Under the pieces are notes generated by a model. The model ran no database searches. It was given only the letters and a program-made list of their open reading frames with translations, and had not been told where the DNA came from. 64,000 nucleotides of DNA from an uncultured cyanobacterium (GTDB taxonomy: Bacteria; Cyanobacteriota; Cyanobacteriia; PCC-6307; Cyanobiaceae). The DNA is taken from positions 1 to 64,000 of the forward strand of contig CAVONQ010000009.1 in the NCBI GenBank assembly GCA_963697335.1. Direction: 5' to 3'. Made by a program: the position numbers and the translations under genes. Each line of letters begins with the position of its first letter. Within the stretch, counting starts at the first letter, position 1. Positions 1 through 64,000 of this stretch are shown piece after piece.

Positions 1-1
1 C

Positions 2-2636
2 CGCGCCTGCGACATCCTGCGGGGCAACATGGATGCGTCGGAGTACAAGGAATATCATCTTCGGCATGCTGTTCCTGAAACGGCTGTCCGACCAGTTCGA
101 TGCGGAGCGCGGGCAGCTGGCGCAAGGACTACGAGCGCAAGGGGATGCGGGCCGACCTGATCGACCGGCAGCTCGCCAACCCCGACAAGTACGACTTCTT
201 CGTTCCCGAGAAGGCCCACTGGACCAAGATCAAGCACCTCAAGCAATCGGTCGGCTCCGGGCTGAACAAGGCGCTGGCCGCCATCGAGGACGCCAACCCG
301 ACACGCTGCAGGACGTGCTCAAGGGCATCAACTTCAACCGCAAGGTCGGCCAGCGCACCCTGGACGACAGTACGCTGGTCGAGTTCATCCAGCACTTCGA
401 CCAGATCCCGCTGTCCAACGACGACTTCGAGTTCCCCGACCTGCTGGGCGCCGCCTACGAGTACCTGATCAAGTACTTTGCCGACTCGTGCCGGCAAGAA
501 GGCCGGCGAGTTCTACACGCCCGCCGAGGTGGTGCGCACGATGGTTCCAGTCGATCGAGCCGCAGGAAGGGATGAGCGTCTACGACCCGGCCTGCGGCTC
601 GGGCGGCATGCTGATCCAGTCCAAGCAGTACGTGCAGGAGATGCGGCGGCGATCCCGCGGAACCTCTCGCTGGCCGGGCAGGAGAGCATCGGCGGCACGT
701 GGGCCATCTGCAAGATGAACATGATCCTGCACGGCATCCGCACGCCGACATCCGGCAGGAAGACACGATCAGACAGCCGCAGCACCTGGACGAGCAACGG
801 CGAGCTGAAACGCTTCGATCGTGTCATCGCCAATCCGCCGTTCTCGCAGAACTATATCCAGAAGGACATGGAGTTCCCGGCGCTTCGCATGTCTCTGCCC
901 GAGACGGGCAAGAAGGCTGACCTGATGTTCGTGCAGCACATGGTCGCCTCGCTCAAGGGCGACGGCAAGATGGCCGTGGTCATGCCCCACGGCGTCCTGT
1001 TCCGCGGCGGCGAAGAGCGTGAGACACGCGCGCCACTTCATCGAGGACGCGGCTGGCTCGAGGCGATCATCGGCTTGCCGGCGGGCCTGTTTTACGGCAC
1101 CAGTATCCCGGCTTGCGTGCTGGTGCTGAACAAGAAGGATGGACCACAAGCGCAAGCACGTCGCTGTTCATCAACGCCGACCGCGACTACCGCGAAGGCA
1201 AGGCGCAGAACTTCCTGCGCGCCGAGGACATCTCCCGCATCGTCCACGCCTACCGCACCCTCAGCACCGGCGATCACGATGAGTTTCCCGGCTACGCACG
1301 CCGCGTGCCCGTGGAGGAGATCGAGGGTGAGGAGTTCAACTGCAATATCCGCCGCTACGTGGACAACGCCCCACCCCCGGAGCCCCACGATGTGCGCGCC
1401 CATCTTCACGGTGGCGTTCCCAAGAGCGAGATCGACGCCCTCGAGCACTTCTGGGCAAACTACCCTGACCTCCGGGCAAGGAGCTTCCAGCCGAGATCAG
1501 GCAGCAGCGCCTACCTCGACTTCTCGCCCGAGGCAACCAATCGCCGCGCTTTGGCCGACATCGTGAACGGTGACAAGAGCGTTGCGGCCGCCCACGAAGC
1601 CTTCCTTGAGACCCTCGAAGCATGGTGGGTCAAGCACCTTCCGGCAATCGAGGCGCTCGCGCCCAGCAATGGCAAGAAGGGCAACGTCTACGAGCTGCGC
1701 CGTAGCTTGCTCGCTTCCATTGAGCAGACCTTCGACGGCAGCAAGCTTCTCACCGGTCACCAGATCCGCGGCGCCTTCGCCCGCTACGTCGATGAACTAA
1801 AGGCAGACCTCAAGTCCATTGCTGCCAGCGGCTGGGGTCCCGAGCTCATCCCCGACGCCGACATCTTGGAGAGTCAGTTCCCCGAGGTCCTCGCGGAGAT
1901 GGAAGAGAAGCGCACCCGGCTCGCCGAGCTGGCTGCAATGTTCGCGGCAGCCGATGAGGAGGACTACGAAGAAGACGACGACGTCGGCGTGCTGCCGGGC
2001 GATCAGGTCAAGGCGCTCAAGGACGAGCTGAAGGAGCTGAACGCCACCTGGAAGACGGCGCTCAAGGAGCTGAAGGCCCTCGTCACGGACTTGTTCACCG
2101 AGATGAAGGTGGCCGGTGTTGTACCGAAGGGCGTGAAGAAGAGCGACGCCTCCCGCGGCATGTCGGCCAAGGATGCCGACTTCAGCGCCGGGCAGGTCAT
2201 CCTTGACCTGGCAGCGAACGCCAACTTCACATCGGAACTGGTCGATTCCGTTCGCGAGCGAATGCAGGATGGTCGCGAAGCCCTGGAGCGTGCCAGAGCT
2301 CGCGAGTTCCGGCTGGTACGCCACAAGGGCCTCGAGGACGAAGCCAAGCAGCTCAAGGCCGACCTGCGCGCGACCGAGAAGATACAGGACGACCTTGTCG
2401 AGGCCGCCCGCGAGAAGATCGGCCGCGACGAAGCGCGCAAGGACATCATCGACCGGCTGCATCGCCTGCTCGTGCAGACCTACGAGTCATACTTGCGTGC
2501 AGACCAGCGAGCATGTCTTGCTGCGCTGGAGAACTTGCACGCCAAGTACGCCACGACCGCGACCGACATCGAACAGCGCCGCAATGCGGCAACGGCCAAG
2601 TTGAAGGCATTCCTCGGGGAGCTTGGCTATGCGTGA
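2..2636 (+). CDS. hsdM: Type I restriction-modification methyltransferase HsdM; 5' end outside window; multiple frameshifts in first ~1.15 kb; long helical C-terminal extension
   Basis: HsdM motifs spread over frames: RACDILRGNMDASEYKEY (from nt 2), FGMLFLKRLSD, DLLGAAYEYLIKYFAD, GEFYTP, YDPACGSGG (SAM motif I, ORF 488..718), ANPPF (motif IV) and MPHGVLFRGG (ORF 478..1566). Continuous frame from 1113 to 2636. Confidence 0.9.
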
Positions 2637-3948
2637 TTGGCGAACCGAACTGCTGGAACGCATTGCCGAGATTCGTTCCAGCAACGTCGACAAGAAGACA
2701 AATCCCGCCGAAGAGCCGGTTCGTCTATGCAACTACATGGACGTGTACTCGCGCGAGTACATCACCGAAGATATTGATTTCATGGAGGCGACGGCCACGC
2801 CCTCTGAGATCCAGCGTTTCGGGATCGAGCGTGGCGACGTCTTGATCACGAAGGATTCGGAGACTCCAGACGACATCGGTATTCCCACATTCGTTGTCGA
2901 TGACATACCGAAGCTTGTCTGTGGTTACCACGTAGCCCTGATCAAGCCGAACCGAGCCGAGGTTGATCCTCTCTACCTCGCCAAGCAGCTCGGGCTTTCG
3001 GGCACCGCTCGCTACTACGGGCGGCTCGCGAACGGGTCCACGAGGTACGGCCTCTCCTACCAATCCATCGCACGAACCCCGATACGTCTGGCGCCGCTGC
3101 CGCAACAGCAGCGAATCGCCGAGATCCTTTCGACGGTCGACGAGGCCATCGAGCAGACGGAAGTGCTGATCGCCAAGACGCAGCAGATCAAGGCAGGCCT
3201 GATGCACGACCTCTTCACCCGAGGCGTTACCGCGGACGGCCAGCTCCGTCCACCACGCGAGGAGGCGCCGCAGCTCTACAAGGAGTCGCCGCTGGGATGG
3301 ATTCCGAAGGAGTGGGAGGTCGAAACCCTCGACCAGATTCGGGTCCCTCGCCAGACCATTACCTATGGCGTCCTGAAACCTGGCCCATTCGTTGAAAACG
3401 GTATTCCTCTCCTTCAGATCGAAGACGTTATTCATGGAGCACTCGATTTTGCGAAAGTGCACCGCATCTCAGCCAAACTGGATGCGGAGTACTCACGCAC
3501 CCGTGTGAACGGCGGAGAGATAGTGATCTCTCTCGTTGGCACAATAGGTCGAGTCGCCCATCTTCCCAGGCCAATAGAGCTGTCCAACCTGCATCGCAAT
3601 CTTGGTCTGATCGCGATTGCTGAAGATGAAATCCCTCGGTTCTTCTTCTACTATCTCCAGTCTTGGGCTTGCACAAGGCTGCTCGCACAAACGACCCTTG
3701 GCTCAACTCAAGCGCTTCTCAACCTGGGAAGCCTGCGCGTCCTCCCCACTCCTGTCCCAACACGCAGGGAAAGGCAGAGAATTGCGGATGCGCTCGATGC
3801 AGTCAGCGTGGCGCAGGAAGATGGTGCCAACGAGCTTCGCAAGCTGCAGCAGATCAGGGCGGCTCTGATGCAAGACCTCCTGTCCGGCCGCGTCCACGTC
3901 GCGGTTGAGCGTGCACCGGAGCCCAATGAGGTCGCAGCCAGTGTCTGA
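2629..3948 (+). CDS. hsdS: Type I RM specificity subunit HsdS
   Basis: Two TRDs with conserved spacers (PLPQQQRIAEILSTVDEAI...KAGLMHDLFTRG; SPLGWIPKEWEV; ERQRIADAL...ALMQDLLSGRV). ATG at 2629 overlaps the hsdM end. Confidence 0.93.
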   Translation: MRDWRTELLERIAEIRSSNVDKKTNPAEEPVRLCNYMDVYSREYITEDIDFMEATATPSEIQRFGIERGDVLITKDSETPDDIGIPTFVVDDIPKLVCGYHVALIKPNRAEVDPLYLAKQLGLSGTARYYGRLANGSTRYGLSYQSIARTPIRLAPLPQQQRIAEILSTVDEAIEQTEVLIAKTQQIKAGLMHDLFTRGVTADGQLRPPREEAPQLYKESPLGWIPKEWEVETLDQIRVPRQTITYGVLKPGPFVENGIPLLQIEDVIHGALDFAKVHRISAKLDAEYSRTRVNGGEIVISLVGTIGRVAHLPRPIELSNLHRNLGLIAIAEDEIPRFFFYYLQSWACTRLLAQTTLGSTQALLNLGSLRVLPTPVPTRRERQRIADALDAVSVAQEDGANELRKLQQIRAALMQDLLSGRVHVAVERAPEPNEVAASV

Positions 3949-6900
3949 ATACCTCCACGTCGAGAAGCCGTTCCTTCAGCAGCTCGCCGCCCTTGGCTGG
4001 AAAGTCATCGACCAGGGCCAGGGGTTCATCCCCTCGGACCCGTCGAAGAGCCTGCGCACAAGCTTCCGCGAGTGGTTTCTCCCCGAGGTCTTCCTCGCCG
4101 CTGTTCGCGCCATCAACCTGTCGCCTGACGGCAAGCCCTGGCTCACCGATCGACAGCTCGACGACTTGCGCGATCAGATCCTTCGACAGCCCAACCGCAC
4201 GTTGCTGGAGGCTAACGAGACAACACAGGGGCTCTTCCTCAAGGCCCAGGTGGACCGCAACGAAATCACTGGCGAGGCCGATCCAGTCGTCACGCTCATC
4301 GACTTTGCGCACCCCGAGCGCAACCAGTTCCACGCCATCAACCAGTTTCGCGTCGACACACCGGGCTGTGTGAAGAGCTGCATCATCCCGGACATCGTCC
4401 TCTTCGTGAACGGGATTCCGCTCGTGGTGGTCGAAGCGAAGATCGGCGATCCCAATACCGCCAACCCCCTGCACGCGGCCTACGAGCAGCTTCTCCGCTA
4501 CCGCAACGGACGGCCCGAGACCATCAAGTCGGGCCTGCGCGAGGGCGAGCCGCGGCTCTTCTACACCAACCTGCTGCTGGTCCGAACCTGCGGCGAGAAG
4601 GCCGAATTCGGCTCGATCACCTCGGGCCACGAGCACTTCTACGCCTGGAAGGACATCTGGCCTGAGAGCAACCAGGTCTACACGCCGCCGCTGGGCGTGG
4701 AGCGTGAACAGGAGAAGCTCATCCAGGGGTTGCTCTCGCCTGCCACCCTGCTCGACGTGCTGCGTACGTGCACGGTGTTCATGGACACCGATTCGGGCCG
4801 GCGTATCAAGGTCGTCTGCCGCTACCAGCAGTACCGCGCGGCCCGGAAGATCGTCGATCGTTTGCGCGCAGGCAAGACACCGGAATCGCGCTCGGGCGTC
4901 GTCTGGCACACCCAGGGCTCGGGCAAGTCGTTGACCATGGTCTTCGTGGCCCGCATGCTGCGCGCCGCATCTGACCTCAAAGACTTCAAGATCCTGCTCG
5001 TCAACGACCGGGTCGACCTAGAGGAGCAACTCTCCGGCACCGCCAAGCTCATCGGCGGCAAGGTCAACGTCATCGAGAGCACGGCCCAGCTCCGCGAGCA
5101 CCTGAGCACCGGCGCCTCCGACATCAACATGGTGATGGTGCACAAGTTCACCGAGCGCACCGAGGCGCTACCGAAAGCCGTCGCCCAGGCTCTCACCTAC
5201 GGCGCCAAGCCGCTGCCCGAACCGGGGGGGCCCAAGGCTGCCGCCTCCGGTGGTGTGCCTTACCGGGTCATTCCTTCGAGCAAGACCTTCGGGGTGGTGA
5301 ACCCGTCTGAGCGCATCATCCTGATGATCGACGAGGCCCACCGGACCCAGGGCTCTGACCTCGGGGACAACCTCTTCGAGGCGTTCCCCAACGCCACCCG
5401 CATCGCTTTTACCGGAACTCCGCTCATCGCCGAGCAGCACGGCACCAAGCGCACGGTGAAGCGCTTTGGTGAATACATCGACACCTACAAGCTGATGGAC
5501 GCCGTCCACGACGGCGCCACGCTGCAGATCCTCTACGAGGGCCGTACCGCCGACACGGCCCTCAAGGACAAGCACGGCTTCGACACCAAGTTCGAGGACC
5601 TCTTCAAGGAGCGCACCGAGGAAGAGATCCTCGCCATCAAGAAGAAGTATGGGGCTACCGGCGATCTCCTCGAGGCCGAGAAGCGCATTGAGGCCATCGC
5701 GAAGGACCTGGTCGACCACTACATCGACAACATCCTGCCTGACGGCTTCAAGGCCCAGGTTGTCTGCCACTCGAAGCTGGCCGCCATCCGCTACCAGAAG
5801 GCGATTCGGCAGGCACTCGCGGAGCGCCTCGAGCGAGAGAAGCTGAAGCCAGAGCCCGACACCGACCTTATCCGGCGCATCGAGTTCTTGAGGGTGGGCG
5901 TCGTGGTCTCGTCGGACCCGACGAACGAGACCGCTGCTATCACCGAGGCCCGCAAGGAAGCGAAGCGCTGGAACGTGGTGGAGAACTTTTGCCGCCCCTT
6001 CGATTTCGAAGACCACGACAAGGCCCTCACCGGCGTCGCCTTCCTGGTCGTGTGCGACATGCTGCTCACCGGCTTCGATGCCCCCATCGAGCAGGTGATG
6101 TACATCGATAAGAAGCTGCGCGAGCACAACCTGCTGCAGGCCATCGCACGCGTGAACCGGGTGGCGACCAACAAGCATCGGGGGTTTATCGTTGACTACA
6201 TCGGCCTAGCCAATCACCTGACAAGCGCACTCTCCATCTACTCGGAAGAAGACGCCCAGGACATCCACGATGGGCTGAAGAGCGTCCTCAGCGAGATGCC
6301 AATTCTCGAAGAGCGCTACCAGCGACTCCTGCAGCACTTCATTGCCGCCGGCGTGGGCAACATCTGGGCCTTCATCCAGGGCCAGCTTGGATCTCCTGAT
6401 GCCGACGTTGCCGTGATCCACGCGGCCGTCGGTGCGATGAACGACATCAAGCGTCGGGCAGACTTCGAGGTCTACCTGAAGAAGTTTCTTCAGAGCCTCA
6501 ATCTCATTCTGCCGAATCCCGCCGGCCACCCTTATCGTGGGGCCGCGCGCCGTTTCGGGTACCTGCTGCGGATGGTCAAGGAGCGCTACAAGGACGAGTC
6601 CCTCGACATAACCGCCGCCGGCGAGAAGGTGAAAGCGCTCATCAATGAGCACCTCGTCGACCTAGGTATCAACCCGAAGATCCCGCCCGTCGAATTGCTG
6701 TCTGACGAGTTCATCTCGCATGTGCACAAGCACTCCCAAGGCAACGACGAGGCTAAGGCGAGCGAGATGGAGCACGCCATTCGCAAGCACTGCACGGTCC
6801 ACTTCGAAGAAGACCCAGCCTTCTATACCAAACTCAGTGAGAAGCTGGAGAAGCTCATCGAGCAGCATCGCGACAACTGGAAGTCGCTGTCTGATGACCT

Positions 6901-7255
6901 CGAGCAACTGCGCAAGGAGGCCATCGAGGGTCGATCCGTCCCCGTCGAAGGGCTCACCAAGGAGGCCACTACCTTCTACGACTACGTGCTGCAACTCGCC
7001 TACGACGACGCCAATGTGCCGGCCGAAGACCGAGCACCGCTGAAGAGCCTGATGCTGCTGATCGTGCAGATGCTGCAGGATACAATCGACGTGCTCGACT
7101 TCTGGAAGAAGCCTATCGAGGTGAAGAAGCTACGCGGTAACATCGATACCGAGATTCTCCTTGCGAACATCCCAGCGCTTATCGACAAGCATGAGCGACT
7201 TGCGGTCGAGATTGTGAAGCTCGCGGAGAAGCGCCACCAGGAGTTGGTCAAGTGA
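3941..7255 (+). CDS. hsdR: Type I RM restriction subunit HsdR
   Basis: PDIVLFVNGIPLVVVEAK nuclease motif; WHTQGSGKS, IDEAHR, FTGTP, MLLTGFDAP and LQAIARVNR helicase motifs. GTG at 3941. Confidence 0.95.
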   Translation: MSEYLHVEKPFLQQLAALGWKVIDQGQGFIPSDPSKSLRTSFREWFLPEVFLAAVRAINLSPDGKPWLTDRQLDDLRDQILRQPNRTLLEANETTQGLFLKAQVDRNEITGEADPVVTLIDFAHPERNQFHAINQFRVDTPGCVKSCIIPDIVLFVNGIPLVVVEAKIGDPNTANPLHAAYEQLLRYRNGRPETIKSGLREGEPRLFYTNLLLVRTCGEKAEFGSITSGHEHFYAWKDIWPESNQVYTPPLGVEREQEKLIQGLLSPATLLDVLRTCTVFMDTDSGRRIKVVCRYQQYRAARKIVDRLRAGKTPESRSGVVWHTQGSGKSLTMVFVARMLRAASDLKDFKILLVNDRVDLEEQLSGTAKLIGGKVNVIESTAQLREHLSTGASDINMVMVHKFTERTEALPKAVAQALTYGAKPLPEPGGPKAAASGGVPYRVIPSSKTFGVVNPSERIILMIDEAHRTQGSDLGDNLFEAFPNATRIAFTGTPLIAEQHGTKRTVKRFGEYIDTYKLMDAVHDGATLQILYEGRTADTALKDKHGFDTKFEDLFKERTEEEILAIKKKYGATGDLLEAEKRIEAIAKDLVDHYIDNILPDGFKAQVVCHSKLAAIRYQKAIRQALAERLEREKLKPEPDTDLIRRIEFLRVGVVVSSDPTNETAAITEARKEAKRWNVVENFCRPFDFEDHDKALTGVAFLVVCDMLLTGFDAPIEQVMYIDKKLREHNLLQAIARVNRVATNKHRGFIVDYIGLANHLTSALSIYSEEDAQDIHDGLKSVLSEMPILEERYQRLLQHFIAAGVGNIWAFIQGQLGSPDADVAVIHAAVGAMNDIKRRADFEVYLKKFLQSLNLILPNPAGHPYRGAARRFGYLLRMVKERYKDESLDITAAGEKVKALINEHLVDLGINPKIPPVELLSDEFISHVHKHSQGNDEAKASEMEHAIRKHCTVHFEEDPAFYTKLSEKLEKLIEQHRDNWKSLSDDLEQLRKEAIEGRSVPVEGLTKEATTFYDYVLQLAYDDANVPAEDRAPLKSLMLLIVQMLQDTIDVLDFWKKPIEVKKLRGNIDTEILLANIPALIDKHERLAVEIVKLAEKRHQELVK

Positions 7256-7956
7256 AGTCGTCGCAAGAAAACCCGATTCACTTCCAGATAATCCGCAGCT
7301 GCCGCGCAACAGCGGACATCATCATTGAACGCGACGGAGCCGTCATTGTTCGAGCCCCAGAGTGGGCTACTGATGAGCAGGTGGCGACACTTGTTGAGTC
7401 AAAGTCCTCCTCGATTTACCAGGGCCTTGCTGATTGGCGCGAACTCAATGCAACCAGAGTGCAACGCGAGTACAAGAATGGTGAAGGCTTCCTGTACCTG
7501 GGCCGCTCTTATCGGCTGCTGATTGTCAGCGGCCAAGAGGAAGCCTTGCAGCTCAAGAACGGCCGTTTTAGCCTCCATTGCGATCTCTTGGATGAAGGGA
7601 AGATCGATGCAGCCAAAAGTGCCTTCCAAACCTTCTACATTACCAAGGGTCTTCGCCGTCTACGCAGCCGGGTCGACTACTACGCTCCGAAGGTCGGCGT
7701 GGAGCCGACAGGCGTCGAGGTGAAGGAGCTTGGACACCGATGGGCATCCTGCTCTACATCAGGGAAGCTCTCCTTTCACTGGAAGTGCATGATGGCCCCT
7801 CAGACCATCATCGACTACATCGTCGTCCACGAGCTCTGCCACTTCCACCACCGAGACCACACGGACGCCTTCTGGAACGAGGTCGACAAGGTGATGCCCG
7901 ACTTCCGCGAGCGGAAGGAGTGGCTACGCAAGAATGGGGCGGGGCTTGATATCTGA
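7252..7956 (+). CDS. M48/YgjP-like (DUF45) metal-dependent hydrolase, commonly found after hsdR
   Basis: RWASCS and IDYIVVHELCH (HExxH), H..AFW motifs. GTGA overlap with the hsdR stop. Confidence 0.88.
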   Translation: MKSSQENPIHFQIIRSCRATADIIIERDGAVIVRAPEWATDEQVATLVESKSSSIYQGLADWRELNATRVQREYKNGEGFLYLGRSYRLLIVSGQEEALQLKNGRFSLHCDLLDEGKIDAAKSAFQTFYITKGLRRLRSRVDYYAPKVGVEPTGVEVKELGHRWASCSTSGKLSFHWKCMMAPQTIIDYIVVHELCHFHHRDHTDAFWNEVDKVMPDFRERKEWLRKNGAGLDI

Positions 7957-7961
7957 GCCAT

Positions 7962-8055
7962 GAGCCGCATAAGCCCCTCGAGTGGACAGGCCACCACCAG
8001 CCCTTGGCATCACCGCCCTGGTTTCATTGCCTGCCACTCAGGGGCAGCGTTGCCA
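7962..8055 (+). repeat. attC-like (integron cassette recombination site-like) imperfect inverted repeat
   Basis: GCCCCTcGAGTGGaCAGGC (7973-7991) pairs with GCCTGCCACTCAGGGGC (8029-8045), leaving two unpaired bases. GTT follows at 8049; the left AAC box is degenerate. Confidence 0.55.
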
Positions 8056-8274
8056 TGCAGCTGAACTCTTCTAAATCGATTCCATTCATGTAAGGCCAAT
8101 GATAGTCAGAAGGGGAACCCAAGCCATGCTCAAAACCTCCATCAAGTGGCCTGAAAGGCATCAGGTAGCTTCCCAGTTTTGTTTTCCGCAGACCCGAACA
8201 AGTGCAGCCCTGAACCGCCGCCCTTCCTGCCTACAGGACTTTCAACTGTCTTGGAATGGTTGAAACCAATTCAA

Positions 8275-8359
8275 CGGAGAGGGCGGGATTCGAACCCGCG
8301 GAAGGTTTCCCTTCGCCGGTTTTCAAGACCGGAGCCATCAACCACTCGACCACCTCTCC
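8275..8359 (-). tRNA. trnS: tRNA-Ser (TGA anticodon)
   Basis: Minus strand GGAGAGGTGGTCGAGTGGTTGATGGCTCCGGTCTTGAAAACCGGCGAAGGGAAACCTTCCGCGGGTTCGAATCCCGCCCTCTCCG. Cloverleaf with long variable arm and GTTCGAATC T-loop; CCA not encoded. Confidence 0.96.
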
Positions 8360-8405
8360 AATCCCCGGCCCGTGGGCCGGGAGCCACTATCTTCCCACGG
8401 GAGGC

Positions 8406-10787
8406 TCAGGGCTTGGCCAGGGGCAGCAGACACTTGTCCGAGTCGCAGCCGGCCGGGCCGGCCTCCTGCAGTTCGCCGCCGTCGTAGCGCTGCAGGGCCT
8501 CGAAGAAGTCGGCGGTGCGGCGACGGGCGGCCACCTCGCTGTTCAGGCGTTCGTAGGTGGCCAGGTCGATCGGCTCGAACGGCAGCCGCGGGAAGGTGGC
8601 GTTGGCATCGAAGCGGGCCAGCAGGGCGGCTGAGATGTAGCCCTGGCCGCCCTCGATCGCCCGGTGGATGGCCTCGGCCAGCGGTTCGATCTCGTTCTCG
8701 CGGAACTCCACCGTGGCCGAGGTGTTGTGGGCCGTGTAGTGCTGCTGCACCTGCATGTAGAAGTCGAACTGGGCCAGGGCCGAGAAGTTGTTGATCTCCA
8801 CCGCATCGGCACCGGGGATGTTGGCCCAGCTCACTTCGGTGGGGATTTCCACCAGCCACTCCGTGCAGCGGGGATCGAAGGGATCATCCAGCAGCCGGCC
8901 CTGCTCGTCCTTGTCGCTCTGGGAGGGCACGATCGCGTAGCCGTAGTCGAGGCAGGCCAGGGCCACCGGATCGTTCTTGCGGAAGGTGATGCGGCGCAGG
9001 AAGCGCTGGGCCTTGGGCGGGTGCCAGCCGGGGGAGGCGCCGGTGAGCAGGCTCTTGGTGCCGGCCGGTTGCACCGTGGTGCAGCGGTTGGGGCGGCGCA
9101 GGCCGTGGCGGTCGCAGTATTCCCACACCGCCTCGTTCACGATCCGCTTCCAGCGGGCCAGGTAGTCGGCCTCCTGGGCGCGGAAGGTGCGGCCCTCCTC
9201 GCTGTCGGGGCGGCCCGCTTCCCACCAGCGCAGCCAGGGGGTGCCGAAGGCATGCACGAAGAAGTCGAACAGGCCCGTGAAGCTCACCCCCACGATCGGA
9301 TCCCAGGCGCGGCTCTGGCGGTAGCGCTCCACCTCGAAGCGGTGGTTGAGCAGGCAGGCCACCGAGATGGCGCCGGCGCGGAAGGCGTCTTCCTGGGCCT
9401 GGAAATCGGTGGGGTGGATCTGGTTGAGGTGGATCTCGGCCAGGTTGCAGTGGAAGTCGGCGCCGAGGATTTCGCCGCAGGGGTTGAGGCCGTAGCGGCC
9501 GAGGCGGTGCTCCAGCTCATCGGCCTCGATGCCGGGGTGGTGCTGTTGCAGCCAGGCGCCGGCCCGCTCGCGGCCCTGCTCGCAGTAGAGGGCGATGAAC
9601 TCCTGGCGCAGCTCGGGCGTGGGCAGCAGATCGGCATTGGAGCGGGCGATCGCCTCGGGGGCGAACTGGATCGCGCCTTCGCCGCTCTGGAACTGTTTGG
9701 TCACGGCCTCCAGCACCACAGCCCGGCTGGGCCGGGTGTGGAACACGCGGGTGTGGTTGGCCATGCGCAGCGAATCGCGCTCCGGATCGATGCTCCAGTT
9801 GCCCTCGCTGTCCTGCTGCCAGAGGTTGTCCTTGGCGGTGGAGGCGGCCAGGTCGTCGGCGGCGAACTGGCGCATGCCGGCGCTGCGGCGGATGTTGCCG
9901 GCCACGATCGTCACGGCGGCCTCATCGATCAGCAGGCAGCACTCCACCGAGGTGAGCTGGCGGCCGTTGGCGCGGTTGAGGATCTGGGCCACGCGGCCGT
10001 AGAGGTCCTTGAGCTTCACCGGGTTGGCCATCCCCCCGAAGCCCTTGAGGGTTTCCCCCACCGGGCGCACATCGGAGAGGTCCACGCTCACCTGGATCTC
10101 GCCCGGTGCGCCGTCCTGGCAGAAGCGCCCATCGCTGCTGAGCTCCAGCAGCAGCTGGTAGCTGTCCACCCAGCCGCGGCGGGTGTCGCCCACCTTGATG
10201 TGAACCCTGTTCCCCTCCACGCTGTGGCTGGTGTGCTCCTGGCGCTGGCCGGCAGGGGTGGAGCCGATGTCGGTCACGCTGCCCAGCACCAGCCGGTTGC
10301 GCAGCACCGGCAGGCGGTTGATCAGGTGCGGCTCGATGATGGCGCCGGTGCCGCAGCCCATCATCGCCAGGTCCATCATCAGCGCGAAGGCCTGCCAGTC
10401 CACCAGGTTGGTGGAGGTGCAGTTGTAGGAGCCGGAGAAGTTCTCGCTCCGCTCGATCCAGGGCGTGCCGCCGATCCACAGCCAGCGGCCGGAGGGCAGG
10501 GCCTTCTGCTGTTGCTGCATGCGCCGCAGCAACTGCACTTCCGCCTCGGTGAGGTGGCCCAGGCGCCGCAGGCCCTCCAGGTTGCGCTCGCCCACCTGCT
10601 GCCAGCTCTCGCGGCCCTCGGGCGTGCGGCGCGAATAGGTGCGGTAAAACACCGGGTTCGCCGCCGGCGCCGTGGCCGGGAAATCGCCGCCGGTCAGCGG
10701 GCCGGCCGGCGTGGCATCGGCGGCCGCATAACCCAGTTCGGCGGCCTGGCGGGCCGCATCCGACAGGGGTTGGGCGGAGAGGGTCAC
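8406..10787 (-). CDS. nrdJ: Adenosylcobalamin-dependent (class II) ribonucleotide reductase
   Basis: [45 protein letters not shown] and C-terminal GCDSDKC. Probable GTG start at 10787. Confidence 0.95.
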
Positions 10788-10945
10788 GGCAGGGCGATCC
10801 GGGGGGTGGCCGCAACCATAACGCCACCAGTGGTGGCTGCAAGACGCCGTTGCCACCACAGCCAGCGTGGGGCCGAGACCGGCGACCCCAGGCGCCGCTG
10901 CGGGGCAGGACCCTGGCCCTGCCTTGGCTCTGGCAGGCTGGGGCC

Positions 10946-12583
10946 ATGACCAGCAGCCCCGCCAGCGTCGATCTCGAATCCCTGGCCGAGGCCGTGGAGC
11001 GGCGTCGCAACTTCGCGATCATTTCCCACCCCGACGCGGGCAAGACCACCCTCACCGAGAAATTGCTGCTCTATGGCGGCGCCATCCAGCAGGCCGGTGC
11101 CGTGAAGGCCAAGGGGGAGCAGCGCAAGGTGACCTCCGACTGGATGGAGCTTGAAAAGCAGCGCGGCATCTCGATCACCTCCACCGTGCTGCAGTTCGAC
11201 TACGCCGGCACCACGGTGAACCTGCTGGACACCCCAGGCCACCAGGACTTCTCAGAGGACACCTACCGCACCCTGGCCGCCGCCGACAACGCGGTGATGC
11301 TGGAAGACGCCGCCAAGGGCCTCGAACCGCAGACGCGCAAGCTGTTTGAGGTGTGCCGGCTGCGGCGGGTGCCGATCTTCACCTTCATCAACAAGATGGA
11401 CCGGCCGGGGCGTGAGCCCCTGGAGCTGATCGATGAGATCGAGAGCGAACTGGGCCTCACCTGCTGGCCGGTGAACTGGCCGATCGGCAGTGGCGATCGC
11501 TTCCGGGGCGTGATCGACCGCCGCAGCCGGGACGTGATCCTGTTCGAGCGGGCCGAGCGGGGCCGGCAGGCCACCGAGAAGCGCCTGCTGGCGGACAGCC
11601 CTGAGCTGGCGGATCTGGTGGAACCCGACCTGCTGGCCACCGCCCGGGAGGAACTGGAGCTGCTCGATGGCGCCGGCGCCGAGCTGGATCTGGCCCTGGT
11701 GCAGGCCGGGGAGCTGAGCCCGGTGTTCTTCGGTTCGGCGATGACCAACTTCGGCGTGCGCCCCTTCCTCGATGCCTTCCTGGAGCTGGCCCAGAAGCCG
11801 GTGCCGCGCCAGAGCCACGGCGTGGCGGTGGATCCGGTGGCGCCGGGGTTCAGCGGCTTCGTGTTCAAGCTGCAGGCCAACATGGACCCCCGCCACCGCG
11901 ACCGGGTGGCGTTCGTGCGGGTGTGCAGCGGCCGCTTCGAGAAGGACATGACCGTGCAGCACGCCCGCACCGGCAGGGCGATCCGCCTGTCGCGGCCCCA
12001 GAAGCTGTTCGGCCAGGACCGCGAAGTGGTGGAAGATGCCTTCCCCGGCGATGTGATCGGCCTCAACAACCCCGGCATGTTCGCCATCGGCGACACCCTC
12101 TACCTGGGCGCCAAGGTGGAATACGAGGGCATTCCCTGTTTCTCCCCGGAGATCTTTTCCTGGTTGCGCAACCCCAACCCCTCCGCCTTCAAGAGCTTCC
12201 GCAAGGGGGTGAATGAACTGCGCGAGGAGGGGGCCGTGCAGATCCTCTACGACACCGACCAGAGCAAACGCGACCCGATCCTGGCGGCGGTGGGTCAGCT
12301 GCAGCTGGAGGTGGTGCAGTATCGCCTCGAGCACGAATACGGCGTGCAGACCCGCCTGGAGCCCATGGGCTTCAGCGTGGCCCGCTGGGTGTGCGGCGGC
12401 TGGGATGCCCTTGAGGCCGTGGGCCGGATCTTCAACTGCAAGACCGTGCGCGATGCCTGGGATCGGCCGGTGCTGCTGTTCAAGAACGCCTGGAATCTGC
12501 GCCAGCTCCAGGACGACCACCCCGACCTCGAACTGGCGGTGGTGGCCCCGGTGGTGAGCGGCGTCGAGCCGATCAGCCTGTGA
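10946..12583 (+). CDS. prfC: Peptide chain release factor 3
   Basis: [55 protein letters not shown]. Confidence 0.97.
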
Positions 12584-12821
12584 GGCTGGCCTGCTCGGCT
12601 GGTGCAGCCGGTTCCCACTCGATCTTGATCACATCCACCGGTCCGCGCCCGGAGCTGTTGAGCTGCAGGGCTGCCCGCAGGGCCGCCTCGTGGGTGTGAA
12701 ACAGGTAGGCCTCGTAGGGGTCCGCCACCGGCGACACCCGCTGGTCCGTGCCCTGCACGGCCAGAAACAGGCCGTCATCCAGCCGGCGGATGGCGTAGCG
12801 CTCGGGCTGGGTGCACTCCAT
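12573..12821 (-). CDS. Small hypothetical protein (~82 aa)
   Basis: [23 protein letters not shown]... with host-like codon usage, convergent with prfC. No motif recognised. Confidence 0.5.
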
Positions 12822-12967
12822 CGGGTGGGCGGGATCAATCTCAGGGGCCCAGAAATGCAGCACAGTGAACCTCCTGGATCGGTGGGTGCCGATCAATCTT
12901 TGGTGTTGTTTTTACCTTAGCGACCCGCTCTGGCTGCCACAAATCAGGGCTCCCAGGCCAGGGCTTC

Positions 12968-12985
12968 TTTACAGCTCTTCACACG
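12968..12985 (+). promoter_or_regulatory. Possible HLR1 (RpaB) direct repeat upstream of the linker gene
   Basis: TTTACAGC-TC-TTCACACG resembles (G/T)TTACA(T/A)(T/A)-N2-(G/T)TTACA(T/A)(T/A), but is degenerate. Confidence 0.3.
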
Positions 12986-13104
12986 ATCCCAACGTTCAAT
13001 GAATCTTGATCACAGGCCCGGGGGATCGGCTTAGCGTCGTGCCAGCGCGTGCCTCGGCATGCTGCCTACTCCCAGCCCGATCCTCGCCCTACGCTCCCCC
13101 GCCC

Positions 13105-14028
13105 ATGGCATTGGTCAAAGCCCCCGCTCTGGGGATTGAACGCTTCGCAGGTTCCCGCAACCGAGAAAACTGGGCCCACGCCTCAGAAGACGACCGCAAG
13201 ACGATTGTGCGTGCGGTGTACCAACAGGTGCTGGGCAACCAGTACATCATGAAGAGCGAACGGCTCAATGGCCTCGAATCACTCTTCCGCAATGGCGATC
13301 TGAGCGTGCGTGAGTTCGTGCGCCTGGTGGCCAAGAGCGGCCTCTACAAGGAGAAGTTCTTTGAGAACTGCAACCCCTACCGCTTCATTGAGCTGAACCA
13401 CAAGCACCTGCTGGGCCGGGCCCCCAACACGGCCCAGGAGATGCTCGATCACTTCACCATCCTCCAGGAGCAGGGCTACGACGCTGAAATCGATTCCTAC
13501 ATCGACAGCGACGAGTATCAGGGCCGCTTCGGCCAGGATGTGGTGCCCTACATCCACGGCTGGGACTATTCCGTTGGCCAGCAGGGGCGCCAGTTCTCCT
13601 GGGTGTTCCAGCTGGCCCGGGGTGCGGCCGCCTCGGTGAAGGGCGACAGCAGCGGCGTGCAGTCGCGCCTCAACCGCGTGGTGCACCGCAACCGCCCCGT
13701 GCCGGTGAATCCGCCCAGCTCCGGCCCCGCCTACTTCCGCTCCTCCGTGGGCTCAGGCGCCTACGGCGGCGATGGCGCCGAGGCCCCGATGGCCGTCTAC
13801 AACTCCGAGCGCACCGATCGCATCAGCGGTCTGCCGGTGATGGCCGGCGCCCGGGGCACCGATGGCAGCAGCGGCCGCCTGGTGACCCTGGTGGTGACCG
13901 GCGTGGCCAACAACGCCTACTCCCGCACCGCCGAAACGGTGATCCGCGTGCCCTACACCCGCATGAACCAGGCCCTGCAGCGGGTCAACCGGCTCGGTGG
14001 CCGGGTGGTGGAGGTCAGCGTGCGCTGA
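13105..14028 (+). CDS. Phycobilisome rod linker, phycoerythrin-associated (CpeC/MpeE-like), with C-terminal CpcD-like domain
   Basis: VRAVYQQVLGN, SVREFVRLVAKS, IELNHKHLLGRAP, EIDSYIDSDEY; FQLARGAAASVKGD is CpeC-like; C-terminal VPYTRMNQALQRVNRLGGRV. Confidence 0.88.
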   Translation: MALVKAPALGIERFAGSRNRENWAHASEDDRKTIVRAVYQQVLGNQYIMKSERLNGLESLFRNGDLSVREFVRLVAKSGLYKEKFFENCNPYRFIELNHKHLLGRAPNTAQEMLDHFTILQEQGYDAEIDSYIDSDEYQGRFGQDVVPYIHGWDYSVGQQGRQFSWVFQLARGAAASVKGDSSGVQSRLNRVVHRNRPVPVNPPSSGPAYFRSSVGSGAYGGDGAEAPMAVYNSERTDRISGLPVMAGARGTDGSSGRLVTLVVTGVANNAYSRTAETVIRVPYTRMNQALQRVNRLGGRVVEVSVR

Positions 14029-15172
14029 GCCCGGCGGGCTCCTGGGGCAGGATCAGTTCCAGCAGGGCGCCACCGCTGCCGTGGTTGCGCGCCTGCACCC
14101 TGCCCCCGTGGGTGGCGGCGATCTGCTGCACGATCGCCAGCCCCAGGCCGCTGCCGGTGCGCTCCTGGCGCACCCGGGAGCTGTCGCCGCGGTAGAAGCG
14201 CTCGAACATGTGGTTGAGGTCGTCCTCGCTCAGCCCCGGCCCCTGGTCGCGGATGCTCAGCTGGCACCAACCGCCCCGGCTGCCGATCCCCGCCTCCACC
14301 TCACCGCCGCTGGGGCTGTAGCGCAGGGCATTGTCGAGCAGGTTGAGCAGGGCCCGGTGCAGACGTGCCTGGTCGCCGCGGATGTGCAGGTTTTCGGGCG
14401 GCCCCTTCACCTGCAGGCTGAGGCTTACCCCGCGCTGCTCGGCCACGGGGCGCAGGTTCTGCCACACCTGCTCCACCAGCTGCTCCAGATCCACCACCTC
14501 CAGGCTGAGGCCCTGGCCCGGCATGGCGTTTTCCAGGCGTGAGAGCTCCAGCAGATTCACCACCATGTCCTGCAGGCGCCGCAGTTCGCGCTGCAGCCGC
14601 TCCACCAGCCGGGCATTGCCATCGGTCACCTGGGCGGAGAGGCTGTCGCCCACCAGCAGCAAGGCGGTGAGGGGGGTTTTCAGCTCATGGGCCACATCGC
14701 TCACCCAGCGCTCCTGCTGATCGAGCTGGGCCTCCAGCGAGCGGCGACTCTGCAGCTGCAGCGCCATCCAGCCGTCGCGGTCCGGCACCACGGCCAGGTC
14801 GTAGTCCTGGAGGCCATGGCGCCACTCCAGCCGCTGGGCCCGCTGCTGGCGACGCGCCAGAGCGATTGAGCTCAGCAGGGTGGGATCGTCGCAGACCTGG
14901 GCCAGGGGGGTGCCCAGCACCCGCATTCCAGCCGCCCTCGAGGCTCCTCTGCCGGCGGCTGTGCTGCCCTCCGGCTCCGCCAGCAGGATGCGTTCGGCCC
15001 GGGGGCTGATGTGGCAGATCCGGTCCTCACCATCGAGCAGCACCCAGCCCATGGGCGAGTGGTCCATCCAGCTCAGCAGCTGGCGGCTGCTCGGCTCGGG
15101 CAGGGCCGCCGCCCCGCGGCGCCACCAGGGGCTGCCGGAGCCCGGCCAGCCGCCGCGACTGCTCTCAGCCAA
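14015..15172 (-). CDS. phoR: Phosphate sensor histidine kinase (PhoR/SphS)
   Basis: H-box DVAHELKTPL, N-box NLLDNALRY, DQGPG, FERFYR, GSGLGLAIV. Coupled to the phoB-like regulator. Confidence 0.85.
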   Translation of the reverse strand: MAESSRGGWPGSGSPWWRRGAAALPEPSSRQLLSWMDHSPMGWVLLDGEDRICHISPRAERILLAEPEGSTAAGRGASRAAGMRVLGTPLAQVCDDPTLLSSIALARRQQRAQRLEWRHGLQDYDLAVVPDRDGWMALQLQSRRSLEAQLDQQERWVSDVAHELKTPLTALLLVGDSLSAQVTDGNARLVERLQRELRRLQDMVVNLLELSRLENAMPGQGLSLEVVDLEQLVEQVWQNLRPVAEQRGVSLSLQVKGPPENLHIRGDQARLHRALLNLLDNALRYSPSGGEVEAGIGSRGGWCQLSIRDQGPGLSEDDLNHMFERFYRGDSSRVRQERTGSGLGLAIVQQIAATHGGRVQARNHGSGGALLELILPQEPAGLSAR

Positions 15173-15857
15173 AGCGATACCCGAAGCCCCGCACCGTGAT
15201 CAGGTGGGTGGGGGAGGAGGGTTCCGCCTCCAGCTTTTCGCGCAGCCAGCGGATGTGCACGTCCACGGTCTTGCTGTCGCCGAAGTAGTCCACACCCCAC
15301 ACCTGCTCCAGCAGCTTGTCGCGGCTCCAGACCCGGCGGGGATGCTGCATGAACAGCTCCAGCAGCCGGTATTCCTTGGGGGAGAGGTTCACCGGTAGGC
15401 CGTCCCGGGTCACGCGGCACTCCTCCTGGTAGAGCTTGAGGTTGGCATGCTCGAGCACCTTGGCCTGGTGGGCCTGGCTGGTGGTGCGGCGCAGCAGGGC
15501 CCGGCAGCGCGCCACCAGCTCGCGCATGCCGAAGGGCTTCACCAGGTAGTCGTCGGCCCCCACCTCCAGGCCCAGCACCCGGTCGGTCTCGCTGTCGCGG
15601 GCGCTCACCACCAGGATCGGCGTGAGGATGTCAGCCGCCCGCAGGGCCCGGCAGACATCGAGCCCGCCCAGGCCCGGCAGCATCAGATCGAGCACCACCA
15701 GGCCGTAGGCGTCGTCCTCAGTACAACGCTGCAGCAGCTTGAGCGCATCGCGGCCATTGCCACAGGCCGTCACGGCAAAGCCCTCCAGCTGCAGGGCCTC
15801 CTGCAGGGTGTCGCGGATGGTTTCATCGTCCTCGACGACCAGCAGGCGCGCGCTCAT
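15165..15857 (-). CDS. phoB: OmpR-family phosphate response regulator (PhoB/SphR)
   Basis: LVVEDD, LDLMLP, GADDYLVKPF, KTVDVHIRWLREKLE, TVRGFGYRF. Pho-cluster context. Alternative ATG at 15947. Confidence 0.88.
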   Translation of the reverse strand: MSARLLVVEDDETIRDTLQEALQLEGFAVTACGNGRDALKLLQRCTEDDAYGLVVLDLMLPGLGGLDVCRALRAADILTPILVVSARDSETDRVLGLEVGADDYLVKPFGMRELVARCRALLRRTTSQAHQAKVLEHANLKLYQEECRVTRDGLPVNLSPKEYRLLELFMQHPRRVWSRDKLLEQVWGVDYFGDSKTVDVHIRWLREKLEAEPSSPTHLITVRGFGYRFG

Positions 15858-15943
15858 GCCGCCATTCTGACCGCCTCCGTTCTGCCCCCCGCCATCGAGA
15901 TCCCAGAAACTGTTGATCGGCCGCAGGACCGATCCGGGGCGAC

Positions 15944-16579
15944 TCATCGGCGCAGGGGTTGGTGGCTGATCACCAGGTGGCGTTCGAGATCGAGATCGAG
16001 CCAGCCCTCGGCCCGCAACTGGCCCAGCAGCCGGGTGATCGTCACCCGGGTGGTGCTCAGGGCGCTGGCCAGGTCCTGGTGGGTGAGCCGCAGGGGCAGC
16101 CGCAGGCCGCGGTCACAGGGCTGGCCGTACTCCTCAGCCAGCAGCTCCAGAAAGCCCTTCACCCGGTCTTCGATGCGGCGCAGGCCGAGCAGGGCCAGCA
16201 TCGCCTCGCTCTGGCGGTAGCGCGACGCCATGCCCTGCAGGATGCCGATGGCCAGATGGGGGGAGGCGTGGATGTCGTCGCAGCTGAGGCAGAGCAGGTC
16301 GCTGGCCACCAGGGTGGTGGCCTCGTAGGCGGGCTGGTTGGTGAGGGGATCCCCGAAGGGCTCATTGGGGCCCGCCAGCCCCAGCAGCAGGGCATCGCCC
16401 TGGTAGGAGATGGCGCCGAGCTTCACCATGCCGCGCACCACAACCCAGAGGTTGCGGCGCAGCAGGGGGATCGGGCTGCCGGCCGGCAGGTGCACCAGGC
16501 TGCGCTTCTCAAAGCTGGCCTCCAGCAGGTCCCGGAAGCTGTCGCGGTGCTCCGCAGCTTGGGAAGGCGTGAACACCAT
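15944..16579 (-). CDS. ptrA: CRP/FNR-family regulator, PtrA-like
   Basis: cNMP-like N-terminus and CRP HTH LTHQDLASALSTTRVTITRLL. Adjacent to phoBR with an upstream PHO box. Confidence 0.7.
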   Translation of the reverse strand: MVFTPSQAAEHRDSFRDLLEASFEKRSLVHLPAGSPIPLLRRNLWVVVRGMVKLGAISYQGDALLLGLAGPNEPFGDPLTNQPAYEATTLVASDLLCLSCDDIHASPHLAIGILQGMASRYRQSEAMLALLGLRRIEDRVKGFLELLAEEYGQPCDRGLRLPLRLTHQDLASALSTTRVTITRLLGQLRAEGWLDLDLERHLVISHQPLRR

Positions 16580-16652
16580 GGGGCTGCGGCCGGAGGGTGC
16601 CAAAACCCTATGGAGGGCAGGCGGCTCTGCGGTCAAGACGGGATGGTCGTCC

Positions 16653-16670
16653 GTTTAAGAGTTGGTTAGC
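16653..16670 (-). promoter_or_regulatory. PHO box upstream of ptrA-phoB-phoR
   Basis: Minus strand GCTAACC-AACT-CTTAAAC: two CTTAACC-like units with 11-bp period. Confidence 0.6.
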
Positions 16671-16706
16671 ACTGCCCGCCTGTGGCCACGGGCAGCGGGT
16701 GGGGGC

Positions 16707-17084
16707 TCAGTCGCAACAGGGGGCGGCGGGCCGCCGGCACTGGGCATTGAGCCGGCCCAGCCACTGCTGCAGGGCGGTGATCGCCTGCGGTTGCAGGCGG
16801 TAGTAGATCCAGCGGCCCTGCTCGCGCCCCTCCAGCAGGCCAGCTTCTTTCAGCACCCGCAGATGGAAGGAGAGCTTCGACTGGGCCAGGCCCAGGTCCA
16901 CGGTGAGATCGCAGACGCAGCGCTCGCCGCCCGCGAGCGCCTCAATCACCTGCAGCCGCAGGGGATCCCCGAGGGCCTTGAGCAGCTGGCGGGCCTGGGT
17001 GTCGTCGAGGCTGTCCGCAGAGCGGTCAGCGAGGCTCGAGCCGCTGCCGACGGGCCGCGCTACAGGGGGGCTGGTCAGGGTCAT
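16707..17084 (-). CDS. arsR: ArsR/SmtB arsenite-responsive repressor
   Basis: LKALGDPLRL, ERCVCDL (alpha3 CxC), SKLSFHLRVL and C-terminal PCCD. Confidence 0.85.
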   Translation of the reverse strand: MTLTSPPVARPVGSGSSLADRSADSLDDTQARQLLKALGDPLRLQVIEALAGGERCVCDLTVDLGLAQSKLSFHLRVLKEAGLLEGREQGRWIYYRLQPQAITALQQWLGRLNAQCRRPAAPCCD

Positions 17085-17174
17085 CGAGCCATTCTCAGGG
17101 GTCGAGCTGAGGCCTGTGACAGACGATCAGAATTCCCTGGCCCGCTCCCGCTTCGGGGGGGCCGTGAAGCTTCC

Positions 17175-18224
17175 TTAGCGGTATTCCGGTTTGCGGGTGT
17201 CATCGAAGCTGCGCCGCAGGGCTTCGGCAATCGGCAGGCCCACCGGCAGGTCACCGCCGAAGGAGGTGCCGAGAATGTGGCGGTACAGCTTTGATTCCAC
17301 CAGTCGGTAGGTGTCGGGCGGCAGGGGGATGGACCCCGCCTCCTCCACAAAGCGGAGCCCATTGCCCACCGTGAACCCCACGAAGCTGCGGATCGCGTCG
17401 TTGGCGCGCATGTCCTGGTCGTTCACATAGATGAACAGCGGTCGCGACAGCGGCCGGTAGCTGCCGTCCTGAACCGCCTGCACCGAGGGGGCGACGGCGT
17501 TGCCATCGGCCGAGGCGACCGCGAGGGCCTTCAACCGCTCGGCATTGGGCCTGTAGTAGCCGAAGCCCAGGTAGCCCATGGCGTTGGGGTCATCGGCCAC
17601 GCAGGCCACGATCACGTTGTCGTCCTCGCTGGTTTCCACGTCGGTGCGGCTGTTGGCTTTGTCGCCGTTGATCGCCTCGTTGAAGTAGTCGAAGGTGCCC
17701 GAATCGCGGCCTGGGCTGCAGAGGCGCAGGGGGCGTTCCGGCCAGTCGCCGTTCACCTGGTTCCAGGCCTTCACCGTGCCCTGGGCTGATGCCGACCAGG
17801 TGCGGGCCAGTTCCTTGGTGCTGATCGTTGAGGCCCAGTCGTTGCCGCCGTTCACCACCACGCTGATGGCATCGAAGGCCAGGGGCAGCTCGATGAAGGT
17901 GATCCCCTTGGCGGCACAGGCCTGGAGCTCCTCCGTGCTGATCGGGCGGGAGGCGTTGGCGATCGGAGCCTCACCCGCGCAGAAGGCGCGCAGACCGGCG
18001 CTGGTGCCCACCTCGCTGAGTTCCACCGTCACATCGCGGCCGCGCGTCGTGGCGCCATAGCCGGCGACGGCCAGCTTCAGGATCGGGAACACGGTGCTGG
18101 AGCCGGTGATACGAATCGGGCTGGCTTCCGGTGTTGGTGTCCGGCCGCAGCTGGCCAGCAGGGCGGCCAGGGCCGGCAGCACGGCGGCGGCCAGGGGGAG
18201 CGAACCACGGGGGCAGGTGGCCAT
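17175..18224 (-). CDS. pstS: Phosphate ABC transporter substrate-binding lipoprotein
   Basis: Lipobox LASC, ITGSSTVFP, ANASRPI, DSGTFDYF, YRPLSRPLFIYV. Confidence 0.92.
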   Translation of the reverse strand: MATCPRGSLPLAAAVLPALAALLASCGRTPTPEASPIRITGSSTVFPILKLAVAGYGATTRGRDVTVELSEVGTSAGLRAFCAGEAPIANASRPISTEELQACAAKGITFIELPLAFDAISVVVNGGNDWASTISTKELARTWSASAQGTVKAWNQVNGDWPERPLRLCSPGRDSGTFDYFNEAINGDKANSRTDVETSEDDNVIVACVADDPNAMGYLGFGYYRPNAERLKALAVASADGNAVAPSVQAVQDGSYRPLSRPLFIYVNDQDMRANDAIRSFVGFTVGNGLRFVEEAGSIPLPPDTYRLVESKLYRHILGTSFGGDLPVGLPIAEALRRSFDDTRKPEYR

Positions 18225-18262
18225 GGGAGCAGGGGAGAACCCGGACCGCTTCAGCTTGGTGA

Positions 18263-18286
18263 ATCAACCAGACTTGCTGGTTAAGA
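18263..18286 (-). promoter_or_regulatory. ArsR-like operator plus PHO half-site upstream of pstS
   Basis: ATCAA-CCAGAC-TTGCT (18263-18278) is one mismatch from ATCAA-N6-TTGAT. Adjacent GGTTAAG reads CTTAACC on the minus strand. Confidence 0.45.
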
Positions 18287-19729
18287 GACGGTGTTGCCCA
18301 GCTGTGCCAGCACCGCCGCAGCTGCCTCCTCGCCGCTGCGCACGGCCCCCTCGAAGAAGCCAGGCCAGCGCTCGGCCACCTCGGTGCCGGCCCAGAACAC
18401 CCGCCCATGGGGCCGGCGCAGGGCATCGCCGCAGCGGGTCCACAGGCCTGGCGGCATCCAGCCGGCGTAGGCGCCGCCCACGTGGGGCTCGGCCGGCCAG
18501 TCCTTCTCGCAGTAGGCCAGGGGCGCGAGGGCCTGGGGGCCCAGGTAGGCCGCCAGATCCGCCAGCACCGCCCGGCGTCGTTCCGCTTCGGGCAAGGGGG
18601 CCCAGCGGTGGTAGCGGTGGCCCGCCACGAAGGCGGCCAGCACCCCGAACCCGCTCTCGGGGTCGGAACTGTCGGCGCAGAGTTCCACCGTGGGGCGATC
18701 CCCGATGGCGATCCCCGCCAGCCCCTGCTCCTGCCACCAGGGGCTGGCATAGGCGATCAGCACCTTGGCGCAGGCCCCCATCGCCATCTCGGCCTGGAGG
18801 TGCTGCCGGTCGGCTGGCAGCTCCGGCGTGAACTGCAGCCGGGCCGCCATGGCCGGCGGCATGGCCACGACCACGGCGCGGCAGGGGTACTGGCCCCGGT
18901 CGGTGTGCACCACCACGGCATGAGGCCCCTCCTGCTCAACGGCCCGCACCGGCTCGCCCAGGTGCAGCACGGCCTCGCCCAGTTCGGCCGCCAGCAGGGC
19001 CGGCAGCTGGCCCGCTCCCCCATGCAGCAGCCACTCCTCGGGGTGCTCGCCCTGGGGGGCGGTGCGCTGACCCCAGAGCACGTGCAGCAGCGACACCTGC
19101 TCCGGCTCCGCCGGGCCAAGAAAGCCCACGGCCCGGCAGAAATAGGCGAAATACCAGGCGGCAAACGGGGTGTGGGTGTGGGCGTCGATCCAGTCCTGGA
19201 AGCTGAGGCGATCCAGCGCCGCGGCAGCGGGATGGTGGTGGGGGTGGCCCTCAGGCAGCTGGGCCACCAGGGCCTGGAATTGCTCCAGCGCCGCCATGGC
19301 ATCGGCCCAGTCGGCCTCGGGCACGGCGGGGGGCTGGCCCTCGGGGAAGCCCTGGAAGAAACCGCTGAAGCGGCAGCGCTGCTCTCCGAACACCAGCACG
19401 GTGTCGCCGCGGTGGGGCGACGCAAAGCGGCGGATGCCGTGGCGCTCCAGCAGCGCCAGAACGCGGGTCTGGCTGGGGCCGACCCACTGGCCGCCGAGGT
19501 CGATCCAGGGGTGGTGGCCGCCTGGGCCCACCCCTCCGCCCTCCAGGGGAAGCTGCTGCCTCCGCATGCGGCCGCCGGGCTGCTCAGCCGCCTCGATCAG
19601 CCGCACCGAGCAGGCGGCTTGCTGCAGGCAGCGAGCGGCCACCAGGCCGGCGAGGCCAGCCCCCACCACCACCACATCCACGGGCTCCGCGAGGGTCCCG
19701 TGCCGAAGCCCAGCCTGAGTGGAAACCAT
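18281..19729 (-). CDS. Flavin monoamine oxidase family protein
   Basis: DVVVVGAGLAGL, GGRM, DLGGQWVG, VFWAGTE, GFFEGAVRSG. Confidence 0.9.
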   Translation of the reverse strand: MVSTQAGLRHGTLAEPVDVVVVGAGLAGLVAARCLQQAACSVRLIEAAEQPGGRMRRQQLPLEGGGVGPGGHHPWIDLGGQWVGPSQTRVLALLERHGIRRFASPHRGDTVLVFGEQRCRFSGFFQGFPEGQPPAVPEADWADAMAALEQFQALVAQLPEGHPHHHPAAAALDRLSFQDWIDAHTHTPFAAWYFAYFCRAVGFLGPAEPEQVSLLHVLWGQRTAPQGEHPEEWLLHGGAGQLPALLAAELGEAVLHLGEPVRAVEQEGPHAVVVHTDRGQYPCRAVVVAMPPAMAARLQFTPELPADRQHLQAEMAMGACAKVLIAYASPWWQEQGLAGIAIGDRPTVELCADSSDPESGFGVLAAFVAGHRYHRWAPLPEAERRRAVLADLAAYLGPQALAPLAYCEKDWPAEPHVGGAYAGWMPPGLWTRCGDALRRPHGRVFWAGTEVAERWPGFFEGAVRSGEEAAAAVLAQLGNTVS

Positions 19730-19746
19730 CTGCCCAGCTTCCCAGC

Positions 19747-20595
19747 TCAGCCCAGGCGCTGCAGGAAACCCTGGATCACCAGGGAGTTGGTGATGTCGAT
19801 GAAGAAGCCCGACACCAGGGGCACCACCAGGAAGGCCCGTTCTGCGGCCCCATAGAGCCCCGCCACGGCAGCCATGTTGGCCATGGCGGTGGGGGTGGCG
19901 CCGAGGGAGAAGCCGCCGAAGCCGGCGCACACCACAGCTGCCTCGTAGTCGCGTCCCATGGCGGGAAACACCAGCAGGCAGGCAAACAGGGCGGCCACGG
20001 CGAACTGAGCGGCCAGGATCACCAGCAGCGGGCCGCCGAGGCCGGCCAATGTCCAGAGCTGCAGGCTCATCAGCGACATGGCCAGGAAGATCCCCAGCGA
20101 CACTTCCGACACCAGGGCGAGGGACGGGGAGTGGGCGGGCCAGGGGATCGGCAGCAGTCGCGGCACGGTGTTGGTGATCACAATCGCCGCGAACAGGCAG
20201 CACACGAACAGGGGCAACTTGATTTCCAGGGCGGCGAAGCCCACCTCCAGCAGCTCGCCAAGCCCCAGGCTCACGTTGAGCCAGAAGAGGGTGGCCAGCA
20301 GGCTGAAGCTGGACACTGGCGCTGCCTGGCTCGGGGTTCGGACTTGGTTGGCTGTGCGGGGCTGACCAGCTGTAAGGGGCTTGCCGGTGGCTGCGGTGTC
20401 AGCGGCAGCGGCAGCTGGGGTGGAGAGCCCGTGGCGCCGGATCAGGAAGCGGGCGATCGGACCGCCCATCAGGGAGGAGAGCACCAGGCCGAAGGTGGCG
20501 CAGGCCGCGCCGATCTCGAGGGCGTTGGCGATGCCGTGCTGCTCGGCGAAGCGCGGTGCCCAGGCGATGGCGGTGCCATGGCCCCCCAGCAGCGT
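19747..20595 (-). pseudogene. gltS: 5'-truncated sodium:glutamate symporter (GltS family)
   Basis: GGHGTAIAW, ATFGL...GGPIA, LGATPTAMANM, AFLVVPLV. The usual N-terminal region before GGHGT is missing. Confidence 0.8.
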
Positions 20596-20685
20596 GAACA
20601 GTCCGGGGAACCACTGGCCCAGCACCATGCCGGCGGCGATGGCCAGGCCCACCCAGAGACTCAGTCAACGTTCGAAGCTGCCCAG
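20596..20685 (-). pseudogene. acr3: N-terminal remnant of an Acr3-type arsenite efflux gene with in-frame stop, fused to gltS
   Basis: Minus strand reads LGSFER*LSLWVGLAIAAGMVLGQWFPGLF, matching the recalled Acr3 N-terminus (FERxLSLWV). TGA at 20665-20667. Divergent from gap3 across an ArsR box. Confidence 0.7.
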
Positions 20686-20740
20686 TTCCGTTGCAGCAGG
20701 GATGAGTGGAGCCGGCGCCCCAGGGGCCCAGCGGAACCCC

Positions 20741-20758
20741 CTTAACCTGCCCATAAGA
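20741..20758 (+). promoter_or_regulatory. PHO box upstream of gap3-arsJ
   Basis: CTTAACC-TGCC-CATAAGA, 11-bp period, first unit perfect. Confidence 0.6.
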
Positions 20759-20760
20759 TC

Positions 20761-20778
20761 CATCAACTTCTGTTGATG
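20761..20778. promoter_or_regulatory. ArsR operator
   Basis: Perfect inverted repeat CATCAAC-TTCT-GTTGATG, containing the ATCAA-N6-TTGAT core described for Synechocystis ArsR sites. Confidence 0.75.
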
Positions 20779-20806
20779 TGAGGATGCTGCCACCCGCTCG
20801 TTCACT

Positions 20807-21832
20807 GTGCGCATCGGCATCAACGGTTTCGGCCGCATCGGCCGGCTGGTGTTTCGCGCCCTCTGGGGCCGGCCCGGCATCGAGCTGGTGCACATCAACG
20901 AGCGGGCCGGCGATGCCCACGCCGCCGCCCACCTGCTGGAATTCGATTCGGTGCACGGCCGCTGGACCCACGCCGTCGGCGCCAGCCACGACGGCCTTCA
21001 GGTGGAATCGCAGGCGATCGGCTACTCCCAGGCCAGTGATCCGGCCGCCGTGCCCTGGCGGCAGGCCGGGGTGGAGCTGGTGCTGGAGTGCAGCGGCAAG
21101 ATCAAAACGCCGGACACGCTGGCGCCCTACATCGCCGCGCTGGGCGTGGAGCGGGTGATCGTGGCCTGCCCGGTGAAGGGGGCCGTGGCCGGGGAGGAGG
21201 TGCTGAACATCGTGTACGGCATCAACCACAGCCTCTACGACCCCGCCCGCCACCGGGTGATCACCGCAGCCTCCTGCACCACCAACTGCCTGGCGCCGGT
21301 GGTGAAGGTGGTGCACGAGAGCTTCGGCATCCGCCACGGCTCGATCACCACCCTGCACGACGTGACCAACACCCAGGTGGTGATCGACGGCTTCAAGAGC
21401 GACCTGCGCCGCTCCCGCTCCTGCCTGCAGAGCCTGATCCCCACCACCACCGGCTCGGCCCGGGCGATCGGCCTGATCTTCCCCGAGCTGCAGGGCAAGC
21501 TCAACGGCCACGCCGTGCGCGTGCCCCTGCTCAACGCCTCGCTCACCGATGCGGTCTTCGAGCTGGAGCGCAGCGTCACGGCGGAGGAGGTGAACGGCGC
21601 CTTCGAGGCGGCGGCCCAGGGCCCGCTCAAGGGAATCCTCGGCTACGAAACCCGGCCGCTGGTGTCGGTGGATTACCTCAACGACAGCCGCAGTTCGATC
21701 GTGGATGCCCTCTCCACCCTGGTGGTGAACGGCAGCCAGCTCAAGGTGTTCGCCTGGTACGACAACGAGTGGGGCTACAGCTGTCGCATGGCCGACCTGG
21801 CCTGCCACGTGGCCAGCCTGGAGGACAAGTGA
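20807..21832 (+). CDS. gap3: ArsJ-associated glyceraldehyde-3-phosphate dehydrogenase
   Basis: [33 protein letters not shown] start; TGATG coupling to arsJ. Confidence 0.92.
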
Positions 21833-23085
21833 TGCGTGCCCTCTCCCCTCTGCAGCAGTACGGGATCATCACTGCCAACAACTGGTCGTTCACGGTGACC
21901 GATGGGGCGCTGCGCATGCTCGTGGTGTTCCACTTTCTCCAGCTGGGTTACACCACCCTGGAGATCGCCTTCCTGTTCATCTTCTATGAGTTCTTCGGGA
22001 TTCTCACCAACCTCTACGGCGGCTGGCTGGGGGCCCGCTTCGGCCTGAAGCTCACCCTCTGGATCGGCACGCTGCTTCAGATCGGCGCCCTGCTGCTGCT
22101 GGTGCCGGTGGCTGACACCTGGCCCAAGGGGCTCTCGGTGGCCTGGGTGATGGTGGCCCAGGCGATCAGCGGCATCGCCAAGGATCTGGAGAAGATGAGC
22201 GCCAAGAGCGCCATCCGGGTGGTGGTGCCCGAAACCCCGGACGATCACGCCAGGGGCGAGCAGCAGCTGTTCCGCTGGGTGGCCATCCTCACCGGCGCCA
22301 AGAACGGCCTCAAGGGCCTGGGCTTCTTTGTGGGTGGCCTGCTGCTCTACGCGGTGGGGTTCAACAAGGCCGTGATCGTGATGGCGGCCTGGCTGGCCCT
22401 GGCCTTTCTGATCACCCTGCTGCTGCCGCGGGACATCGGCAGGATGAAGACCAAGCCCGCCTTCAAGGCCCTCTTCTCCAAGAGCGAGGGCATCAACGTG
22501 CTCTCGCTGGCGCGCTTCTTTCTCTTCGGCGCCCGCGACGTGTGGTTCGTGGTGGCCCTGCCGGTGTTTCTGCAGACCACCCTGGGTTGGCGCTTCTGGG
22601 AAGTGGGCGGCTTCATGGGCCTGTGGGTGATCGGCTACGGCATCGTGCAGGGGTCGGCGCCGAGCCTGCGCCGCGCCTGGGGGCAGACCAGCCCGCCTGG
22701 CCCGAGTGCCGTTCAGTTCTGGGCCGCCCTGCTCACCGCCATCCCCGCCCTGATGGCGATCACCCTCTGGCGCGAGGTAGGCAACCCCGCACTCACGGTG
22801 GTGGTGGGTCTGGCCGTGTTCGGGGTGGTGTTCGCCATGAACTCCTCCATCCACAGCTATATGGTGCTGGCCTACACCGACGCCGAATCGGTGAGCCTCA
22901 ACGTGGGCTTTTATTACATGGCCAATGCGGCCGGGCGTCTGCTGGGCACGCTGCTGTCGGGCTGGCTGTTCCTGCAGGGGGGGCTGCAGGCCTGCCTGTG
23001 GTGTTCCACGCTGCTGGTGGGCCTTGCCGCTTTGGTGAGCCTGCGCCTGCCCTCCCCGAGGGCTCTGCAGACGGCGGCGCTCTGA
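21832..23085 (+). CDS. arsJ: Organoarsenical efflux MFS transporter ArsJ
   Basis: TDGALRMLVVFHF, SGIAKDLEKMSAKSAI, ARFFLFGARDVWFVVALPVFL, VGFYYMANAAGRLLGT. Confidence 0.92.
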   Translation: MRALSPLQQYGIITANNWSFTVTDGALRMLVVFHFLQLGYTTLEIAFLFIFYEFFGILTNLYGGWLGARFGLKLTLWIGTLLQIGALLLLVPVADTWPKGLSVAWVMVAQAISGIAKDLEKMSAKSAIRVVVPETPDDHARGEQQLFRWVAILTGAKNGLKGLGFFVGGLLLYAVGFNKAVIVMAAWLALAFLITLLLPRDIGRMKTKPAFKALFSKSEGINVLSLARFFLFGARDVWFVVALPVFLQTTLGWRFWEVGGFMGLWVIGYGIVQGSAPSLRRAWGQTSPPGPSAVQFWAALLTAIPALMAITLWREVGNPALTVVVGLAVFGVVFAMNSSIHSYMVLAYTDAESVSLNVGFYYMANAAGRLLGTLLSGWLFLQGGLQACLWCSTLLVGLAALVSLRLPSPRALQTAAL

Positions 23086-23103
23086 GCTCCGCCTTCAATG
23101 AAT

Positions 23104-23122
23104 GCTATTGAGAATCTCTTGC
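23104..23122 (+). promoter_or_regulatory. Possible Fur box
   Basis: GCTATTGAGAATCTCTTGC matches GATAATGATAATCATTATC at 12/19. AT-rich patch in GC-rich DNA, near ferritin. Confidence 0.35.
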
Positions 23123-23188
23123 AAAGAGGGGCCTCAAGTGGCTAGCGTCGTGGCCGCAGGCCATCGGGGCCTGGTCGCCTTCACTGCG

Positions 23189-23467
23189 TTGAACGCCCCC
23201 TTCTTCTCCACCTCCGAATCCCTGCTCGGCAGCCTCTGCCGCGAGGCCCAGGCGCTGCGGGGTCGCGGCATCCAGCTGGCCCACGCCCTGGAGCGCTGCT
23301 GTGATCGTTCCCTGCGGGATCGCCTCGGCGCCGAATCTCGCCAGGTGCTGCGCCGGCGCCGGGAGCTGCTGGAGGTGGCCAGAGCCTGGCAGCGTCAGGG
23401 CCGGGGCCACTCCCTTGCCCTCGAGCTGCTGGTGGAGCTCAGCAGCCGCCCAATCCCGGCGGCCTGA
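23189..23467 (+). CDS. Small helical hypothetical protein convergent with ferritin (start uncertain)
   Basis: Open frame 23102..23467 with host-like codons from ~23189. Confidence 0.55.
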   Translation: MNAPFFSTSESLLGSLCREAQALRGRGIQLAHALERCCDRSLRDRLGAESRQVLRRRRELLEVARAWQRQGRGHSLALELLVELSSRPIPAA

Positions 23468-23491
23468 AGCAAGCACGCTCAGGCGAGAAGC

Positions 23492-24064
23492 TCAGGCGGC
23501 GGCCTTGCCCGCTTCCTCCGCCAACTGACCATCGAGGATCAGCAGGGGGGCCGGCTCATTGCGGGCGAAGCGCACCCGGCCCAGCAGGTGGGCGGCCTCA
23601 TCCTCGGCATCGATCTGCTGTTGCACCATCGGATCGAGCACCACGGTGGTGCGCACATCGCCAGCCCGCTCGGCCATGGCGTAGAGCTGCTGCAGCGAGG
23701 TGGTCACGTCTGTTTCCATCTCGAAGATCGCCGTGAAGGCCTCTTCAGGGGTGGTCCACACCTGCCGGGGGGCCGGGATGTCCTGCAGCAGCACGGTCTG
23801 CCCCCGGGCAATCAGATAGGTGGCCAGTTCGGCGGCATGGGCCTGCTCGGTGGCAGCCTCGGCGTGCAGGTAGGCGGCAAAGCCACGCAGCTCCCGCTCG
23901 GCGAACCAGAGCGCCAGGGCGAAGTAGGCCGTGCTGGCCCGCCGCTCCATGCTGAGGTGCTCCAGCAGCCCCTCCAGCAGGGTGCTGTCCATGGGCTGGG
24001 CCATCGCCCTGCCGGCAGGACCGGTGGCGACAGAACGGGCCGAGAGGTTGGTGGACAGGGTCAT
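23492..24064 (-). CDS. ftn: Ferritin
   Basis: HLSMERRASTAY, ELRGFA, EQAHA, EQ/EDE ferroxidase-type pattern (QQIDAEDEA). Confidence 0.88.
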   Translation of the reverse strand: MTLSTNLSARSVATGPAGRAMAQPMDSTLLEGLLEHLSMERRASTAYFALALWFAERELRGFAAYLHAEAATEQAHAAELATYLIARGQTVLLQDIPAPRQVWTTPEEAFTAIFEMETDVTTSLQQLYAMAERAGDVRTTVVLDPMVQQQIDAEDEAAHLLGRVRFARNEPAPLLILDGQLAEEAGKAAA

Positions 24065-24361
24065 GGAGGGAATCTGGGGGTGGAGAAGGAGAAGCGGGAG
24101 CTGGAAGGGCTGCTCAGGTTGCACCGGCTGGCGATCCGGCGAGCAGCCGAACGTGGATCCAGGCACGGGGGCGGCAATGGAGAGAGAACCGGATCGGTGT
24201 CACCAGTGGGTTTGACCAGTTAGGGCAACCAGGCCTCAGGGAAGCGCGGGCCCGCCATTGGCGCGCTTTCGATTTTCTTAATCTACAGCGCCCCTCTGGG
24301 GTGCGGGTGGGCAGGAGTGGGCCTGGGCCAGGGCCCGCATGGCTGCCATCGATCGGCCAGC

Positions 24362-24384
24362 AAAAAGCCCCCGTCAGGGGGCTT
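24362..24384 (-). terminator. Rho-independent terminator of the porin gene
   Basis: AAGCCCCC-GTCA-GGGGGCTT hairpin; reads into a T-run on the minus strand. Confidence 0.8.
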
Positions 24385-24443
24385 GCACGTGAGGTGTGGG
24401 ATGGGCAGCCATCGGCTGCCCGGTGATGAGATCCTTCGCAGGC

Positions 24444-25910
24444 TCAGAACTTGAACGTGGTCTGAATCACGCCGCCCCAGGCGTCGTCGCCGCCGTTGGA
24501 GGCCACGTTGGTGCCGTAAAACAGCGCAGGGGTGATCGAGATGTTGTCGGTCACCTGGAACTTGTAGAAGATCTCATACAGCCAGGCTTCATCACTATTG
24601 TCACCATCTTCGAAGGGGGGCATACCCACCGCGAAGCCAGCGGAGTTGCCCTTGATGAAGGCGTCATCCCACTGCAGACCAGCCATCCAGGACTGGGAGT
24701 CAGGGAAGCCACCACCACCATCGTTGTAGCCGTAGCCCAGGCTGATGGAGGGAATCCAGCCCGAGTCAATCGGCTGCCAGTAGCCACCCACCGCCACGCT
24801 GTTGGTGTATTCGCCAGCTTCCACGGTGCCGCTGAAGTTGGGAACGCGGATCCGGGAGTTTTCCGAACCGTAGCGGTAGGCCACGGCGGCTCCCCAGTTC
24901 TTGCCCTTCACGCCCAGTTGGGTCAGGGCGTTGATGCCGCCTTCCTCGCTGAAGGCGCCGACGGTGGAATCAGCGAAGCCATCGCTGGACACGTAGTTGG
25001 CGGAGAAGGTGGCGTAGGGACGGCCCTTCTCAACCTTCTGCTTCCAGGTGAAGCCGGCGCCGGCGCCAGTGGCCTTGTTATAGGTGCCGGAAGCACCATT
25101 AAGCTGGAAGTAGTCGAGGATGCTCGACTTGTAGGCACTCGGGATGAAGGCCACCATCTCGGTGTTGCGCACCAGGGCGCCCACCGTGAACTTGAAGGAA
25201 TCGCCGACGGGGAAGTCGTAGAACAGACGGTCGATGATGACCGAGTCATCACTGGTTTCGGACTTGTCCAGTTTGAAGATCTGGGAGCTGCTGCCGAAGG
25301 GAAGTGAGCTGAAGTTGCCGGCCCGCAGGCGGGTGCGCAACAGATCCTTGCCGGTGAAGCTGGTGTCGAAACTCAGCCGCACGTCGTAGTTGAAAGTGGT
25401 GTTGTCCGGATTCGGGCCTTCCACGTTGTCGAAGTCGGGCATGCCACCGAGGATCATGCTCACCTCGCCTTTCAGCTTGGTGGTGGTGGAGAATTGGCTG
25501 GCTTCCAGTTCACCCACCTTGGCCTCGAGGCCGTCCACGCGGCCCTTGAGGATGGCGAGCTCCTTCTCGAACTCGGCCATCAGGCGCTTGAGCTCGTCGG
25601 TCACTTCGGTGACGCGGTCGAGACAGGCGTTCAGAAGGGCAGCCGCCTCAAAGCGGGTCATGGCCTTCTGGCCGCGGTAGGTGCCGTCGGGGTAGCCGGC
25701 GACGCAGCCGTAGCGCTCGATCAGGTTGGAGAGGGCCTGGTAGGCCCAGTCCGTGGGCTGCACATCCGAAAACTGGGAAATGCTGGTGACTTGCTCTTCA
25801 CTGGAGTAACGATTCACCGCCCCCATGTTGAGCTCGGTGGCACTGACACCAAGGGGTGCCAGAAGGCCCGTGCCGGCCGTGGCCAGCAGAAGTTTCTGGA
25901 AAGGTTTCAT
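24444..25910 (-). CDS. som: Cyanobacterial outer-membrane porin (Som/OprB type) with SLH domain
   Basis: QVTSISQFSDVQPTDWAYQAL, YGCVAGYPDGTY, FSTTTKLKG and C-terminal QTTFKF. Confidence 0.93.
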   Translation of the reverse strand: MKPFQKLLLATAGTGLLAPLGVSATELNMGAVNRYSSEEQVTSISQFSDVQPTDWAYQALSNLIERYGCVAGYPDGTYRGQKAMTRFEAAALLNACLDRVTEVTDELKRLMAEFEKELAILKGRVDGLEAKVGELEASQFSTTTKLKGEVSMILGGMPDFDNVEGPNPDNTTFNYDVRLSFDTSFTGKDLLRTRLRAGNFSSLPFGSSSQIFKLDKSETSDDSVIIDRLFYDFPVGDSFKFTVGALVRNTEMVAFIPSAYKSSILDYFQLNGASGTYNKATGAGAGFTWKQKVEKGRPYATFSANYVSSDGFADSTVGAFSEEGGINALTQLGVKGKNWGAAVAYRYGSENSRIRVPNFSGTVEAGEYTNSVAVGGYWQPIDSGWIPSISLGYGYNDGGGGFPDSQSWMAGLQWDDAFIKGNSAGFAVGMPPFEDGDNSDEAWLYEIFYKFQVTDNISITPALFYGTNVASNGGDDAWGGVIQTTFKF

Positions 25911-26023
25911 CGGGGTCCTCACACCGATACGACGACGCCAGACAGGCGACCGCTGGAAGTTAATGGTCCAGGTGGTCCTGATGAAGTGTTGTGGCGCCTC
26001 TCGGATGGTGATCTGGGATACTT

Positions 26024-26998
26024 TCAAGCGGGCTCGATGTGTGCATCGCTGCTTTTTGCGGCGCTTCCCTCTGCTACCTGAGTCGCCAGCAGACTGTCCA
26101 CCAGGGCTCTGCGCCCCGGTTGGGCCGTGAGCGCCGCTGCCGTGAGCCGCCAGCTCTGCCAGGCCTGGCGCTCCTGATCCTGCAGGTTCAGCTCCAGCTG
26201 GGGCAGCTGGCCACTCCAGGCCCCCCCAGTGGTGCCCTGGCCGAGCACGGCCGAGATCTCGGCGCGCAGCACCGCCAGATCGTGGAGTTCGCCCAGCCAC
26301 TCCTGGCCCTGTTTGAGGTGCCCCAGCGCCGCCCGCGCTCCCGGGCCGGCCAGGGACTCCAGGTTCTCCAGCCGGTAGCGGGCTTCCTTGATCCCCTTGC
26401 GCAGGTCGTGGAGCTGGCGCACGTTGCCACGGCCCTCTGGAGATTCCAGCCACCAGGCCGGATGCAGCAGCAGGCTGCCGATCCAGGGCCAGTGCCACTC
26501 GAGCAGCCAGTCGGCCAGGGGTTGTTGCCCCAGAGGGGTGAGCTGCGGAGCGGCCAGCCAGCCCTCCAGCGCCCTCACCAGGGAGCGGTAGCCGTTGCCG
26601 CGCAGCACGCTCCGCAGTGGCCCCTGGCTGTGGCGGCGCTGGCGCCGCAGGCGCTTCAGCACCGGCTTCAGGCGGCGGGCCTCGGTCTTGGGCAGGCCGG
26701 GCAGCACCTGCTGGTCCAGCCGCTCGATCAACACATCGAGATCCCTGGCCTGGCCAAGCCGGCGCACGGTTTTGGCCAGGGGCCTGGGGCCCACGGCCTC
26801 GGGCAGCTCCAGGGCCGGGCCGAACTGGCTCAGCACCGTGCTCAGCCGCCGCAGGGTCACCCGCATCTGGTGCAGGGGCTCGGGGTCGCGGTCGAGCAGC
26901 ACCGACCCCCTGAGGCTGATCAGGCGCTGGCTGTGCCGCTGCAACAGGCGGTGGGCCTGGCGGCCGGCGCTGAGCGGATGGAGGCCTGGATCGCCCAT
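26024..26998 (-). CDS. CHAD domain protein (polyphosphate-binding family)
   Basis: DPEPLHQMRVTLRRL, LGQARDLDV, LHDLRKGIKEARYRLE, LGELHD. Confidence 0.88.
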   Translation of the reverse strand: MGDPGLHPLSAGRQAHRLLQRHSQRLISLRGSVLLDRDPEPLHQMRVTLRRLSTVLSQFGPALELPEAVGPRPLAKTVRRLGQARDLDVLIERLDQQVLPGLPKTEARRLKPVLKRLRRQRRHSQGPLRSVLRGNGYRSLVRALEGWLAAPQLTPLGQQPLADWLLEWHWPWIGSLLLHPAWWLESPEGRGNVRQLHDLRKGIKEARYRLENLESLAGPGARAALGHLKQGQEWLGELHDLAVLRAEISAVLGQGTTGGAWSGQLPQLELNLQDQERQAWQSWRLTAAALTAQPGRRALVDSLLATQVAEGSAAKSSDAHIEPA

Positions 26999-27085
26999 GG
27001 AAGGGAGGGCCGGGGGGCTGGCCCCATGCTGCACCCGCGCAGCCCACAACACAGCGAGACTGGCCGCCAGGAGCTCCCCAACCCG

Positions 27086-28180
27086 ATGGCTTCCCCCGGC
27101 TCCGCCCTGACCCTGGTGATCAACGCCGGCAGCTCCAGCCTCAAGGCCTCGCTGCTGGCGCCCGATGGTTCCCGCCCCTGGCAGGAGCAACACGGCTGGG
27201 ACCCGGCGGAGCCCGGCGGCATGGGCGGCCTGCTGGAGCGGTGGCTGCTGCCGGCGGTGCTGCCCTGGCTGCCGCAGCTGGAGCGGATCGCCCACCGGGT
27301 GGTCCATGGCGGCGAGCGGTTCTGCCGGCCCACCCGGCTCACGCCATCGGTGATCACCGGGCTGGAGGCCATCGAATCCCTGGCGCCCCTGCACAACGGC
27401 CCGGCCCTGCAGGCGATCCGCTGGTGGGCCGCCTGGCTGGAGCGCGAGCACCAGACCCTGGCCCAGTGGGCCTGCTTTGACACGGGCTTTCACGCCTCCC
27501 TGCCGGAGGCGGCGCGCACCTATGCGATCCCCGCCGCCTGGCGGCGGCAGGGGCTGCGGCGCTACGGCTTCCATGGCCTCAACCACCAGCACGTGGCCGA
27601 GGTGGTGCAGGCCCGCTGCCCCGATGCCCGCCGCCTGATCAGTGCTCACCTCGGCGCTGGCTGCTCCCTGTGCGCCGTGCAGCTGGAGCCGGGGGCGGCA
27701 CCGCGCAGCGTGGCCACCACCATGGGCTACACCCCCCTGGAGGGCCTGGTGATGGCCAGCCGCAGCGGCAGCGTGGACCCCGGCCTGCTGCTGCACCAGA
27801 TGCGCCAGGGGCTCAGCGCCGACCAGATCGACCAGGCCCTCAACCGCCAGAGCGGGCTGCTGGGGCTCTCCGAACTCAGTGGCGACATGCGGCAGCTGCG
27901 CCAGGCCGCGGCTGCCGGCCATGGCGGTGCCCTCCTGGCCCTGGCCGTGTTCCGTCAGCGGCTGCTGGAGGGGATCGGCGCCATGGCCGCCAACCTGGGC
28001 GGCGTGGAGGTGATCGCCCTCACCGGTGGCATCGGCGAACACGACGACGCCCTGCGCCTGGAGTTGGAGCAGGCCCTTGTCTGGCTGCCGCCCTTCACCC
28101 TGCTGCGGGTGCCGGCGGATGAGGAGGGGCTGATCGCCCGCGCCTGCCGCAGGGCGGTCAGCGCTTCACGCCAGGGATGA
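27086..28180 (+). CDS. ackA: Acetate/propionate kinase
   Basis: LVINAGSSSLK, HRVVHGG, LAPLHN, FDTGFH, RYGFHG, HLGAGCS, TMGYTPLEGL, TGGIGE. Confidence 0.93.
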   Translation: MASPGSALTLVINAGSSSLKASLLAPDGSRPWQEQHGWDPAEPGGMGGLLERWLLPAVLPWLPQLERIAHRVVHGGERFCRPTRLTPSVITGLEAIESLAPLHNGPALQAIRWWAAWLEREHQTLAQWACFDTGFHASLPEAARTYAIPAAWRRQGLRRYGFHGLNHQHVAEVVQARCPDARRLISAHLGAGCSLCAVQLEPGAAPRSVATTMGYTPLEGLVMASRSGSVDPGLLLHQMRQGLSADQIDQALNRQSGLLGLSELSGDMRQLRQAAAAGHGGALLALAVFRQRLLEGIGAMAANLGGVEVIALTGGIGEHDDALRLELEQALVWLPPFTLLRVPADEEGLIARACRRAVSASRQG

Positions 28181-29393
28181 AGCGCCGCTCGTGCTGGGCA
28201 CCGGTGAGCATGCGGTTCCAGTAGAGGGAGGGAAGGACCTTGCGCTTGATGAACCACATGCTCCAGCGCTCCTTGGTGGGATCCAGGGGGAAGGAGGGCA
28301 CCGGCTGCTGCTCATAGTTGAACTCGGCCATGATCACCTTGCCGTAGCCGGTGATCAGCGGGCAGCAGCTGTAGCCGTCGTAGGCGGCCTCCAGGGGCTG
28401 GCCGTCGAGGAAGGCCAGCAGGTTCGCCACCAGCACCGGGGCCTGGCCGCGCACGGCGGCGGCGGTCTTGGAGTTGGGAATGCCGCTCACATCCCCCAGG
28501 GAGAACACGTTCGCGAAGCGCAGGTGCTGCAGGCTGAACTTGTCCACCTCCACGAAACCACTGGCAGCAGCCAGGGGGCTGCTGGCCACCACCTCCGGAG
28601 CCGCCATCGGCGGCGTCACGTGCAGCAGGCCGTAGGGGATCACGGCCTCATGGCTCTTGTCACCGTCGTTCACCTGGAACACGGCTTCGCGACTCTCCGG
28701 GCGCACGGCGGTGAGCACGTGGTTGTAGCGGGCGTCGATGCCGTGGCGCTTCACCACCTCCCGTAGCGGCGCGGCGTAGGTGGGCACGCCGAAGATCCCA
28801 GGCGTGGCGGTGGCATAGATCACCTGGGCCTGCAGACGCTTCTTCTTGAACACGTCATCGGCCAGATAGGCGATCTTCTGGGGAGCGCCCGGGCACTTGA
28901 TCGGCATCGGCGCACAGGTGAACACCGCATTGCCCTTGGTGCCTTCACTGCCTCCTTTGAAGGCCTGAATCGCCTCCCAGGTGTAGGCGGTGTACTCCTT
29001 TGAATAGTTGCTGCACACGCCGCCCTGGCCGAGGGCCTCCGTCAGCCCCTCGATCTTCTCCCAGCAGAGCCGCAGGCCGGCGGCCACGATCAGCACGTCG
29101 TAGTGGATCGCCTCGCCCTCGGTGCTGGTCACCACCGCTCGCTCGGGATCAAAAGCGGCGGCTCCGGCGCGGATCCAGTGCACGCCTGAGGGAATCACAT
29201 CGCCTTCGGCGCGGCGGGTTTCCTCCAGGCTGAACACGCCGCCCCCCACCAGGGTCCAGCCCGGCTGGTAGTAGTGCTCGCTGGAGGGCTCAAGGATGGC
29301 CACATCGAGGCCGGGGCGGGCCCGCTTCAGCTGGGCCGCGGCGGTGATTCCGGCGGCACCGCCGCCGACGATCAGAATCTGGTGATGGGCCAT
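28158..29393 (-). CDS. sqr: Sulfide:quinone oxidoreductase, type II-like (copy 1)
   Basis: IVGGGAAG, YQPGWTLVGGG, IKCPGAPQK, KTAAA, YDGYSCCPL, AEFNY. Confidence 0.87.
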   Translation of the reverse strand: MAHHQILIVGGGAAGITAAAQLKRARPGLDVAILEPSSEHYYQPGWTLVGGGVFSLEETRRAEGDVIPSGVHWIRAGAAAFDPERAVVTSTEGEAIHYDVLIVAAGLRLCWEKIEGLTEALGQGGVCSNYSKEYTAYTWEAIQAFKGGSEGTKGNAVFTCAPMPIKCPGAPQKIAYLADDVFKKKRLQAQVIYATATPGIFGVPTYAAPLREVVKRHGIDARYNHVLTAVRPESREAVFQVNDGDKSHEAVIPYGLLHVTPPMAAPEVVASSPLAAASGFVEVDKFSLQHLRFANVFSLGDVSGIPNSKTAAAVRGQAPVLVANLLAFLDGQPLEAAYDGYSCCPLITGYGKVIMAEFNYEQQPVPSFPLDPTKERWSMWFIKRKVLPSLYWNRMLTGAQHERRFIPGVKR

Positions 29394-29534
29394 GGGGCAG
29401 CGCAGGGCGCTGAGCCGCCCCGTGTAGGTCTGTTCCCATTGAGTCATGCCGAGGGTGCCCCAACGGAAGCGCTCCCCTGACTGATGGGAAACTTCGACGC
29501 CCCTGCCAGCATCCCCTGACCGACTCAGACCAGC

Positions 29535-29762
29535 TCAGGCGGCCAGCTCCTCCACATCCCGCTTGAGCAGGGCATAGAGGTAGTCGGGAGCTTTGTAGCG
29601 GTTGGGCAGGCTTTTCTGCAGCAGGGTCAAGCGCTCCCAGCACACCGTGCGCTGAATCGTGTCGAGGGATTTGCCGTTTTTGATCAATAGCCTGAGGGCC
29701 TTGCAATAGGTGGGATAGCCCGCCTCCAGTTCGCCGATCGTGAGCCTGGCCTCAACGCCCAT
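29535..29762 (-). CDS. DUF3136 family small protein (copy 1)
   Basis: LTIGELEAGYPTYCKALR...RTVCW...LP.RYKAPDYL. Confidence 0.8.
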   Translation of the reverse strand: MGVEARLTIGELEAGYPTYCKALRLLIKNGKSLDTIQRTVCWERLTLLQKSLPNRYKAPDYLYALLKRDVEELAA

Positions 29763-29942
29763 GCCAACCCCTGTGCGAAGGAAGTCCTTCATTTACAAAG
29801 CAAATCTTAAGAAGGTTTGGTGACCAAATCCAGCCCCAGGGCCAGACCCACAGATTTCTTTGGAATCGAGCGATGGCCATGGGCCTCGCCCCGCTGGCAG
29901 GGTGGGACCGGACCTCTCGGGGTCCTCCCCGCCGCGACCGCG

Positions 29943-30992
29943 ATGCCCACCGAGCTCAGCCTGCGCCAACCCGACGACTGGCATGTGCACCTGCGCGATG
30001 GCCCCATGCTCGAGGCGGTGCTGCCGGCCACGGCTCGGCAGTTCGCCCGGGCGATCGTGATGCCCAACCTCACCCCGCCGATCACCAGCGTGGCCGCGGC
30101 CCGGGCCTATGGCGAGCGCATCCGCCAGGCCCTGCCTCCGGGGTCGACGTTTGAGCCCCTGCTCACGGCCTACCTCACGGACCACACCGATCCGGCCGAG
30201 CTGGAGCGCGGCTTCCGCGAGGGCGTGTGGGTGGCCTGCAAGCTCTATCCGGCCCGCGCCACCACCAATGCCGATGCCGGGGTGAGTGACATCGAGGCGC
30301 TCGGCCCCGTGCTCGACACCCTGGAACGGATCGGCATGCCCCTGCTTCTGCACGGCGAGGTGACGGATCCCGACATCGACATCTTCGACCGGGAGGCCGT
30401 GTTCATCGAGCGGCATCTGGCGCCGATGCTGCAGCGCCACCCGGGCCTGAAGGCGGTGCTGGAGCACATCACCACCAGCGATGCGGTGGCGTTCGTGCGG
30501 GCTGGCTCGGGCCAGCTGGCGGCCACCATCACCCCCCACCATCTGCACATCAACCGCAACGCCATGTTCCAGGGGGGCCTGCGGCCCGACTTCTACTGCC
30601 TGCCGGTGGCCAAGCGGGAACTGCATCGCCTGGCCCTGCGGGCGGCGGCCACCTCAGGAGATCCGCGCTTCTTCCTGGGCACCGATTCGGCGCCCCACAG
30701 CCGCAGAGCCAAGGAGTCGGCCTGTGGCTGCGCCGGCATCTTCAACGCCCCGTTTGCGATCGAGAGCTACGCGGCGGTGTTCGAGCAGGAGCAGGCCCTC
30801 GATCGGCTGGAGGCCTTTGCCAGTGAATTCGGCCCCCGCTTCTACGGGCTGCCCCTCAACAGCGGCCGCATCACCCTGGTGCGGGAGCCCAGTCAGGTGC
30901 CCAGGCGCCTGGAACTCCACGACAGCGCCGGCGACCCCGTGGAGCTGGTGCCCTTCCACGCCGGTGAGACCCTGCCCTGGCAGCTCAGCTGA
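29943..30992 (+). CDS. pyrC: Dihydroorotase (homodimeric type)
   Basis: PDDWHVHLRDG, VMPNL, KLYP, HGEV, EHITT, CLPVAK, FLGTDSAPH. Confidence 0.96.
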   Translation: MPTELSLRQPDDWHVHLRDGPMLEAVLPATARQFARAIVMPNLTPPITSVAAARAYGERIRQALPPGSTFEPLLTAYLTDHTDPAELERGFREGVWVACKLYPARATTNADAGVSDIEALGPVLDTLERIGMPLLLHGEVTDPDIDIFDREAVFIERHLAPMLQRHPGLKAVLEHITTSDAVAFVRAGSGQLAATITPHHLHINRNAMFQGGLRPDFYCLPVAKRELHRLALRAAATSGDPRFFLGTDSAPHSRRAKESACGCAGIFNAPFAIESYAAVFEQEQALDRLEAFASEFGPRFYGLPLNSGRITLVREPSQVPRRLELHDSAGDPVELVPFHAGETLPWQLS

Positions 30993-31005
30993 GGGCCCAT
31001 TCAGC

Positions 31006-32370
31006 TCACTGCGGTTGGGGGGGGGATGGCTTCGGGGCGATGGCGCTGCACACCCGCGGCAGGGTGAATCCCTGCAGCAGCAGGTTCAGCACCACCACCA
31101 CAAACACGATGCCCTGGGCATTGCGGGCCAGCGGCAGGGCCAGGGCCGCATCGACGCCGGCCAGTTGGGGAATGGCCGCCACCAACTGGTACGAGAGGGC
31201 CAGGGGCACGGCGCCGCGCAGGCCACACCAGGCCACCAGCACCCCCTCCCGGCGGCTGAACGGCGAGAGCGGCTGAAACACCAGCACCCCGAGGGGCCTG
31301 GCCACCAGCATCAGGGCCGCAGCGGTGACGAGGCCCATGGGAATCGCGCTCAGCAGATCCGGCGGCGACACCAGCAGTCCGAACAGCAGAAACACCGTGA
31401 TCTCGGTCATGGTGTTGAACGGGAGCAACACCTCCTGGATCGATTCATGGTTCACTTCGGGCCGCCGGTAGCTCATGTTCGTCATGAACACGCCGGTGAC
31501 ATAGACGGCGATGAAGCCCGAGCCGCCCAGCAGGTCGGTGAGGCCGTAATCGGCGAAGGCGATCGACATCGCCACCACCAGCAGCTGGGCCCGCTCGGTG
31601 ACCAGCACATCGATCACGAACTTGGCCACGTAGCCGAACAGCACGCCCAGGATCAGCCCGGAGCCGATCTGCTGCACGAAGGCCCGCAGGCTCTCCAGCA
31701 CCGCCGTGGTCACCACGGTCTCGGCCGCCGCCAGACCTGGAGGCTGTCCGGCGGCGCTACCGGCCGCCTGGCTGAACAGCTCGATCAGCAGCCCATACAC
31801 CAGCAGAGCCGCTGGATCGTTCACGGCCGATTCGAACTCCAGCAGGTGCTGCAGCCGCAGGGGCACCGGGGGCTTCACCTGGGCCAGCACGCTCAGGGTC
31901 GCCCCGGCGTCTGTGGAGCCCAGGCAGGCGGCCAGCAGGAAGGCGGCGCCGAGGGGGATGCCGTTGCCGAAACCCAGGGCCAGGCCGCTGGCGGTGGCCG
32001 ATGACAGCCACCAGATCATTCCCCCCAGCACGCAGGAGGTGACCAGCACTCCCCCCAGGGCCAGCAACAGCCCGTATTCGATGAAGCCCCGGATCGCCTT
32101 CAGGTCGGTTTTCAGGCCGGCGTAGAAGAGCAGCAGGGCCAGGGCGAACACCTGCAGGTTCTCCGCTTCCACATGGGTCACCTCGAGCAGGTTCACGTTC
32201 ACCACCAGCCCGAGCAGCAGCACCCCCAGCACGCCGGGAATGCCGAGGCGGATGGAGAAGCGGCTCACCGCCAGCGTGCCCAGAAACAGCACCCCCACGA
32301 ACAGCAGCCGCCCCTGGATCGGCACGTCGCTGAGGCCGGCGACCGTTCCGACCAGGGAATGAAACGTCAC
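31006..32370 (-). CDS. CPA1 cation:proton antiporter (NhaP/CvrA-like, no C-terminal cytosolic domain)
   Basis: STDAGA, EFESAVNDP, GGSGFIAVY, WCGLRGAVP; about 12 hydrophobic segments. Confidence 0.88.
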   Translation of the reverse strand: MTFHSLVGTVAGLSDVPIQGRLLFVGVLFLGTLAVSRFSIRLGIPGVLGVLLLGLVVNVNLLEVTHVEAENLQVFALALLLFYAGLKTDLKAIRGFIEYGLLLALGGVLVTSCVLGGMIWWLSSATASGLALGFGNGIPLGAAFLLAACLGSTDAGATLSVLAQVKPPVPLRLQHLLEFESAVNDPAALLVYGLLIELFSQAAGSAAGQPPGLAAAETVVTTAVLESLRAFVQQIGSGLILGVLFGYVAKFVIDVLVTERAQLLVVAMSIAFADYGLTDLLGGSGFIAVYVTGVFMTNMSYRRPEVNHESIQEVLLPFNTMTEITVFLLFGLLVSPPDLLSAIPMGLVTAAALMLVARPLGVLVFQPLSPFSRREGVLVAWCGLRGAVPLALSYQLVAAIPQLAGVDAALALPLARNAQGIVFVVVVLNLLLQGFTLPRVCSAIAPKPSPPQPQ

Positions 32371-32518
32371 CGGCTCCGGCTCGCACGATCGGACAGGGCG
32401 ACCGTAGGCGGCTCGGCTGGCCGGCGCCGCCGCCGGCAGCCAGCAATAAGAGCTATGTCAGCGGTGGCCCCAGCCATGATCATCTGACTTAGCAACAGGC
32501 CAAGCCAGCCTCAGCGCG

Positions 32519-34072
32519 ATGGGGTTCTTCATTCGCCTCACCGACGCCATCGCCGCCCGCCAGTCCCTCCTGGTCACCGGTCTGGACCCCAACCCCGAGA
32601 TGCTGCAGAGCTGGGTGGGTCGCCGCGGCATGTCGGCCCGCTCCTTCCTCAGCCAGGCCCGCCACTGGATCAAGGCTGTCGTGGAGGCCACGGCCCCCCA
32701 CGTGTGTGCCTACAAGCCGAGCCTGGGCTTCTACCAGGCCCTGGGGCCGGTGGGGCTCGAGCTGTTGCTGGAGGTGCGCGACCTGGTGCCGCGGGATCTG
32801 CCGCTGATCATCGACAGCAAGCACGGTGATCTCAATTCCTCCTCGGTCCTGGCCCAGTACCTGTTCAAGGAGCTGGCCGCCGACGCCGTGACCCTCTCGC
32901 CGCTGGCCGGACAGGACATCGCCGCCCCCTTCCTGCTCTACCCGGACAAGGCGGTGGTGATCACCTGCCACAGCTCCAACCAGGCGGCCCGGCTGATCCA
33001 GCACTACCCCAGCGAGGAGCAACCCCTCTATCTGCGCATCGTGCGCGAGTGCATGCTCTGGGCTACGCCGGAGCAGCTGCTGCTCGAGATCGGCACCAGT
33101 GATCCGGCCGTGCTGGCGCGGGTGCGGCAGGAGGCTCCGGGGCGGTTCCTGATCCTGCGCAGCCTCTGGGGTGTGGAGGAAAACCTGGAGGCGATGCTGG
33201 CGGCGGGCCTCTCCGACGCCGGCGACGGGCTGCTGTTGCCCCTCCCCCAGAACCTGCTGGTGGAAGACGACATCGCCGAGCGCGCCGAGGCCCTCAAGCT
33301 GCAGATCAACGCCACCCGCAACCAGTGGCTGGAGCAGCGCGCCCAGGGGGCGCAGGACCGCTGCGAGCTGTGGTTGCCGGCGCCCCCGCCGCCGCGGACA
33401 CCCGCCCCCAGCAACGGCAGGCTGCTGGGCTCCCCCGCCGGCCCAGATCCCGGTGCCGCCGCCGATCTGGATGCCCTGATCGTGGAGCTGTTCGACATCG
33501 GCTGCCTCCTGTTCGGGGACTACGTGCAGGCCTCAGGAGCGGTGTTCAACTACTACATCGACCTGCGCCAGATCATCTCCGACCCCAACCTGTTTCATCG
33601 GGTGCTGCATGCCTATGCGGGCCGCATGGAGGAGCTGGCCTTCGATCGCATCGCCGGCATCCCCTACGGCTCCCTGCCCACGGCCACGGGTCTTTCGCTG
33701 CTGCTGCACAAGCCTCTCATCTATCCGCGCAAGGAGGTGAAGGCCCATGGCGCGCGCCGGCTGATCGAGGGCGACTTCGAGGAGGGGGATCTGGTGGTGG
33801 TGGTGGACGACATTCTGATCACCGGCAACAGCGTGCTGGCGGGCATTGCCAAGCTGGAGAGTTCCGGGCTGCAGGTGCAGGATGTGGTGGTGTTCATCGA
33901 CCACGGCGGCGACCACGACCGGCGCGCCAAGCAGCGCCTGGCGGCAGCCGGCTACAACTGCCACGCCGTGCTGGGCATCGACACGATCACGGCGGTGCTG
34001 CATCGCTCGGGACGCCTCACCGACACCCAGGCCAGCCTGCTGCTGCCAGGGGCGGGAGCGGTCGGCCCGTAG
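32519..34072 (+). CDS. pyrFE: Bifunctional OMP decarboxylase / orotate phosphoribosyltransferase
   Basis: GLDPN, AYKPSLGFY, DSKHGD; then YIDLRQ, YPRKEVKAHG, VVVDDILITG. Confidence 0.92.
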   Translation: MGFFIRLTDAIAARQSLLVTGLDPNPEMLQSWVGRRGMSARSFLSQARHWIKAVVEATAPHVCAYKPSLGFYQALGPVGLELLLEVRDLVPRDLPLIIDSKHGDLNSSSVLAQYLFKELAADAVTLSPLAGQDIAAPFLLYPDKAVVITCHSSNQAARLIQHYPSEEQPLYLRIVRECMLWATPEQLLLEIGTSDPAVLARVRQEAPGRFLILRSLWGVEENLEAMLAAGLSDAGDGLLLPLPQNLLVEDDIAERAEALKLQINATRNQWLEQRAQGAQDRCELWLPAPPPPRTPAPSNGRLLGSPAGPDPGAAADLDALIVELFDIGCLLFGDYVQASGAVFNYYIDLRQIISDPNLFHRVLHAYAGRMEELAFDRIAGIPYGSLPTATGLSLLLHKPLIYPRKEVKAHGARRLIEGDFEEGDLVVVVDDILITGNSVLAGIAKLESSGLQVQDVVVFIDHGGDHDRRAKQRLAAAGYNCHAVLGIDTITAVLHRSGRLTDTQASLLLPGAGAVGP

Positions 34073-34114
34073 GCTGAATGTGCGTCCCTGCTACACCCGG
34101 ACGCCCCCTCCGCC

Positions 34115-34330
34115 ATGAGCAGCAGCACAGGCCTCACGATCGGGGAGCTCGAGGCCAATTACTCGCTGTATTGCAAGGCCCTGCGGCGGCTGCTGCAGGA
34201 AGGTCGCAGCCGCACCGCCATTGAGCGCACCGTGTGCTGGAGCCGCCTGGCCCAGCTGCACCTCTGCCTGCCCAGCCGCTACAAGGCTCCGGACTACCTC
34301 TGCGTCGTGCTCAAGCGCGATCTCGCCTAG
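34115..34330 (+). CDS. DUF3136 family small protein (copy 2)
   Basis: LTIGELEANYSLYCKALR...RTVCW...LPSRYKAPDYL. Confidence 0.8.
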   Translation: MSSSTGLTIGELEANYSLYCKALRRLLQEGRSRTAIERTVCWSRLAQLHLCLPSRYKAPDYLCVVLKRDLA

Positions 34331-34394
34331 AACTGCCCGAGCCATGGCGGCCCCGCTGCGGGCCACCACCCCCTAGAGCCAGTCAGAAGCCTGC

Positions 34395-37300
34395 GTGAAG
34401 TCGATCTCGGATCCGTTTCTCCGCCGGCCGGTGCTGACTCTGGTGATCAGCCTGCTCGTGCTGCTGGGTGGCCTGGTGAGCCTGCCGGGGCTCCAGATTG
34501 AGAACCTGCCGGCCATCGCCCCCGGGCGGGTGTCGGTGAGCACGAGCTATCCCGGCGCCAGCCCTGAGGTGGTGGAGCAGGGGGTCACCACCCTGCTGGA
34601 GAAGCAGCTCAACGGCCTGGAGCGCCTCGATCAGATTCGCTCCACCAGCTCGGCGGGCAGCAGCAGCATCACCCTGAGCTTCGAGGGCGGCGACCCCGAG
34701 ATCAACCAGATCAACGCCCAGAACGAGGCGGCGGTGGTGAACCCGCGGCTGCCGCCCCAGGTGGCCCGCTTCGGGGTGCAGGTGCGGCGCAGCTCCGATG
34801 ACCTGCTGATGGTGCTGAGCTTCAGCGCAGAGGCCGGCACCTACGACCAGGTCTTCCTCAGCGGCTGGGTGGAGCAGGTGGTGATCGACCGCCTGCAGCG
34901 GGTGTCAGGCGTCGGCGAGGCGCGGCTGTTCGGGGGCAGTCCGCTGGCCTTCCGGCTCTGGCTGGATCCGGCCCGGCTGAACCAGCTGGGGCTCACAATC
35001 ACTGACGTGCGCGATGCCCTCGAGGAGCAGAACGTGCTGGCGGCCCTGGGCCAGGCCGGTGAGGCGCCCTCCCCCGATGACCAGATGCTCACCCTGCCGC
35101 TGCGCATGGAGGGCCGCCTGCGCAGCGTGCAGGAGTTCGAAAACCTGGTGGTGGCTCCCACGGCCGAGGGCGGCGTGACCCTGCTGCGCGATGTGGGCCG
35201 CGTCACCCTGGGCAGTGAGGACTACGGCGCCATCGCCACCAACCTGCAGGGCCGCCCCACCGTGGCCATGGGCATCTTCCAGCGCGATGGCAGCAATGCC
35301 CTCGAGGTGAGCGCCGGCATCACCGCGGCCCTCGACGAGATCAGCCAAGGCCTGCCTCCAGGCCTCGACTTCCAGGTGATCATCGATGAGGCTGAAACCG
35401 TTCAGCAGAACATCGACCGCACATTGGCCAGCCTGCGTGACGCGGTGCTGCTGGTGTTTCTGGCTTTGCTGCTGGGCCTGGGCAACAGCCGCCTGGCCCT
35501 GATCTCCGCCCTGGCCGTGCCCGTGGCCCTGGTGGGGGCCCTCACCGTGCTGCGGCTCACGGACAGCTCGATCAACACCCTCACCCTGTTCGGCATGGTG
35601 CTGGCCACCGGGCTGGTGGTGGATGACGCCATTGTGGTGAGTGAGGACATCGGCCGCCGCATGGAGCGCGGTCAGCCGCCCCAGCAGGCGGCCCGCGAGG
35701 CGATGGCGGAACTGGGCGGCGCTGTGGTGGCCACCTCCCTGGTGCTGATCGCGGTGTTTCTGCCGGTGCTCACCCTGCAGGGCAGCACCGGCAGGCTGTT
35801 CGCGCCGATCGGCCTCACGATCGGAGCCACGATCGTGTTCTCCACCTTCAACGCCCTCACCTTCACGCCGGTGGCGGCCAGCCGGTTGCTCAAGGCCGGC
35901 GGCCAGGAGGCCCGCTGGCTGCTGCGCTGGATCGACCCGCCGCGGCGGGCCCTCGAATCCCTGGAGGGGCCCTATGACCGCTGGCTCACCCGGGCCCTGG
36001 GCTGGAAGCGCCGCATCGTCGCCCTGCTGCTGGTGGGCCTGGTGGTGACGGCCTTCGCCTATCAGCAGCGCCCCAAGGCCTTCATCCCCCAGGAGGACGG
36101 CAGCCAGCTGCGCGGCATCGTGGTGCTGCCCGATGGCATGGCACTGCAGCGCACCCAGGCGGTGATGGAGGAGGTGCGCCAGGTGGTGGCGAGCGAGCCC
36201 CAGATCGTGACGGGCAACTTCTACGCCGGCCGCTCCTTTGGCGACAGCAGCCCCAACAAGGGCATCTTTTTCCTGCGGCTCAAGCCGGTGGAGGAACGCC
36301 CTGGGCGGGAGCTGACCCCTGCCGCTCTGGCGGGCCGGCTCAACCGGGAGCTTGCCGGTCGCATCGACAACGCCCAGGTGGTGGTGATCGAGGCCCCCAC
36401 GGTGCGGGGTTTCGGCAGCGAGGGCGGCATCGAACTCGACCTGCTGGACACCAGCGGCGGGCGGCTGAGCCTCACTGACTTCCAGGAGGCGGCCCAGGCC
36501 TTCATTGACGCCGCCCAGGCCAGTGGTGACTTCGATCGCGTCGACACCCGCTTCCGGGCCGATGCCCCCCTGGTGCGGCTAGAGCCCGATCGCCTGCAGC
36601 TGGCCTCCCTCGGCGTGGATCTCGAGGAAGTGGTGGAGGTGCTCGGCGCCAGCTTCGGCAGCGAATACGTCAACGACAGCTTCGAGGGCGATCGCGTCCG
36701 CCGCGTGATCGTGCAGCTGGAGGGCTCCGATCGGCGCAATGTGCAGGACGTGCTCGCCCTGCAGGTGCGGGGCCGCGACGACACCCTGGTGCCTCTGGCC
36801 CAGGTGGTGCGGGTGGAGGAGAGCACCGGCCCCACGGTGATCAACCACACCCGGCTGGTGCGCTCGATCGCCATCCGGGCCCAGGCCCGGGCCGGGGTGA
36901 GCACCGGCCAGGCCATGGACCGGCTGCGGCAGGTGCGCCGCGAGCTGGGCAGCACCGCCACCGACCTGGAGTGGGCTGGCCTGGCCCGGGAGGAGGCCCG
37001 CGCCGGCGGCTCCAATGAGGGGGTGTTCCTGCTGGCGGTGCTGGTGATGCTGCTGGTGCTGGCCGGGCTCTACGAGAACTTCATCGACCCGATGATCATC
37101 CTGGTGACGGTGCCCCTGGGGCTGCTGGGGGGCATCGCCGGCCTGGCGATTCGCGACCTGCCCCTGGATGTGTATGGCCGTGTGGGGCTGTTGGTGCTGG
37201 TGAGCCTGGCGGCCAAGAACGGCATCCTGATCGTGGAGTTCGCCAACCAGCGCCTGGCGGCCGGCCTGCCCCTGGAGGAGGCGATCCACGGCGCGGCCGT

Positions 37301-37547
37301 GGCCCGGCTGCGGCCGATCCTGCTCACGGCGATTTCCTCCCTGGCGGGCTTCCTGCCGCTGGTGTTCGCCAGCGGCGCCGGAGCGGCCAGCCGCACCAGC
37401 ATCGGCACGGTGGTGTTCGCCGGGTTGCTGGTGGCCACGGTGCTGAGCCTGTTCGTGGTTCCGGTGGTGTACCGGATCGTCAAGGGCTGGGAGCTGGGCC
37501 GTGCCGAGCGGCTGAAGCTTGCAACTGATGGCGGCGACGGGGCTTGA
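34395..37547 (+). CDS. RND efflux permease (AcrB/HAE1 family)
   Basis: 1050 aa; FLRRPV, YPGASPEVVE, GLVVDDAIVV, AKNGILIVEFAN, RLRPILLT. Confidence 0.94.
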   Translation: MKSISDPFLRRPVLTLVISLLVLLGGLVSLPGLQIENLPAIAPGRVSVSTSYPGASPEVVEQGVTTLLEKQLNGLERLDQIRSTSSAGSSSITLSFEGGDPEINQINAQNEAAVVNPRLPPQVARFGVQVRRSSDDLLMVLSFSAEAGTYDQVFLSGWVEQVVIDRLQRVSGVGEARLFGGSPLAFRLWLDPARLNQLGLTITDVRDALEEQNVLAALGQAGEAPSPDDQMLTLPLRMEGRLRSVQEFENLVVAPTAEGGVTLLRDVGRVTLGSEDYGAIATNLQGRPTVAMGIFQRDGSNALEVSAGITAALDEISQGLPPGLDFQVIIDEAETVQQNIDRTLASLRDAVLLVFLALLLGLGNSRLALISALAVPVALVGALTVLRLTDSSINTLTLFGMVLATGLVVDDAIVVSEDIGRRMERGQPPQQAAREAMAELGGAVVATSLVLIAVFLPVLTLQGSTGRLFAPIGLTIGATIVFSTFNALTFTPVAASRLLKAGGQEARWLLRWIDPPRRALESLEGPYDRWLTRALGWKRRIVALLLVGLVVTAFAYQQRPKAFIPQEDGSQLRGIVVLPDGMALQRTQAVMEEVRQVVASEPQIVTGNFYAGRSFGDSSPNKGIFFLRLKPVEERPGRELTPAALAGRLNRELAGRIDNAQVVVIEAPTVRGFGSEGGIELDLLDTSGGRLSLTDFQEAAQAFIDAAQASGDFDRVDTRFRADAPLVRLEPDRLQLASLGVDLEEVVEVLGASFGSEYVNDSFEGDRVRRVIVQLEGSDRRNVQDVLALQVRGRDDTLVPLAQVVRVEESTGPTVINHTRLVRSIAIRAQARAGVSTGQAMDRLRQVRRELGSTATDLEWAGLAREEARAGGSNEGVFLLAVLVMLLVLAGLYENFIDPMIILVTVPLGLLGGIAGLAIRDLPLDVYGRVGLLVLVSLAAKNGILIVEFANQRLAAGLPLEEAIHGAAVARLRPILLTAISSLAGFLPLVFASGAGAASRTSIGTVVFAGLLVATVLSLFVVPVVYRIVKGWELGRAERLKLATDGGDGA

Positions 37548-37578
37548 GCGGCCCCAGGAGCGGCTGGCTGGGCTGATC

Positions 37579-38463
37579 TCAGGGGGAGGGTCTCTCCGGT
37601 GGGGTATCTGCCGCTGGCGGCTCCTTGGGCGTGGGCGGCCTCAGCCTGGCCTTGGGGAAATGGGGCGCCTGCACCGACGGCAGCACCGGCTCCAGGGGGA
37701 GGGGCGATTCAGGCTCATGCACCCATTCGCTGGCTGAGAAGCGACTCACCAGCAGGCCCATCACCGCCGCGATGTAAAAGGTGCCAACGACCGCCAGCCC
37801 CACGCTGATCATCTGGGCCACGGGAGTGAGCGGCGTGATGTCGCCATAGCCCGTGGTGGTGAGGCTGGCGAAGGCGAAATAGTTCAGCCGCACGAAGTTG
37901 AGCCTCCACACCGGATACACCTGGTCTGCGCTGGTGGCGATCACTGCTGGGAAGCTGACGTTGCTGAAGCTGTTCGGCTGGATCGTCTCCAGGGCTGAAC
38001 AGATCAGGCCACCGGCGAGGCCCAGCATCAGATACCCGGCCACGCTGCCCCGCAGCACATCAGGGGTCACCCGGCGCTCGAGGGCCAGCCCCCGGATCAG
38101 CCGCACCGCACTCCAGAGGCTGAACAGGGCCCAGAGGATCAGCACTGGCAACCCCGACTGCCCCAGCGGCACCGGCGTGAGGTACCAGAGCAAGGCGCTG
38201 CCGAGGGCTCCCCAGCCCAGCAGCTTGAACAGCCGCCGCGGTGTCGCCCCGCACTGCAGCCGCTCCACCGGCTCACCCAGGCCCAGGATCAACACCACCC
38301 CGAGGCCGATGTAGCCCAGCGATGAGAGCCGGTACCACGGCGGCGGCAGGGCCAGGCAGGCCATCACCTGCAGGCAGATCCCGAGCAGCAGCTTGTAGGT
38401 GAGGTGCAGCCGCAGCAGCCGGGTGCGCTGGCGCGTCATGACGACCTGGGGAGCAGTCCCCAT
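37579..38463 (-). CDS. Potassium-channel family membrane protein (Ion_trans_2 pore)
   Basis: YFAFASLTTTGYGDITP filter after several TM helices. Start at 38463 or 38439. Confidence 0.82.
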   Translation of the reverse strand: MGTAPQVVMTRQRTRLLRLHLTYKLLLGICLQVMACLALPPPWYRLSSLGYIGLGVVLILGLGEPVERLQCGATPRRLFKLLGWGALGSALLWYLTPVPLGQSGLPVLILWALFSLWSAVRLIRGLALERRVTPDVLRGSVAGYLMLGLAGGLICSALETIQPNSFSNVSFPAVIATSADQVYPVWRLNFVRLNYFAFASLTTTGYGDITPLTPVAQMISVGLAVVGTFYIAAVMGLLVSRFSASEWVHEPESPLPLEPVLPSVQAPHFPKARLRPPTPKEPPAADTPPERPSP

Positions 38464-38504
38464 GCAACACCCGGGCGAGGGCTGCCGCCACAGCCTGGCC
38501 GGCC

Positions 38505-39281
38505 TCAGGGGCTGCTCTCCAGCAGGCAGTTCACCGCCAGCTCGAACGGCACCGCCGTGGCGGGCAGGGCCAGCAGGTGGGCCACCGTGGCGGCGAGATC
38601 CTCGGGCTGGGTCATGGCCTCCTTCTCGATCGTGCTCACGGCGGCGGCCATGGCGGTGTTCACCCAGCCGGGGCACAGGGCCGTGACCCGGATGCCTGAG
38701 TCCCAGCCCTCGTTGCGCATCGCCTGGCACAGGCCCATCAACGCGAACTTGCTCACCCCGTAGGCGGCCAGGCTGCCCTTCACCCGCTTGCCGCTCATCG
38801 ACACCAGCACCACGAGTCGTCCGTCGCCGCACGCCTGCAGGTGGGGCCAGGCGGCGCGGCCCAGGCGCCAGGGGCCCATCAGGTTCACCTCGAGCAGGCG
38901 GGCAATCTCGGCCTCCTCGCCCGGCCGGTAGCAGACCCTGGCCCGTGACAGGAGGCCGGCGCTGGGCACCAGGGCCTCCACCCCACCCCAGCGCTCGGCC
39001 GTGGCCGCCACCCAGGTCTCGGCGCTGTCGGACTGCTCCGGGGCGGCCAGGGCGTCGTAGGCATGGACCGACAGGGTGCCGGCGTCCTCGCTCCAACCCA
39101 GCTGCTGCAACGTGTCGCGCACGGCGGCCGGATCGCGCACCCCCAGGCTGAGCCGGTGCCCCTCGCTGAGCAGTCTCAGGGCCACCGCCAGGCCGATGCC
39201 GCGGCTGGCTCCGCTCACCATCACGGTGCGGGGGGAGTGGGTGCCCGCCGGGCCTGGGCGCTGGGAACGGGTTGCGGCCAT
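38505..39281 (-). CDS. Short-chain dehydrogenase/reductase
   Basis: SGASRGIG, VSMSG, YGVSK, CPGWVNT. Confidence 0.9.
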   Translation of the reverse strand: MAATRSQRPGPAGTHSPRTVMVSGASRGIGLAVALRLLSEGHRLSLGVRDPAAVRDTLQQLGWSEDAGTLSVHAYDALAAPEQSDSAETWVAATAERWGGVEALVPSAGLLSRARVCYRPGEEAEIARLLEVNLMGPWRLGRAAWPHLQACGDGRLVVLVSMSGKRVKGSLAAYGVSKFALMGLCQAMRNEGWDSGIRVTALCPGWVNTAMAAAVSTIEKEAMTQPEDLAATVAHLLALPATAVPFELAVNCLLESSP

Positions 39282-39370
39282 GGCGGGGAGCATCCAGGGA
39301 GCCGCCATCCTCCCCGGGCTGCCCCAGGCGCCGGATCTGACGGATGATGGGTTGCTGGCCCCGGGTCCCC

Positions 39371-40552
39371 ATGGCGTCTGTCGTTCCTGCCGCCGTTCTT
39401 CCTGCTGCCGTGCTGACCCGGCAGTTCCGCGATGAAGCCAGCCTGGATCAGGAGTTCGTGGTGCTCACCACGGCCTCCAGCCTGATCGCCAGCCTCGGCC
39501 TGCTCGCCAACAGCGCCGCCGTGGTGATCGGCGCCATGTTGATCGCTCCCTGGATCCTGCCCCTGCGCGCCACGGCCTTTGCGATCCTGCAGGGCAGGTT
39601 GCCGCTGGTGGGTCGCGGTCTGCTCACCCTGGCCATCGGGGTGGCCACCACGGTGGTGCTGTCGGCGGGGCTGGGCCTGATCGTGGGGCTGCCGGTGTTC
39701 GGCTCCGAGGTGATCGGCCGCACCAGCCCGAACCTGCTGGATCTGGCCATCGCCATCGTGGCCGGGGCCATTGCCACCTACGCCAAGGTGCGCGTCAAGG
39801 CGGTGGGCTCCCTGGCCGGCACCGCCATCGCCGTGGCCCTGGTGCCGCCGGTCTGCGTGTTTGGGTTGCTGGTGGCGGCCGGCGAGTGGCAGCAGGCCCA
39901 GGGGGCCGGTCTCCTGTTCACCGCCAACCTGCTGGGAATCCTCAGCGGGGCGCTTGTGACCCTGGGGATCACCCGGCCGGAACTGCGCCTGCGACTGTTC
40001 AAGAGTCGTCTGGGCTTTGTGAGCCTGCTGCTCACCGCTCTGCTGCTGGTGCCGCTCAGCACCAGCTTCGTGGGGCTGATCGGCCAGGCCCGCCGCCAGG
40101 CCTCGCTCAACCGGGTGGAGGTGGTGATCGCTGAGAGCCTGCGAAGGGAAACCATCACCCTCGGCAAGGATGCGGAGCTGGTGGGTATCCGCATCGACTG
40201 GGAGGAGAACCCGCCCCTGATTCGCGCTTCGGTGCGGGTGAGCAAGCCCAACCTGCCCACGCCCGAGCAGGTGGCCGCGGTGCAGGACTTCATCAATGAG
40301 CGCCAGTCGATCCGCTACCGGCTGCTGGTGCAGCGCACCTCCATCGATGTGATCGGCCCGGAGACCGCCCCCAATCCGAAGGCCGTGGAGGTGCCGGCTC
40401 AGGAACCCTCCATGCCCTTCGTGCCCTCGGTGCCGCCGCTGCCGGACGACATCACGCCCGGCACCGAGGCCCCCGACCCCCAGCCCCCAGACCCCCTCCT
40501 CAACGTGCCTGGCCAGAACGCGCCGGGCGCGGCAGAACCTCAGATGCCCTGA
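39371..40552 (+). CDS. DUF389 family membrane protein
   Basis: NSAAVVIGAMLIAP, RTSPNLLDLAIA, GTAIAVALVPP; Pro-rich tail. Confidence 0.85.
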   Translation: MASVVPAAVLPAAVLTRQFRDEASLDQEFVVLTTASSLIASLGLLANSAAVVIGAMLIAPWILPLRATAFAILQGRLPLVGRGLLTLAIGVATTVVLSAGLGLIVGLPVFGSEVIGRTSPNLLDLAIAIVAGAIATYAKVRVKAVGSLAGTAIAVALVPPVCVFGLLVAAGEWQQAQGAGLLFTANLLGILSGALVTLGITRPELRLRLFKSRLGFVSLLLTALLLVPLSTSFVGLIGQARRQASLNRVEVVIAESLRRETITLGKDAELVGIRIDWEENPPLIRASVRVSKPNLPTPEQVAAVQDFINERQSIRYRLLVQRTSIDVIGPETAPNPKAVEVPAQEPSMPFVPSVPPLPDDITPGTEAPDPQPPDPLLNVPGQNAPGAAEPQMP

Positions 40553-42138
40553 AGCAGGCGGCTCTCCAGGCTGGCTGCCAGGGCCGTGATGGCCTCGTCG
40601 GCCTCTCCAGCCCAGGGCAACGGGGGCACCACCAGGGTCAGGCGCTGTTCTGCGGCATCGAGCGGTTCCGCCTGGCGCCACTGGGCGCGCAGCACGCCGA
40701 TGTCGGCATCGGAGGGATCGTGGCCCAGACGTTGCCGGTGCTGCAACCGCCCCTCTGCCACCTCAGCCGGCACGGAAAAGCAGAGGATCACCAGCGGAAC
40801 CCGGGCGGCCTGGGCCACGGCGGCCATGGCCTGGCGGTGGCTGCGGCGCAGGAAGGTGGCATCCACGATCACCCGGAAGCCGGCCGCCAGCAGCCCCTGG
40901 GCCAGCTGGGGCAGGCGCTGCTCGAACAGCTCGGCCGTGACCCCAGGGGTGTAGAGCTCGCCGCTGCGGCAGGGGGAGCCATCGGCCAGGGGCTGACCCT
41001 GCCCCTGAATCCCCCAGCGACCGAACAGGCGCTTGCGTTCCACGTCCGAGCGCAGCCGGATGGCGCCGAGCCGCTCCAGCAGCAGACCGCTGCCGTGGGA
41101 TTTTCCCGACCCCGACACCCCATGGCAGAGCATCAGGCCCGCCGGCCCTGGCTGGGTGAGGAGCTCCGCCACCTGCAGATAGCGCTCCACCCGCCCGCTC
41201 TCCCCGGCCAGGGCCGCCACCTTGGCCCGCACCAGGGCCCGGTAGCTGGCATACCAGGACCAGAGGTCCAGGGCCCCGTAGTCGCCGCTCTGATCCAGCC
41301 AGCCGTTCAGCAGCCGGTAGGCCAGGGCCTGCTCGCCGCGCTCCTGCAGGTCCATCACCAGGAAGGCCAGGTCGCTGATCGGATCGATCCAGCGCAGGGC
41401 AGGGCTGAACTCCAGGCAGTCGAACACCTCGATCCGCCCGCGCTGCAGCAGCATGTTGCCGAGGTGCAGATCGCCGTGGCCTTCCCGCACCTGGCCGCGG
41501 GCCAGGCGTTCCGCGAAGCGCTGCCGCAGCTGGTCAAAGCTGCTGCCGATCCAGCCCTGCAGCTGCAGCAGCCGTGGAGCCAGGGCCGGATCGCCGTGCT
41601 GCAGCAGGCTGGTGATGTTCGCCTGCACCGGCTCCAGCACGGCGTCTGGGGTGCCGTAGGGCCCTTCGGGCTCGGCCTGGGCCGCCTCGGCGTGGAAGCG
41701 GGCCAGCCGCTCGGCCAGGGCATCAATCTGCTCGGGCCCCACGGCGCCCCGGGCCAGGGCCGCCGGCAAGAGGGCGTCCTGGGGGAATTCGGCCATGCGC
41801 ACGGCGTACTCCAGGCCGCCGGGCCCCGGGGGTCCAGCGGCATCCTGCTGGGGTCCTGGGCCGGGCTCGGCCTCCACACCAGCGGCCAGGCGCGGCTGCT
41901 CCGGGCTGCCGCCGATGGCCACCACCCCCTGGTAGATCCCGGGGCTGAGGCGGCGGTTGAGGCGCACTTCCTCGTGGCAGCACTGGCGCCGCCGCTCCAG
42001 GCTGCTGAAATTCACGAAGCCGAAATCCACCGGCTTCTTGAGCTTGTAGGCCGTGTCGCCCGTGAGCAGCACCCAGGAGATGTGGGTCTGCAGCAGCCGG
42101 ATCGGGCCCACCGGATGGGGGTAGGCCTCGGGGCGCAA
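40540..42138 (-). CDS. Bifunctional aminoglycoside-phosphotransferase-like / AAA_33 kinase (start uncertain, possibly 42162)
   Basis: QTHISWV, AYKLKKPV, EGHGDLHLGN, FDCLEF, GVSGSGKS, RSDVERKRL, VDATFL. Confidence 0.86.
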   Translation of the reverse strand: MRPEAYPHPVGPIRLLQTHISWVLLTGDTAYKLKKPVDFGFVNFSSLERRRQCCHEEVRLNRRLSPGIYQGVVAIGGSPEQPRLAAGVEAEPGPGPQQDAAGPPGPGGLEYAVRMAEFPQDALLPAALARGAVGPEQIDALAERLARFHAEAAQAEPEGPYGTPDAVLEPVQANITSLLQHGDPALAPRLLQLQGWIGSSFDQLRQRFAERLARGQVREGHGDLHLGNMLLQRGRIEVFDCLEFSPALRWIDPISDLAFLVMDLQERGEQALAYRLLNGWLDQSGDYGALDLWSWYASYRALVRAKVAALAGESGRVERYLQVAELLTQPGPAGLMLCHGVSGSGKSHGSGLLLERLGAIRLRSDVERKRLFGRWGIQGQGQPLADGSPCRSGELYTPGVTAELFEQRLPQLAQGLLAAGFRVIVDATFLRRSHRQAMAAVAQAARVPLVILCFSVPAEVAEGRLQHRQRLGHDPSDADIGVLRAQWRQAEPLDAAEQRLTLVVPPLPWAGEADEAITALAASLESRLLQGI

Positions 42139-42179
42139 CAGCCCCTGGATCAGGGGCGGCAGGGTGCCGTGCTGGTCGA

Positions 42180-43118
<939 letters not shown>

Positions 43119-43125
43119 TCAGGAT

Positions 43126-44723
43126 TCAGGCGGAGAAGTGGGCCTTGGCGGCGTAGAGGGCCTCACCGTCAATCAGGGCCAGCCCTTGCTCGCGGGCATA
43201 GGCCTCGGTGTTGCGCCGCACCTTGCCGCGCACGAAGAAGGGGATCTTGGCCAGTTCGGCCTCGCCGGTCGGGTCCCAGCTGGGGGCGCTGGGGCCGACC
43301 GGAGTTCGCTCTTCGCTGCCGGGGTCAGGGGCGGCAGCGGGGGCTGGAGCCGTTTCGGGGGGGGCCTGGCCGCCCAGATGGCTGCGGTGGCCCTCCACGA
43401 ATTCGAAGTCGTGGCGGAACATGCCGATCAGGTGCTCCTCCAGGCCCATCATCAGCGGGTGCACCCAGCTGTCGAAGAGCTCGTTGGCGCCCTCCCAGCC
43501 CATCTGGGGGGCATGGCGGGCCGGCACGTCCTGCACGTGCAGGGGTGAGCTGATCACGGCACAGGGGATGCCGAGGCGCTTGGCGCTGTGGCGCTCCATC
43601 TGGGTGCCGAGCACCAGCTCCGGCATGGCCTCGGCCATGGCCCGCTCCACCTCCAGGTAGTCATCGCTGATCAGGGCCTCGAGGCCCAGCTCCCGGGCGG
43701 CGGCCCGCACATCCCGGGCCAGCTCGCGGCTGTAGCTGCCCAGGCCCACCACCTCAAATCCCAGCTCCCGGCTGGCCACCCGGGCAGCGGCAATCGCATG
43801 GGTGGCATCGCCGAAGATGAACACCCGCTTGCCGGTGAGGTAGGTGGAGTCGACCGAGCGGGAGTACCAGGGCAGTTGGGAGGAGCTCTCCGGGGCCATG
43901 GGCTGCTCCTCGAGGCCGAGCACCTGGCGCAGCTCGCTCAGGAAGTCGCGGGTGGCGCCGATGCCGATCGGCACCGTGCGCACCACCGGCTGGCCGAAGC
44001 GCCGCTCCAGCCAGCTGCACACCGGCCCGGCCACCTCCGGATAGAGGCAGACATTGGCATCGGCCGCCGGGATGCGCACCAGATCGGCGGGGTGGGCTCC
44101 CAGGGGCGCCACCACCGCCACATCGATGCCTTCGGCGCCCAGCAGGCGGCTGAGCTCGCGTACATCGTCGCGGCAGCGGAAGCCCAGCAGGCTGGGGCCG
44201 AGCAGGTTGACCCGGGGCCGTCGGCCCTCGGCTCGCCAGCGCTGGGCCGAGGGTGGCGGCGTGCCCGGGGCCGGCATCTGGGCCTTGAGCAGGTGCCGCA
44301 CCAGTTGGTAGAAGGTCTCCGCCGCTCCCCAGTTCTCCTTCTTGGAGTAGGCCGGCAGCTCCAGGCTCACCACCGGCCTGCCGCCCAGGTCCATGCCGGC
44401 CGCCAGGGAGCCCGGCTGGTCCTGGATCAGCTCGGCGGTGCAGCTCTCACCCACCAGCAGGGCCTCGGGCTGGAAGCGGTCCACCGCCTCCTGGATCGAG
44501 CGCTTCACCAGCTCGGCGGTGTCACCACCCAGGTCGCGGGCCTGGAAGGTGGTGTAGGTGACGGGCGGGCGCCGCTGACGCCGCTCGATCATCGTGAACA
44601 GCAGGTCGGCATAGGTGTCGCCCTGGGGCGCATGCAGCACCAGGTGCACCCCCTCCATGGAGGCGGCGATGCGCAGGGCCCCCACGTGGGGAGGGCCTTC
44701 GTAGGTCCAGAGGGTGAGTTCCA

Positions 44724-44724
<1 letters not shown>
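43126..44724 (-). CDS. chlB: DPOR subunit B
   Basis: [37 protein letters not shown]-terminal PCP_red ([15 protein letters not shown]). Confidence 0.96.
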
Positions 44725-46118
<1,394 letters not shown>

Positions 46119-46163
46119 TCAGTGGGGTTTGTGATGTGGGCGCCGCCGTGTCAGGAGATGAGG

Positions 46164-48242
46164 TCAGGGGGCCAGACGCAGGTCCACGGTGCAGGGCCGC
46201 TCTGCTCCGGTCTGCCAGGGCGCCGCCAGGGGCCAGGTCAGGGGGGTCGGTTCCACTGGCGTGAAGCTGAGGGCTTCGGGTTCCAGCTCCCACTGGGCCA
46301 GGGGCCTGGGGCCGAGGCCCTCGCCGGCGCTGCTGCCGGTGAGCGGCACCAGTTGCAGCACCAGGGGCATCTCGGGTTCGATGCCGGGGTGGAAGCAGGG
46401 GTAGAGGGCGCTGGCGCGGTAGCGCACCGCCAGGGGGCCGGGGTGCCGCAGGGGCAGGGGGCGGCCGTTCAGCACCAGGGCGTAGCGCTCGGCCAGGGCC
46501 CCGGCGCCCAGCAGCTCGAAGCGGCGCAGGGAGCCGTCCACAAAGCGGCTGGTGAAGCCCCCTTCGCGGGGGGTGTCGCAGATCAGGGGCCAGGGCTCCA
46601 GGGCCGGCAGCAGGGTCAGTTCGGGAGCGTCCGGCGCGGCGGGGTCGCGCCAGCGCAGCAGCGGCGGGAAGCGCCACTCCCAGATCGTGCGGTAGGGGGC
46701 TGCATCGAGGGGCAGGCCGGCGGCCTCCAGGTCGGCAAGCACGGCTTCGAGGTCGGCCCAGAGCTGGCTGGGCAGCAGCATCTGATCGTGCAGGGCTCCG
46801 CCCCATGGGCGCAGCCGGGGCGGCCGCCGGGCCGGATCCAGCTGCAGGGCCGCCAGCTGGGTCCAGAGCAGGGCGATGGCGGCCATCCAGTCGGCCTGGG
46901 GCAGGCTTTCCAGGGCCCGGAACTCGATCAGCCCCAGGCAGCCGGCCGGGGCGCCCGGATTCCAGAACTTGTCGAGGCTGATCTCGCTGCGGTGGTTGTT
47001 GCCGGAGCGATCGGCATGCAGATGGCGCAGGGTTTCGCCGATCAGCTGGCGCTGCTCGCCGCGGGCCCGCTCCAGCACGGTGTAGGCCAGTTCCAGGTCG
47101 AACAGCTCGCCGAGGGCCTCATCGGGCCGGGGGGCCTGGGAGGACGGACCCACGCTCGAGCCGCTGAACAGATAGGCGAGGCTGGGATGGTGCTGGAAAT
47201 AGCGCAGGATTCCCACCAGCCAGTCGGGGCGCGGGAAGAAGGGATGCCGTTGCAGGTCGCGGCTGCCCCAGAGCAGGTGGTTGCCGCCGCCGGTGCCCTG
47301 CTGGCCGCCCGCCTCGCTGAGCTTCCAGCTGCGCAGGCCCACCGCGGCCCCGGCCACCTCGATCAGCCGCAGCCAGTCGCGGTAGGTGCTCCAGCTGTCG
47401 CACACGGGCAGGTTCACCTCCAGGACGCCCGGATCGGCGGTGAGGCCGAGCACTTCCCAGCCCTCGCTGGCATCCACCGGCAGCAGGCCGCTGAGATCGG
47501 GCCCGGCCAGGGGTGCGGCCGTGAGCGGACAGCTGGCCTCGCCGCTGATGGCCCGCAGCAGCACCTCGGTGGGCTGCCGCTCCAGGGGCGGCAGAAACAG
47601 GCCCCAGCCGGCGGCTCCGAAGCCCCCGGAGCCGATCTCCAGGGTGAGCAGCTGGCGAGGCAGGTCGTCCGGGAAGTGGTCCAGCGGCAAGCGCAGGCCG
47701 GCCGGCCCCGGGGCGGCGGTGAGGCGACGTTGTTCCAGGGGCAGCTCCCAGCAACCGCTGCTCCAGCCGTCCTGCTCAGTCCAGGTGAGCGGAACGGCCC
47801 AGACGGCCCGCTCGGGATCGCTCTCATCCAGCAGGCGCAGGGGCGCCAGGGCAATGCCAAGGCGATCGCCCAGACGCTGCAGCCAGGTCTCCCCGGCAGG
47901 GGCCGGCAGCGCCACACCCGTTGCCGCAGGGGTGGGCCAGGGGGCGATGGGAGCGCCGTGGCTGCCGGTGATCAGCCTCAGCGCCCAGCGAGGGTTCACC
48001 TCGCCTTCGTAGCGCTTGCCGCTGCAGTAGAGCAGCGTGCTGCCGGGCCAGGTGCGCTGCTGGATCGCCGCCGCCAGGGCGCGGGCCACGGGCAACTTGG
48101 TGGGGCCATCCGCCGCCACCGACCACTCCAGGCCCTCGGGGTCCAAGGGCACCAGGGTGGGCTCACCGCCAAGGGTGAGCGCGATTCCGGCAGCCTCAAG
48201 CCGCCCCTCAGCCCGCCGGGCGGCTTCCTCCATCCAGGACAT
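46164..48242 (-). CDS. DUF2126-like putative amidoligase (no N-terminal transglutaminase domain visible)
   Basis: LTLGGEPT, ADPGVLEVNLP, GTGGGNH, HPSLAYLFSG..VGPSSQAPRPDE, GNNHRSEISLDKF, LGLIEFRALE, ALEPWP. Confidence 0.78.
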   Translation of the reverse strand: MSWMEEAARRAEGRLEAAGIALTLGGEPTLVPLDPEGLEWSVAADGPTKLPVARALAAAIQQRTWPGSTLLYCSGKRYEGEVNPRWALRLITGSHGAPIAPWPTPAATGVALPAPAGETWLQRLGDRLGIALAPLRLLDESDPERAVWAVPLTWTEQDGWSSGCWELPLEQRRLTAAPGPAGLRLPLDHFPDDLPRQLLTLEIGSGGFGAAGWGLFLPPLERQPTEVLLRAISGEASCPLTAAPLAGPDLSGLLPVDASEGWEVLGLTADPGVLEVNLPVCDSWSTYRDWLRLIEVAGAAVGLRSWKLSEAGGQQGTGGGNHLLWGSRDLQRHPFFPRPDWLVGILRYFQHHPSLAYLFSGSSVGPSSQAPRPDEALGELFDLELAYTVLERARGEQRQLIGETLRHLHADRSGNNHRSEISLDKFWNPGAPAGCLGLIEFRALESLPQADWMAAIALLWTQLAALQLDPARRPPRLRPWGGALHDQMLLPSQLWADLEAVLADLEAAGLPLDAAPYRTIWEWRFPPLLRWRDPAAPDAPELTLLPALEPWPLICDTPREGGFTSRFVDGSLRRFELLGAGALAERYALVLNGRPLPLRHPGPLAVRYRASALYPCFHPGIEPEMPLVLQLVPLTGSSAGEGLGPRPLAQWELEPEALSFTPVEPTPLTWPLAAPWQTGAERPCTVDLRLAP

Positions 48243-48402
48243 CGTGGCGATCGGCGGTGCAGTAGGTGGGGACGGGGTACGGCTCGGCCGTACCACCGCT
48301 CCATCCTGCGCTCTTGTCTGGCCCTGCAGCCACCGCTGCATGCAAGGGCAGCACAGCATTGGTTTAATGGCGCAGCGATCCGGCCCTCGGATCCGGATCT
48401 CC

Positions 48403-49530
48403 ATGGCCAGCCTCCGCTGGCGCCCCTGGCGCCGACGCCGTCCCCCATCCACCCGGATTCGCCGACCCTGGCGGGCCCCGCTCGCCCTCGTGGTGCTGGT
48501 GAATCTGGCTGCCCTGGGCTACCGCCTCACCGAGGGCTGGGGCTGGGCGGACTGCTACTGGATGGTGGCGATCACGATCAGCACCATCGGCTTCGGCGAG
48601 GTGCAGCCCCTCTCACCCGCTGGCCGTCTGGTGACGGTGCTGCTCATCCTGGGCGGCCTGGTGGTGGTGCAGATCAGCATCCAGGGGGTGCTCGGCCTCT
48701 CCGAATCGGGCTATTTCAGGCGCCTGCGCGAGCGCCGTTTCCGCCGCTGGCTCAAGACCATGCAAGACCACGTGATTCTCTGCGGCTACGGCCGCATCGG
48801 CCGCGAGATCGCCGAACAGCTCAGCCGGGAGCGGGTGCCACTGCTGGTGGTGGAGCTGGACCAGGAGCGCAGCACGGCTGCCCAGGAGCGCGGTCTGCCG
48901 GTGCTGGTGGCCGACGCCACCCTCGATGAGACCCTGCTGGAGGCCGGCATCCACCAGTGCCGCTCCCTGGTGGCGGCCCTGCCCAGCAACGCCGCCAACC
49001 TCTATGTGGTGTTGAGTGCCCGCGGGCTGGCCCCCTCCTGCCGCCTGATCGCCCGCTCCGACAGCGATGAGGCGGAGCGCAAACTGCGCCTGGCCGGAGC
49101 CGACCAGGTGGTGAGCCCCTACGTGAGCGGCGGCCGCACGATGGCGGCCACCGCCCTGCGGCCCCTGGCCGTCACCTTCATGGACCTGTTGGCCGGCACC
49201 GACTGCGAGGTGGAGGAGTTCCGGCTCAGCACCGACCCCGGCGATCTAGGACGGCTGCTGGGCATGAGTCTGGGGGAGCTGCAGCTGGGGCGACGCACCG
49301 GGGCCCTGGTGCTGGCCGTGCAGCCAGCGGCGCCGATCCATGAGGTGGTGCGCCAGTACCGGGGCACCGCCTACAAGGTTGAGGAGCAGACCCTGATCGC
49401 CAATCCGGGCAGCGATCACCGCCTGGCCGCAGGGCAGATGCTGGTGGTGATGGGCAGCAAGGCCCAATTGCAGGACGTGTCCGAGTTGTTCGGCCCGGCC
49501 CTGATCAGCGTCGAGCACATGGCGAGCTGA
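48403..49530 (+). CDS. Potassium channel with TrkA-N/RCK domains
   Basis: TISTIGFGEV pore, HVILCGYGRIG, ADQVVSPY. Confidence 0.88.
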   Translation: MASLRWRPWRRRRPPSTRIRRPWRAPLALVVLVNLAALGYRLTEGWGWADCYWMVAITISTIGFGEVQPLSPAGRLVTVLLILGGLVVVQISIQGVLGLSESGYFRRLRERRFRRWLKTMQDHVILCGYGRIGREIAEQLSRERVPLLVVELDQERSTAAQERGLPVLVADATLDETLLEAGIHQCRSLVAALPSNAANLYVVLSARGLAPSCRLIARSDSDEAERKLRLAGADQVVSPYVSGGRTMAATALRPLAVTFMDLLAGTDCEVEEFRLSTDPGDLGRLLGMSLGELQLGRRTGALVLAVQPAAPIHEVVRQYRGTAYKVEEQTLIANPGSDHRLAAGQMLVVMGSKAQLQDVSELFGPALISVEHMAS

Positions 49531-49569
49531 GCGCTCGGCACCGAGCGTTGGCTCAATGTGCCTGGCGGA

Positions 49570-50190
49570 TCAGCTCTCGGCCTCTTCGAGGATCTGGCGC
49601 TGCAGCTCGATCTGGTAGCCCTCCACCATGGCTTCGAGGGAGGCCTCCTCCTCGTCGTCCACCTGCAGGGCCTCCGCCAGGGTGAGATCGGGCACCTGGG
49701 CGGTGCCGATGGCGGTGAGGGCGACCCCCAGGGAGGCGCTGTCGCGGTGCCAGATCGAAGCGGCCTCGGCCAGCTTGGCGAGCACCTCGTCCTCCATGGG
49801 GTCGCCGCGGCGCTGGGCCAGGGCCACCGCCAGGCGCCGGTCGTCGAACACGGCCGCGGCGGCGAGATGGGCCGCGTGCAGGGCCCCCAAGCTGTACACG
49901 GCCTCGGAGCGGAGGGTGAGCAGGCTCTTGCTGAGCGCCCGCTCCCTCACGCCCTGCCAGGGTGCCGAGGGCAGGCTGTCTTCGCTGGCGCCGGGGGCCT
50001 CATCCAGGCCCGCGATGGAGGGCAGCTTGGGGTTGGCCAGGCCCGTGCCGGCGAGGGCGGACTCGCCCGGAGCCGCACCGCCGGCCAGCAGCGCCGGCTG
50101 GCGCTCCAGCGCGAGGCTGGGATCTCGCTCGGGATCGAGCCGATCGCCAACGCGGCGGAGCCACTGACCCAGTCGTGCGCGCATGCCCAT
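49570..50190 (-). CDS. Hypothetical protein
   Basis: Open frame with host codon usage and acidic helical C-terminus. No family recognised. Confidence 0.5.
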   Translation of the reverse strand: MGMRARLGQWLRRVGDRLDPERDPSLALERQPALLAGGAAPGESALAGTGLANPKLPSIAGLDEAPGASEDSLPSAPWQGVRERALSKSLLTLRSEAVYSLGALHAAHLAAAAVFDDRRLAVALAQRRGDPMEDEVLAKLAEAASIWHRDSASLGVALTAIGTAQVPDLTLAEALQVDDEEEASLEAMVEGYQIELQRQILEEAES

Positions 50191-50292
50191 GCCCTGTTTT
50201 GCCTGCCGCTGCCCTCCACTGTGCCCCTCCCGGGCCGGAAGCGCTCGCTTGGGGGTCGCTGCGGAGACCCGCACCCCACAATGCACCCTTGT

Positions 50293-50310
50293 TTTGTAAC
50301 GTGTTGTGAA
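50293..50310 (-). promoter_or_regulatory. HLR1 (RpaB)-like direct repeat upstream of the nblA-like gene
   Basis: Minus strand TTCACAAC-AC-GTTACAAA; second octamer is a perfect match. Confidence 0.5.
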
Positions 50311-50329
50311 CACAGCCCAGCAAGACGCC

Positions 50330-50521
50330 ATGGAGACCCTTTCCCTCAGCCGCCAGTTCGCCATGGAGGCCCATGCCCGGGCGATCGATTCCTGCGACAA
50401 CGTCGAGGAGTTGCGCACCGTGGCCAAGAGCCTGCTCCAGGCCTGGCAGCTGCAGGCCTCGATGAGTGAGGACCTCGTGGCCCAGCTGATGGGCCTGCAG
50501 CCCCGCCCCGCCGGCCTCTGA
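50330..50521 (+). CDS. NblA-like small helix-loop-helix protein
   Basis: 63 aa, METLSLSRQF...EELRTVAKSLLQAW; L-S/T-L-x-x-x-F start typical of NblA-like proteins. Confidence 0.55.
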   Translation: METLSLSRQFAMEAHARAIDSCDNVEELRTVAKSLLQAWQLQASMSEDLVAQLMGLQPRPAGL

Positions 50522-50548
50522 ACACGGCTGCTGAGCCCCAGCCTGGCC

Positions 50549-51478
50549 TCAGGGCAGCGCGCTCCACAGCACGGTGGCGGCGCCAAGCACCATCACGGCG
50601 GCGGCGAGCAGTCGGCGACGCCCCTCGGCCTCGCCCAGGGCCACCACGCCGATGCCGCTGCCGAAGAGGGTGCTGAGCCGTTTGATGGCGATCACATGCA
50701 CCACGGCGGTGTTCCGGATCGCCTCCATCTGCCACACCGAGCCCACAGCCCCGGCCAGGGCCGCCACCAGCAGGAACGGCAGCACCCCTCCCCAGCCGAT
50801 CCGAGCCTTGCCCCTGGCCTTGGCACGGGCTGGGCCGCTGGCCAGGCCTCCCGGCAGCGACAGCCCCAGCAGGCTGCCGCCGATCACCAGCTGCAGGGAA
50901 ACCACCCACAGCACGCTGCCGCCTGCCTGCACCCCCAGCTTGTCCATGGTGGCGGCCATACCCCAGATCACGGCCACCAGCAGCATCCAGCGGCACCCGG
51001 GGCTGGCCCAGAGCTGGCCCAGCCCCGCCATGCCCCCCGACGCCAGCCCTCCCCTGCGGCTGCGGCCCAGCAGCAGGGCCCCCAGCACGAGAAGTCCCAC
51101 GCCGGCCGCGGCTAGCGGGCTGGGCCGCTCCCCCAGCACCCACCAGCCCGCCAGCAGCAGCACCAGGGGGGAGAGGTTGATCAGCGGCAGCACCAGGCTG
51201 AGGTCCTCCAGAGCGATGGCGCGGCCATAGCCCCAGAAGGCCAGGGCATTGAGGCTGCCGCCCACGGCCAGGGCCGCCAGGAACGCCCAGCCATCCAGGG
51301 GCTGGGGTCCGTTCAGCAGCAGGGGCAGGCCCAGCAGCAGCGCGGCCAGGGCACTGCTCAGACCGATCACCCGCAGGGTGCTCCAGCCGGACTGACGCAG
51401 CACCCTGCGCAGGGCCAGATCGCGCAGGGTTTCCAGTACCGCTGTGCCGAGGGCCAGCAGCGCCCAGGGGAGCACCAC
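50549..51478 (-). CDS. EamA/DMT family transporter
   Basis: About 10 TM; DLSLVLPLINLSP, LGERPS, IAIKRLS, LGE. Confidence 0.85.
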   Translation of the reverse strand: MVLPWALLALGTAVLETLRDLALRRVLRQSGWSTLRVIGLSSALAALLLGLPLLLNGPQPLDGWAFLAALAVGGSLNALAFWGYGRAIALEDLSLVLPLINLSPLVLLLAGWWVLGERPSPLAAAGVGLLVLGALLLGRSRRGGLASGGMAGLGQLWASPGCRWMLLVAVIWGMAATMDKLGVQAGGSVLWVVSLQLVIGGSLLGLSLPGGLASGPARAKARGKARIGWGGVLPFLLVAALAGAVGSVWQMEAIRNTAVVHVIAIKRLSTLFGSGIGVVALGEAEGRRRLLAAAVMVLGAATVLWSALP

Positions 51479-51599
51479 GGGCTAGGCGGCCCCCAGGCCA
51501 GCCTGGCCATGGCATGGGGTCCTCATTCCGCGAAGAATCGCCACCTTCCCAAGCCTCTCCCTGTTCTGCTCTCCACACTGAAGGAAAGCCTCCCGGTCG

Positions 51600-52037
51600 A
51601 TGCGGGCTTCGATCAACCATGCCCTGCGGCTGATCACCCTCTGGATCGCCTGGCTGCTGGCGATGCTCTTCCATGTGGACCTGGGCCTGATGCCCCTGTT
51701 CCACGGCCAGTCGCCGGAGATCCACAGCCAAGTGCAGGAGGGGGCATTGCCCTTGCTGTTCGGGGCGATGCTCGGCTACTTCCTGCTGCCGCTGATCGCC
51801 ATCGTGCTGATCGCCTACGCCGCCACCACGGTCGGTCCGGCCACACGCTGGCGACCCTGGCGGCGGATCCACTTCTGGTTCAGCGTGGTCTATTCGGTCA
51901 CCAACGTTCCCCATCTCCTGGCCGACATTCTGGTGCCCGATGCCCGCCTCGATCAGATCGTGCTGATGGTGGCCCTCACGGTGTTCGGGCTGTTGATCAA
52001 CCTGGAGGCCTGGCACTGGTGGCGGCAGAACCCCTGA
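51600..52037 (+). CDS. Hypothetical 4-TM membrane protein
   Basis: Four hydrophobic segments; AMLFHVDLGLMPLFHG; several His at helix ends. Confidence 0.7.
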   Translation: MRASINHALRLITLWIAWLLAMLFHVDLGLMPLFHGQSPEIHSQVQEGALPLLFGAMLGYFLLPLIAIVLIAYAATTVGPATRWRPWRRIHFWFSVVYSVTNVPHLLADILVPDARLDQIVLMVALTVFGLLINLEAWHWWRQNP

Positions 52038-52082
52038 CGGGGTGGGGCGGCAGGGGGGCCGGGAACAGGCGCTTGTTGTCTT

Positions 52083-52102
52083 TTATGCGCTTACAGCGAT
52101 AA
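52083..52102. promoter_or_regulatory. Candidate repressor operator upstream of psbA (D1')
   Basis: TTATGCGCTTACAGCGATAA imperfect palindrome, 13/20 identical to 59988-60007. Confidence 0.45.
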
Positions 52103-52192
52103 CAGGCTATCGTTTCCAGCAGGAGCTCGCCGGCGCGGCCCTTCGCGGCGCTGCCGGCGCTGGGCTCCTCGTCAACGCATCGCCTGGATCCC

Positions 52193-53272
52193 ATGACGAC
52201 AACCTCCCTGTCTCCCTCCCGCATCCCCCTCTGGGAAGCGTTCAAGAACTGGGTCACCAGCACCGACAACCGCCTCTACGTGGGTTGGTTCGGCGTGCTG
52301 ATGATCCCCACCCTGCTGGTGGCCACCTGCTGCTTTGTGATCGCCTTCATCGGTTCTCCCCCCGTCGACATCGACGGCGTCCGGGAGCCCGTCTCAGGCG
52401 GCCTGCTCTACGGCAACAACATCATCACGGCGGCGGTGGTGCCGAGTTCCAACGCCATCGGTCTGCACCTCTATCCGATCTGGGCCGCCAAAAGCCTCGA
52501 TGAGTGGCTCTACAACGGTGGGCCCTATCAACTGATCATCTTCCACTTCCTGATCGGCATCTTCTGCTGGATGGGCCGTGAGTGGGAACTCAGCTATCGC
52601 CTCGGCATGCGCCCCTGGATCGCCGTGGCCTATTCCGCTCCCGTGGCCGCTGCCACCGCCGTGCTGCTGGTGTACTCCATCGGCCAGGGTTCCTTCTCCG
52701 ACGGCATGCCCCTGGGCATCTCCGGCACCTTCAACTTCATGCTGGTGCTCCAGGCCGAGCACAACGTGCTCATGCACCCCTTCCACATGCTCGGCGTGGC
52801 CGGTGTGTTCGGCGGTGCCCTGTTCTCGGCCATGCACGGCTCCCTCGTCACCAGCTCCCTGGTGCGCGAAACCACGGAAACCGAGTCCCAGAACCGGGGT
52901 TACAAGTTTGGCCAGGAGGAGGAGACCTACAACATCGTGGCGGCCCACGGTTACTTCGGCCGACTGATCTTTCAGTACGCCAGCTTCAACAACAGCCGCA
53001 GCCTGCACTTCTTCCTGGCCGCCTGGCCCGTGGTGGGCATCTGGTTTGCGGCCCTGGCAGTGGCCAGCTTCTCCTTCAACCTCAACGGCCTCAACTTCAA
53101 CCACTCCGTGCTCGATTCCCAGGGCCGGGTGGTGGACACCTGGGCTGACGTGCTCAACCGCGCCGGCCTTGGCATCGAGGCGATGCACGAGCGCAACGTG
53201 CACAACTTCCCCCTCGATCTGGCGGCGGTTGATCGGGCCTCAGTGGCGCTCACGGCGCCAGCTCTCGGCTGA
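52193..53272 (+). CDS. psbA: Photosystem II D1, microaerobic D1' type
   Basis: Full-length D1 with D61, Y161, D170, E189, H190, H332, E333, H337, D342 and A344 intact. Carries the D1' markers G80A, F158L, T286A, plus P162S, F186L, A336V. Confidence 0.95.
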
Positions 53273-53328
53273 TCCTGTCGCGCCCAGGTGGCGCCTTCCC
53301 GTTCATCGTTCCCCTGCCTGGCTCTGCC

Positions 53329-53973
53329 ATGGATCTTCTCTTCCCCACCCTGCGGCGCATGCTGCCTCTGATGGCTCTGGCGGCCGCCTTCGCCCTGCTG
53401 GCCAGCCTGCTGCTGAGCCTCTGCCCGGCGCCCGCCCTCGCCCTGGAGGCGCCCGCCAACCCGGCCGGTCTCCCCCGGGCCGTCGAGGCGATGGAGCAAC
53501 TGGATGAGCTGCGCACGCAGCTGGCCTCCAGCCTCGAGGGCAGCAGCGAGGAGCCCAGCATGGACACGATGCGGGAGGTCTGCCGGCCCGTGGGCCTGCG
53601 GGCCATGGCCATCGGCAAGGAGAACGGCTGGACCGTGCGCCAGGTGGCCAGCAAGTACCGCAACCCCGACCATGCCCCCGCCGGCAGCCAGGAAACCGAG
53701 GTGATCGATCTGCTGGCGAGGCACCCCGAGATCACCGGCCTGTGGGAGCCGGCCGCGGCCGGCCAGGCCGCCGGTGTGAACTATTACCGCCGCATTGATG
53801 TGCAGCCCAGCTGCCTGGCCTGTCATGGCACCAAGGACAGCCGCCCCGGATTTGTGAAAAACAACTACCCCGCCGACAGGGCCTTCAACTTCAAGCCCGG
53901 CGATCTGCGCGGCATGTATGCCGTGTTCATTCCTGAGGTGCAGGAGGTGCTCAGGGCCTCTGAAGGAGGTTGA
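53329..53973 (+). CDS. Tll0287-like (DUF3365) exported c-type heme protein
   Basis: Signal peptide (..ALA), EVCRPVG (candidate distal Cys), KYRNP.HAP, CLACHG, Y..DRA.NF..GDLRG. Confidence 0.88.
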   Translation: MDLLFPTLRRMLPLMALAAAFALLASLLLSLCPAPALALEAPANPAGLPRAVEAMEQLDELRTQLASSLEGSSEEPSMDTMREVCRPVGLRAMAIGKENGWTVRQVASKYRNPDHAPAGSQETEVIDLLARHPEITGLWEPAAAGQAAGVNYYRRIDVQPSCLACHGTKDSRPGFVKNNYPADRAFNFKPGDLRGMYAVFIPEVQEVLRASEGG

Positions 53974-53975
53974 GC

Positions 53976-55247
53976 ATGCATTGCCAGGTGCTGATCGCCG
54001 GGGGCGGAACCGGGGGGATCACCGTGGCCAGCTGGTTGCGACGGCTGGCGCCGGAGCTGGAGGTCACGGTGGTGGAGCCCTCCTCCGTTCACGACTACCA
54101 GTCGGGCTGGGTGCTGGTGGCCGGCGGTTTCATCTCTGCGGCTGAAACCGAGCGCAGTGAGGCCTCGGTGATGCCCGAGGGGGTGCGCTGGATCTCCAGC
54201 AAGGTGGTGGCCTTCGATCCCGATCACCATGCCATCGAGCTGACCGATGGCCAGCGCCTCACCTACGGGGTGCTGGTGGTGGCGCTGGGCATCGACCTGC
54301 TCTGGAGCGCCGTGGACGGCTTGCCGGCAGCGCTGGGTGGCCATGGGGTCTGCAGCATCTACAGCCGCCGTTTTGCGGTGTACACCCGCGACTGCCTGCG
54401 CCGCTTCCAGGGCGGTACGGCCCTGTTCACCGAGCCCGCCACGGCGATCAAATGCGGTGGGGCACCCCAGAAGATCATGCACATTGCCGACCAGCAGTTC
54501 AAGCGGCGCAGTGGCGTGGGCGTGAATTCCAGGCTGATCTTCTGCACCGCCAAGAGCAGCCTGTTCCCCGTGCCGGCCTTCAACACCGCCATGGAGGCGA
54601 TCGCGGCAGCCCATGGCAGCGAGGTGCGCTACCGCCACAACCTGGTGGCCGTCAACGGCCCGGAGCGCCGGGCCGTGTTCCGGGTCCAGGAGCAGGAGGG
54701 CGGCGAGGGCCACGAGCTGGAGCTCGGGTTCGATCTTCTGCATGTGGTGCCGCCGATGGCCGCGCCCCGGGTGGTGGCGGATAGCCCCCTCGCCATCAAT
54801 GCCACGGAGGGCTGGGTGGAGGTGGATCCCCACAGCGGCCAGCATCCGCGCTACCCCGATGTGTTCGCCGTCGGTGATGTGGGCTCGTATCCCACCGCCA
54901 AGACAGGGGCGGGGGTGCGCATGCAAGCCCCGGTGGTGGCCGCCAATGTGCAGGCGGTGCTGCAGGGGGGCAGCGTGCAGCCGGGCTACGACGGCTACAG
55001 CGCCTGCCCGCTCATCACCACAGACCACAGCGTGATGATGGTGGAGTTCGACTACACCAACAAGCCCGTGAGCAGCTTCCTGGTGAATCCGGTGAAGGAG
55101 CGCTGGTTCGCCTGGTTGCTGGAGCGTTGGGGTTTTCCCTGGATCTACTGGAACCGCATGCTCAAGGCGCAGCCCCACGAGGGCGCCTACCTGAAGCCGT
55201 TCACGGGGCTGGCCCGGCGGCTGGGCCTGATGCGCTGGCAGAGCTGA
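53976..55247 (+). CDS. sqr: Sulfide:quinone oxidoreductase, type II-like (copy 2)
   Basis: IAGGGTGG, YQSGWVLVAGG, IKCGGAPQK, KTGAG, YDGYSACPL, VEFDY. Starts 3 nt after the DUF3365 stop. Confidence 0.87.
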   Translation: MHCQVLIAGGGTGGITVASWLRRLAPELEVTVVEPSSVHDYQSGWVLVAGGFISAAETERSEASVMPEGVRWISSKVVAFDPDHHAIELTDGQRLTYGVLVVALGIDLLWSAVDGLPAALGGHGVCSIYSRRFAVYTRDCLRRFQGGTALFTEPATAIKCGGAPQKIMHIADQQFKRRSGVGVNSRLIFCTAKSSLFPVPAFNTAMEAIAAAHGSEVRYRHNLVAVNGPERRAVFRVQEQEGGEGHELELGFDLLHVVPPMAAPRVVADSPLAINATEGWVEVDPHSGQHPRYPDVFAVGDVGSYPTAKTGAGVRMQAPVVAANVQAVLQGGSVQPGYDGYSACPLITTDHSVMMVEFDYTNKPVSSFLVNPVKERWFAWLLERWGFPWIYWNRMLKAQPHEGAYLKPFTGLARRLGLMRWQS

Positions 55248-55277
55248 ATCCAGCCAATCAATCGATCGGCTCGGGAA

Positions 55278-56051
55278 TCAGAGGATCTGCTCGAGGAAAC
55301 GGCGGCTGCGTTCGTGGCTCGGGTTCGAGAAGAACCGCTGCGGCGGCGCCTCCTCCACCACCTCGCCCCCGTCCATCAGCACCACGCGGTGGGCCACCTG
55401 CTGGGCAAAGCGCACCTCGTGGGTCACCACCACCATGGTCATGCCCTCGGCGGCCAGGCCCTGCATCACCTCCAGCACCTCGCGCACCATCTCGGGGTCA
55501 AGGGCGCTGGTGGGCTCATCGAAGAGCATCAGCTGGGGGTCCATGCACAGCGAGCGGGCGATGGCCACCCGCTGCTGCTGGCCGCCGGAGAGCTGGCCCG
55601 GGTATTTGTCCGCCTGCTCGGCGATCCCCACCCGCTCCAGCAGCTGGAGGGCCCGTCGCTTCGCCTCGGTGCGGCTGCGGCGGCGCACCAGCACCGGCGC
55701 CAGGGTGAGGTTCTCCAGCACCGTGAGGTGGGGGAAGAGGTTGAACTGCTGAAACACCATGCCCACCTCGCGGCGGATGGCGTCGATGTCGCGCAGGTCG
55801 GCGGAGAGGGGCCGGCCATCGATGTGAATGCTGCCCTGCTGAAAGTCCTCCAGGGCGTTGAAGGTGCGGATGAAGGTGCTCTTGCCGGAGCCCGAGGGCC
55901 CCATGATCACCACCACCTCGCCGCGCTTCACCGTGAGGCTGGCACCCCTGAGGGCCTGAAAGCCGTTGGGGTACCACTTGTGCACGGCCTCGGCCCGCAG
56001 GATCGGGGCCTGGCTTTGGTTCTGGGGGGTGGTGGGGGCGCTGGAGTCCAT
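55278..56051 (-). CDS. Polar amino-acid ABC transporter ATP-binding protein
   Basis: GPSGSGKST, MVFQQFNLFPHL, LSGGQQQRVAIAR, FDEPTSALDPE. Confidence 0.94.
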   Translation of the reverse strand: MDSSAPTTPQNQSQAPILRAEAVHKWYPNGFQALRGASLTVKRGEVVVIMGPSGSGKSTFIRTFNALEDFQQGSIHIDGRPLSADLRDIDAIRREVGMVFQQFNLFPHLTVLENLTLAPVLVRRRSRTEAKRRALQLLERVGIAEQADKYPGQLSGGQQQRVAIARSLCMDPQLMLFDEPTSALDPEMVREVLEVMQGLAAEGMTMVVVTHEVRFAQQVAHRVVLMDGGEVVEEAPPQRFFSNPSHERSRRFLEQIL

Positions 56052-56084
56052 CGGGATCAGAACGGGCGGGGTTGGAGCGGTGTC

Positions 56085-57338
56085 TCAGCCACTGGGGCTG
56101 TGGCGGGGATCGAGGCGGTGTTCCAGGGCGCGGCTTCCCAGGCCCAGGGCGGTGCAGCAACCCCAGAACAACACCGCCAGGGTGAGGTACACCTCGCCGT
56201 AGTGGCCCAGGAAGGCGGGGTTGGCCATCACGGCGCGGGCGGTGCCAAGCAGCTCCAGCAGGCCGATCAGCGACAGCAGCGTGGTGTCCTGCAGCAGTGA
56301 GATGAACTGGCTCACCATCACCGGCAGGGCCACCCGCAGGGCCTGGGGCAGCACCACGTGCTGCAGGGCCTGCAGCGGCCCGAGGCCGAGGGAGCGCGCC
56401 GCCTCCAGCTGGCCGGCGGGCACGGCGCTGAGGCCGGCCCGCACCGCCTCGGCCAGGTAGGCCGCCGCAAAGAAGGTGAGCACCCAGGCTGCCCGCCACA
56501 CCCGCTCTGGAGCCAGGCCCCCCGGCAGCAGAAAGCCGAGGATGTTCTGGCCGAGGAACAGCAGGGTGATCAGCGGCGCCCCGCGGATGAACTCGATGTA
56601 CAGCACCGAGCCCCAGCGCAGCAGCGGTAGCGGGCTGCGGCGGCCCAGGGCCAACAGCACCCCCAGGGGAAAGCAGAGCAGGATGGCGAAGCTGGCCTCC
56701 AGCAGGGTGAGCAGCAGGCCTCCCCACTCGGCACTGGAGACGGGCGCCAGCCCGAAGCCTCCACTGATCAGCACCATGCCCAGCAGGTAGAGCCCAGGCC
56801 AGAGCAGGGCCAGCCCCCGCAGCGCCCGCGACCCCAACTCAGGGCCCAGCCGCCCGGCCCAGCGGCCGGTGAGCCAGCGCAGCCCCACCAGCAGGACGGC
56901 CAGGGCGGCCCAGCGGCCGGCGATGGCGGGGCTGAGCTGCAGGGCCCAGGGCGTCCACAGGGCCAGCCCGGCGATCAGGCCACAGGCCCAGCGATCGGAG
57001 TTGGGCCAGGGGTTGCCGCGGCGGTCGGGCCGAGGCTGGCTGCGCAGCAGGCCCCAGCTCAGGCCACTGGCGGCACAGAGCAGGGCGAGCAGCAGCCACA
57101 GGCGCCACTGCTGTTGCAGCGGATAGCGCCCCACCGCGAACAGGGTGCTGTTCAGCTGAATCACCGCCCAGTTGGCGGAGCCCAGGGCCCAGCGCAGCAG
57201 GGCGATCAGGGCGCTGCCGATCAGGGCGATCAGGGCGACACTGAGCACGGTGTCGCCGCGGCTGGCGAACAGCTCCCGCTTCAGGGCGGCCAGCGGGCCA
57301 GGCCGGCCCGAGGACCTGGGGTTGGGGGAGGGCACCAT
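56085..57338 (-). CDS. Amino-acid ABC permease (AapM-like)
   Basis: WGGLLLTL, YIEFIRGAPL, AYLAEAVRAG, GQLEAARSLGL. Confidence 0.9.
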   Translation of the reverse strand: MVPSPNPRSSGRPGPLAALKRELFASRGDTVLSVALIALIGSALIALLRWALGSANWAVIQLNSTLFAVGRYPLQQQWRLWLLLALLCAASGLSWGLLRSQPRPDRRGNPWPNSDRWACGLIAGLALWTPWALQLSPAIAGRWAALAVLLVGLRWLTGRWAGRLGPELGSRALRGLALLWPGLYLLGMVLISGGFGLAPVSSAEWGGLLLTLLEASFAILLCFPLGVLLALGRRSPLPLLRWGSVLYIEFIRGAPLITLLFLGQNILGFLLPGGLAPERVWRAAWVLTFFAAAYLAEAVRAGLSAVPAGQLEAARSLGLGPLQALQHVVLPQALRVALPVMVSQFISLLQDTTLLSLIGLLELLGTARAVMANPAFLGHYGEVYLTLAVLFWGCCTALGLGSRALEHRLDPRHSPSG

Positions 57339-57339
57339 C

Positions 57340-58398
57340 TCAGCGCTCCCGGATCTGCACGAGCTGGTTGAGGCCGTTCATCAGGGCGGAGATCAGCAGA
57401 TCGAGCACCAGGTAGGAGGCCAGCAGCAGGATCACCACCTCCACGGCGCGGCCGGTCTGGTTGAGGGTGGTCTCAGCCACCGCATAGAGGTCGGGATAGC
57501 CCACGGCCACCGCCAGGGAGGAGTTCTTGGCCAGGGAGATGTACTGGGTGTTGAGGCCGGGCACGATCACCCGCAGGGCCTGGGGCAGCACCACATGGCG
57601 CAGGGTGGAGAACCAGCCCAGCCCCAGGGAGGCCGCCGCTTCCCACTGCCCCTGGGTCACCGCGGCGATGCCGCCCCGCACCACCTCGGCGATGTAGGCG
57701 CCGGAATACACCACCAGGCCGCAGAGCAGGGCGCCGAACTCCACGCTCAGCCGCAGCGGCGCCTGCCAGACGCCGTTCACCAGGCTGGGCCCGACCCAGC
57801 TCCAGCCGTTCGCGAAGCCGGCCAGGTAAAGCCCGGATTTGGCCAGGGTGAGGCCCGGCAGCTGGATGGCGGCGGCGCCGTTGGGCAGGGAGAGGAACAC
57901 CACGAAATACCAGAACACCAGCTGCACCAGCAGGGGGATGTTGCGCACCAGCTCCACATAGGCCCGCACCAGGCGGCGCAGCAGACCGTTGCTGCTGAAG
58001 TTGGCCATGCCTGCCGCCGTGCCCAGCAGGGTGGCCCCCACCAGGGCCGACAGCACGGCCCGCAGGGTGTTGGCGAGCCCCGCCAGCAGCGCCCGCCAGT
58101 AGGGCATGGTGGCGTCGAAGGGGATGGTGGTTTCGCCGATGGGGAAGCCGGCGGGCTGGCCCAGCCAGCGCCAGGTGAGCAGCAGGCCGGCGGCGGTGAG
58201 GTTGCGGATCAGGTTGCCGAGCAGGAACACCGCCACCAGCAGCACCGCCAGCCCGACGGCCGCCTGCACCAGCCAGGGCAGCAGACGGCGGTTGCGCCAC
58301 CAGGGCACCGGGGGATCCGCTGAACCGATCACTGAGCTGGTTTGGGGCGCGATCGGGGCCCCAGGCCTGGAGCGGTCGGGGCGGGGAGGCCGCGCCAT
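57340..58398 (-). CDS. Amino-acid ABC permease (AapQ-like)
   Basis: YVELVRNIPLL, AYIAEVVRGG, GQWEAAASLGL, KNSSLAVAVGYPD. Confidence 0.9.
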   Translation of the reverse strand: MARPPRPDRSRPGAPIAPQTSSVIGSADPPVPWWRNRRLLPWLVQAAVGLAVLLVAVFLLGNLIRNLTAAGLLLTWRWLGQPAGFPIGETTIPFDATMPYWRALLAGLANTLRAVLSALVGATLLGTAAGMANFSSNGLLRRLVRAYVELVRNIPLLVQLVFWYFVVFLSLPNGAAAIQLPGLTLAKSGLYLAGFANGWSWVGPSLVNGVWQAPLRLSVEFGALLCGLVVYSGAYIAEVVRGGIAAVTQGQWEAAASLGLGWFSTLRHVVLPQALRVIVPGLNTQYISLAKNSSLAVAVGYPDLYAVAETTLNQTGRAVEVVILLLASYLVLDLLISALMNGLNQLVQIRER

Positions 58399-59483
58399 CA
58401 ACGGAAGGGCTGGGCGTACAGCATGCCGCCCTCGTTCCAGAGCTTGTTGAGGCCCCGCTCCAGCTTGAGGCGCGAGTTGGTGCCCACGTTGCGCTCGAAG
58501 ATCTCGCCGTAGTTGCCCACGGCAGCGATCGCCTGCACGGTGAAGTCGGCGGGCAGCCCCAGCTGGCGGCCGAAGTCGCCCTCCACCCCGAAGAAGCGGC
58601 GCAGATCGGCCAGGTTGGAGTTGGCCTTGGCCTCGGCCAGCTTGGCCTCGAGATTGGCCTGGGTGATGCCCCACTCCTCCGCCTGGATCAGGGCGAAGAC
58701 CACCCAGCGCAGGGCATCGGCCCAGGCTGGATCGGCATTGGTGCTGGCCGGGGAGAGGGGCTCCTTGCTGAGCACGTCGGGCAGCAGCTGGTGCTGATCG
58801 GGAGCCGGGAAGCTGCTGCGCTTGCCGGCCAGCTGGGAGCGGTCGCTGGTGACGGCCACGCAACGGCCGCCCAGGTAGGCGGCGTAGGTCTGGTCGCTGG
58901 TCTGGAACTTCAGCGGGGTGTAGGCCACGTTGATCTCCCGCATCCGGTCGGCCAGGTTGAGCTCGGTGGTGGTGCCGCTCTCCACGCAGATCGGTTGGCC
59001 GGCCAGATCCCGCAGGCTGCTGATGCCGCGGCTGACGGGCGCCATCACCCCCTGGCCGTCATAGAAGGTGGTGGGCGCGAAGCTGAGGCCGTTGCCGCCG
59101 GCGGCGTCACGGCTGAGGGTGGCGGTGGTGTTGCGGGCGAGCATGTCCACCTCGCCGCTGGCCAGGGCCGCGAAGCGCTCACTGGAGTTGAGGTTGCGGT
59201 ATTCCACCTTGCCGGGATCGCCGAGCACGGCGGCGGCCACGGCCTTGCAGGTGTCCACATCGAGGCCGGAATAGGTGCCGTCGGCCTCCACAAAACTGAA
59301 GCCCGGCAGGGTGCCCTCCACGCCGCAGACGAGCTTGTCGCGGCCGGTGATGGCGGCGATCTTGGGGCTCTGGCTGCCGGCTCCGCCCTCCGGGGCGCAG
59401 GCCGCCAGCGGCAGCACCGCGAGCAGGGCGATCAAGGCCGTGGGGACAGCCGCGGCAGAACGGGAGGGCAAGGCTCGGGGCAT
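58398..59483 (-). CDS. Amino-acid ABC substrate-binding lipoprotein (AapJ-like)
   Basis: Lipobox LAAC, GLDVDTCKAVAAA, RNTT, SKEPL, VGNYGEIFERN. Confidence 0.92.
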   Translation of the reverse strand: MPRALPSRSAAAVPTALIALLAVLPLAACAPEGGAGSQSPKIAAITGRDKLVCGVEGTLPGFSFVEADGTYSGLDVDTCKAVAAAVLGDPGKVEYRNLNSSERFAALASGEVDMLARNTTATLSRDAAGGNGLSFAPTTFYDGQGVMAPVSRGISSLRDLAGQPICVESGTTTELNLADRMREINVAYTPLKFQTSDQTYAAYLGGRCVAVTSDRSQLAGKRSSFPAPDQHQLLPDVLSKEPLSPASTNADPAWADALRWVVFALIQAEEWGITQANLEAKLAEAKANSNLADLRRFFGVEGDFGRQLGLPADFTVQAIAAVGNYGEIFERNVGTNSRLKLERGLNKLWNEGGMLYAQPFR

Positions 59484-59580
59484 GGGGATCGGGGCCCCCG
59501 GGGGCCAGAGGTGGCGGGATCCTGTCATGCCCAGCTGCCCTGTGGTGTCGCAATGCACGCGGCAGGGCCAGGTCTTGGGT

Positions 59581-59919
59581 TCAGACGGCCTTGAGCTGCT
59601 GGAGCTGGGCCTCAAGCCGTTGCTTGAGGCGTTTCTGCACCAGGTCGCAGAGGTCGTCCACCAGATCGCTGTCGGCGTGCCAGATCGTGCGCACGCCATC
59701 GCGTTCACAGCGCACCAGGGTGGCGCGCTGCAATTGTCCAAGCTGCCGACTGATGTGGGACTGGGAGAAGCCGGTGGCCTCGATCAGGGAGGCCACATCC
59801 ATCGGCCCCTGCTTGAGCTGACAGAGGAGCTGCAGCCGCGCCGGTTCGCTCAGGATCCGGAAGAACTGGCTGAACTCTTCAAGCAACTGGGGGGAGGGCG
59901 GCTGGCCCGGACAAGACAT
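59581..59919 (-). CDS. ArsR-family regulator of the BigR/SqrR (persulfide-sensing) type
   Basis: LSEPARLQLLCQL (Cys in alpha2) and LVDDLCDL (Cys in alpha5); no alpha3 CxC. Divergent from the rhodanese remnant and tauE. Confidence 0.75.
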   Translation of the reverse strand: MSCPGQPPSPQLLEEFSQFFRILSEPARLQLLCQLKQGPMDVASLIEATGFSQSHISRQLGQLQRATLVRCERDGVRTIWHADSDLVDDLCDLVQKRLKQRLEAQLQQLKAV

Positions 59920-59987
59920 GGGTCTCTGATTACATGTTGAGGCAATTATGCAGTCCACATCAGGCGGGCGCCTTGCCCTTTGCCCCT

Positions 59988-60007
59988 CTATGCGGGTATC
60001 GTCATAA
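59988..60007. promoter_or_regulatory. Candidate operator between the BigR-like gene and the rhodanese/tauE unit
   Basis: CTATGCGGGTATCGTCATAA imperfect palindrome, overlapping a CATAAT -10-like hexamer. Confidence 0.45.
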
Positions 60008-60027
60008 TAGTTAGTAGGGCTCCTCCC

Positions 60028-60186
60028 GTGGCTACCACTAGTGCCGATTCGCTCGCCTCGGGGGCCGTCACCGTGATCGACGTGCGCGAGTCCGCGGGGC
60101 TTGTGCACCACAACGGTCAACACAGTGGCCCCGCCCTGGAACAGCTGCTGCTGGCGCTGATGCCCTGGAACCGGGTGAGCCTGTGA
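60028..60186 (+). pseudogene. Internally deleted YgaP-like rhodanese/DUF2892 gene
   Basis: 52 aa joining the rhodanese start (LASGAVTVIDVRE) to a DUF2892-type end (LLALMPWNRV). Catalytic Cys loop and TM helices absent. Confidence 0.7.
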
Positions 60187-61010
60187 CGGTTGCCGCCGTT
60201 GAGATGGTCACGGTTTCCACGCTGCTGCTGCTGGCCGGCGGAGCCCTGATCGGTCTGCTGCTGGCCGTGCTGGGGGCAGGCGGCTCAATCCTGCTGCTGC
60301 CCCTGCTGGTGAGCGGCGCGGCTCTGCCCACCCGCGAGGCGGTGCCGCTGTCGCTGCTGGTGGTGGCCCTGCTCGCCATGGCCAACGTGGGGCCCTACCT
60401 GCGCCGGGGCCAGCTGGCTCCCCGCCCAGCCCTGCTGCTGGGCGTGCCAGCCCTGGCGGGCAGCTGGATCGGCGGCAGCCTGGTGAAGGCGGGCCTGATT
60501 CCAGAAGTGCTGCAGCTGGGGCTGTTCAGCGTTGCCGCCGTGGCCGCCTCCTGGCTGCTGCTGCGCCGGGGTGCCCAGGCTGCCGGCCGCCCCCCCGGCG
60601 CCAGACCGGTTGCTGTGAGGGCCCTGGCCGCCCAGGGTCTGGGGGTGGGCCTGCTCACCGGCATTGCCGGGGTGGGCGGTGGCTTTGCGATCGTGCCGGC
60701 TCTGGTGCTGCTGGCGGGGCTGCCGATGGCGGTGGCCAGTGGCACCAGCTTGGTGCTGATCGCCGCCAATGCCGCGGTGGCCCTGGTGGCTCTGGGCCAC
60801 TGGCCCCAGGCGACGCTGCCGCTGTTGGTGCCGTTGCTGCTGGGGGGAGCTGCCGGAGGGCTGCTGGGACAGCGGCTGGCGCCCCACCTGCCGGAGCGGC
60901 GGCTGCGCCAGGGCTTTGCGCTGCTGTTGATCGGCTCGGCCCTGCTCACCGGGGGCGAGGCCTGGCAGCGGCAGCAGGTGCCGCCGACAGCGGCTGAGCG
61001 GGCTCAGTAG
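60183..61010 (+). CDS. Sulfite exporter TauE/SafE family
   Basis: LGAGGSILLLPLL and AGVGGGFAIVPALV repeats, A.GTSL..I. Confidence 0.9.
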   Translation: MTVAAVEMVTVSTLLLLAGGALIGLLLAVLGAGGSILLLPLLVSGAALPTREAVPLSLLVVALLAMANVGPYLRRGQLAPRPALLLGVPALAGSWIGGSLVKAGLIPEVLQLGLFSVAAVAASWLLLRRGAQAAGRPPGARPVAVRALAAQGLGVGLLTGIAGVGGGFAIVPALVLLAGLPMAVASGTSLVLIAANAAVALVALGHWPQATLPLLVPLLLGGAAGGLLGQRLAPHLPERRLRQGFALLLIGSALLTGGEAWQRQQVPPTAAERAQ

Positions 61011-62062
61011 CCCGAGGAGCCCGGCGGCGGCGCGCTGGCCGGCGACTGCTGCAGAAACGCCTGCAGCGGGATCGGCTTGGCCTGGTTGTAACCCACGGGC
61101 AGCCAGAGGTCGCCGGCGGCGGTGGCGAAGTGGATCTCCCAGTGGTAGAGGCCCAGGTAGGCGCGCGGATCCTCCTCGATCAGGGAGGCGTAGAGGAGCA
61201 CGGCGCGGCCGTAGTTGTCGCTGTTGTTGTAGCCCCAGAGGCCCTTGCGGATGTCCTTGAGGCCACCGCGGCGCACCAGGTAGCGGCCGGCGGCCTGGAT
61301 GGCGTCGTGGGGATCGCGGATGTTGCCCTTGCCCACCCCGGCCTGGGCCCAGGTGGTGGGCAGGAACTGCATCGGCCCCTGGGCATTGGCCACCGACACG
61401 CCATCGATGCGGCCCATGCCGGTTTCCACCAGGTTCACCGCCGCCAGCACCTCCCAGTCGATGCCGGTGGCGGCCTCCGCCTGCTTGTAGAAGCCGATCA
61501 GGGTGTCGGCGGGCGCTGGCTGGATGATGCGCCAGGCCGGCAGGGTGGTGGCCTTGGGCCCGCTGCGGTGCATGGCCAGGAAGGCCCGCCGGGCTTCCAG
61601 GTGGCGGTCGTAGACGCTCTGCCAGCGGGGATCGAGGGCTGGGCGCACCTGGGCCGCCAGGGCTTCCTGGTGGGAGAGCACCCGGTAGATCACCTGCTGC
61701 TGGTGGCCCAGTGCCGGCAGCTCCTGGGCCGGGGTCTCCGGGTCGCGCAGGGCGGTCTCCACCGCGCTCAGCAGGGCGGCGATCGCGGCGGGCTCGGCCG
61801 GCAGCAGGGGGTAATGACGGCCGTCGGCGCTGCGGCTCAGATCTGCCGCGCTGGGCAGAGCCACGCTGGTGGGCGCCTCGCTGGGTGTCGCCTCGTTGGG
61901 GGACCCCAAGGAGGTGGCTGTTGGCCCTGCTCCAGGGCCCTGCGGGGTAGGGCCGCTGAGGGATTCGGCCAGATAGGGGCGCCACCAGACCCCGGCGCCC
62001 AGAGCGATCAAGCCCACGCTCAGCAGGGACAGCTGCGCACGGCGACGGCGGGTCAACGGCAT
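61004..62062 (-). CDS. Lytic transglycosylase (SLT/MltB-like)
   Basis: LAAVNLVET, AQGPMQFLPTTW, DAIQAAGRYL, GYNNS..Y; N-terminal TM anchor. Confidence 0.85.
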   Translation of the reverse strand: MPLTRRRRAQLSLLSVGLIALGAGVWWRPYLAESLSGPTPQGPGAGPTATSLGSPNEATPSEAPTSVALPSAADLSRSADGRHYPLLPAEPAAIAALLSAVETALRDPETPAQELPALGHQQQVIYRVLSHQEALAAQVRPALDPRWQSVYDRHLEARRAFLAMHRSGPKATTLPAWRIIQPAPADTLIGFYKQAEAATGIDWEVLAAVNLVETGMGRIDGVSVANAQGPMQFLPTTWAQAGVGKGNIRDPHDAIQAAGRYLVRRGGLKDIRKGLWGYNNSDNYGRAVLLYASLIEEDPRAYLGLYHWEIHFATAAGDLWLPVGYNQAKPIPLQAFLQQSPASAPPPGSSGY

Positions 62063-62112
62063 CGGCGCGTTCTCAAAGGCAAGACCGCTGAGGCTATGGC
62101 GTGGAAGCCCGA

Positions 62113-63918
62113 CTAGGGGGCCTGGGATCCCTCGGCCTGCGGGGGCTGGCCCAGGTACGTCTGACGTGGGGTGCCCAGCCGGATCCCCGCCTGGTTCAGG
62201 TTCCGCAGCAGGCGCAGGCGGAATTCCCGGCTCACGGCCCAGTGTTGGCCAGGAGCGGTGTCGATCCAGGTGGTGACGGTGAGGCCACCGTGACCGATGG
62301 CATCGATACCCAGCACCGCAGGCGGCGCCACAATCAAGCCGCCCCAGTCGGGGTCCTGCTGCAACTGCTCGCCGGTCTGGCTGGTGACCGCCAGGGCCAG
62401 ATCCGGGTCGCTGTCCACGTCCACGTCCACGCTCACGTTCACCCGTGACCAGTTGCGGGTGAGGTTCTTCACCTGGCTGATGGTGCTGTTCGGCAGGGTG
62501 ATGAACTCACCACCCGCACTGCGCAGCTGGGTCACCCGCAGGTTCAGGCGTTCGACGGCGCCGCTGAGTCCCCCCACGTCGATCACATCGCCGATGGCGA
62601 ACTGGTCTTCGGCCAGGATCAGAAAGCCGTTCACCAGATCGCGCACCAGGTTCTGCGCCCCGAAGCTGATGGCCAGGCCGAGCAGGCCACCGATTGCCAG
62701 GATCGAGCTGTTGGGCACCCCCACCACCCCCAGCGCCGACAGCATCCCGGCCACCGAGATCACCACCACCAGCAAGCCCCGGCCGGCATCGAGGATCGTG
62801 GAAAAGCGCAGCCGCAGGCGCTTGCTCTGGTCGGTGGTGCCGCCACGGGCGGCGTGCCGATCCAGCCAGCGGGCCTCGAAGCGATCCAGCAGACGGATCG
62901 AGAAACGGATCGCCAGGGTGGCGCAGAACCACACCGTGAGCAGCTTCAGGGGGATGCCCACGAAGCCATTGCTGAGCGTCGCCAGGCCAGGCAGCTGACG
63001 TAGCAACAGATAGGTGCCTGCGTAGAGCAGCAGCAGCAGCAGCCAAAACAGCAGCCATTGCCACAGCCCCCAGATGCCGAGCCGGCGCCTGAGCCGAACG
63101 GGCTCTAGAGCGGCGTCTTCGAGGCGGTCGGGCCGTTGGCTCACCCCCGCTTTGGCCGGGGTGGCGTCGTGCTCGCGCAGGGCCTCGAGGCTGGCCTGCA
63201 GACGGGCCTGCAACACCTTCTCACGGAGCTGGATGCGGTGTTTCAGAAGCAGAATCAGGCCAGTGCCGCCTGCCATCACCAGCAGGATTCGCATGAAGCG
63301 CAACAGGCTCCTGCCCAGGTTTTCGGGCCTGAGCCTGTAGCTGAAGTCGCGAATTTCATTCTCAAGTTGTTGGCGCCAGGTTTCCGCCAGCTCCTCTACC
63401 GGGATGCCGTGGTAATTGGCATCGGCCGTGGTCACCGAGGCGAGCACCAAGGGGCGGGGGTGCTTGACGTCCCGCGCCGTGATCACCACCACATTGTTGA
63501 GCTTGGCCGTCTCCACCCGCAGGCTGTCGCCATCCATCTGGCGCTCCACCGCCGCCAGGTCCACCCGCGCCTGGATTTCCCGGGCGCGTTGCTCCACGGG
63601 GTGTTGCTCGTCTGCCACCTCGTTGCGGTCGAGCACCGTGGGGGAGGCGATCTTGAACATCGTCTCGCCGTCAATCGGCGAAACCACTGTGGTGACCTCG
63701 ATCTCGCCGAAGCGTTTGACGCCATCGGGGATGGTGCGGCCATTGCCGCCCGTGATGCTGTCGCCGAGGCTGATCTGGGCCAGGGCCGGCGCCAGGGTCC
63801 ACGTCAGCAGGGCCAGCAGCAGTCCCAGTGCCACGGGCATCACCCTCAGCAGCCGGCGACGGGTCTGGCGCGCACGCTGGAGGAGAGGGACCTGCCTTGG
63901 TGCGCTGGATCTCAGCAT
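62113..63918 (-). CDS. MscS-family mechanosensitive channel with N-terminal extension
   Basis: GLAISFGAQNLVRDLVNG, EDQFAIGDVI, G.VERLNLRVTQLR, PNSTI..VKNLTR.WSR. Confidence 0.9.
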   Translation of the reverse strand: MLRSSAPRQVPLLQRARQTRRRLLRVMPVALGLLLALLTWTLAPALAQISLGDSITGGNGRTIPDGVKRFGEIEVTTVVSPIDGETMFKIASPTVLDRNEVADEQHPVEQRAREIQARVDLAAVERQMDGDSLRVETAKLNNVVVITARDVKHPRPLVLASVTTADANYHGIPVEELAETWRQQLENEIRDFSYRLRPENLGRSLLRFMRILLVMAGGTGLILLLKHRIQLREKVLQARLQASLEALREHDATPAKAGVSQRPDRLEDAALEPVRLRRRLGIWGLWQWLLFWLLLLLLYAGTYLLLRQLPGLATLSNGFVGIPLKLLTVWFCATLAIRFSIRLLDRFEARWLDRHAARGGTTDQSKRLRLRFSTILDAGRGLLVVVISVAGMLSALGVVGVPNSSILAIGGLLGLAISFGAQNLVRDLVNGFLILAEDQFAIGDVIDVGGLSGAVERLNLRVTQLRSAGGEFITLPNSTISQVKNLTRNWSRVNVSVDVDVDSDPDLALAVTSQTGEQLQQDPDWGGLIVAPPAVLGIDAIGHGGLTVTTWIDTAPGQHWAVSREFRLRLLRNLNQAGIRLGTPRQTYLGQPPQAEGSQAP

Positions 63919-64000
63919 CGCCCCTGGCCCTTCTGGGCCGATGGTGACACATGGGCCCGGGTGCTGACTGGTGCATGGTGGAGCCTGCGACGCTCCCTGC

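Follow-up and report, generated by a model that had tools for sequence, protein, structure and literature searches.

BigR of Xylella fastidiosa and Agrobacterium (bigR-blh operon; PDB 3PQJ/3PQK) is, like the regulator described here, a winged-helix repressor of the ArsR/SmtB family, and in the phototroph Rhodobacter capsulatus sqr is repressed by SqrR (PDB 6O8K-6O8O), an ArsR-type protein that responds to persulfide. The SqrR box, which we take to be ATTC-N8-GAAT, is unlike the TATG-N10-CATA core found in this study, and the published BigR box also appears to differ from the operator described below. According to the available text of PMC5595413, SqrR contains three cysteines, two of them conserved. 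In Escherichia coli, the SqrR/BigR homologue YgaV represses the membrane-anchored rhodanese YgaP, as stated in the accessible part of PMC9774250.

A similar gene neighborhood occurs in other cyanobacteria, where ArsR-type regulators adjoin sqr (the suo genes of a Synechocystis plasmid, sqr1 and sqr2 of Geitlerinema) and sqr adjoins low-oxygen psbA. As far as the accessible texts go, the psbA-sqr-arsR linkage has already been noted and linked regulation suggested (Grim and Dick 2016), petC2 and tauE have been found beside sqr, and petC2 is tied to low oxygen (as cited in PMC11304991); in these portions the two papers neither define an operator nor deal with the family studied here. In our literature search, with thin coverage of subscription journals, no definition of this operator and no link between it and psbA in picocyanobacteria turned up. 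In Thermosynechococcus elongatus the genes for PsbA2 and Tll0287 are presumably not adjacent, and we know of no regulator for this pair. The available text of 10.1101/2023.02.13.528314 describes PsbA2 of this organism as a D1' protein paired with Tll0287, a Cys/His-ligated c-type heme protein that was proposed to be a redox sensor or a subunit of an H2S-oxidising system and whose production depends on the psbA2 promoter.

Here we analysed a stretch of 64,000 nucleotides (the window; 68% GC) from an uncultured member of the Cyanobiaceae, in which genes for a D1' and a Tll0287-type protein are adjacent and followed by sqr. An ArsR-type regulator gene in the same window differs from the known cyanobacterial sqr-arsR pairs in its placement, about 4 kb from sqr and in convergent orientation to it.

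The regulator and the genes it faces

The gene at 59581..59919 (minus strand) encodes a protein of 112 amino acids that was recognized by Pfam HTH_5 (PF01022; 39.7 bits, cut-off 22) and NF033788 (68.5 bits, cut-off 55). Its structure model (mean pLDDT 85.5) consists of five helices (10-23, 26-36, 42-49, 53-65, 84-111) and a beta-wing (strands 69-74 and 77-82), and the top Foldseek matches were all ArsR/SmtB proteins. This supports the preliminary description in taking the gene for that of a repressor, here of the ArsR/SmtB family. The regulator is present in 79 of 201 genomes of the family, and its best relatives outside the family are at most 45% identical.

The same description had called the regulator BigR-like, BigR/SqrR repressors being known to sense persulfide through a cysteine pair in helices 2 and 5. 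In the model, helix 2 contains Cys33, the wing Cys71 and helix 5 Cys91. All 42 distinct orthologues keep both Cys33 and Cys91, and a phmmer alignment to 3PQJ sets Cys33 on the helix-2 cysteine of BigR (...LvCtL); the sensing cysteine at this position is Cys42 in BigR and Cys41 in SqrR. The alignments to both proteins end before Cys91, and with Cys33 and Cys91 separated by 58 residues versus a presumed 66 in BigR and SqrR, Cys91 is only a candidate equivalent of their second cysteine.

As to the BigR-like label, gene context and the cysteine pair agree with it, but membership by sequence does not: the NCBIfam BigR model NF040642 gave 38.1 bits against a cut-off of 155, while still being the best specific model, and the match to BigR itself is distant (E 8e-7). 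SqrR shares the fold (Foldseek rank 9, TM 0.68) at 22% identity. The best PDB sequence matches were SmtB and NmtR, SmtB and Rv0081 are closer to the regulator than BigR or SqrR by both sequence and fold, and the fold search did not separate BigR/SqrR from metal sensors. Metal-sensing members of the family (SmtB, NmtR and CzrA types) use a His/Asp/Glu site in helix 5 or a CxC site in helix 3; inspection by eye found no histidine in helix 5 (84-111) and no CxC in the regulator.

In 14 of 16 regulator loci of relatives a persulfide dioxygenase gene lies divergently beside the regulator gene, in two of these 14 behind a methyltransferase gene. Genes for a rhodanese and TauE follow the dioxygenase in most of the 14, and the unit faced by the regulator in relatives is the classical BigR-type set of persulfide dioxygenase-rhodanese, YgaP-like rhodanese and TauE. 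This resembles BigR, which also faces a TauE-type membrane protein and a dioxygenase of metallo-beta-lactamase fold that carries a rhodanese domain. At the locus in the window the dioxygenase gene is absent, and only two members of this sulfide-oxidation set face the regulator. One is a 52-aa ORF (60028..60186, plus strand), which tblastn and blastn comparisons with G106 (the nearest relative), G077, G132 and contig C6 of the same genome identified as the remnant of a YgaP-like rhodanese gene; it keeps the N- and C-terminal ends alone and matches no family. The other, whose start overlaps the stop of the remnant, encodes a TauE/SafE-family exporter (60183..61010, plus strand; Pfam TauE 134.3 bits) that is 87% identical to its orthologue in G106, located there after the dioxygenase-rhodanese gene. 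Regulator and Tll0287-like gene occurred together on one fetched stretch in 16 of 28 loci of relatives.

The operator motif

De novo EM motif discovery on 29 orthologous regulator loci, from which the window's own locus was left out, revealed the motif TTATGCG-N6-nTCATAA over the divergent promoter in 28 of the 29, these related loci being kin and not independent samples. The conservation among orthologues anticipated by the preliminary description was thus borne out for the site between the regulator gene and the TauE unit. This site (59986..60009, plus strand) gave 35.1 bits, the best match genome-wide, and contains the 20-mer 59988-60007 (site 2). We predict it to be the conserved operator to which the regulator binds. 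As with BigR, the operator overlaps a promoter, here a predicted TTGCCC-17-CATAAT promoter at 59980-60008.

A first matrix was built solely from other genomes, excluding sites of this genome; its input sites were chosen by a regular expression, which inflates the invariant columns. With this matrix, five distinct places in the 2.58-Mb genome scored at least 14 bits, and the top two matches face tauE and the persulfide dioxygenase gene. The latter is located on contig C6 (C6:16460), upstream of a persulfide dioxygenase-rhodanese fusion gene and a YgaP-like rhodanese gene. The rhodanese behind this operator and the remnant behind that of the window recall the YgaV-YgaP pair, with the differences that regulator and rhodanese genes are divergent or separate here, not in one operon, and that the regulon is another one. 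A further match of 25-31 bits (C14:160365) lies inside a GT61 glycosyltransferase gene in an island of 44-49% GC and was for this reason set aside as a chance or non-functional occurrence. Taken as a whole, the assignment of a BigR/SqrR-like regulon is solid.

In relatives, where we applied a cut-off of 17 bits, 39 of 41 sites (47 loci) were located within 300 bases 5' of a regulon-set gene. Among the sites independent of the training set, petC2 had a match 32-33 bases upstream in five genomes (20.8-32.4 bits) and sqr 59-101 bases upstream in three (17.1-24.4 bits), indicating that, where sqr is served by a separate promoter, the operator accompanies it. In the genera bearing petC2 the matches fall after the Tll0287-like gene, which would place this gene and psbA outside the repressed unit there.

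The psbA unit and its upstream site

The psbA gene at 52193..53272 (plus strand; Pfam Photo_RC; TIGR01151 716.8 bits) encodes a D1 protein of the D1' (low-oxygen) type, with 82.5% and 79.1% identity to other D1 copies in the genome. Aligned with the three other copies, it carries the substitutions G80A, F158L and T286A and keeps the water-oxidation and Mn-cluster ligands D170, E189, H332, E333, H337, D342 and A344, a combination which we take to be the signature of D1' (group 3) isoforms. After a gap of 56 bases, in which no terminator-like site was found, follows a gene for a Tll0287-like secreted c-type heme protein (53329..53973, plus strand; PF11845 92.6 bits, cut-off 24.1) with a CLACH motif and a further cysteine at EVCRP. 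Its stop overlaps the start of a gene for a sulfide:quinone oxidoreductase-like flavoprotein (sqr; 53970..55247, plus strand; Pfam Pyr_redox_2), which the NCBIfam type III SQR model recognized with 189.8 bits, under the cut-off of 525. The sqr orthologues of relatives also adjoin the Tll0287-like gene, and sqr is without a promoter of its own here. Three metatranscriptome runs contained small shares (0.06-0.08) of the sampled words of the stretch and weigh neither for nor against control of psbA.

The starting point of this study was the claim that a 20-bp semi-palindrome located 90 bases 5' of the psbA ATG (52083-52102; site 1) recurs as site 2. The positions of both 20-mers, their ungapped identity of 13/20 and the yAG that follows them (CAG at site 1, TAG at site 2) were correct as reported, as was their AT-rich character (G+C 8/20 and 9/20, respectively, by hand count). 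However, with both strands compared, the intergenic regions (155 and 260 bp) contain 62 pairs of 20-mers with at least 13/20 identity, the best pair (15/20) being located away from both sites, and mononucleotide shuffles (n = 300) yielded 27 ± 13 such pairs, with at least one in every shuffle. The raw identity is thus no more than chance would give, and we discarded it as evidence. The word semi-palindrome holds only weakly, self-complementarity being 12/20 at site 2 and 10/20 at site 1, and an inverted-repeat search of both intergenic regions found none at either site; the true symmetry is TATG-N10-CATA, which is broken in site 1 (GATA). Yet the positions that match between the sites are those conserved in the motif from the orthologous loci, which is more than chance.

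Matrix scans placed an operator-like site at 52081..52104 (plus strand), which includes site 1. Its left half TTATGCG is perfect, the 6-bp spacer has a central TA, and the right half reads GCGATAA versus the expected nTCATAA. G thereby occupies the sole right-half position that never varies, all accepted sites having the C of CATA. With the first matrix, site 1 gave 22.7 bits and ranked fourth genome-wide with 0.04 matches expected by chance (exact p per position 7.5e-9 at genome composition, 2.5e-7 at 50% GC). With the EM matrix it gave 13.8 bits, the sixth distinct place, with 2.0 matches expected genome-wide and a p for the 155-bp region of 1.2e-4 to 1.7e-3; every regulator-side site scored higher (at least 19 bits), as did two unrelated places.

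Among the relatives compared, only G106 has a near-identical psbA site (L061; 20.9 bits). Since the two genomes agree at about 90% of positions over the whole psbA 5' region, the absence of changes in the 18-mer proves nothing. G077 and G132, of the same genus and with the same compact psbA-tll-sqr operon, lack such a site, their best matches 5' of psbA being 2.4 and 1.9 bits. In G173 and G223 the positional homologues are degraded (7-10 bits), and an element of the D1' promoter, TACGCGCyTATCGC, stands there in the alignment. Of the shared operator claimed for tauE and psbA, the conserved motif at site 2 therefore stands, whereas site 1 is a degraded version common only to G106.

A strict sigma-70 scan before psbA found no promoter. 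The sequence GCTATCGTT aligns with an ACGCTAnnGTT element conserved before D1' genes of relatives and contains TATCGT (52108..52113, plus strand), our candidate -10 box of the D1' promoter; with this assignment the operator-like site would span about -36 to -19. At D1' promoters in general, EM matches of at least 11 bits occurred in 7 of 25 loci versus 11 of 10,302 segments of 250 bp from this genome. One of the seven is in G219 (21.0 bits), which has the same compact operon. This enrichment of weak operator-like matches before D1' genes of several lineages favors a link to the regulon, as do the matches before sqr and petC2 in relatives.

Alternative readings and the proposed circuit

Control of psbA(D1')-Tll0287-SQR by the regulator is plausible, and we put its probability at about one half. 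A possible, if somewhat doubtful, alternative is that site 2 and the C6 site alone are operators and that the psbA site is a lineage-specific version of an ordinary D1' promoter element near -35. Such an element would be recognized by RNA polymerase or a different factor, for instance a low-oxygen regulator, and would resemble an operator owing to the AT-rich composition of the promoter and a few chance substitutions. The signal known for D1' genes is low oxygen rather than sulfide. The G173/G223 alignment, the modest EM score with two matches expected genome-wide, the mismatch at the invariant C and the lack of such a site in G077 and G132 all agree with an ordinary promoter. Against it, p for the 155-bp region was at most 0.002 under all models tried, and the left half together with the TTT and ATAACAG flanks matches the dioxygenase-type operator of G106 at 19/27 positions versus 16/27 for the positional homologue in G173 (hand count). 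The enrichment before D1' genes of several lineages also speaks against it, as does the absence of any other promoter for the expected target sqr.

An origin of the psbA site as a functionless hybrid scar, left by recombination between a dioxygenase promoter and a D1' promoter during rearrangements in this lineage, appears improbable to us. Both loci are indeed rearranged: the dioxygenase gene has been lost beside the regulator, and a copy with the same promoter (CTCTATGCGGnTATnnTCATAATAGTTAGT) is found on C6, adjoining a DUF3122 gene, which flanks D1' in relatives. In G106 the DUF3122 gene still has a remnant of psbA next to it, and homology between this genome and G106 begins three bases left of site 1. 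However, the same psbA site occurs in G106, where the dioxygenase locus is intact, and is therefore older than the C6 event; moreover, one C-to-T change in the G173-type element already yields TATGCG, and scars can still be bound. Transposition of a dioxygenase promoter copy to the front of psbA was unsupported as such, since the alignment shows the site to be homologous in position to the D1' promoters of G173 and G223.

The circuit that we propose is as follows. The 112-aa protein would be a thiol-based BigR/SqrR-like repressor whose dimer occupies an imperfect 20-bp palindrome (TTATGCG-N6-nTCATAA), the central TAnnnT doubling as the -10 box, and thereby blocks RNA polymerase. Release of the repressor would follow when reactive sulfur (persulfide or polysulfide) links Cys33 to Cys91. 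The sites at 59986-60009 (rhodanese remnant and tauE) and C6:16460 (dioxygenase-rhodanese fusion, YgaP-like rhodanese) would be of high affinity, and 52081-52104, overlying the -35 and spacer region of the D1' promoter, most likely a weaker operator particular to this lineage. Since sqr has no promoter of its own here, psbA(D1')-Tll0287-like-sqr would be co-transcribed and derepressed by sulfide as a unit. Photosynthetic genes in the predicted regulon would set it apart from that of BigR.

Little is understood of how cyanobacteria pass between oxygenic and sulfide-tolerant or sulfide-driven photosynthesis, or of the roles of D1' and Tll0287, and the water-splitting site of PSII is a target of sulfide poisoning. 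We tentatively suggest that, in picocyanobacteria of fresh and coastal waters, a single ArsR repressor that senses persulfide may directly turn on an entire sulfide mode of the photosynthetic chain, a module of D1', the Tll0287-like Cys/His heme protein, PetC2 as alternative Rieske protein, and SQR. If so, this module would run alongside the clean-up genes for persulfide dioxygenase, rhodanese and TauE; reactive sulfur, and not low oxygen alone, would signal the remodelling of PSII and cytochrome b6f; and the lineage of the window would represent this arrangement at its tightest, a single operator preceding one operon for D1', heme protein and SQR. The analysis provides a defined operator, a candidate sensor and a short list of candidate targets (dioxygenase-rhodanese, TauE, sqr and petC2 in relatives, perhaps D1'-Tll0287 here), turning the idea of Grim and Dick (2016) into a directly testable circuit in small, culturable picocyanobacteria. 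Should psbA be no target, the outcome would still be a new and clean regulon for a repressor class that is already known. Between sqr and the regulator gene lie two genes for ABC-transporter permeases (56085..58863, minus strand; Pfam BPD_transp_1), which are context outside the predicted regulon; their order is the same in G106, G077 and G132.

The D1' and tauE gene clusters

Gene identities in the window were assigned with Pfam and NCBIfam. On the forward strand, psbA (52193-53272) is followed by a gene for a Tll0287-like c-type heme protein with a CLACH motif (tll, 53329-53973), and by a gene for a flavoprotein resembling sulfide:quinone oxidoreductase (sqr, 53970-55247). The gap between psbA and tll is without a terminator-like site and the sqr start overlaps the tll stop, so the three genes are likely to form a single transcript. 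By its sequence, the psbA product is a D1' type D1: it has G80A, F158L and T286A, which we take to be the D1' signature, and it retains every Mn-cluster ligand. The genome has three further D1 copies, to which it is 82.5% and 79.1% identical. Two ABC permease genes (56085-58863) and the gene of the 112-aa ArsR/SmtB regulator (59581-59919) lie on the reverse strand, and a 52-aa ORF (60028-60186) and tauE (60183-61010) on the forward strand. The 52-aa ORF consists of both ends of a YgaP-like rhodanese gene and is thus a remnant; the dioxygenase gene between the operator and this ORF has been lost. A second ArsR-family HTH gene is located at 16830-16967 on the reverse strand, and its HTH_5 score of 61.5 bits is the best in the genome.

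A conserved predicted operator and its regulon

The preliminary description had proposed that a 20-bp semi-palindrome is common to the regions upstream of psbA (site 1, 52083-52102) and at the divergon of the regulator (site 2, 59988-60007), and that the regulator is a persulfide-sensing repressor of both tauE and psbA-DUF3365-sqr. Upstream regions of orthologous regulator genes share one motif, often in two copies, one placed 19-25 bases ahead of the regulator start and one that precedes the dioxygenase start by about 33 bases. In a de novo EM search from which the window's own locus was omitted, 28 of 29 loci yielded this motif with a score of at least 19 bits; the consensus is GCATAATGCGTCTATCGTCATA. 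The operator follows the logic TTATGCG-N6-nTCATAA with the palindromic core TATG-N10-CATA, and its central TAnnnT resembles a -10 box. In the window, site 2 (operator 59986-60009) lies within TTGCCC-17-CATAAT and is a conserved predicted operator; in this respect, motif discovery bore out the earlier proposal. The regulator-proximal copy found in most relatives is decayed in the window (59923-59960) and in the close relative G106, and all that is left of it in the window is the CATAAT that probably serves the regulator as -10.

The gene context of the predicted regulator speaks for a role in sulfide metabolism. Among relatives' loci holding the regulator, 14 of 16 have a divergent persulfide dioxygenase gene beside it, separated in two of the 14 by a methyltransferase gene, and a small rhodanese and TauE come next in most of these dioxygenase loci. 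The regulator and the Tll0287-like gene occur in one stretch in 16 of the 28 fetched relatives' loci, the regulator usually being convergent with sqr. In several relatives (L067 2472-3059, L081 480-971 and the upstream regions of L005 and L014-L019), a TPMT-like SAM methyltransferase gene starts directly behind the regulator-proximal operator and may therefore be a regulon member.

Across 47 loci, 41 sites scored at least 17 bits, and 39 of these preceded a sulfide-set gene by no more than 300 bases. The regulator-side sites partially overlap the training set, whereas none of the petC2, sqr and psbA sites do. These training-independent sites comprise five before petC2 (20.8-32.4 bits), three before sqr (17.1-24.4 bits) and two before psbA, in the window's genome and in G106. 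The product of petC2, which immediately follows tll, is a full-scoring PetC equivalog; its sites are located 32-33 bases before the gene in five relatives (L102 2151-2740, L076 7333-7925, L073, L078 and L082), and no petC2-type gene occurs in this cluster of the window's genome. When sqr or petC2 is served by a promoter of its own, the site is found at that promoter, downstream of psbA-tll. Of the five genomes in which sqr is joined on behind psbA-tll, three have a site before psbA. Taken together, computational support for the regulator, its predicted operator and the core regulon is good, at a probability of about 0.9. Our literature search found no paper defining this operator; the kind of system is known, and its members and motif are new.

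The site upstream of psbA

Both 20-mers were present at the coordinates claimed, followed by CAG at site 1 and TAG at site 2, and their ungapped match of 13/20 was reproduced. This count carries no weight, however, as it is at chance level: comparison of the 155 bp preceding psbA with the 260 bp between the regulator and tauE gives 62 20-mer pairs that match at 13 or more positions (best 15), and shuffled versions contained 27 +/- 13 such pairs, with at least one in 300 of 300 shuffles. Self-complementarity is 10/20 for site 1 and 12/20 for site 2.

We therefore scored site 1 against the motif. With a first matrix, for which 23 sites in other genomes were selected by regular expression, a procedure that inflates the fixed columns, site 2 scored 35.1 bits and site 1 22.7 bits. 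Only five distinct places in the whole genome reached 14 bits with this matrix: site 2 before the rhodanese remnant and tauE (C9:59986, on the window's contig), C6:16460 before a dioxygenase-rhodanese fusion and a YgaP-like rhodanese gene (33.7 bits), C14:160365 (25.1 bits), site 1 before psbA (C9:52081; operator-like site 52081-52104) and C18:209079 (14.3 bits). The C14 sequence (160365-160390, L106 3366-3391; 25-31 bits) falls inside a GT61 glycosyltransferase gene that belongs to a low-GC island (44-49% GC) and was rejected as an operator, being probably a chance match in AT-rich DNA. Matches of at least 22.7 bits are expected 0.04 times at genome composition and 1.3 times at 50% GC. With the EM matrix, site 1 scored 13.8 bits and ranked as the sixth distinct place, where 2.0 are expected (region-level p of 1.2e-4 to 1.7e-3). 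Since the training-independent sites score 5.3-31.4 bits with this matrix, site 1 falls within the range of likely secondary operators. Site 1 has a perfect left half and spacing, and its right half reads GCGATAA; the T position of this half varies among accepted sites (TCATA, ACATA, GCATA), and the C of CATA is invariant in them.

Conservation upheld the psbA site in part. In G106, the sole close relative (Tll0287-like protein 87% identical; next-best 79%), the site before psbA equals site 1 with one flank change and scores 20.9 bits; homology between the two genomes begins 3 bases left of site 1, and by hand count identity is about 90% over the whole 5' region. G219, with the compact psbA-tll-sqr operon, has a site to which the first matrix gives 16.0 bits and the EM matrix 21.0 bits. 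In G173 and G223, however, the position of site 1 is occupied by a degraded TACGCGCyTATCGC... (7-10 bits), and G077 and G132, with the same compact operon, score only 2.4 and 1.9. The EM matrix reached at least 11 bits in 7 of 25 D1' promoters versus 11 of 10,302 windows across the genome, or 6 of 1,343 when the comparison is limited to low-GC windows, and the first matrix at least 9 bits in 11 of 25 versus 26 of 10,302; the D1' promoters are kin by descent, so this enrichment is worth two or three independent observations rather than 25. On this sequence evidence, the chances that site 1 is a working operator are about even.

A less likely possibility is that site 1 originated as a hybrid of dioxygenase and D1' promoters. 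On contig C6 (14700-16500, L107 2224-3984), a near-identical operator/promoter precedes an intact dioxygenase-rhodanese fusion, together with a full-length YgaP-like rhodanese gene. This operon adjoins a DUF3122 gene (L107 4140-4760) whose counterpart in relatives, at 73% identity, is divergent from D1', and the conserved D1' promoter element TTCAACGCTACTGTGTTAT still flanks the gene on C6; in G106, a short psbA remnant of N- and C-terminal codons lies beside the DUF3122 gene (L108 2035-2260). These features indicate that an older D1' locus was lost or moved, and the rearrangements at both loci that dioxygenase and D1' promoters met in the lineage's past. On C6, a TPMT-family gene (L107 4528-5436) comes next after DUF3122. 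Nearly all D1' psbA genes, in different genera, are preceded at a distance of 59-138 bases by a conserved element, (T/A)TCAACGCTAnnGTTnTAT, which reads AGGCTATCGTT in the window (52104-52114) and may serve as a -10 region or be bound by another factor.

The regulator protein

Five helices and a wing make up the modeled regulator; helix 2 is predicted to hold Cys33, helix 5 Cys91 and the wing Cys71. All 42 distinct orthologues have both Cys33 and Cys91, and 41 of the 42 have Cys71. The label 'BigR-like' holds for the alignment of Cys33 to the helix-2 Cys of BigR, the invariant Cys pair and the sulfide-gene context, but not for overall relatedness: by sequence and fold, SmtB, NmtR and Rv0081 are at least as close to the regulator as BigR or SqrR, and it scored 38.1 against the NCBIfam BigR model, below the cut-off of 155. 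Context and the Cys pair suggest that the regulator probably senses persulfide.

In published work, Grim and Dick (2016, PMC5061849) reported 15 genomes in which sqr lies close to low-oxygen psbA and 27 cases in which it lies close to arsR-like genes, and they proposed linked regulation. Likewise, petC2, arsR and tauE were noted adjoining sqr (PMC11304991), Tll0287 was proposed to be a redox sensor or part of an H2S-oxidising system (10.1101/2023.02.13.528314), and YgaV was described as repressing ygaP (PMC9774250). In Synechococcus PCC 7002, psbA and petC transcripts rise with polysulfide, and the available part of that report names no regulator (PMC12466478).

Of 201 genomes sampled from the family, 79 encode the regulator, with identities of 55-96%, and its best relatives outside the family reach at most 45%. 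Two copies are present in eleven family genomes (G024, G039, G090, G103, G110, G113, G141, G143, G165, G179 and G185). At several of their loci a variant copy adjoins sqr and the D1' cluster, and in at least one such genome, G165, the other copy is located on a different contig.

Follow-up and report, generated by a model that had tools for sequence, protein, structure and literature searches.

The window, which is the whole 64,000-nucleotide stretch of cyanobacterial DNA analysed here, carries at 52193-55247 three intact and co-oriented genes that run head to tail from psbA' through a Tll0287-like gene to sqr, and that encode a low-oxygen D1' protein, a haem protein and a sulfide:quinone oxidoreductase (SQR). 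We consider it probable, at roughly 0.6, that this string is the minimal, compact version of an island of low-oxygen and sulfide genes found repeatedly among the cyanobacteria. Judged by its conservation, the three-gene arrangement exceeds chance, and comparative genomics supports, at the level of a prediction, the functional module of low-oxygen D1', Tll0287 and sulfide oxidation that a first-pass annotation had proposed for it. The co-orientation of the genes and the gaps of 56 and 2 nt given there were confirmed from the open reading frames and the junction sequence, and all three gene identities were correct, with D1' markers in the first product, the CXXCH motif and the conserved cysteine of the Tll0287 family in the second, and both redox cysteines in the SQR.

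52108-52113, + strand: candidate -10-like hexamer TATCGT, 80 nt 5' of the psbA' ATG
52193-53272, + strand: psbA (D1' type, group 3, low-oxygen), 359 aa
52430-52432, 52664-52666 and 53048-53050, + strand: D1' marker codons for A80, L158 and A286
53273-53328, + strand: psbA'-Tll0287 spacer, 56 nt, psbA stop to next ATG
53280-53294, + strand: weak spacer hairpin GCGCC-CAGGT-GGCGC, 5 bp, without U run
53329-53973, + strand: Tll0287-like gene (DUF3365 / sCache_haem c-type haem protein), 214 aa
53581-53583, + strand: Cys85 of the Tll0287-like protein, where VCRPVG aligns with VCAPVG of 5b82
53812-53826, + strand: CLACH of the Tll0287-like protein (residues 162-166), a CXXCH c-haem motif
53965-53978, + strand: translational-coupling junction Tll0287/sqr, made up of GGAGG, TGA, 2 nt and ATG
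53976-55247, + strand: sqr, type II sulfide:quinone oxidoreductase, 423 aa
54000-54017, + strand: GGGTGG, FAD motif of the SQR (residues 9-14), invariant in 17 sequences
54453-54455, + strand: SQR Cys160, where KCGGAPQK aligns with human KCAGAPQK
55005-55007, + strand: SQR Cys344, where SACPL aligns with human TSCPL

The three gene products

The psbA' product scores 716.8 bits against TIGR01151 over positions 1-358, above the equivalog cut-off of 596.05, and matches the Photo_RC profile at 4e-89. Retention of the ligands of the Mn4CaO5 cluster separates D1' from rogue group 1/2 D1, and all of those checked (D170, E189, H332, E333, D342 and A344) are kept here, as is E130, while several are missing from the rogue D1 copies at two of the surveyed loci (L011 and L104). 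The isoform is, as predicted from these residues, intact and competent for water oxidation. Among the four psbA copies of the genome, the one at 52193-53272 is the most divergent, and residues 80, 158 and 286 read G/F/T in the three others versus A/L/A in psbA'. The substitutions Gly80Ala, Phe158Leu and Thr286Ala that the first-pass annotation had named as D1' markers are thus present as A80, L158 and A286, which places the protein in group 3. A 2009 review lists these markers and describes D1' as induced at low oxygen; it calls the benefit conferred by D1' 'not obvious' and still to be found (PMC2776144).

The middle gene encodes a probably single-domain protein, with no further domain in the profile search, that scores 92.6 bits against PF11845 (gathering score 24.1; 4e-26) and aligns with Tll0287 itself (PDB 5b82) at 2.9e-56, with the cysteine of VCxPVG and the SCLACHG segment in register. 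Across 14 Tll0287 homologues, C85, C162, C165 and H166 are invariant. The cysteine of Tll0287 that aligns with Cys85 is one which we take to be an axial haem ligand (His/Cys ligation), and the conservation of Cys85 makes it the predicted axial ligand position here. The CXXCH motif (C162-L-A-C165-H166) assigns the protein to the stand-alone Tll0287/DUF3365/sCache_haem class, of which this motif is the defining feature (10.64898/2026.02.01.703092). Its N-terminus, approximately residues 1-39, is signal-peptide-like by eye (basic, then hydrophobic, ending ALA-LE), and from this the protein is predicted to be exported. The SQR has no N-terminal signal peptide and starts directly in the FAD-binding fold. 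Because of this difference at their N-termini, the two proteins may face different sides of the membrane.

The linked SQR aligns over residues 2-409 with human SQOR (6oi5/6mo6) at 3.8e-87, versus 3e-22 with flavocytochrome c sulfide dehydrogenase (FCSD) and 9e-13 to 1e-5 with type I SQRs (Aquifex 8.7e-13, Acidithiobacillus approximately 1e-5), and is therefore nearer to the SQOR type than to type I or FCSD. Both C160 and C344 are conserved without exception in 17 SQR relatives, and the human SQOR cysteines in KCAGAPQK and TSCPL, with which their motifs align, are catalytic. By these sequence features, the product of the linked gene is a type II SQR with the FAD motif and both redox cysteines. 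Assignment to the type III selenoprotein SQRs (NCBIfam NF049943) was rejected at 189.8 bits against a cut-off of 525, and the 'TGA inside' matches in two same-genus genomes (G017 and G018), which had suggested a selenoprotein, turned out to be stop codons at position 403. The genome carries a second, unlinked SQR at 28158-29447, with 47-48% identity to the linked copy, and a quick IQ-TREE tree places the two in separate clades. In that tree, the linked SQRs form three well-supported clades of 12, 10 and 5 rows, and a further 16 rows, the unlinked housekeeping SQRs, stand apart as a clade of their own.

Spacers, promoter and transcription unit

The first-pass annotation had seen no terminator in the string. 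This stood as far as the consensus scan is concerned, which gave five matches, every one within coding sequence and none in either spacer; the psbA'-Tll0287 spacer does, however, contain the weak 5-bp hairpin at 53280-53294, whose fold does not outdo that of shuffled sequence (z -0.13). At the equivalent site, the four closest relatives (L107, L108, L109 and L056) have a GC hairpin of 7-9 bp followed by a U-rich tail, and because of this terminator-like hairpin psbA' may be mostly monocistronic. The second junction is tighter, with GGAGG at 53965-53969, the Tll0287 TGA stop at 53971-53973 and the sqr ATG at 53976 after a 2-nt gap; the longest sqr reading frame begins with TTG at 53970, which gives a 4-nt overlap with the Tll0287 gene. 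Tll0287 and sqr are thus joined stop-to-start behind a Shine-Dalgarno sequence, and the junction is as tight in the same four relatives, of which L056 is the compact string of the strain Aphanothece stagnina RSMan2012.

A strict sigma-70 scan of 51400-55500 returned no promoters. The sole conserved element among 18 aligned psbA' upstream regions is TAnnGT within AACGCTAnCGTT. An upstream motif, TTGAGCAnAAA..CAT, was considered as a regulator site and discarded, being the 5' coding end of a divergent DUF3122 gene. An ArsR/SmtB regulator lies near TauE and is not assignable to the SqrR/BigR type.

Part of the stretch is found in 20 sequencing runs, of which three are RNA libraries with small shares. 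Near-exact contigs from these libraries lie on the Tll0287 gene and on the Tll0287/sqr junction at a depth of approximately 2, at which DNA carry-over is possible; the junction contig spans 53949-54099 at depth 2 and reaches just 25 nt to the left of the junction. No RNA-library contig crosses 53272-53329, in data that are thin overall. The high psbA depth in the RNA libraries comes mostly from contigs that are 88-95% alike and belong to other organisms.

Conservation in the Cyanobium group

The same-genus sample comprised 31 genomes in addition to the window's own; 24 of the 31 gave a match to Tll0287 and 30 a match to SQR. The tight three-gene string occurs in five genomes (G000, G012, G019, G009 and G002), at least nine more have looser strings, and three (G010, G017 and G030) have the D1'-Tll0287 pair without a linked SQR. 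A wider neighbourhood survey covered 80 loci around Tll0287 homologues, 65 of them from the Cyanobium group. Among Cyanobium-group loci whose upstream flank reached 2 kb or more, a co-oriented psbA lies directly upstream of Tll0287 in 43 of 53, and among those with 5 kb or more on the downstream side a co-oriented SQR follows Tll0287, no further than 8 kb away, in 21 of 48; both neighbours are present together in 14/42 loci, and SQR is absent from the neighbourhood in 27/48. Ten loci with enough flank have no psbA within 2.5 kb upstream, and some of these keep the SQR (L028, L038 and L039). All Tll0287-adjacent, full-length psbA genes at 85% identity or above carry A80/L158/A286 (56 of 56 rows, with some genomes fetched twice).

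These counts indicate that D1'-Tll0287 is a conserved pair and the constant core of the arrangement in the Cyanobium group. The SQR link to this pair is facultative, as read from the gene neighbourhoods, because 27 of the 48 loci and the three genomes named above have no linked SQR. Synteny in relatives, which the first-pass annotation had named as a check, is present for D1'-Tll0287 throughout the Cyanobium group and for the SQR link in part of the loci. The sample, which consists of species representatives, argues against an adjacency of D1' and Tll0287 that is limited to a few close relatives.

Recurrence in other cyanobacteria

Outside the picocyanobacteria, 24 distinct Tll0287 loci were collected. 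In 6 of the 24, the gene immediately upstream of Tll0287, and co-oriented with it, is a distant SQR-like one, and the one such reading frame that was compared with solved structures (at L015) is of type I (3sz0, 4e-79); a D1'-type psbA occurs within 5 kb of Tll0287 in 3 of the 24. SQRs of the three type II clades, plus type I elsewhere, thus appear to keep turning up beside Tll0287.

Other partners recur as well. DUF3122 is found near Tll0287 in 45/70 picocyanobacterial and 17/24 other loci, a PetC-like Rieske gene in 24/70 and 7/24, and a persulfide dioxygenase-rhodanese in 27/70 and 4/24, respectively. By this co-occurrence, DUF3122, a second Rieske protein (PetC-like) and the persulfide dioxygenase-rhodanese are predicted members of the island neighbourhood. 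The window's own string holds neither DUF3122 nor a PetC-like gene, and a search of the genome matched one PetC only; on another contig of the same genome (C6), a persulfide dioxygenase-rhodanese gene lies beside a DUF3122-like gene.

Working model and alternatives

The reading that we prefer, a compact low-oxygen/sulfide island, suggests the following sequence of events. Falling oxygen together with sulfide would induce transcription from the psbA' promoter, with read-through of the weak hairpin into Tll0287 and sqr. At the membrane, SQR would oxidize H2S to sulfane sulfur and reduce plastoquinone, which would lower the sulfide that otherwise poisons the Mn cluster and feed electrons to the chain, and the persulfide dioxygenase-rhodanese encoded on the other contig would carry the sulfur onward. 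D1' would swap for standard D1, giving a photosystem II (PSII) fit for low oxygen and a reduced quinone pool, and we infer that Tll0287, in the lumen or periplasm and with a reported haem midpoint of approximately -255 mV, near that of the S0/H2S couple, would report or buffer the sulfide or redox state at the donor side of D1'-PSII.

The string could instead be two units, with psbA' transcribed alone and ending at the spacer hairpin, Tll0287-sqr as a bicistronic unit for sulfide, Tll0287 acting as sensor or helper of the SQR, and D1' only sharing a low-oxygen regulon with them. The stronger, U-tailed hairpins of the four closest relatives and the translationally coupled Tll0287/sqr junction fit this arrangement, as do the 5 of 24 non-picocyanobacterial loci at which Tll0287 stands beside an SQR (type I in L015, the locus tested) without psbA. 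In the window, however, the hairpin has 5 bp, no U run and a fold no better than that of shuffles, the 56-nt spacer leaves scant room for a promoter and the promoter scan found none there, and D1'-Tll0287 adjacency in the Cyanobium group (43/53) is steadier than that of Tll0287 and SQR (21/48). We regard the split into two units as possible, with odds clearly below even. We are more doubtful about a facultative anoxygenic switch, in which SQR would pass sulfide electrons on via plastoquinone, photosystem I would use them to fix CO2, and D1'-PSII would be inactive or no more than protective. In Synechococcus PCC 7002, growth on H2S that is insensitive to DCMU depends on the SQR (PMC12466478), and Grim and Dick raised such a link for group 2/3 psbA (PMC5061849); D1', however, retains all its Mn-cluster ligands, unlike the rogue copies, and the unlinked SQR paralogue and the persulfide dioxygenase of the genome fit detoxification.

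Readings that give the haem protein a direct part in sulfide oxidation appear improbable to us. In one, D1'-PSII and Tll0287 would form a sulfide-handling donor side, where the lumenal His/Cys haem, with a potential near that of the S0/H2S couple, would draw electrons, close to the Mn cluster, from sulfide or polysulfide and hand them to oxidized PSII or to lumenal carriers. Were this unlikely reading true, D1'-PSII would tolerate or even use sulfide, with the linked SQR serving the quinone side, and the D1'-Tll0287-SQR trio would be a remnant of a mixed water/sulfide mode of PSII. Slightly less credible still is a flavocytochrome-like sulfide dehydrogenase made of Tll0287 and SQR, with the haem protein as the electron-accepting subunit. 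The stop-to-start genes and the adjacency of Tll0287 with two SQR types are in keeping with it, and a 'cytochrome subunit of H2S-oxidising system' is among the roles proposed for Tll0287 (10.1101/2023.02.13.528314). Yet the SQR has no signal peptide for export as a flavoprotein, in contrast to the signal-peptide-like N-terminus of Tll0287, its match to quinone-reducing SQOR (3.8e-87) far exceeds that to the FCSD flavoprotein (3e-22), and a potential of approximately -255 mV is low for a haem that would accept electrons from FAD. Least credible is an adjacency without functional meaning, the product of genome streamlining that packs the three genes. It would account for the many D1'-Tll0287 loci without SQR and for a spacing that ranges from 2 nt to 5.8 kb, but not for the recurrence of the same partners, with SQRs that are not orthologous and with differing gene orders, in distantly related cyanobacteria.

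Relation to known systems

The first-pass annotation had thought the unit possibly novel, a view weakened by Grim and Dick (2016, PMC5061849), who already reported psbA of groups 2/3 near sqr in cyanobacteria and treated the link as untested; a tie between a modified PSII and sulfide exposure is an idea that was published in 2016. In Table S2 of that paper, two sqr genes of type II are entered for Cyanobium sp. PCC 7001, one at a distance of two gene ids from a psbA of group 3 and the other at 21 ids, which is the layout of the window: one gene between psbA and sqr, plus a second SQR, here at 28158-29447. Their main text has neither 'heme' nor 'DUF3365' and leaves the middle gene unnamed, whereas here that gene is Tll0287-like. 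Our literature search turned up no publication that treats the three genes as a unit in picocyanobacteria (PMC13588713 and PMC8955281 contain neither 'sqr' nor 'psbA'), and neither a middle gene named as Tll0287 nor D1'-Tll0287 synteny was found in print; the 2017 Tll0287 structure paper is known to us second-hand only. Novelty is therefore limited, as both the psbA-sqr link and a sulfide role for Tll0287 have already been proposed.

The Tll0287 protein of Thermosynechococcus (5b82) belongs to the same family as the window's protein and shares its CXXCH and conserved cysteine. It is described as accumulating with PsbA2 and depending on the psbA2 promoter, with a haem Em of approximately -255 mV, and its role is so far a proposal, either as a sensor or, in a suggestion dated 2017, in an H2S-oxidising system (10.1101/2023.02.13.528314). 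The tie between Tll0287 and D1' in Thermosynechococcus is thus one of co-accumulation and promoter dependence, whereas in the window it is genomic, the gene lying directly downstream of psbA'. Of three homologues compared with 5b82, the best scorer is that of L015 (231 bits), which lies downstream of a type I sqr and not of psbA. As for the SQR, cyanobacterial type II enzymes are known from Synechocystis and Synechococcus; the nearest structures to the linked copy are human SQOR chains, and the window's copy is a second, linked paralogue with a predicted activity. A low-oxygen regulon in Synechocystis, with psbA1 and petC2 nearby, was reportedly described by Summerfield et al. in 2008; this cluster pairs a D1' gene with an alternative Rieske protein, and a PetC-like gene is likewise present at some Tll0287 loci, though not in the window's string. 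A published figure legend names type II SQRs from the picocyanobacteria WH 5701 and RS9917 (PMC8002359).

The synteny ties D1' and Tll0287 to each other genetically, and both to sulfide oxidation, in picocyanobacteria with small genomes, and the compact three-gene string is a target for knock-outs and expression tests. According to one study, Cyanobium is abundant where the water of a stratified lake is anoxic and sulfidic (10.64898/2026.01.18.698864).

Layout and identity of the three genes

Three intact, co-oriented open reading frames (ORFs) make up the string, which lies on contig C9 of a genome of 2.58 Mb in 18 contigs with a G+C content of about 66–70% near the string:

52193-53272, + strand: psbA', intact ORF, 359 aa
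53329-53973, + strand: Tll0287-like gene, intact ORF, 214 aa
53970/53976-55247, + strand: sqr, intact ORF

The measured ORF positions and spacers (56 nt between psbA' and the Tll0287 gene; then, after the Tll0287 TGA at 53971-53973, 2 nt before the sqr ATG at 53976) show that the first-pass annotation had the coordinates, the shared orientation and both gaps right. GGAGG stands 7 nt upstream of that ATG, and the Tll0287/sqr junction, which is just as tight in the four closest relatives, looks translationally coupled.

Direct counting of residues 80/158/286 gave A/L/A in the psbA' product and G/F/T in the other three D1 proteins of the genome, bearing out the proposed G80A/F158L/T286A markers, which a review describes as the only residues common to low-oxygen-induced D1' forms (PMC2776144). 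The gene is a psbA by TIGR01151 (716.8 bits against a cut-off of 596) and the most divergent of four copies, two of which are identical. The Mn-cluster ligands D170, E189, H332, E333, D342 and A344 are all present, which makes this a water-oxidising D1' and not a 'rogue' D1.

The middle gene product matches PF11845 (4e-26) and PDB 5b82 (2.9e-56), and its C162-L-A-C165-H166 motif, together with the Cys of VCxPVG, is invariant across 14 homologues, so that its naming as a DUF3365/Tll0287 haem protein stands; by eye, its N-terminus resembles a signal peptide. A recent account recasts the family as a c-haem Cache domain defined by the CXXCH motif (10.64898/2026.02.01.703092). According to the Introduction of an earlier preprint, Tll0287 accumulates where psbA2 is the sole D1 gene, the psbA2 promoter is required for this accumulation, and the His/Cys haem has an Em of about -255 mV; the proposed roles are a redox sensor or a cytochrome subunit of an H2S-oxidising system (10.1101/2023.02.13.528314).

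Structure and motif matches assign the third gene to the type II sulfide:quinone reductases (SQRs), in agreement with its original sqr label. It aligns with human SQOR chains over nearly the whole length (3.8e-87); flavocytochrome c flavoproteins reach 3e-22 and type I SQRs 9e-13 to 1e-5. Its KCGGAPQK and SACPL line up with the cysteine motifs of the human enzyme, and 17 relatives all keep the two cysteines and the FAD motif unchanged. The NCBIfam model for the type III selenoprotein SQR matched far below its cut-off.

Transcription of the string

A consensus scan of 51400-55500 returned no promoter-like site and five terminator-like sites, against 1.4 expected from shuffles, all within coding sequence. 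The earlier remark that no terminator is evident therefore holds for the scan, which placed no site in either spacer, but a weak hairpin is present and is stronger in relatives. In the window, the sole hairpin of the psbA'/Tll0287 spacer is a 5-bp GC stem that no U run follows, and shuffled versions of the region fold just as well (z -0.13); the four closest relatives (loci L107, L108, L109 and L056) carry a conserved GC hairpin of 7–9 bp with a U-rich tail behind it, which suggests that psbA' may be largely monocistronic there, with read-through in the window. Hairpin strength in this spacer may determine how strongly psbA' is expressed relative to the genes downstream. Near-exact contigs from public RNA libraries, at a depth of only 2 and with DNA carry-over possible, cover 53405-53555, 53800-53950 and 53949-54099; the last extends only 25 nt to the left of the Tll0287/sqr junction, and none of these pieces crosses the psbA'/Tll0287 spacer. 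Taken together, these observations make co-transcription of the three genes plausible. Two transcripts, with psbA' apart from Tll0287-sqr, are a tentative alternative that is compatible with a functional module.

Directly upstream of psbA' lies a 145-aa hydrophobic ORF (51600-52037, + strand) with coding-like codon bias and no match in Pfam or NCBIfam; L107, the closest relative, has a different sequence at this place.

Conservation of the neighbourhood

The window's genome was compared with 60 related ones. Within the genus, 24 of 31 genomes gave a match to the Tll0287 gene and 30 of 31 a match to an SQR; the five genomes from other genera of the family gave no Tll0287 match. The tight psbA'-Tll0287-sqr string occurs in the window's genome (G000) and in G012, G019, G009 and G002, and G014 has Tll0287-sqr with psbA not assembled. 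In G011, G008, G007, G016 and G026, psbA'-Tll0287 is followed by an SQR of the same clade 0.9–5.8 kb downstream, in G031, G005, G015 and G013 the string carries SQRs of other clades, and in G010, G017 and G030 psbA'-Tll0287 has no linked SQR. A quick, midpoint-rooted maximum-likelihood tree sorts the linked SQRs into three clades of 12, 10 and 5 rows with strong support (SH-aLRT 99–100), distinct from a clade of 16 unlinked rows found in almost every genome.

A wider scan of species genomes by Tll0287 alignment confirmed 245 places, of which the best 80 were taken; 65 of these 80 belong to the Cyanobium group (Cyanobium, Vulcanococcus, freshwater and brackish 'Synechococcus', and Aphanothece). 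Among these Cyanobium-group loci from the best 80 of 245, a co-oriented psbA lies at most 2.5 kb upstream of Tll0287 in 43 of the 53 whose upstream flank reaches 2 kb or more, a co-oriented SQR lies downstream in 21 of the 48 whose downstream flank reaches 5 kb or more, and both are found in 14 of 42 with both flanks. Full-length psbA rows adjacent to Tll0287 at 85% identity or more read A/L/A in 56 of 56, some genomes being counted twice. Fuller strings hold further genes: locus L060 has, in this order, a divergent DUF3122 gene, psbA', an unassigned ORF, Tll0287 and a PetC-like Rieske gene, then a Kir-type channel on the other strand, SQR, a persulfide dioxygenase-rhodanese and a rhodanese-YgaP gene.

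Beyond picocyanobacteria, 24 distinct loci were assembled (9 plus 15 from the best 80 of 245, without duplicates), and in none was a type II SQR or psbA directly upstream of Tll0287. A distant, co-oriented SQR homologue lies directly upstream in six (L011, L013, L015, L090, L095 and L098); the L015 ORF matches type I structures (3sz0, 4e-79; 3hyv, 1.1e-77), and NCBIfam profile matches are alike for all six. A D1'-type psbA (A/L/A, with M173) lies within about 5 kb of Tll0287 in three of the 24 (L011, L103 and L104), two of which also have a rogue D1. Tll0287 is thus tied to sulfide oxidation by way of SQRs of two types that are not orthologous, and in several lineages it is tied to D1'. In L011 the whole set stands together in a large low-oxygen/sulfide island:

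G056:C1:2076501-2093028: L011 island, in a 6.1-Mb cyanobacterium

Its set comprises an OprB porin, rogue D1, PetC-like Rieske, DUF302, type I SQR, Tll0287, DUF3122, a rubrerythrin-like protein, two radical-SAM proteins (one B12-binding) and D1'.

Genes in the flanks of Tll0287 loci (non-picocyanobacterial; picocyanobacterial)
DUF3122: 17/24; 45/70
PetC-like: 7/24; 24/70
Persulfide dioxygenase-rhodanese: 4/24; 27/70
DUF302: 7/24; 0/70

DUF3122 is the most constant neighbour, often divergent from psbA'. The D1' genes beside Tll0287 appear damaged or altered in L036 (6656-7697, split over two frames), L087 (7177-7833, matched over residues 125-343 only) and L077 (1478-2554, Tyr for His332). Downstream of L049, a second Tll0287 copy in the genome behind L031, lie overlapping SQR-like pieces (2950-4195; 29–39% identity); this place, which is also covered as G016:C8, shows internal TGA stops there and is possibly a decayed SQR gene.

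Interpretation

The first-pass annotation read the string as one apparent operon and a candidate sulfide-linked module for photosystem II (PSII) remodelling, a sensible interpretation whose support comes from comparative genomics. Beyond the gene identities, junctions and conserved neighbourhoods, we infer, with a probability of roughly 0.6, a functional low-oxygen/sulfide module. The string would respond, under shared regulation, to low oxygen combined with sulfide: SQR would remove H2S at the membrane and reduce plastoquinone, a persulfide dioxygenase-rhodanese encoded elsewhere in the genome would process sulfane sulfur, D1' would provide a PSII variant suited to these conditions, and the haem of exported Tll0287 would act as a sensor or buffer of sulfide or the redox state on the donor side. 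The reported Tll0287 haem potential lies near that of the S0/H2S couple. A flavocytochrome-like complex of Tll0287 and SQR is improbable, and a meaningless adjacency of the three genes slightly more so. A true anoxygenic mode is unlikely, if less so: in its favour, Synechococcus PCC 7002 shows SQR-dependent, DCMU-insensitive growth on H2S (PMC12466478); against it, the D1' encoded here keeps its checked Mn-cluster ligands.

Loci of this kind are already in print, one of them in a named Cyanobium, and the present one adds to them. Group 2 and 3 psbA were reported near sqr in 15 genomes (Grim & Dick 2016, PMC5061849), and Table S2 of that paper gives Cyanobium sp. PCC 7001 a type II sqr (...167) with a group 3 psbA (...169) marked near it and a second type II sqr (...188), the same layout as in the window; its main text contains neither 'heme' nor 'DUF3365'. 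Our literature search, with preprint supplements outside its range, found no description of the three-gene unit or of D1'-Tll0287 adjacency in picocyanobacteria, nor, in print, any identification of the middle gene of such loci as Tll0287, the strength of the D1'-Tll0287 pairing or its linkage independent of SQR type.

Other sulfur-related genes in the genome

The genome holds one PetC match only, and further genes of interest are:

28158-29447, - strand: second type II SQR paralogue, 48% identical to the linked SQR
59581-59919, - strand: ArsR/SmtB-family regulator with three cysteines, divergent from the TauE/SafE gene; this pair begins 4.3 kb downstream of sqr
60183-61010, + strand: TauE/SafE sulfite-exporter gene
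G000:C6:16876-17205: weak DUF3122 match beside a persulfide dioxygenase-rhodanese

On contig C6, that persulfide dioxygenase-rhodanese (85% identical to the one in L060), a rhodanese and the weak DUF3122 match lie together. The regulator, a candidate sulfide or persulfide regulator, matches NmtR, SmtB, BigR and SqrR at family level only. The clade of the second SQR is present in nearly all same-genus genomes, and this gene lies ~24–28 kb from the psbA' string in all five genomes with the tight arrangement (G000, G012, G019, G002 and G009). At 43126-46064 (- strand), 6 kb upstream of the string, are genes resembling chlB and chlN, which belong to the light-independent, oxygen-sensitive protochlorophyllide reductase.
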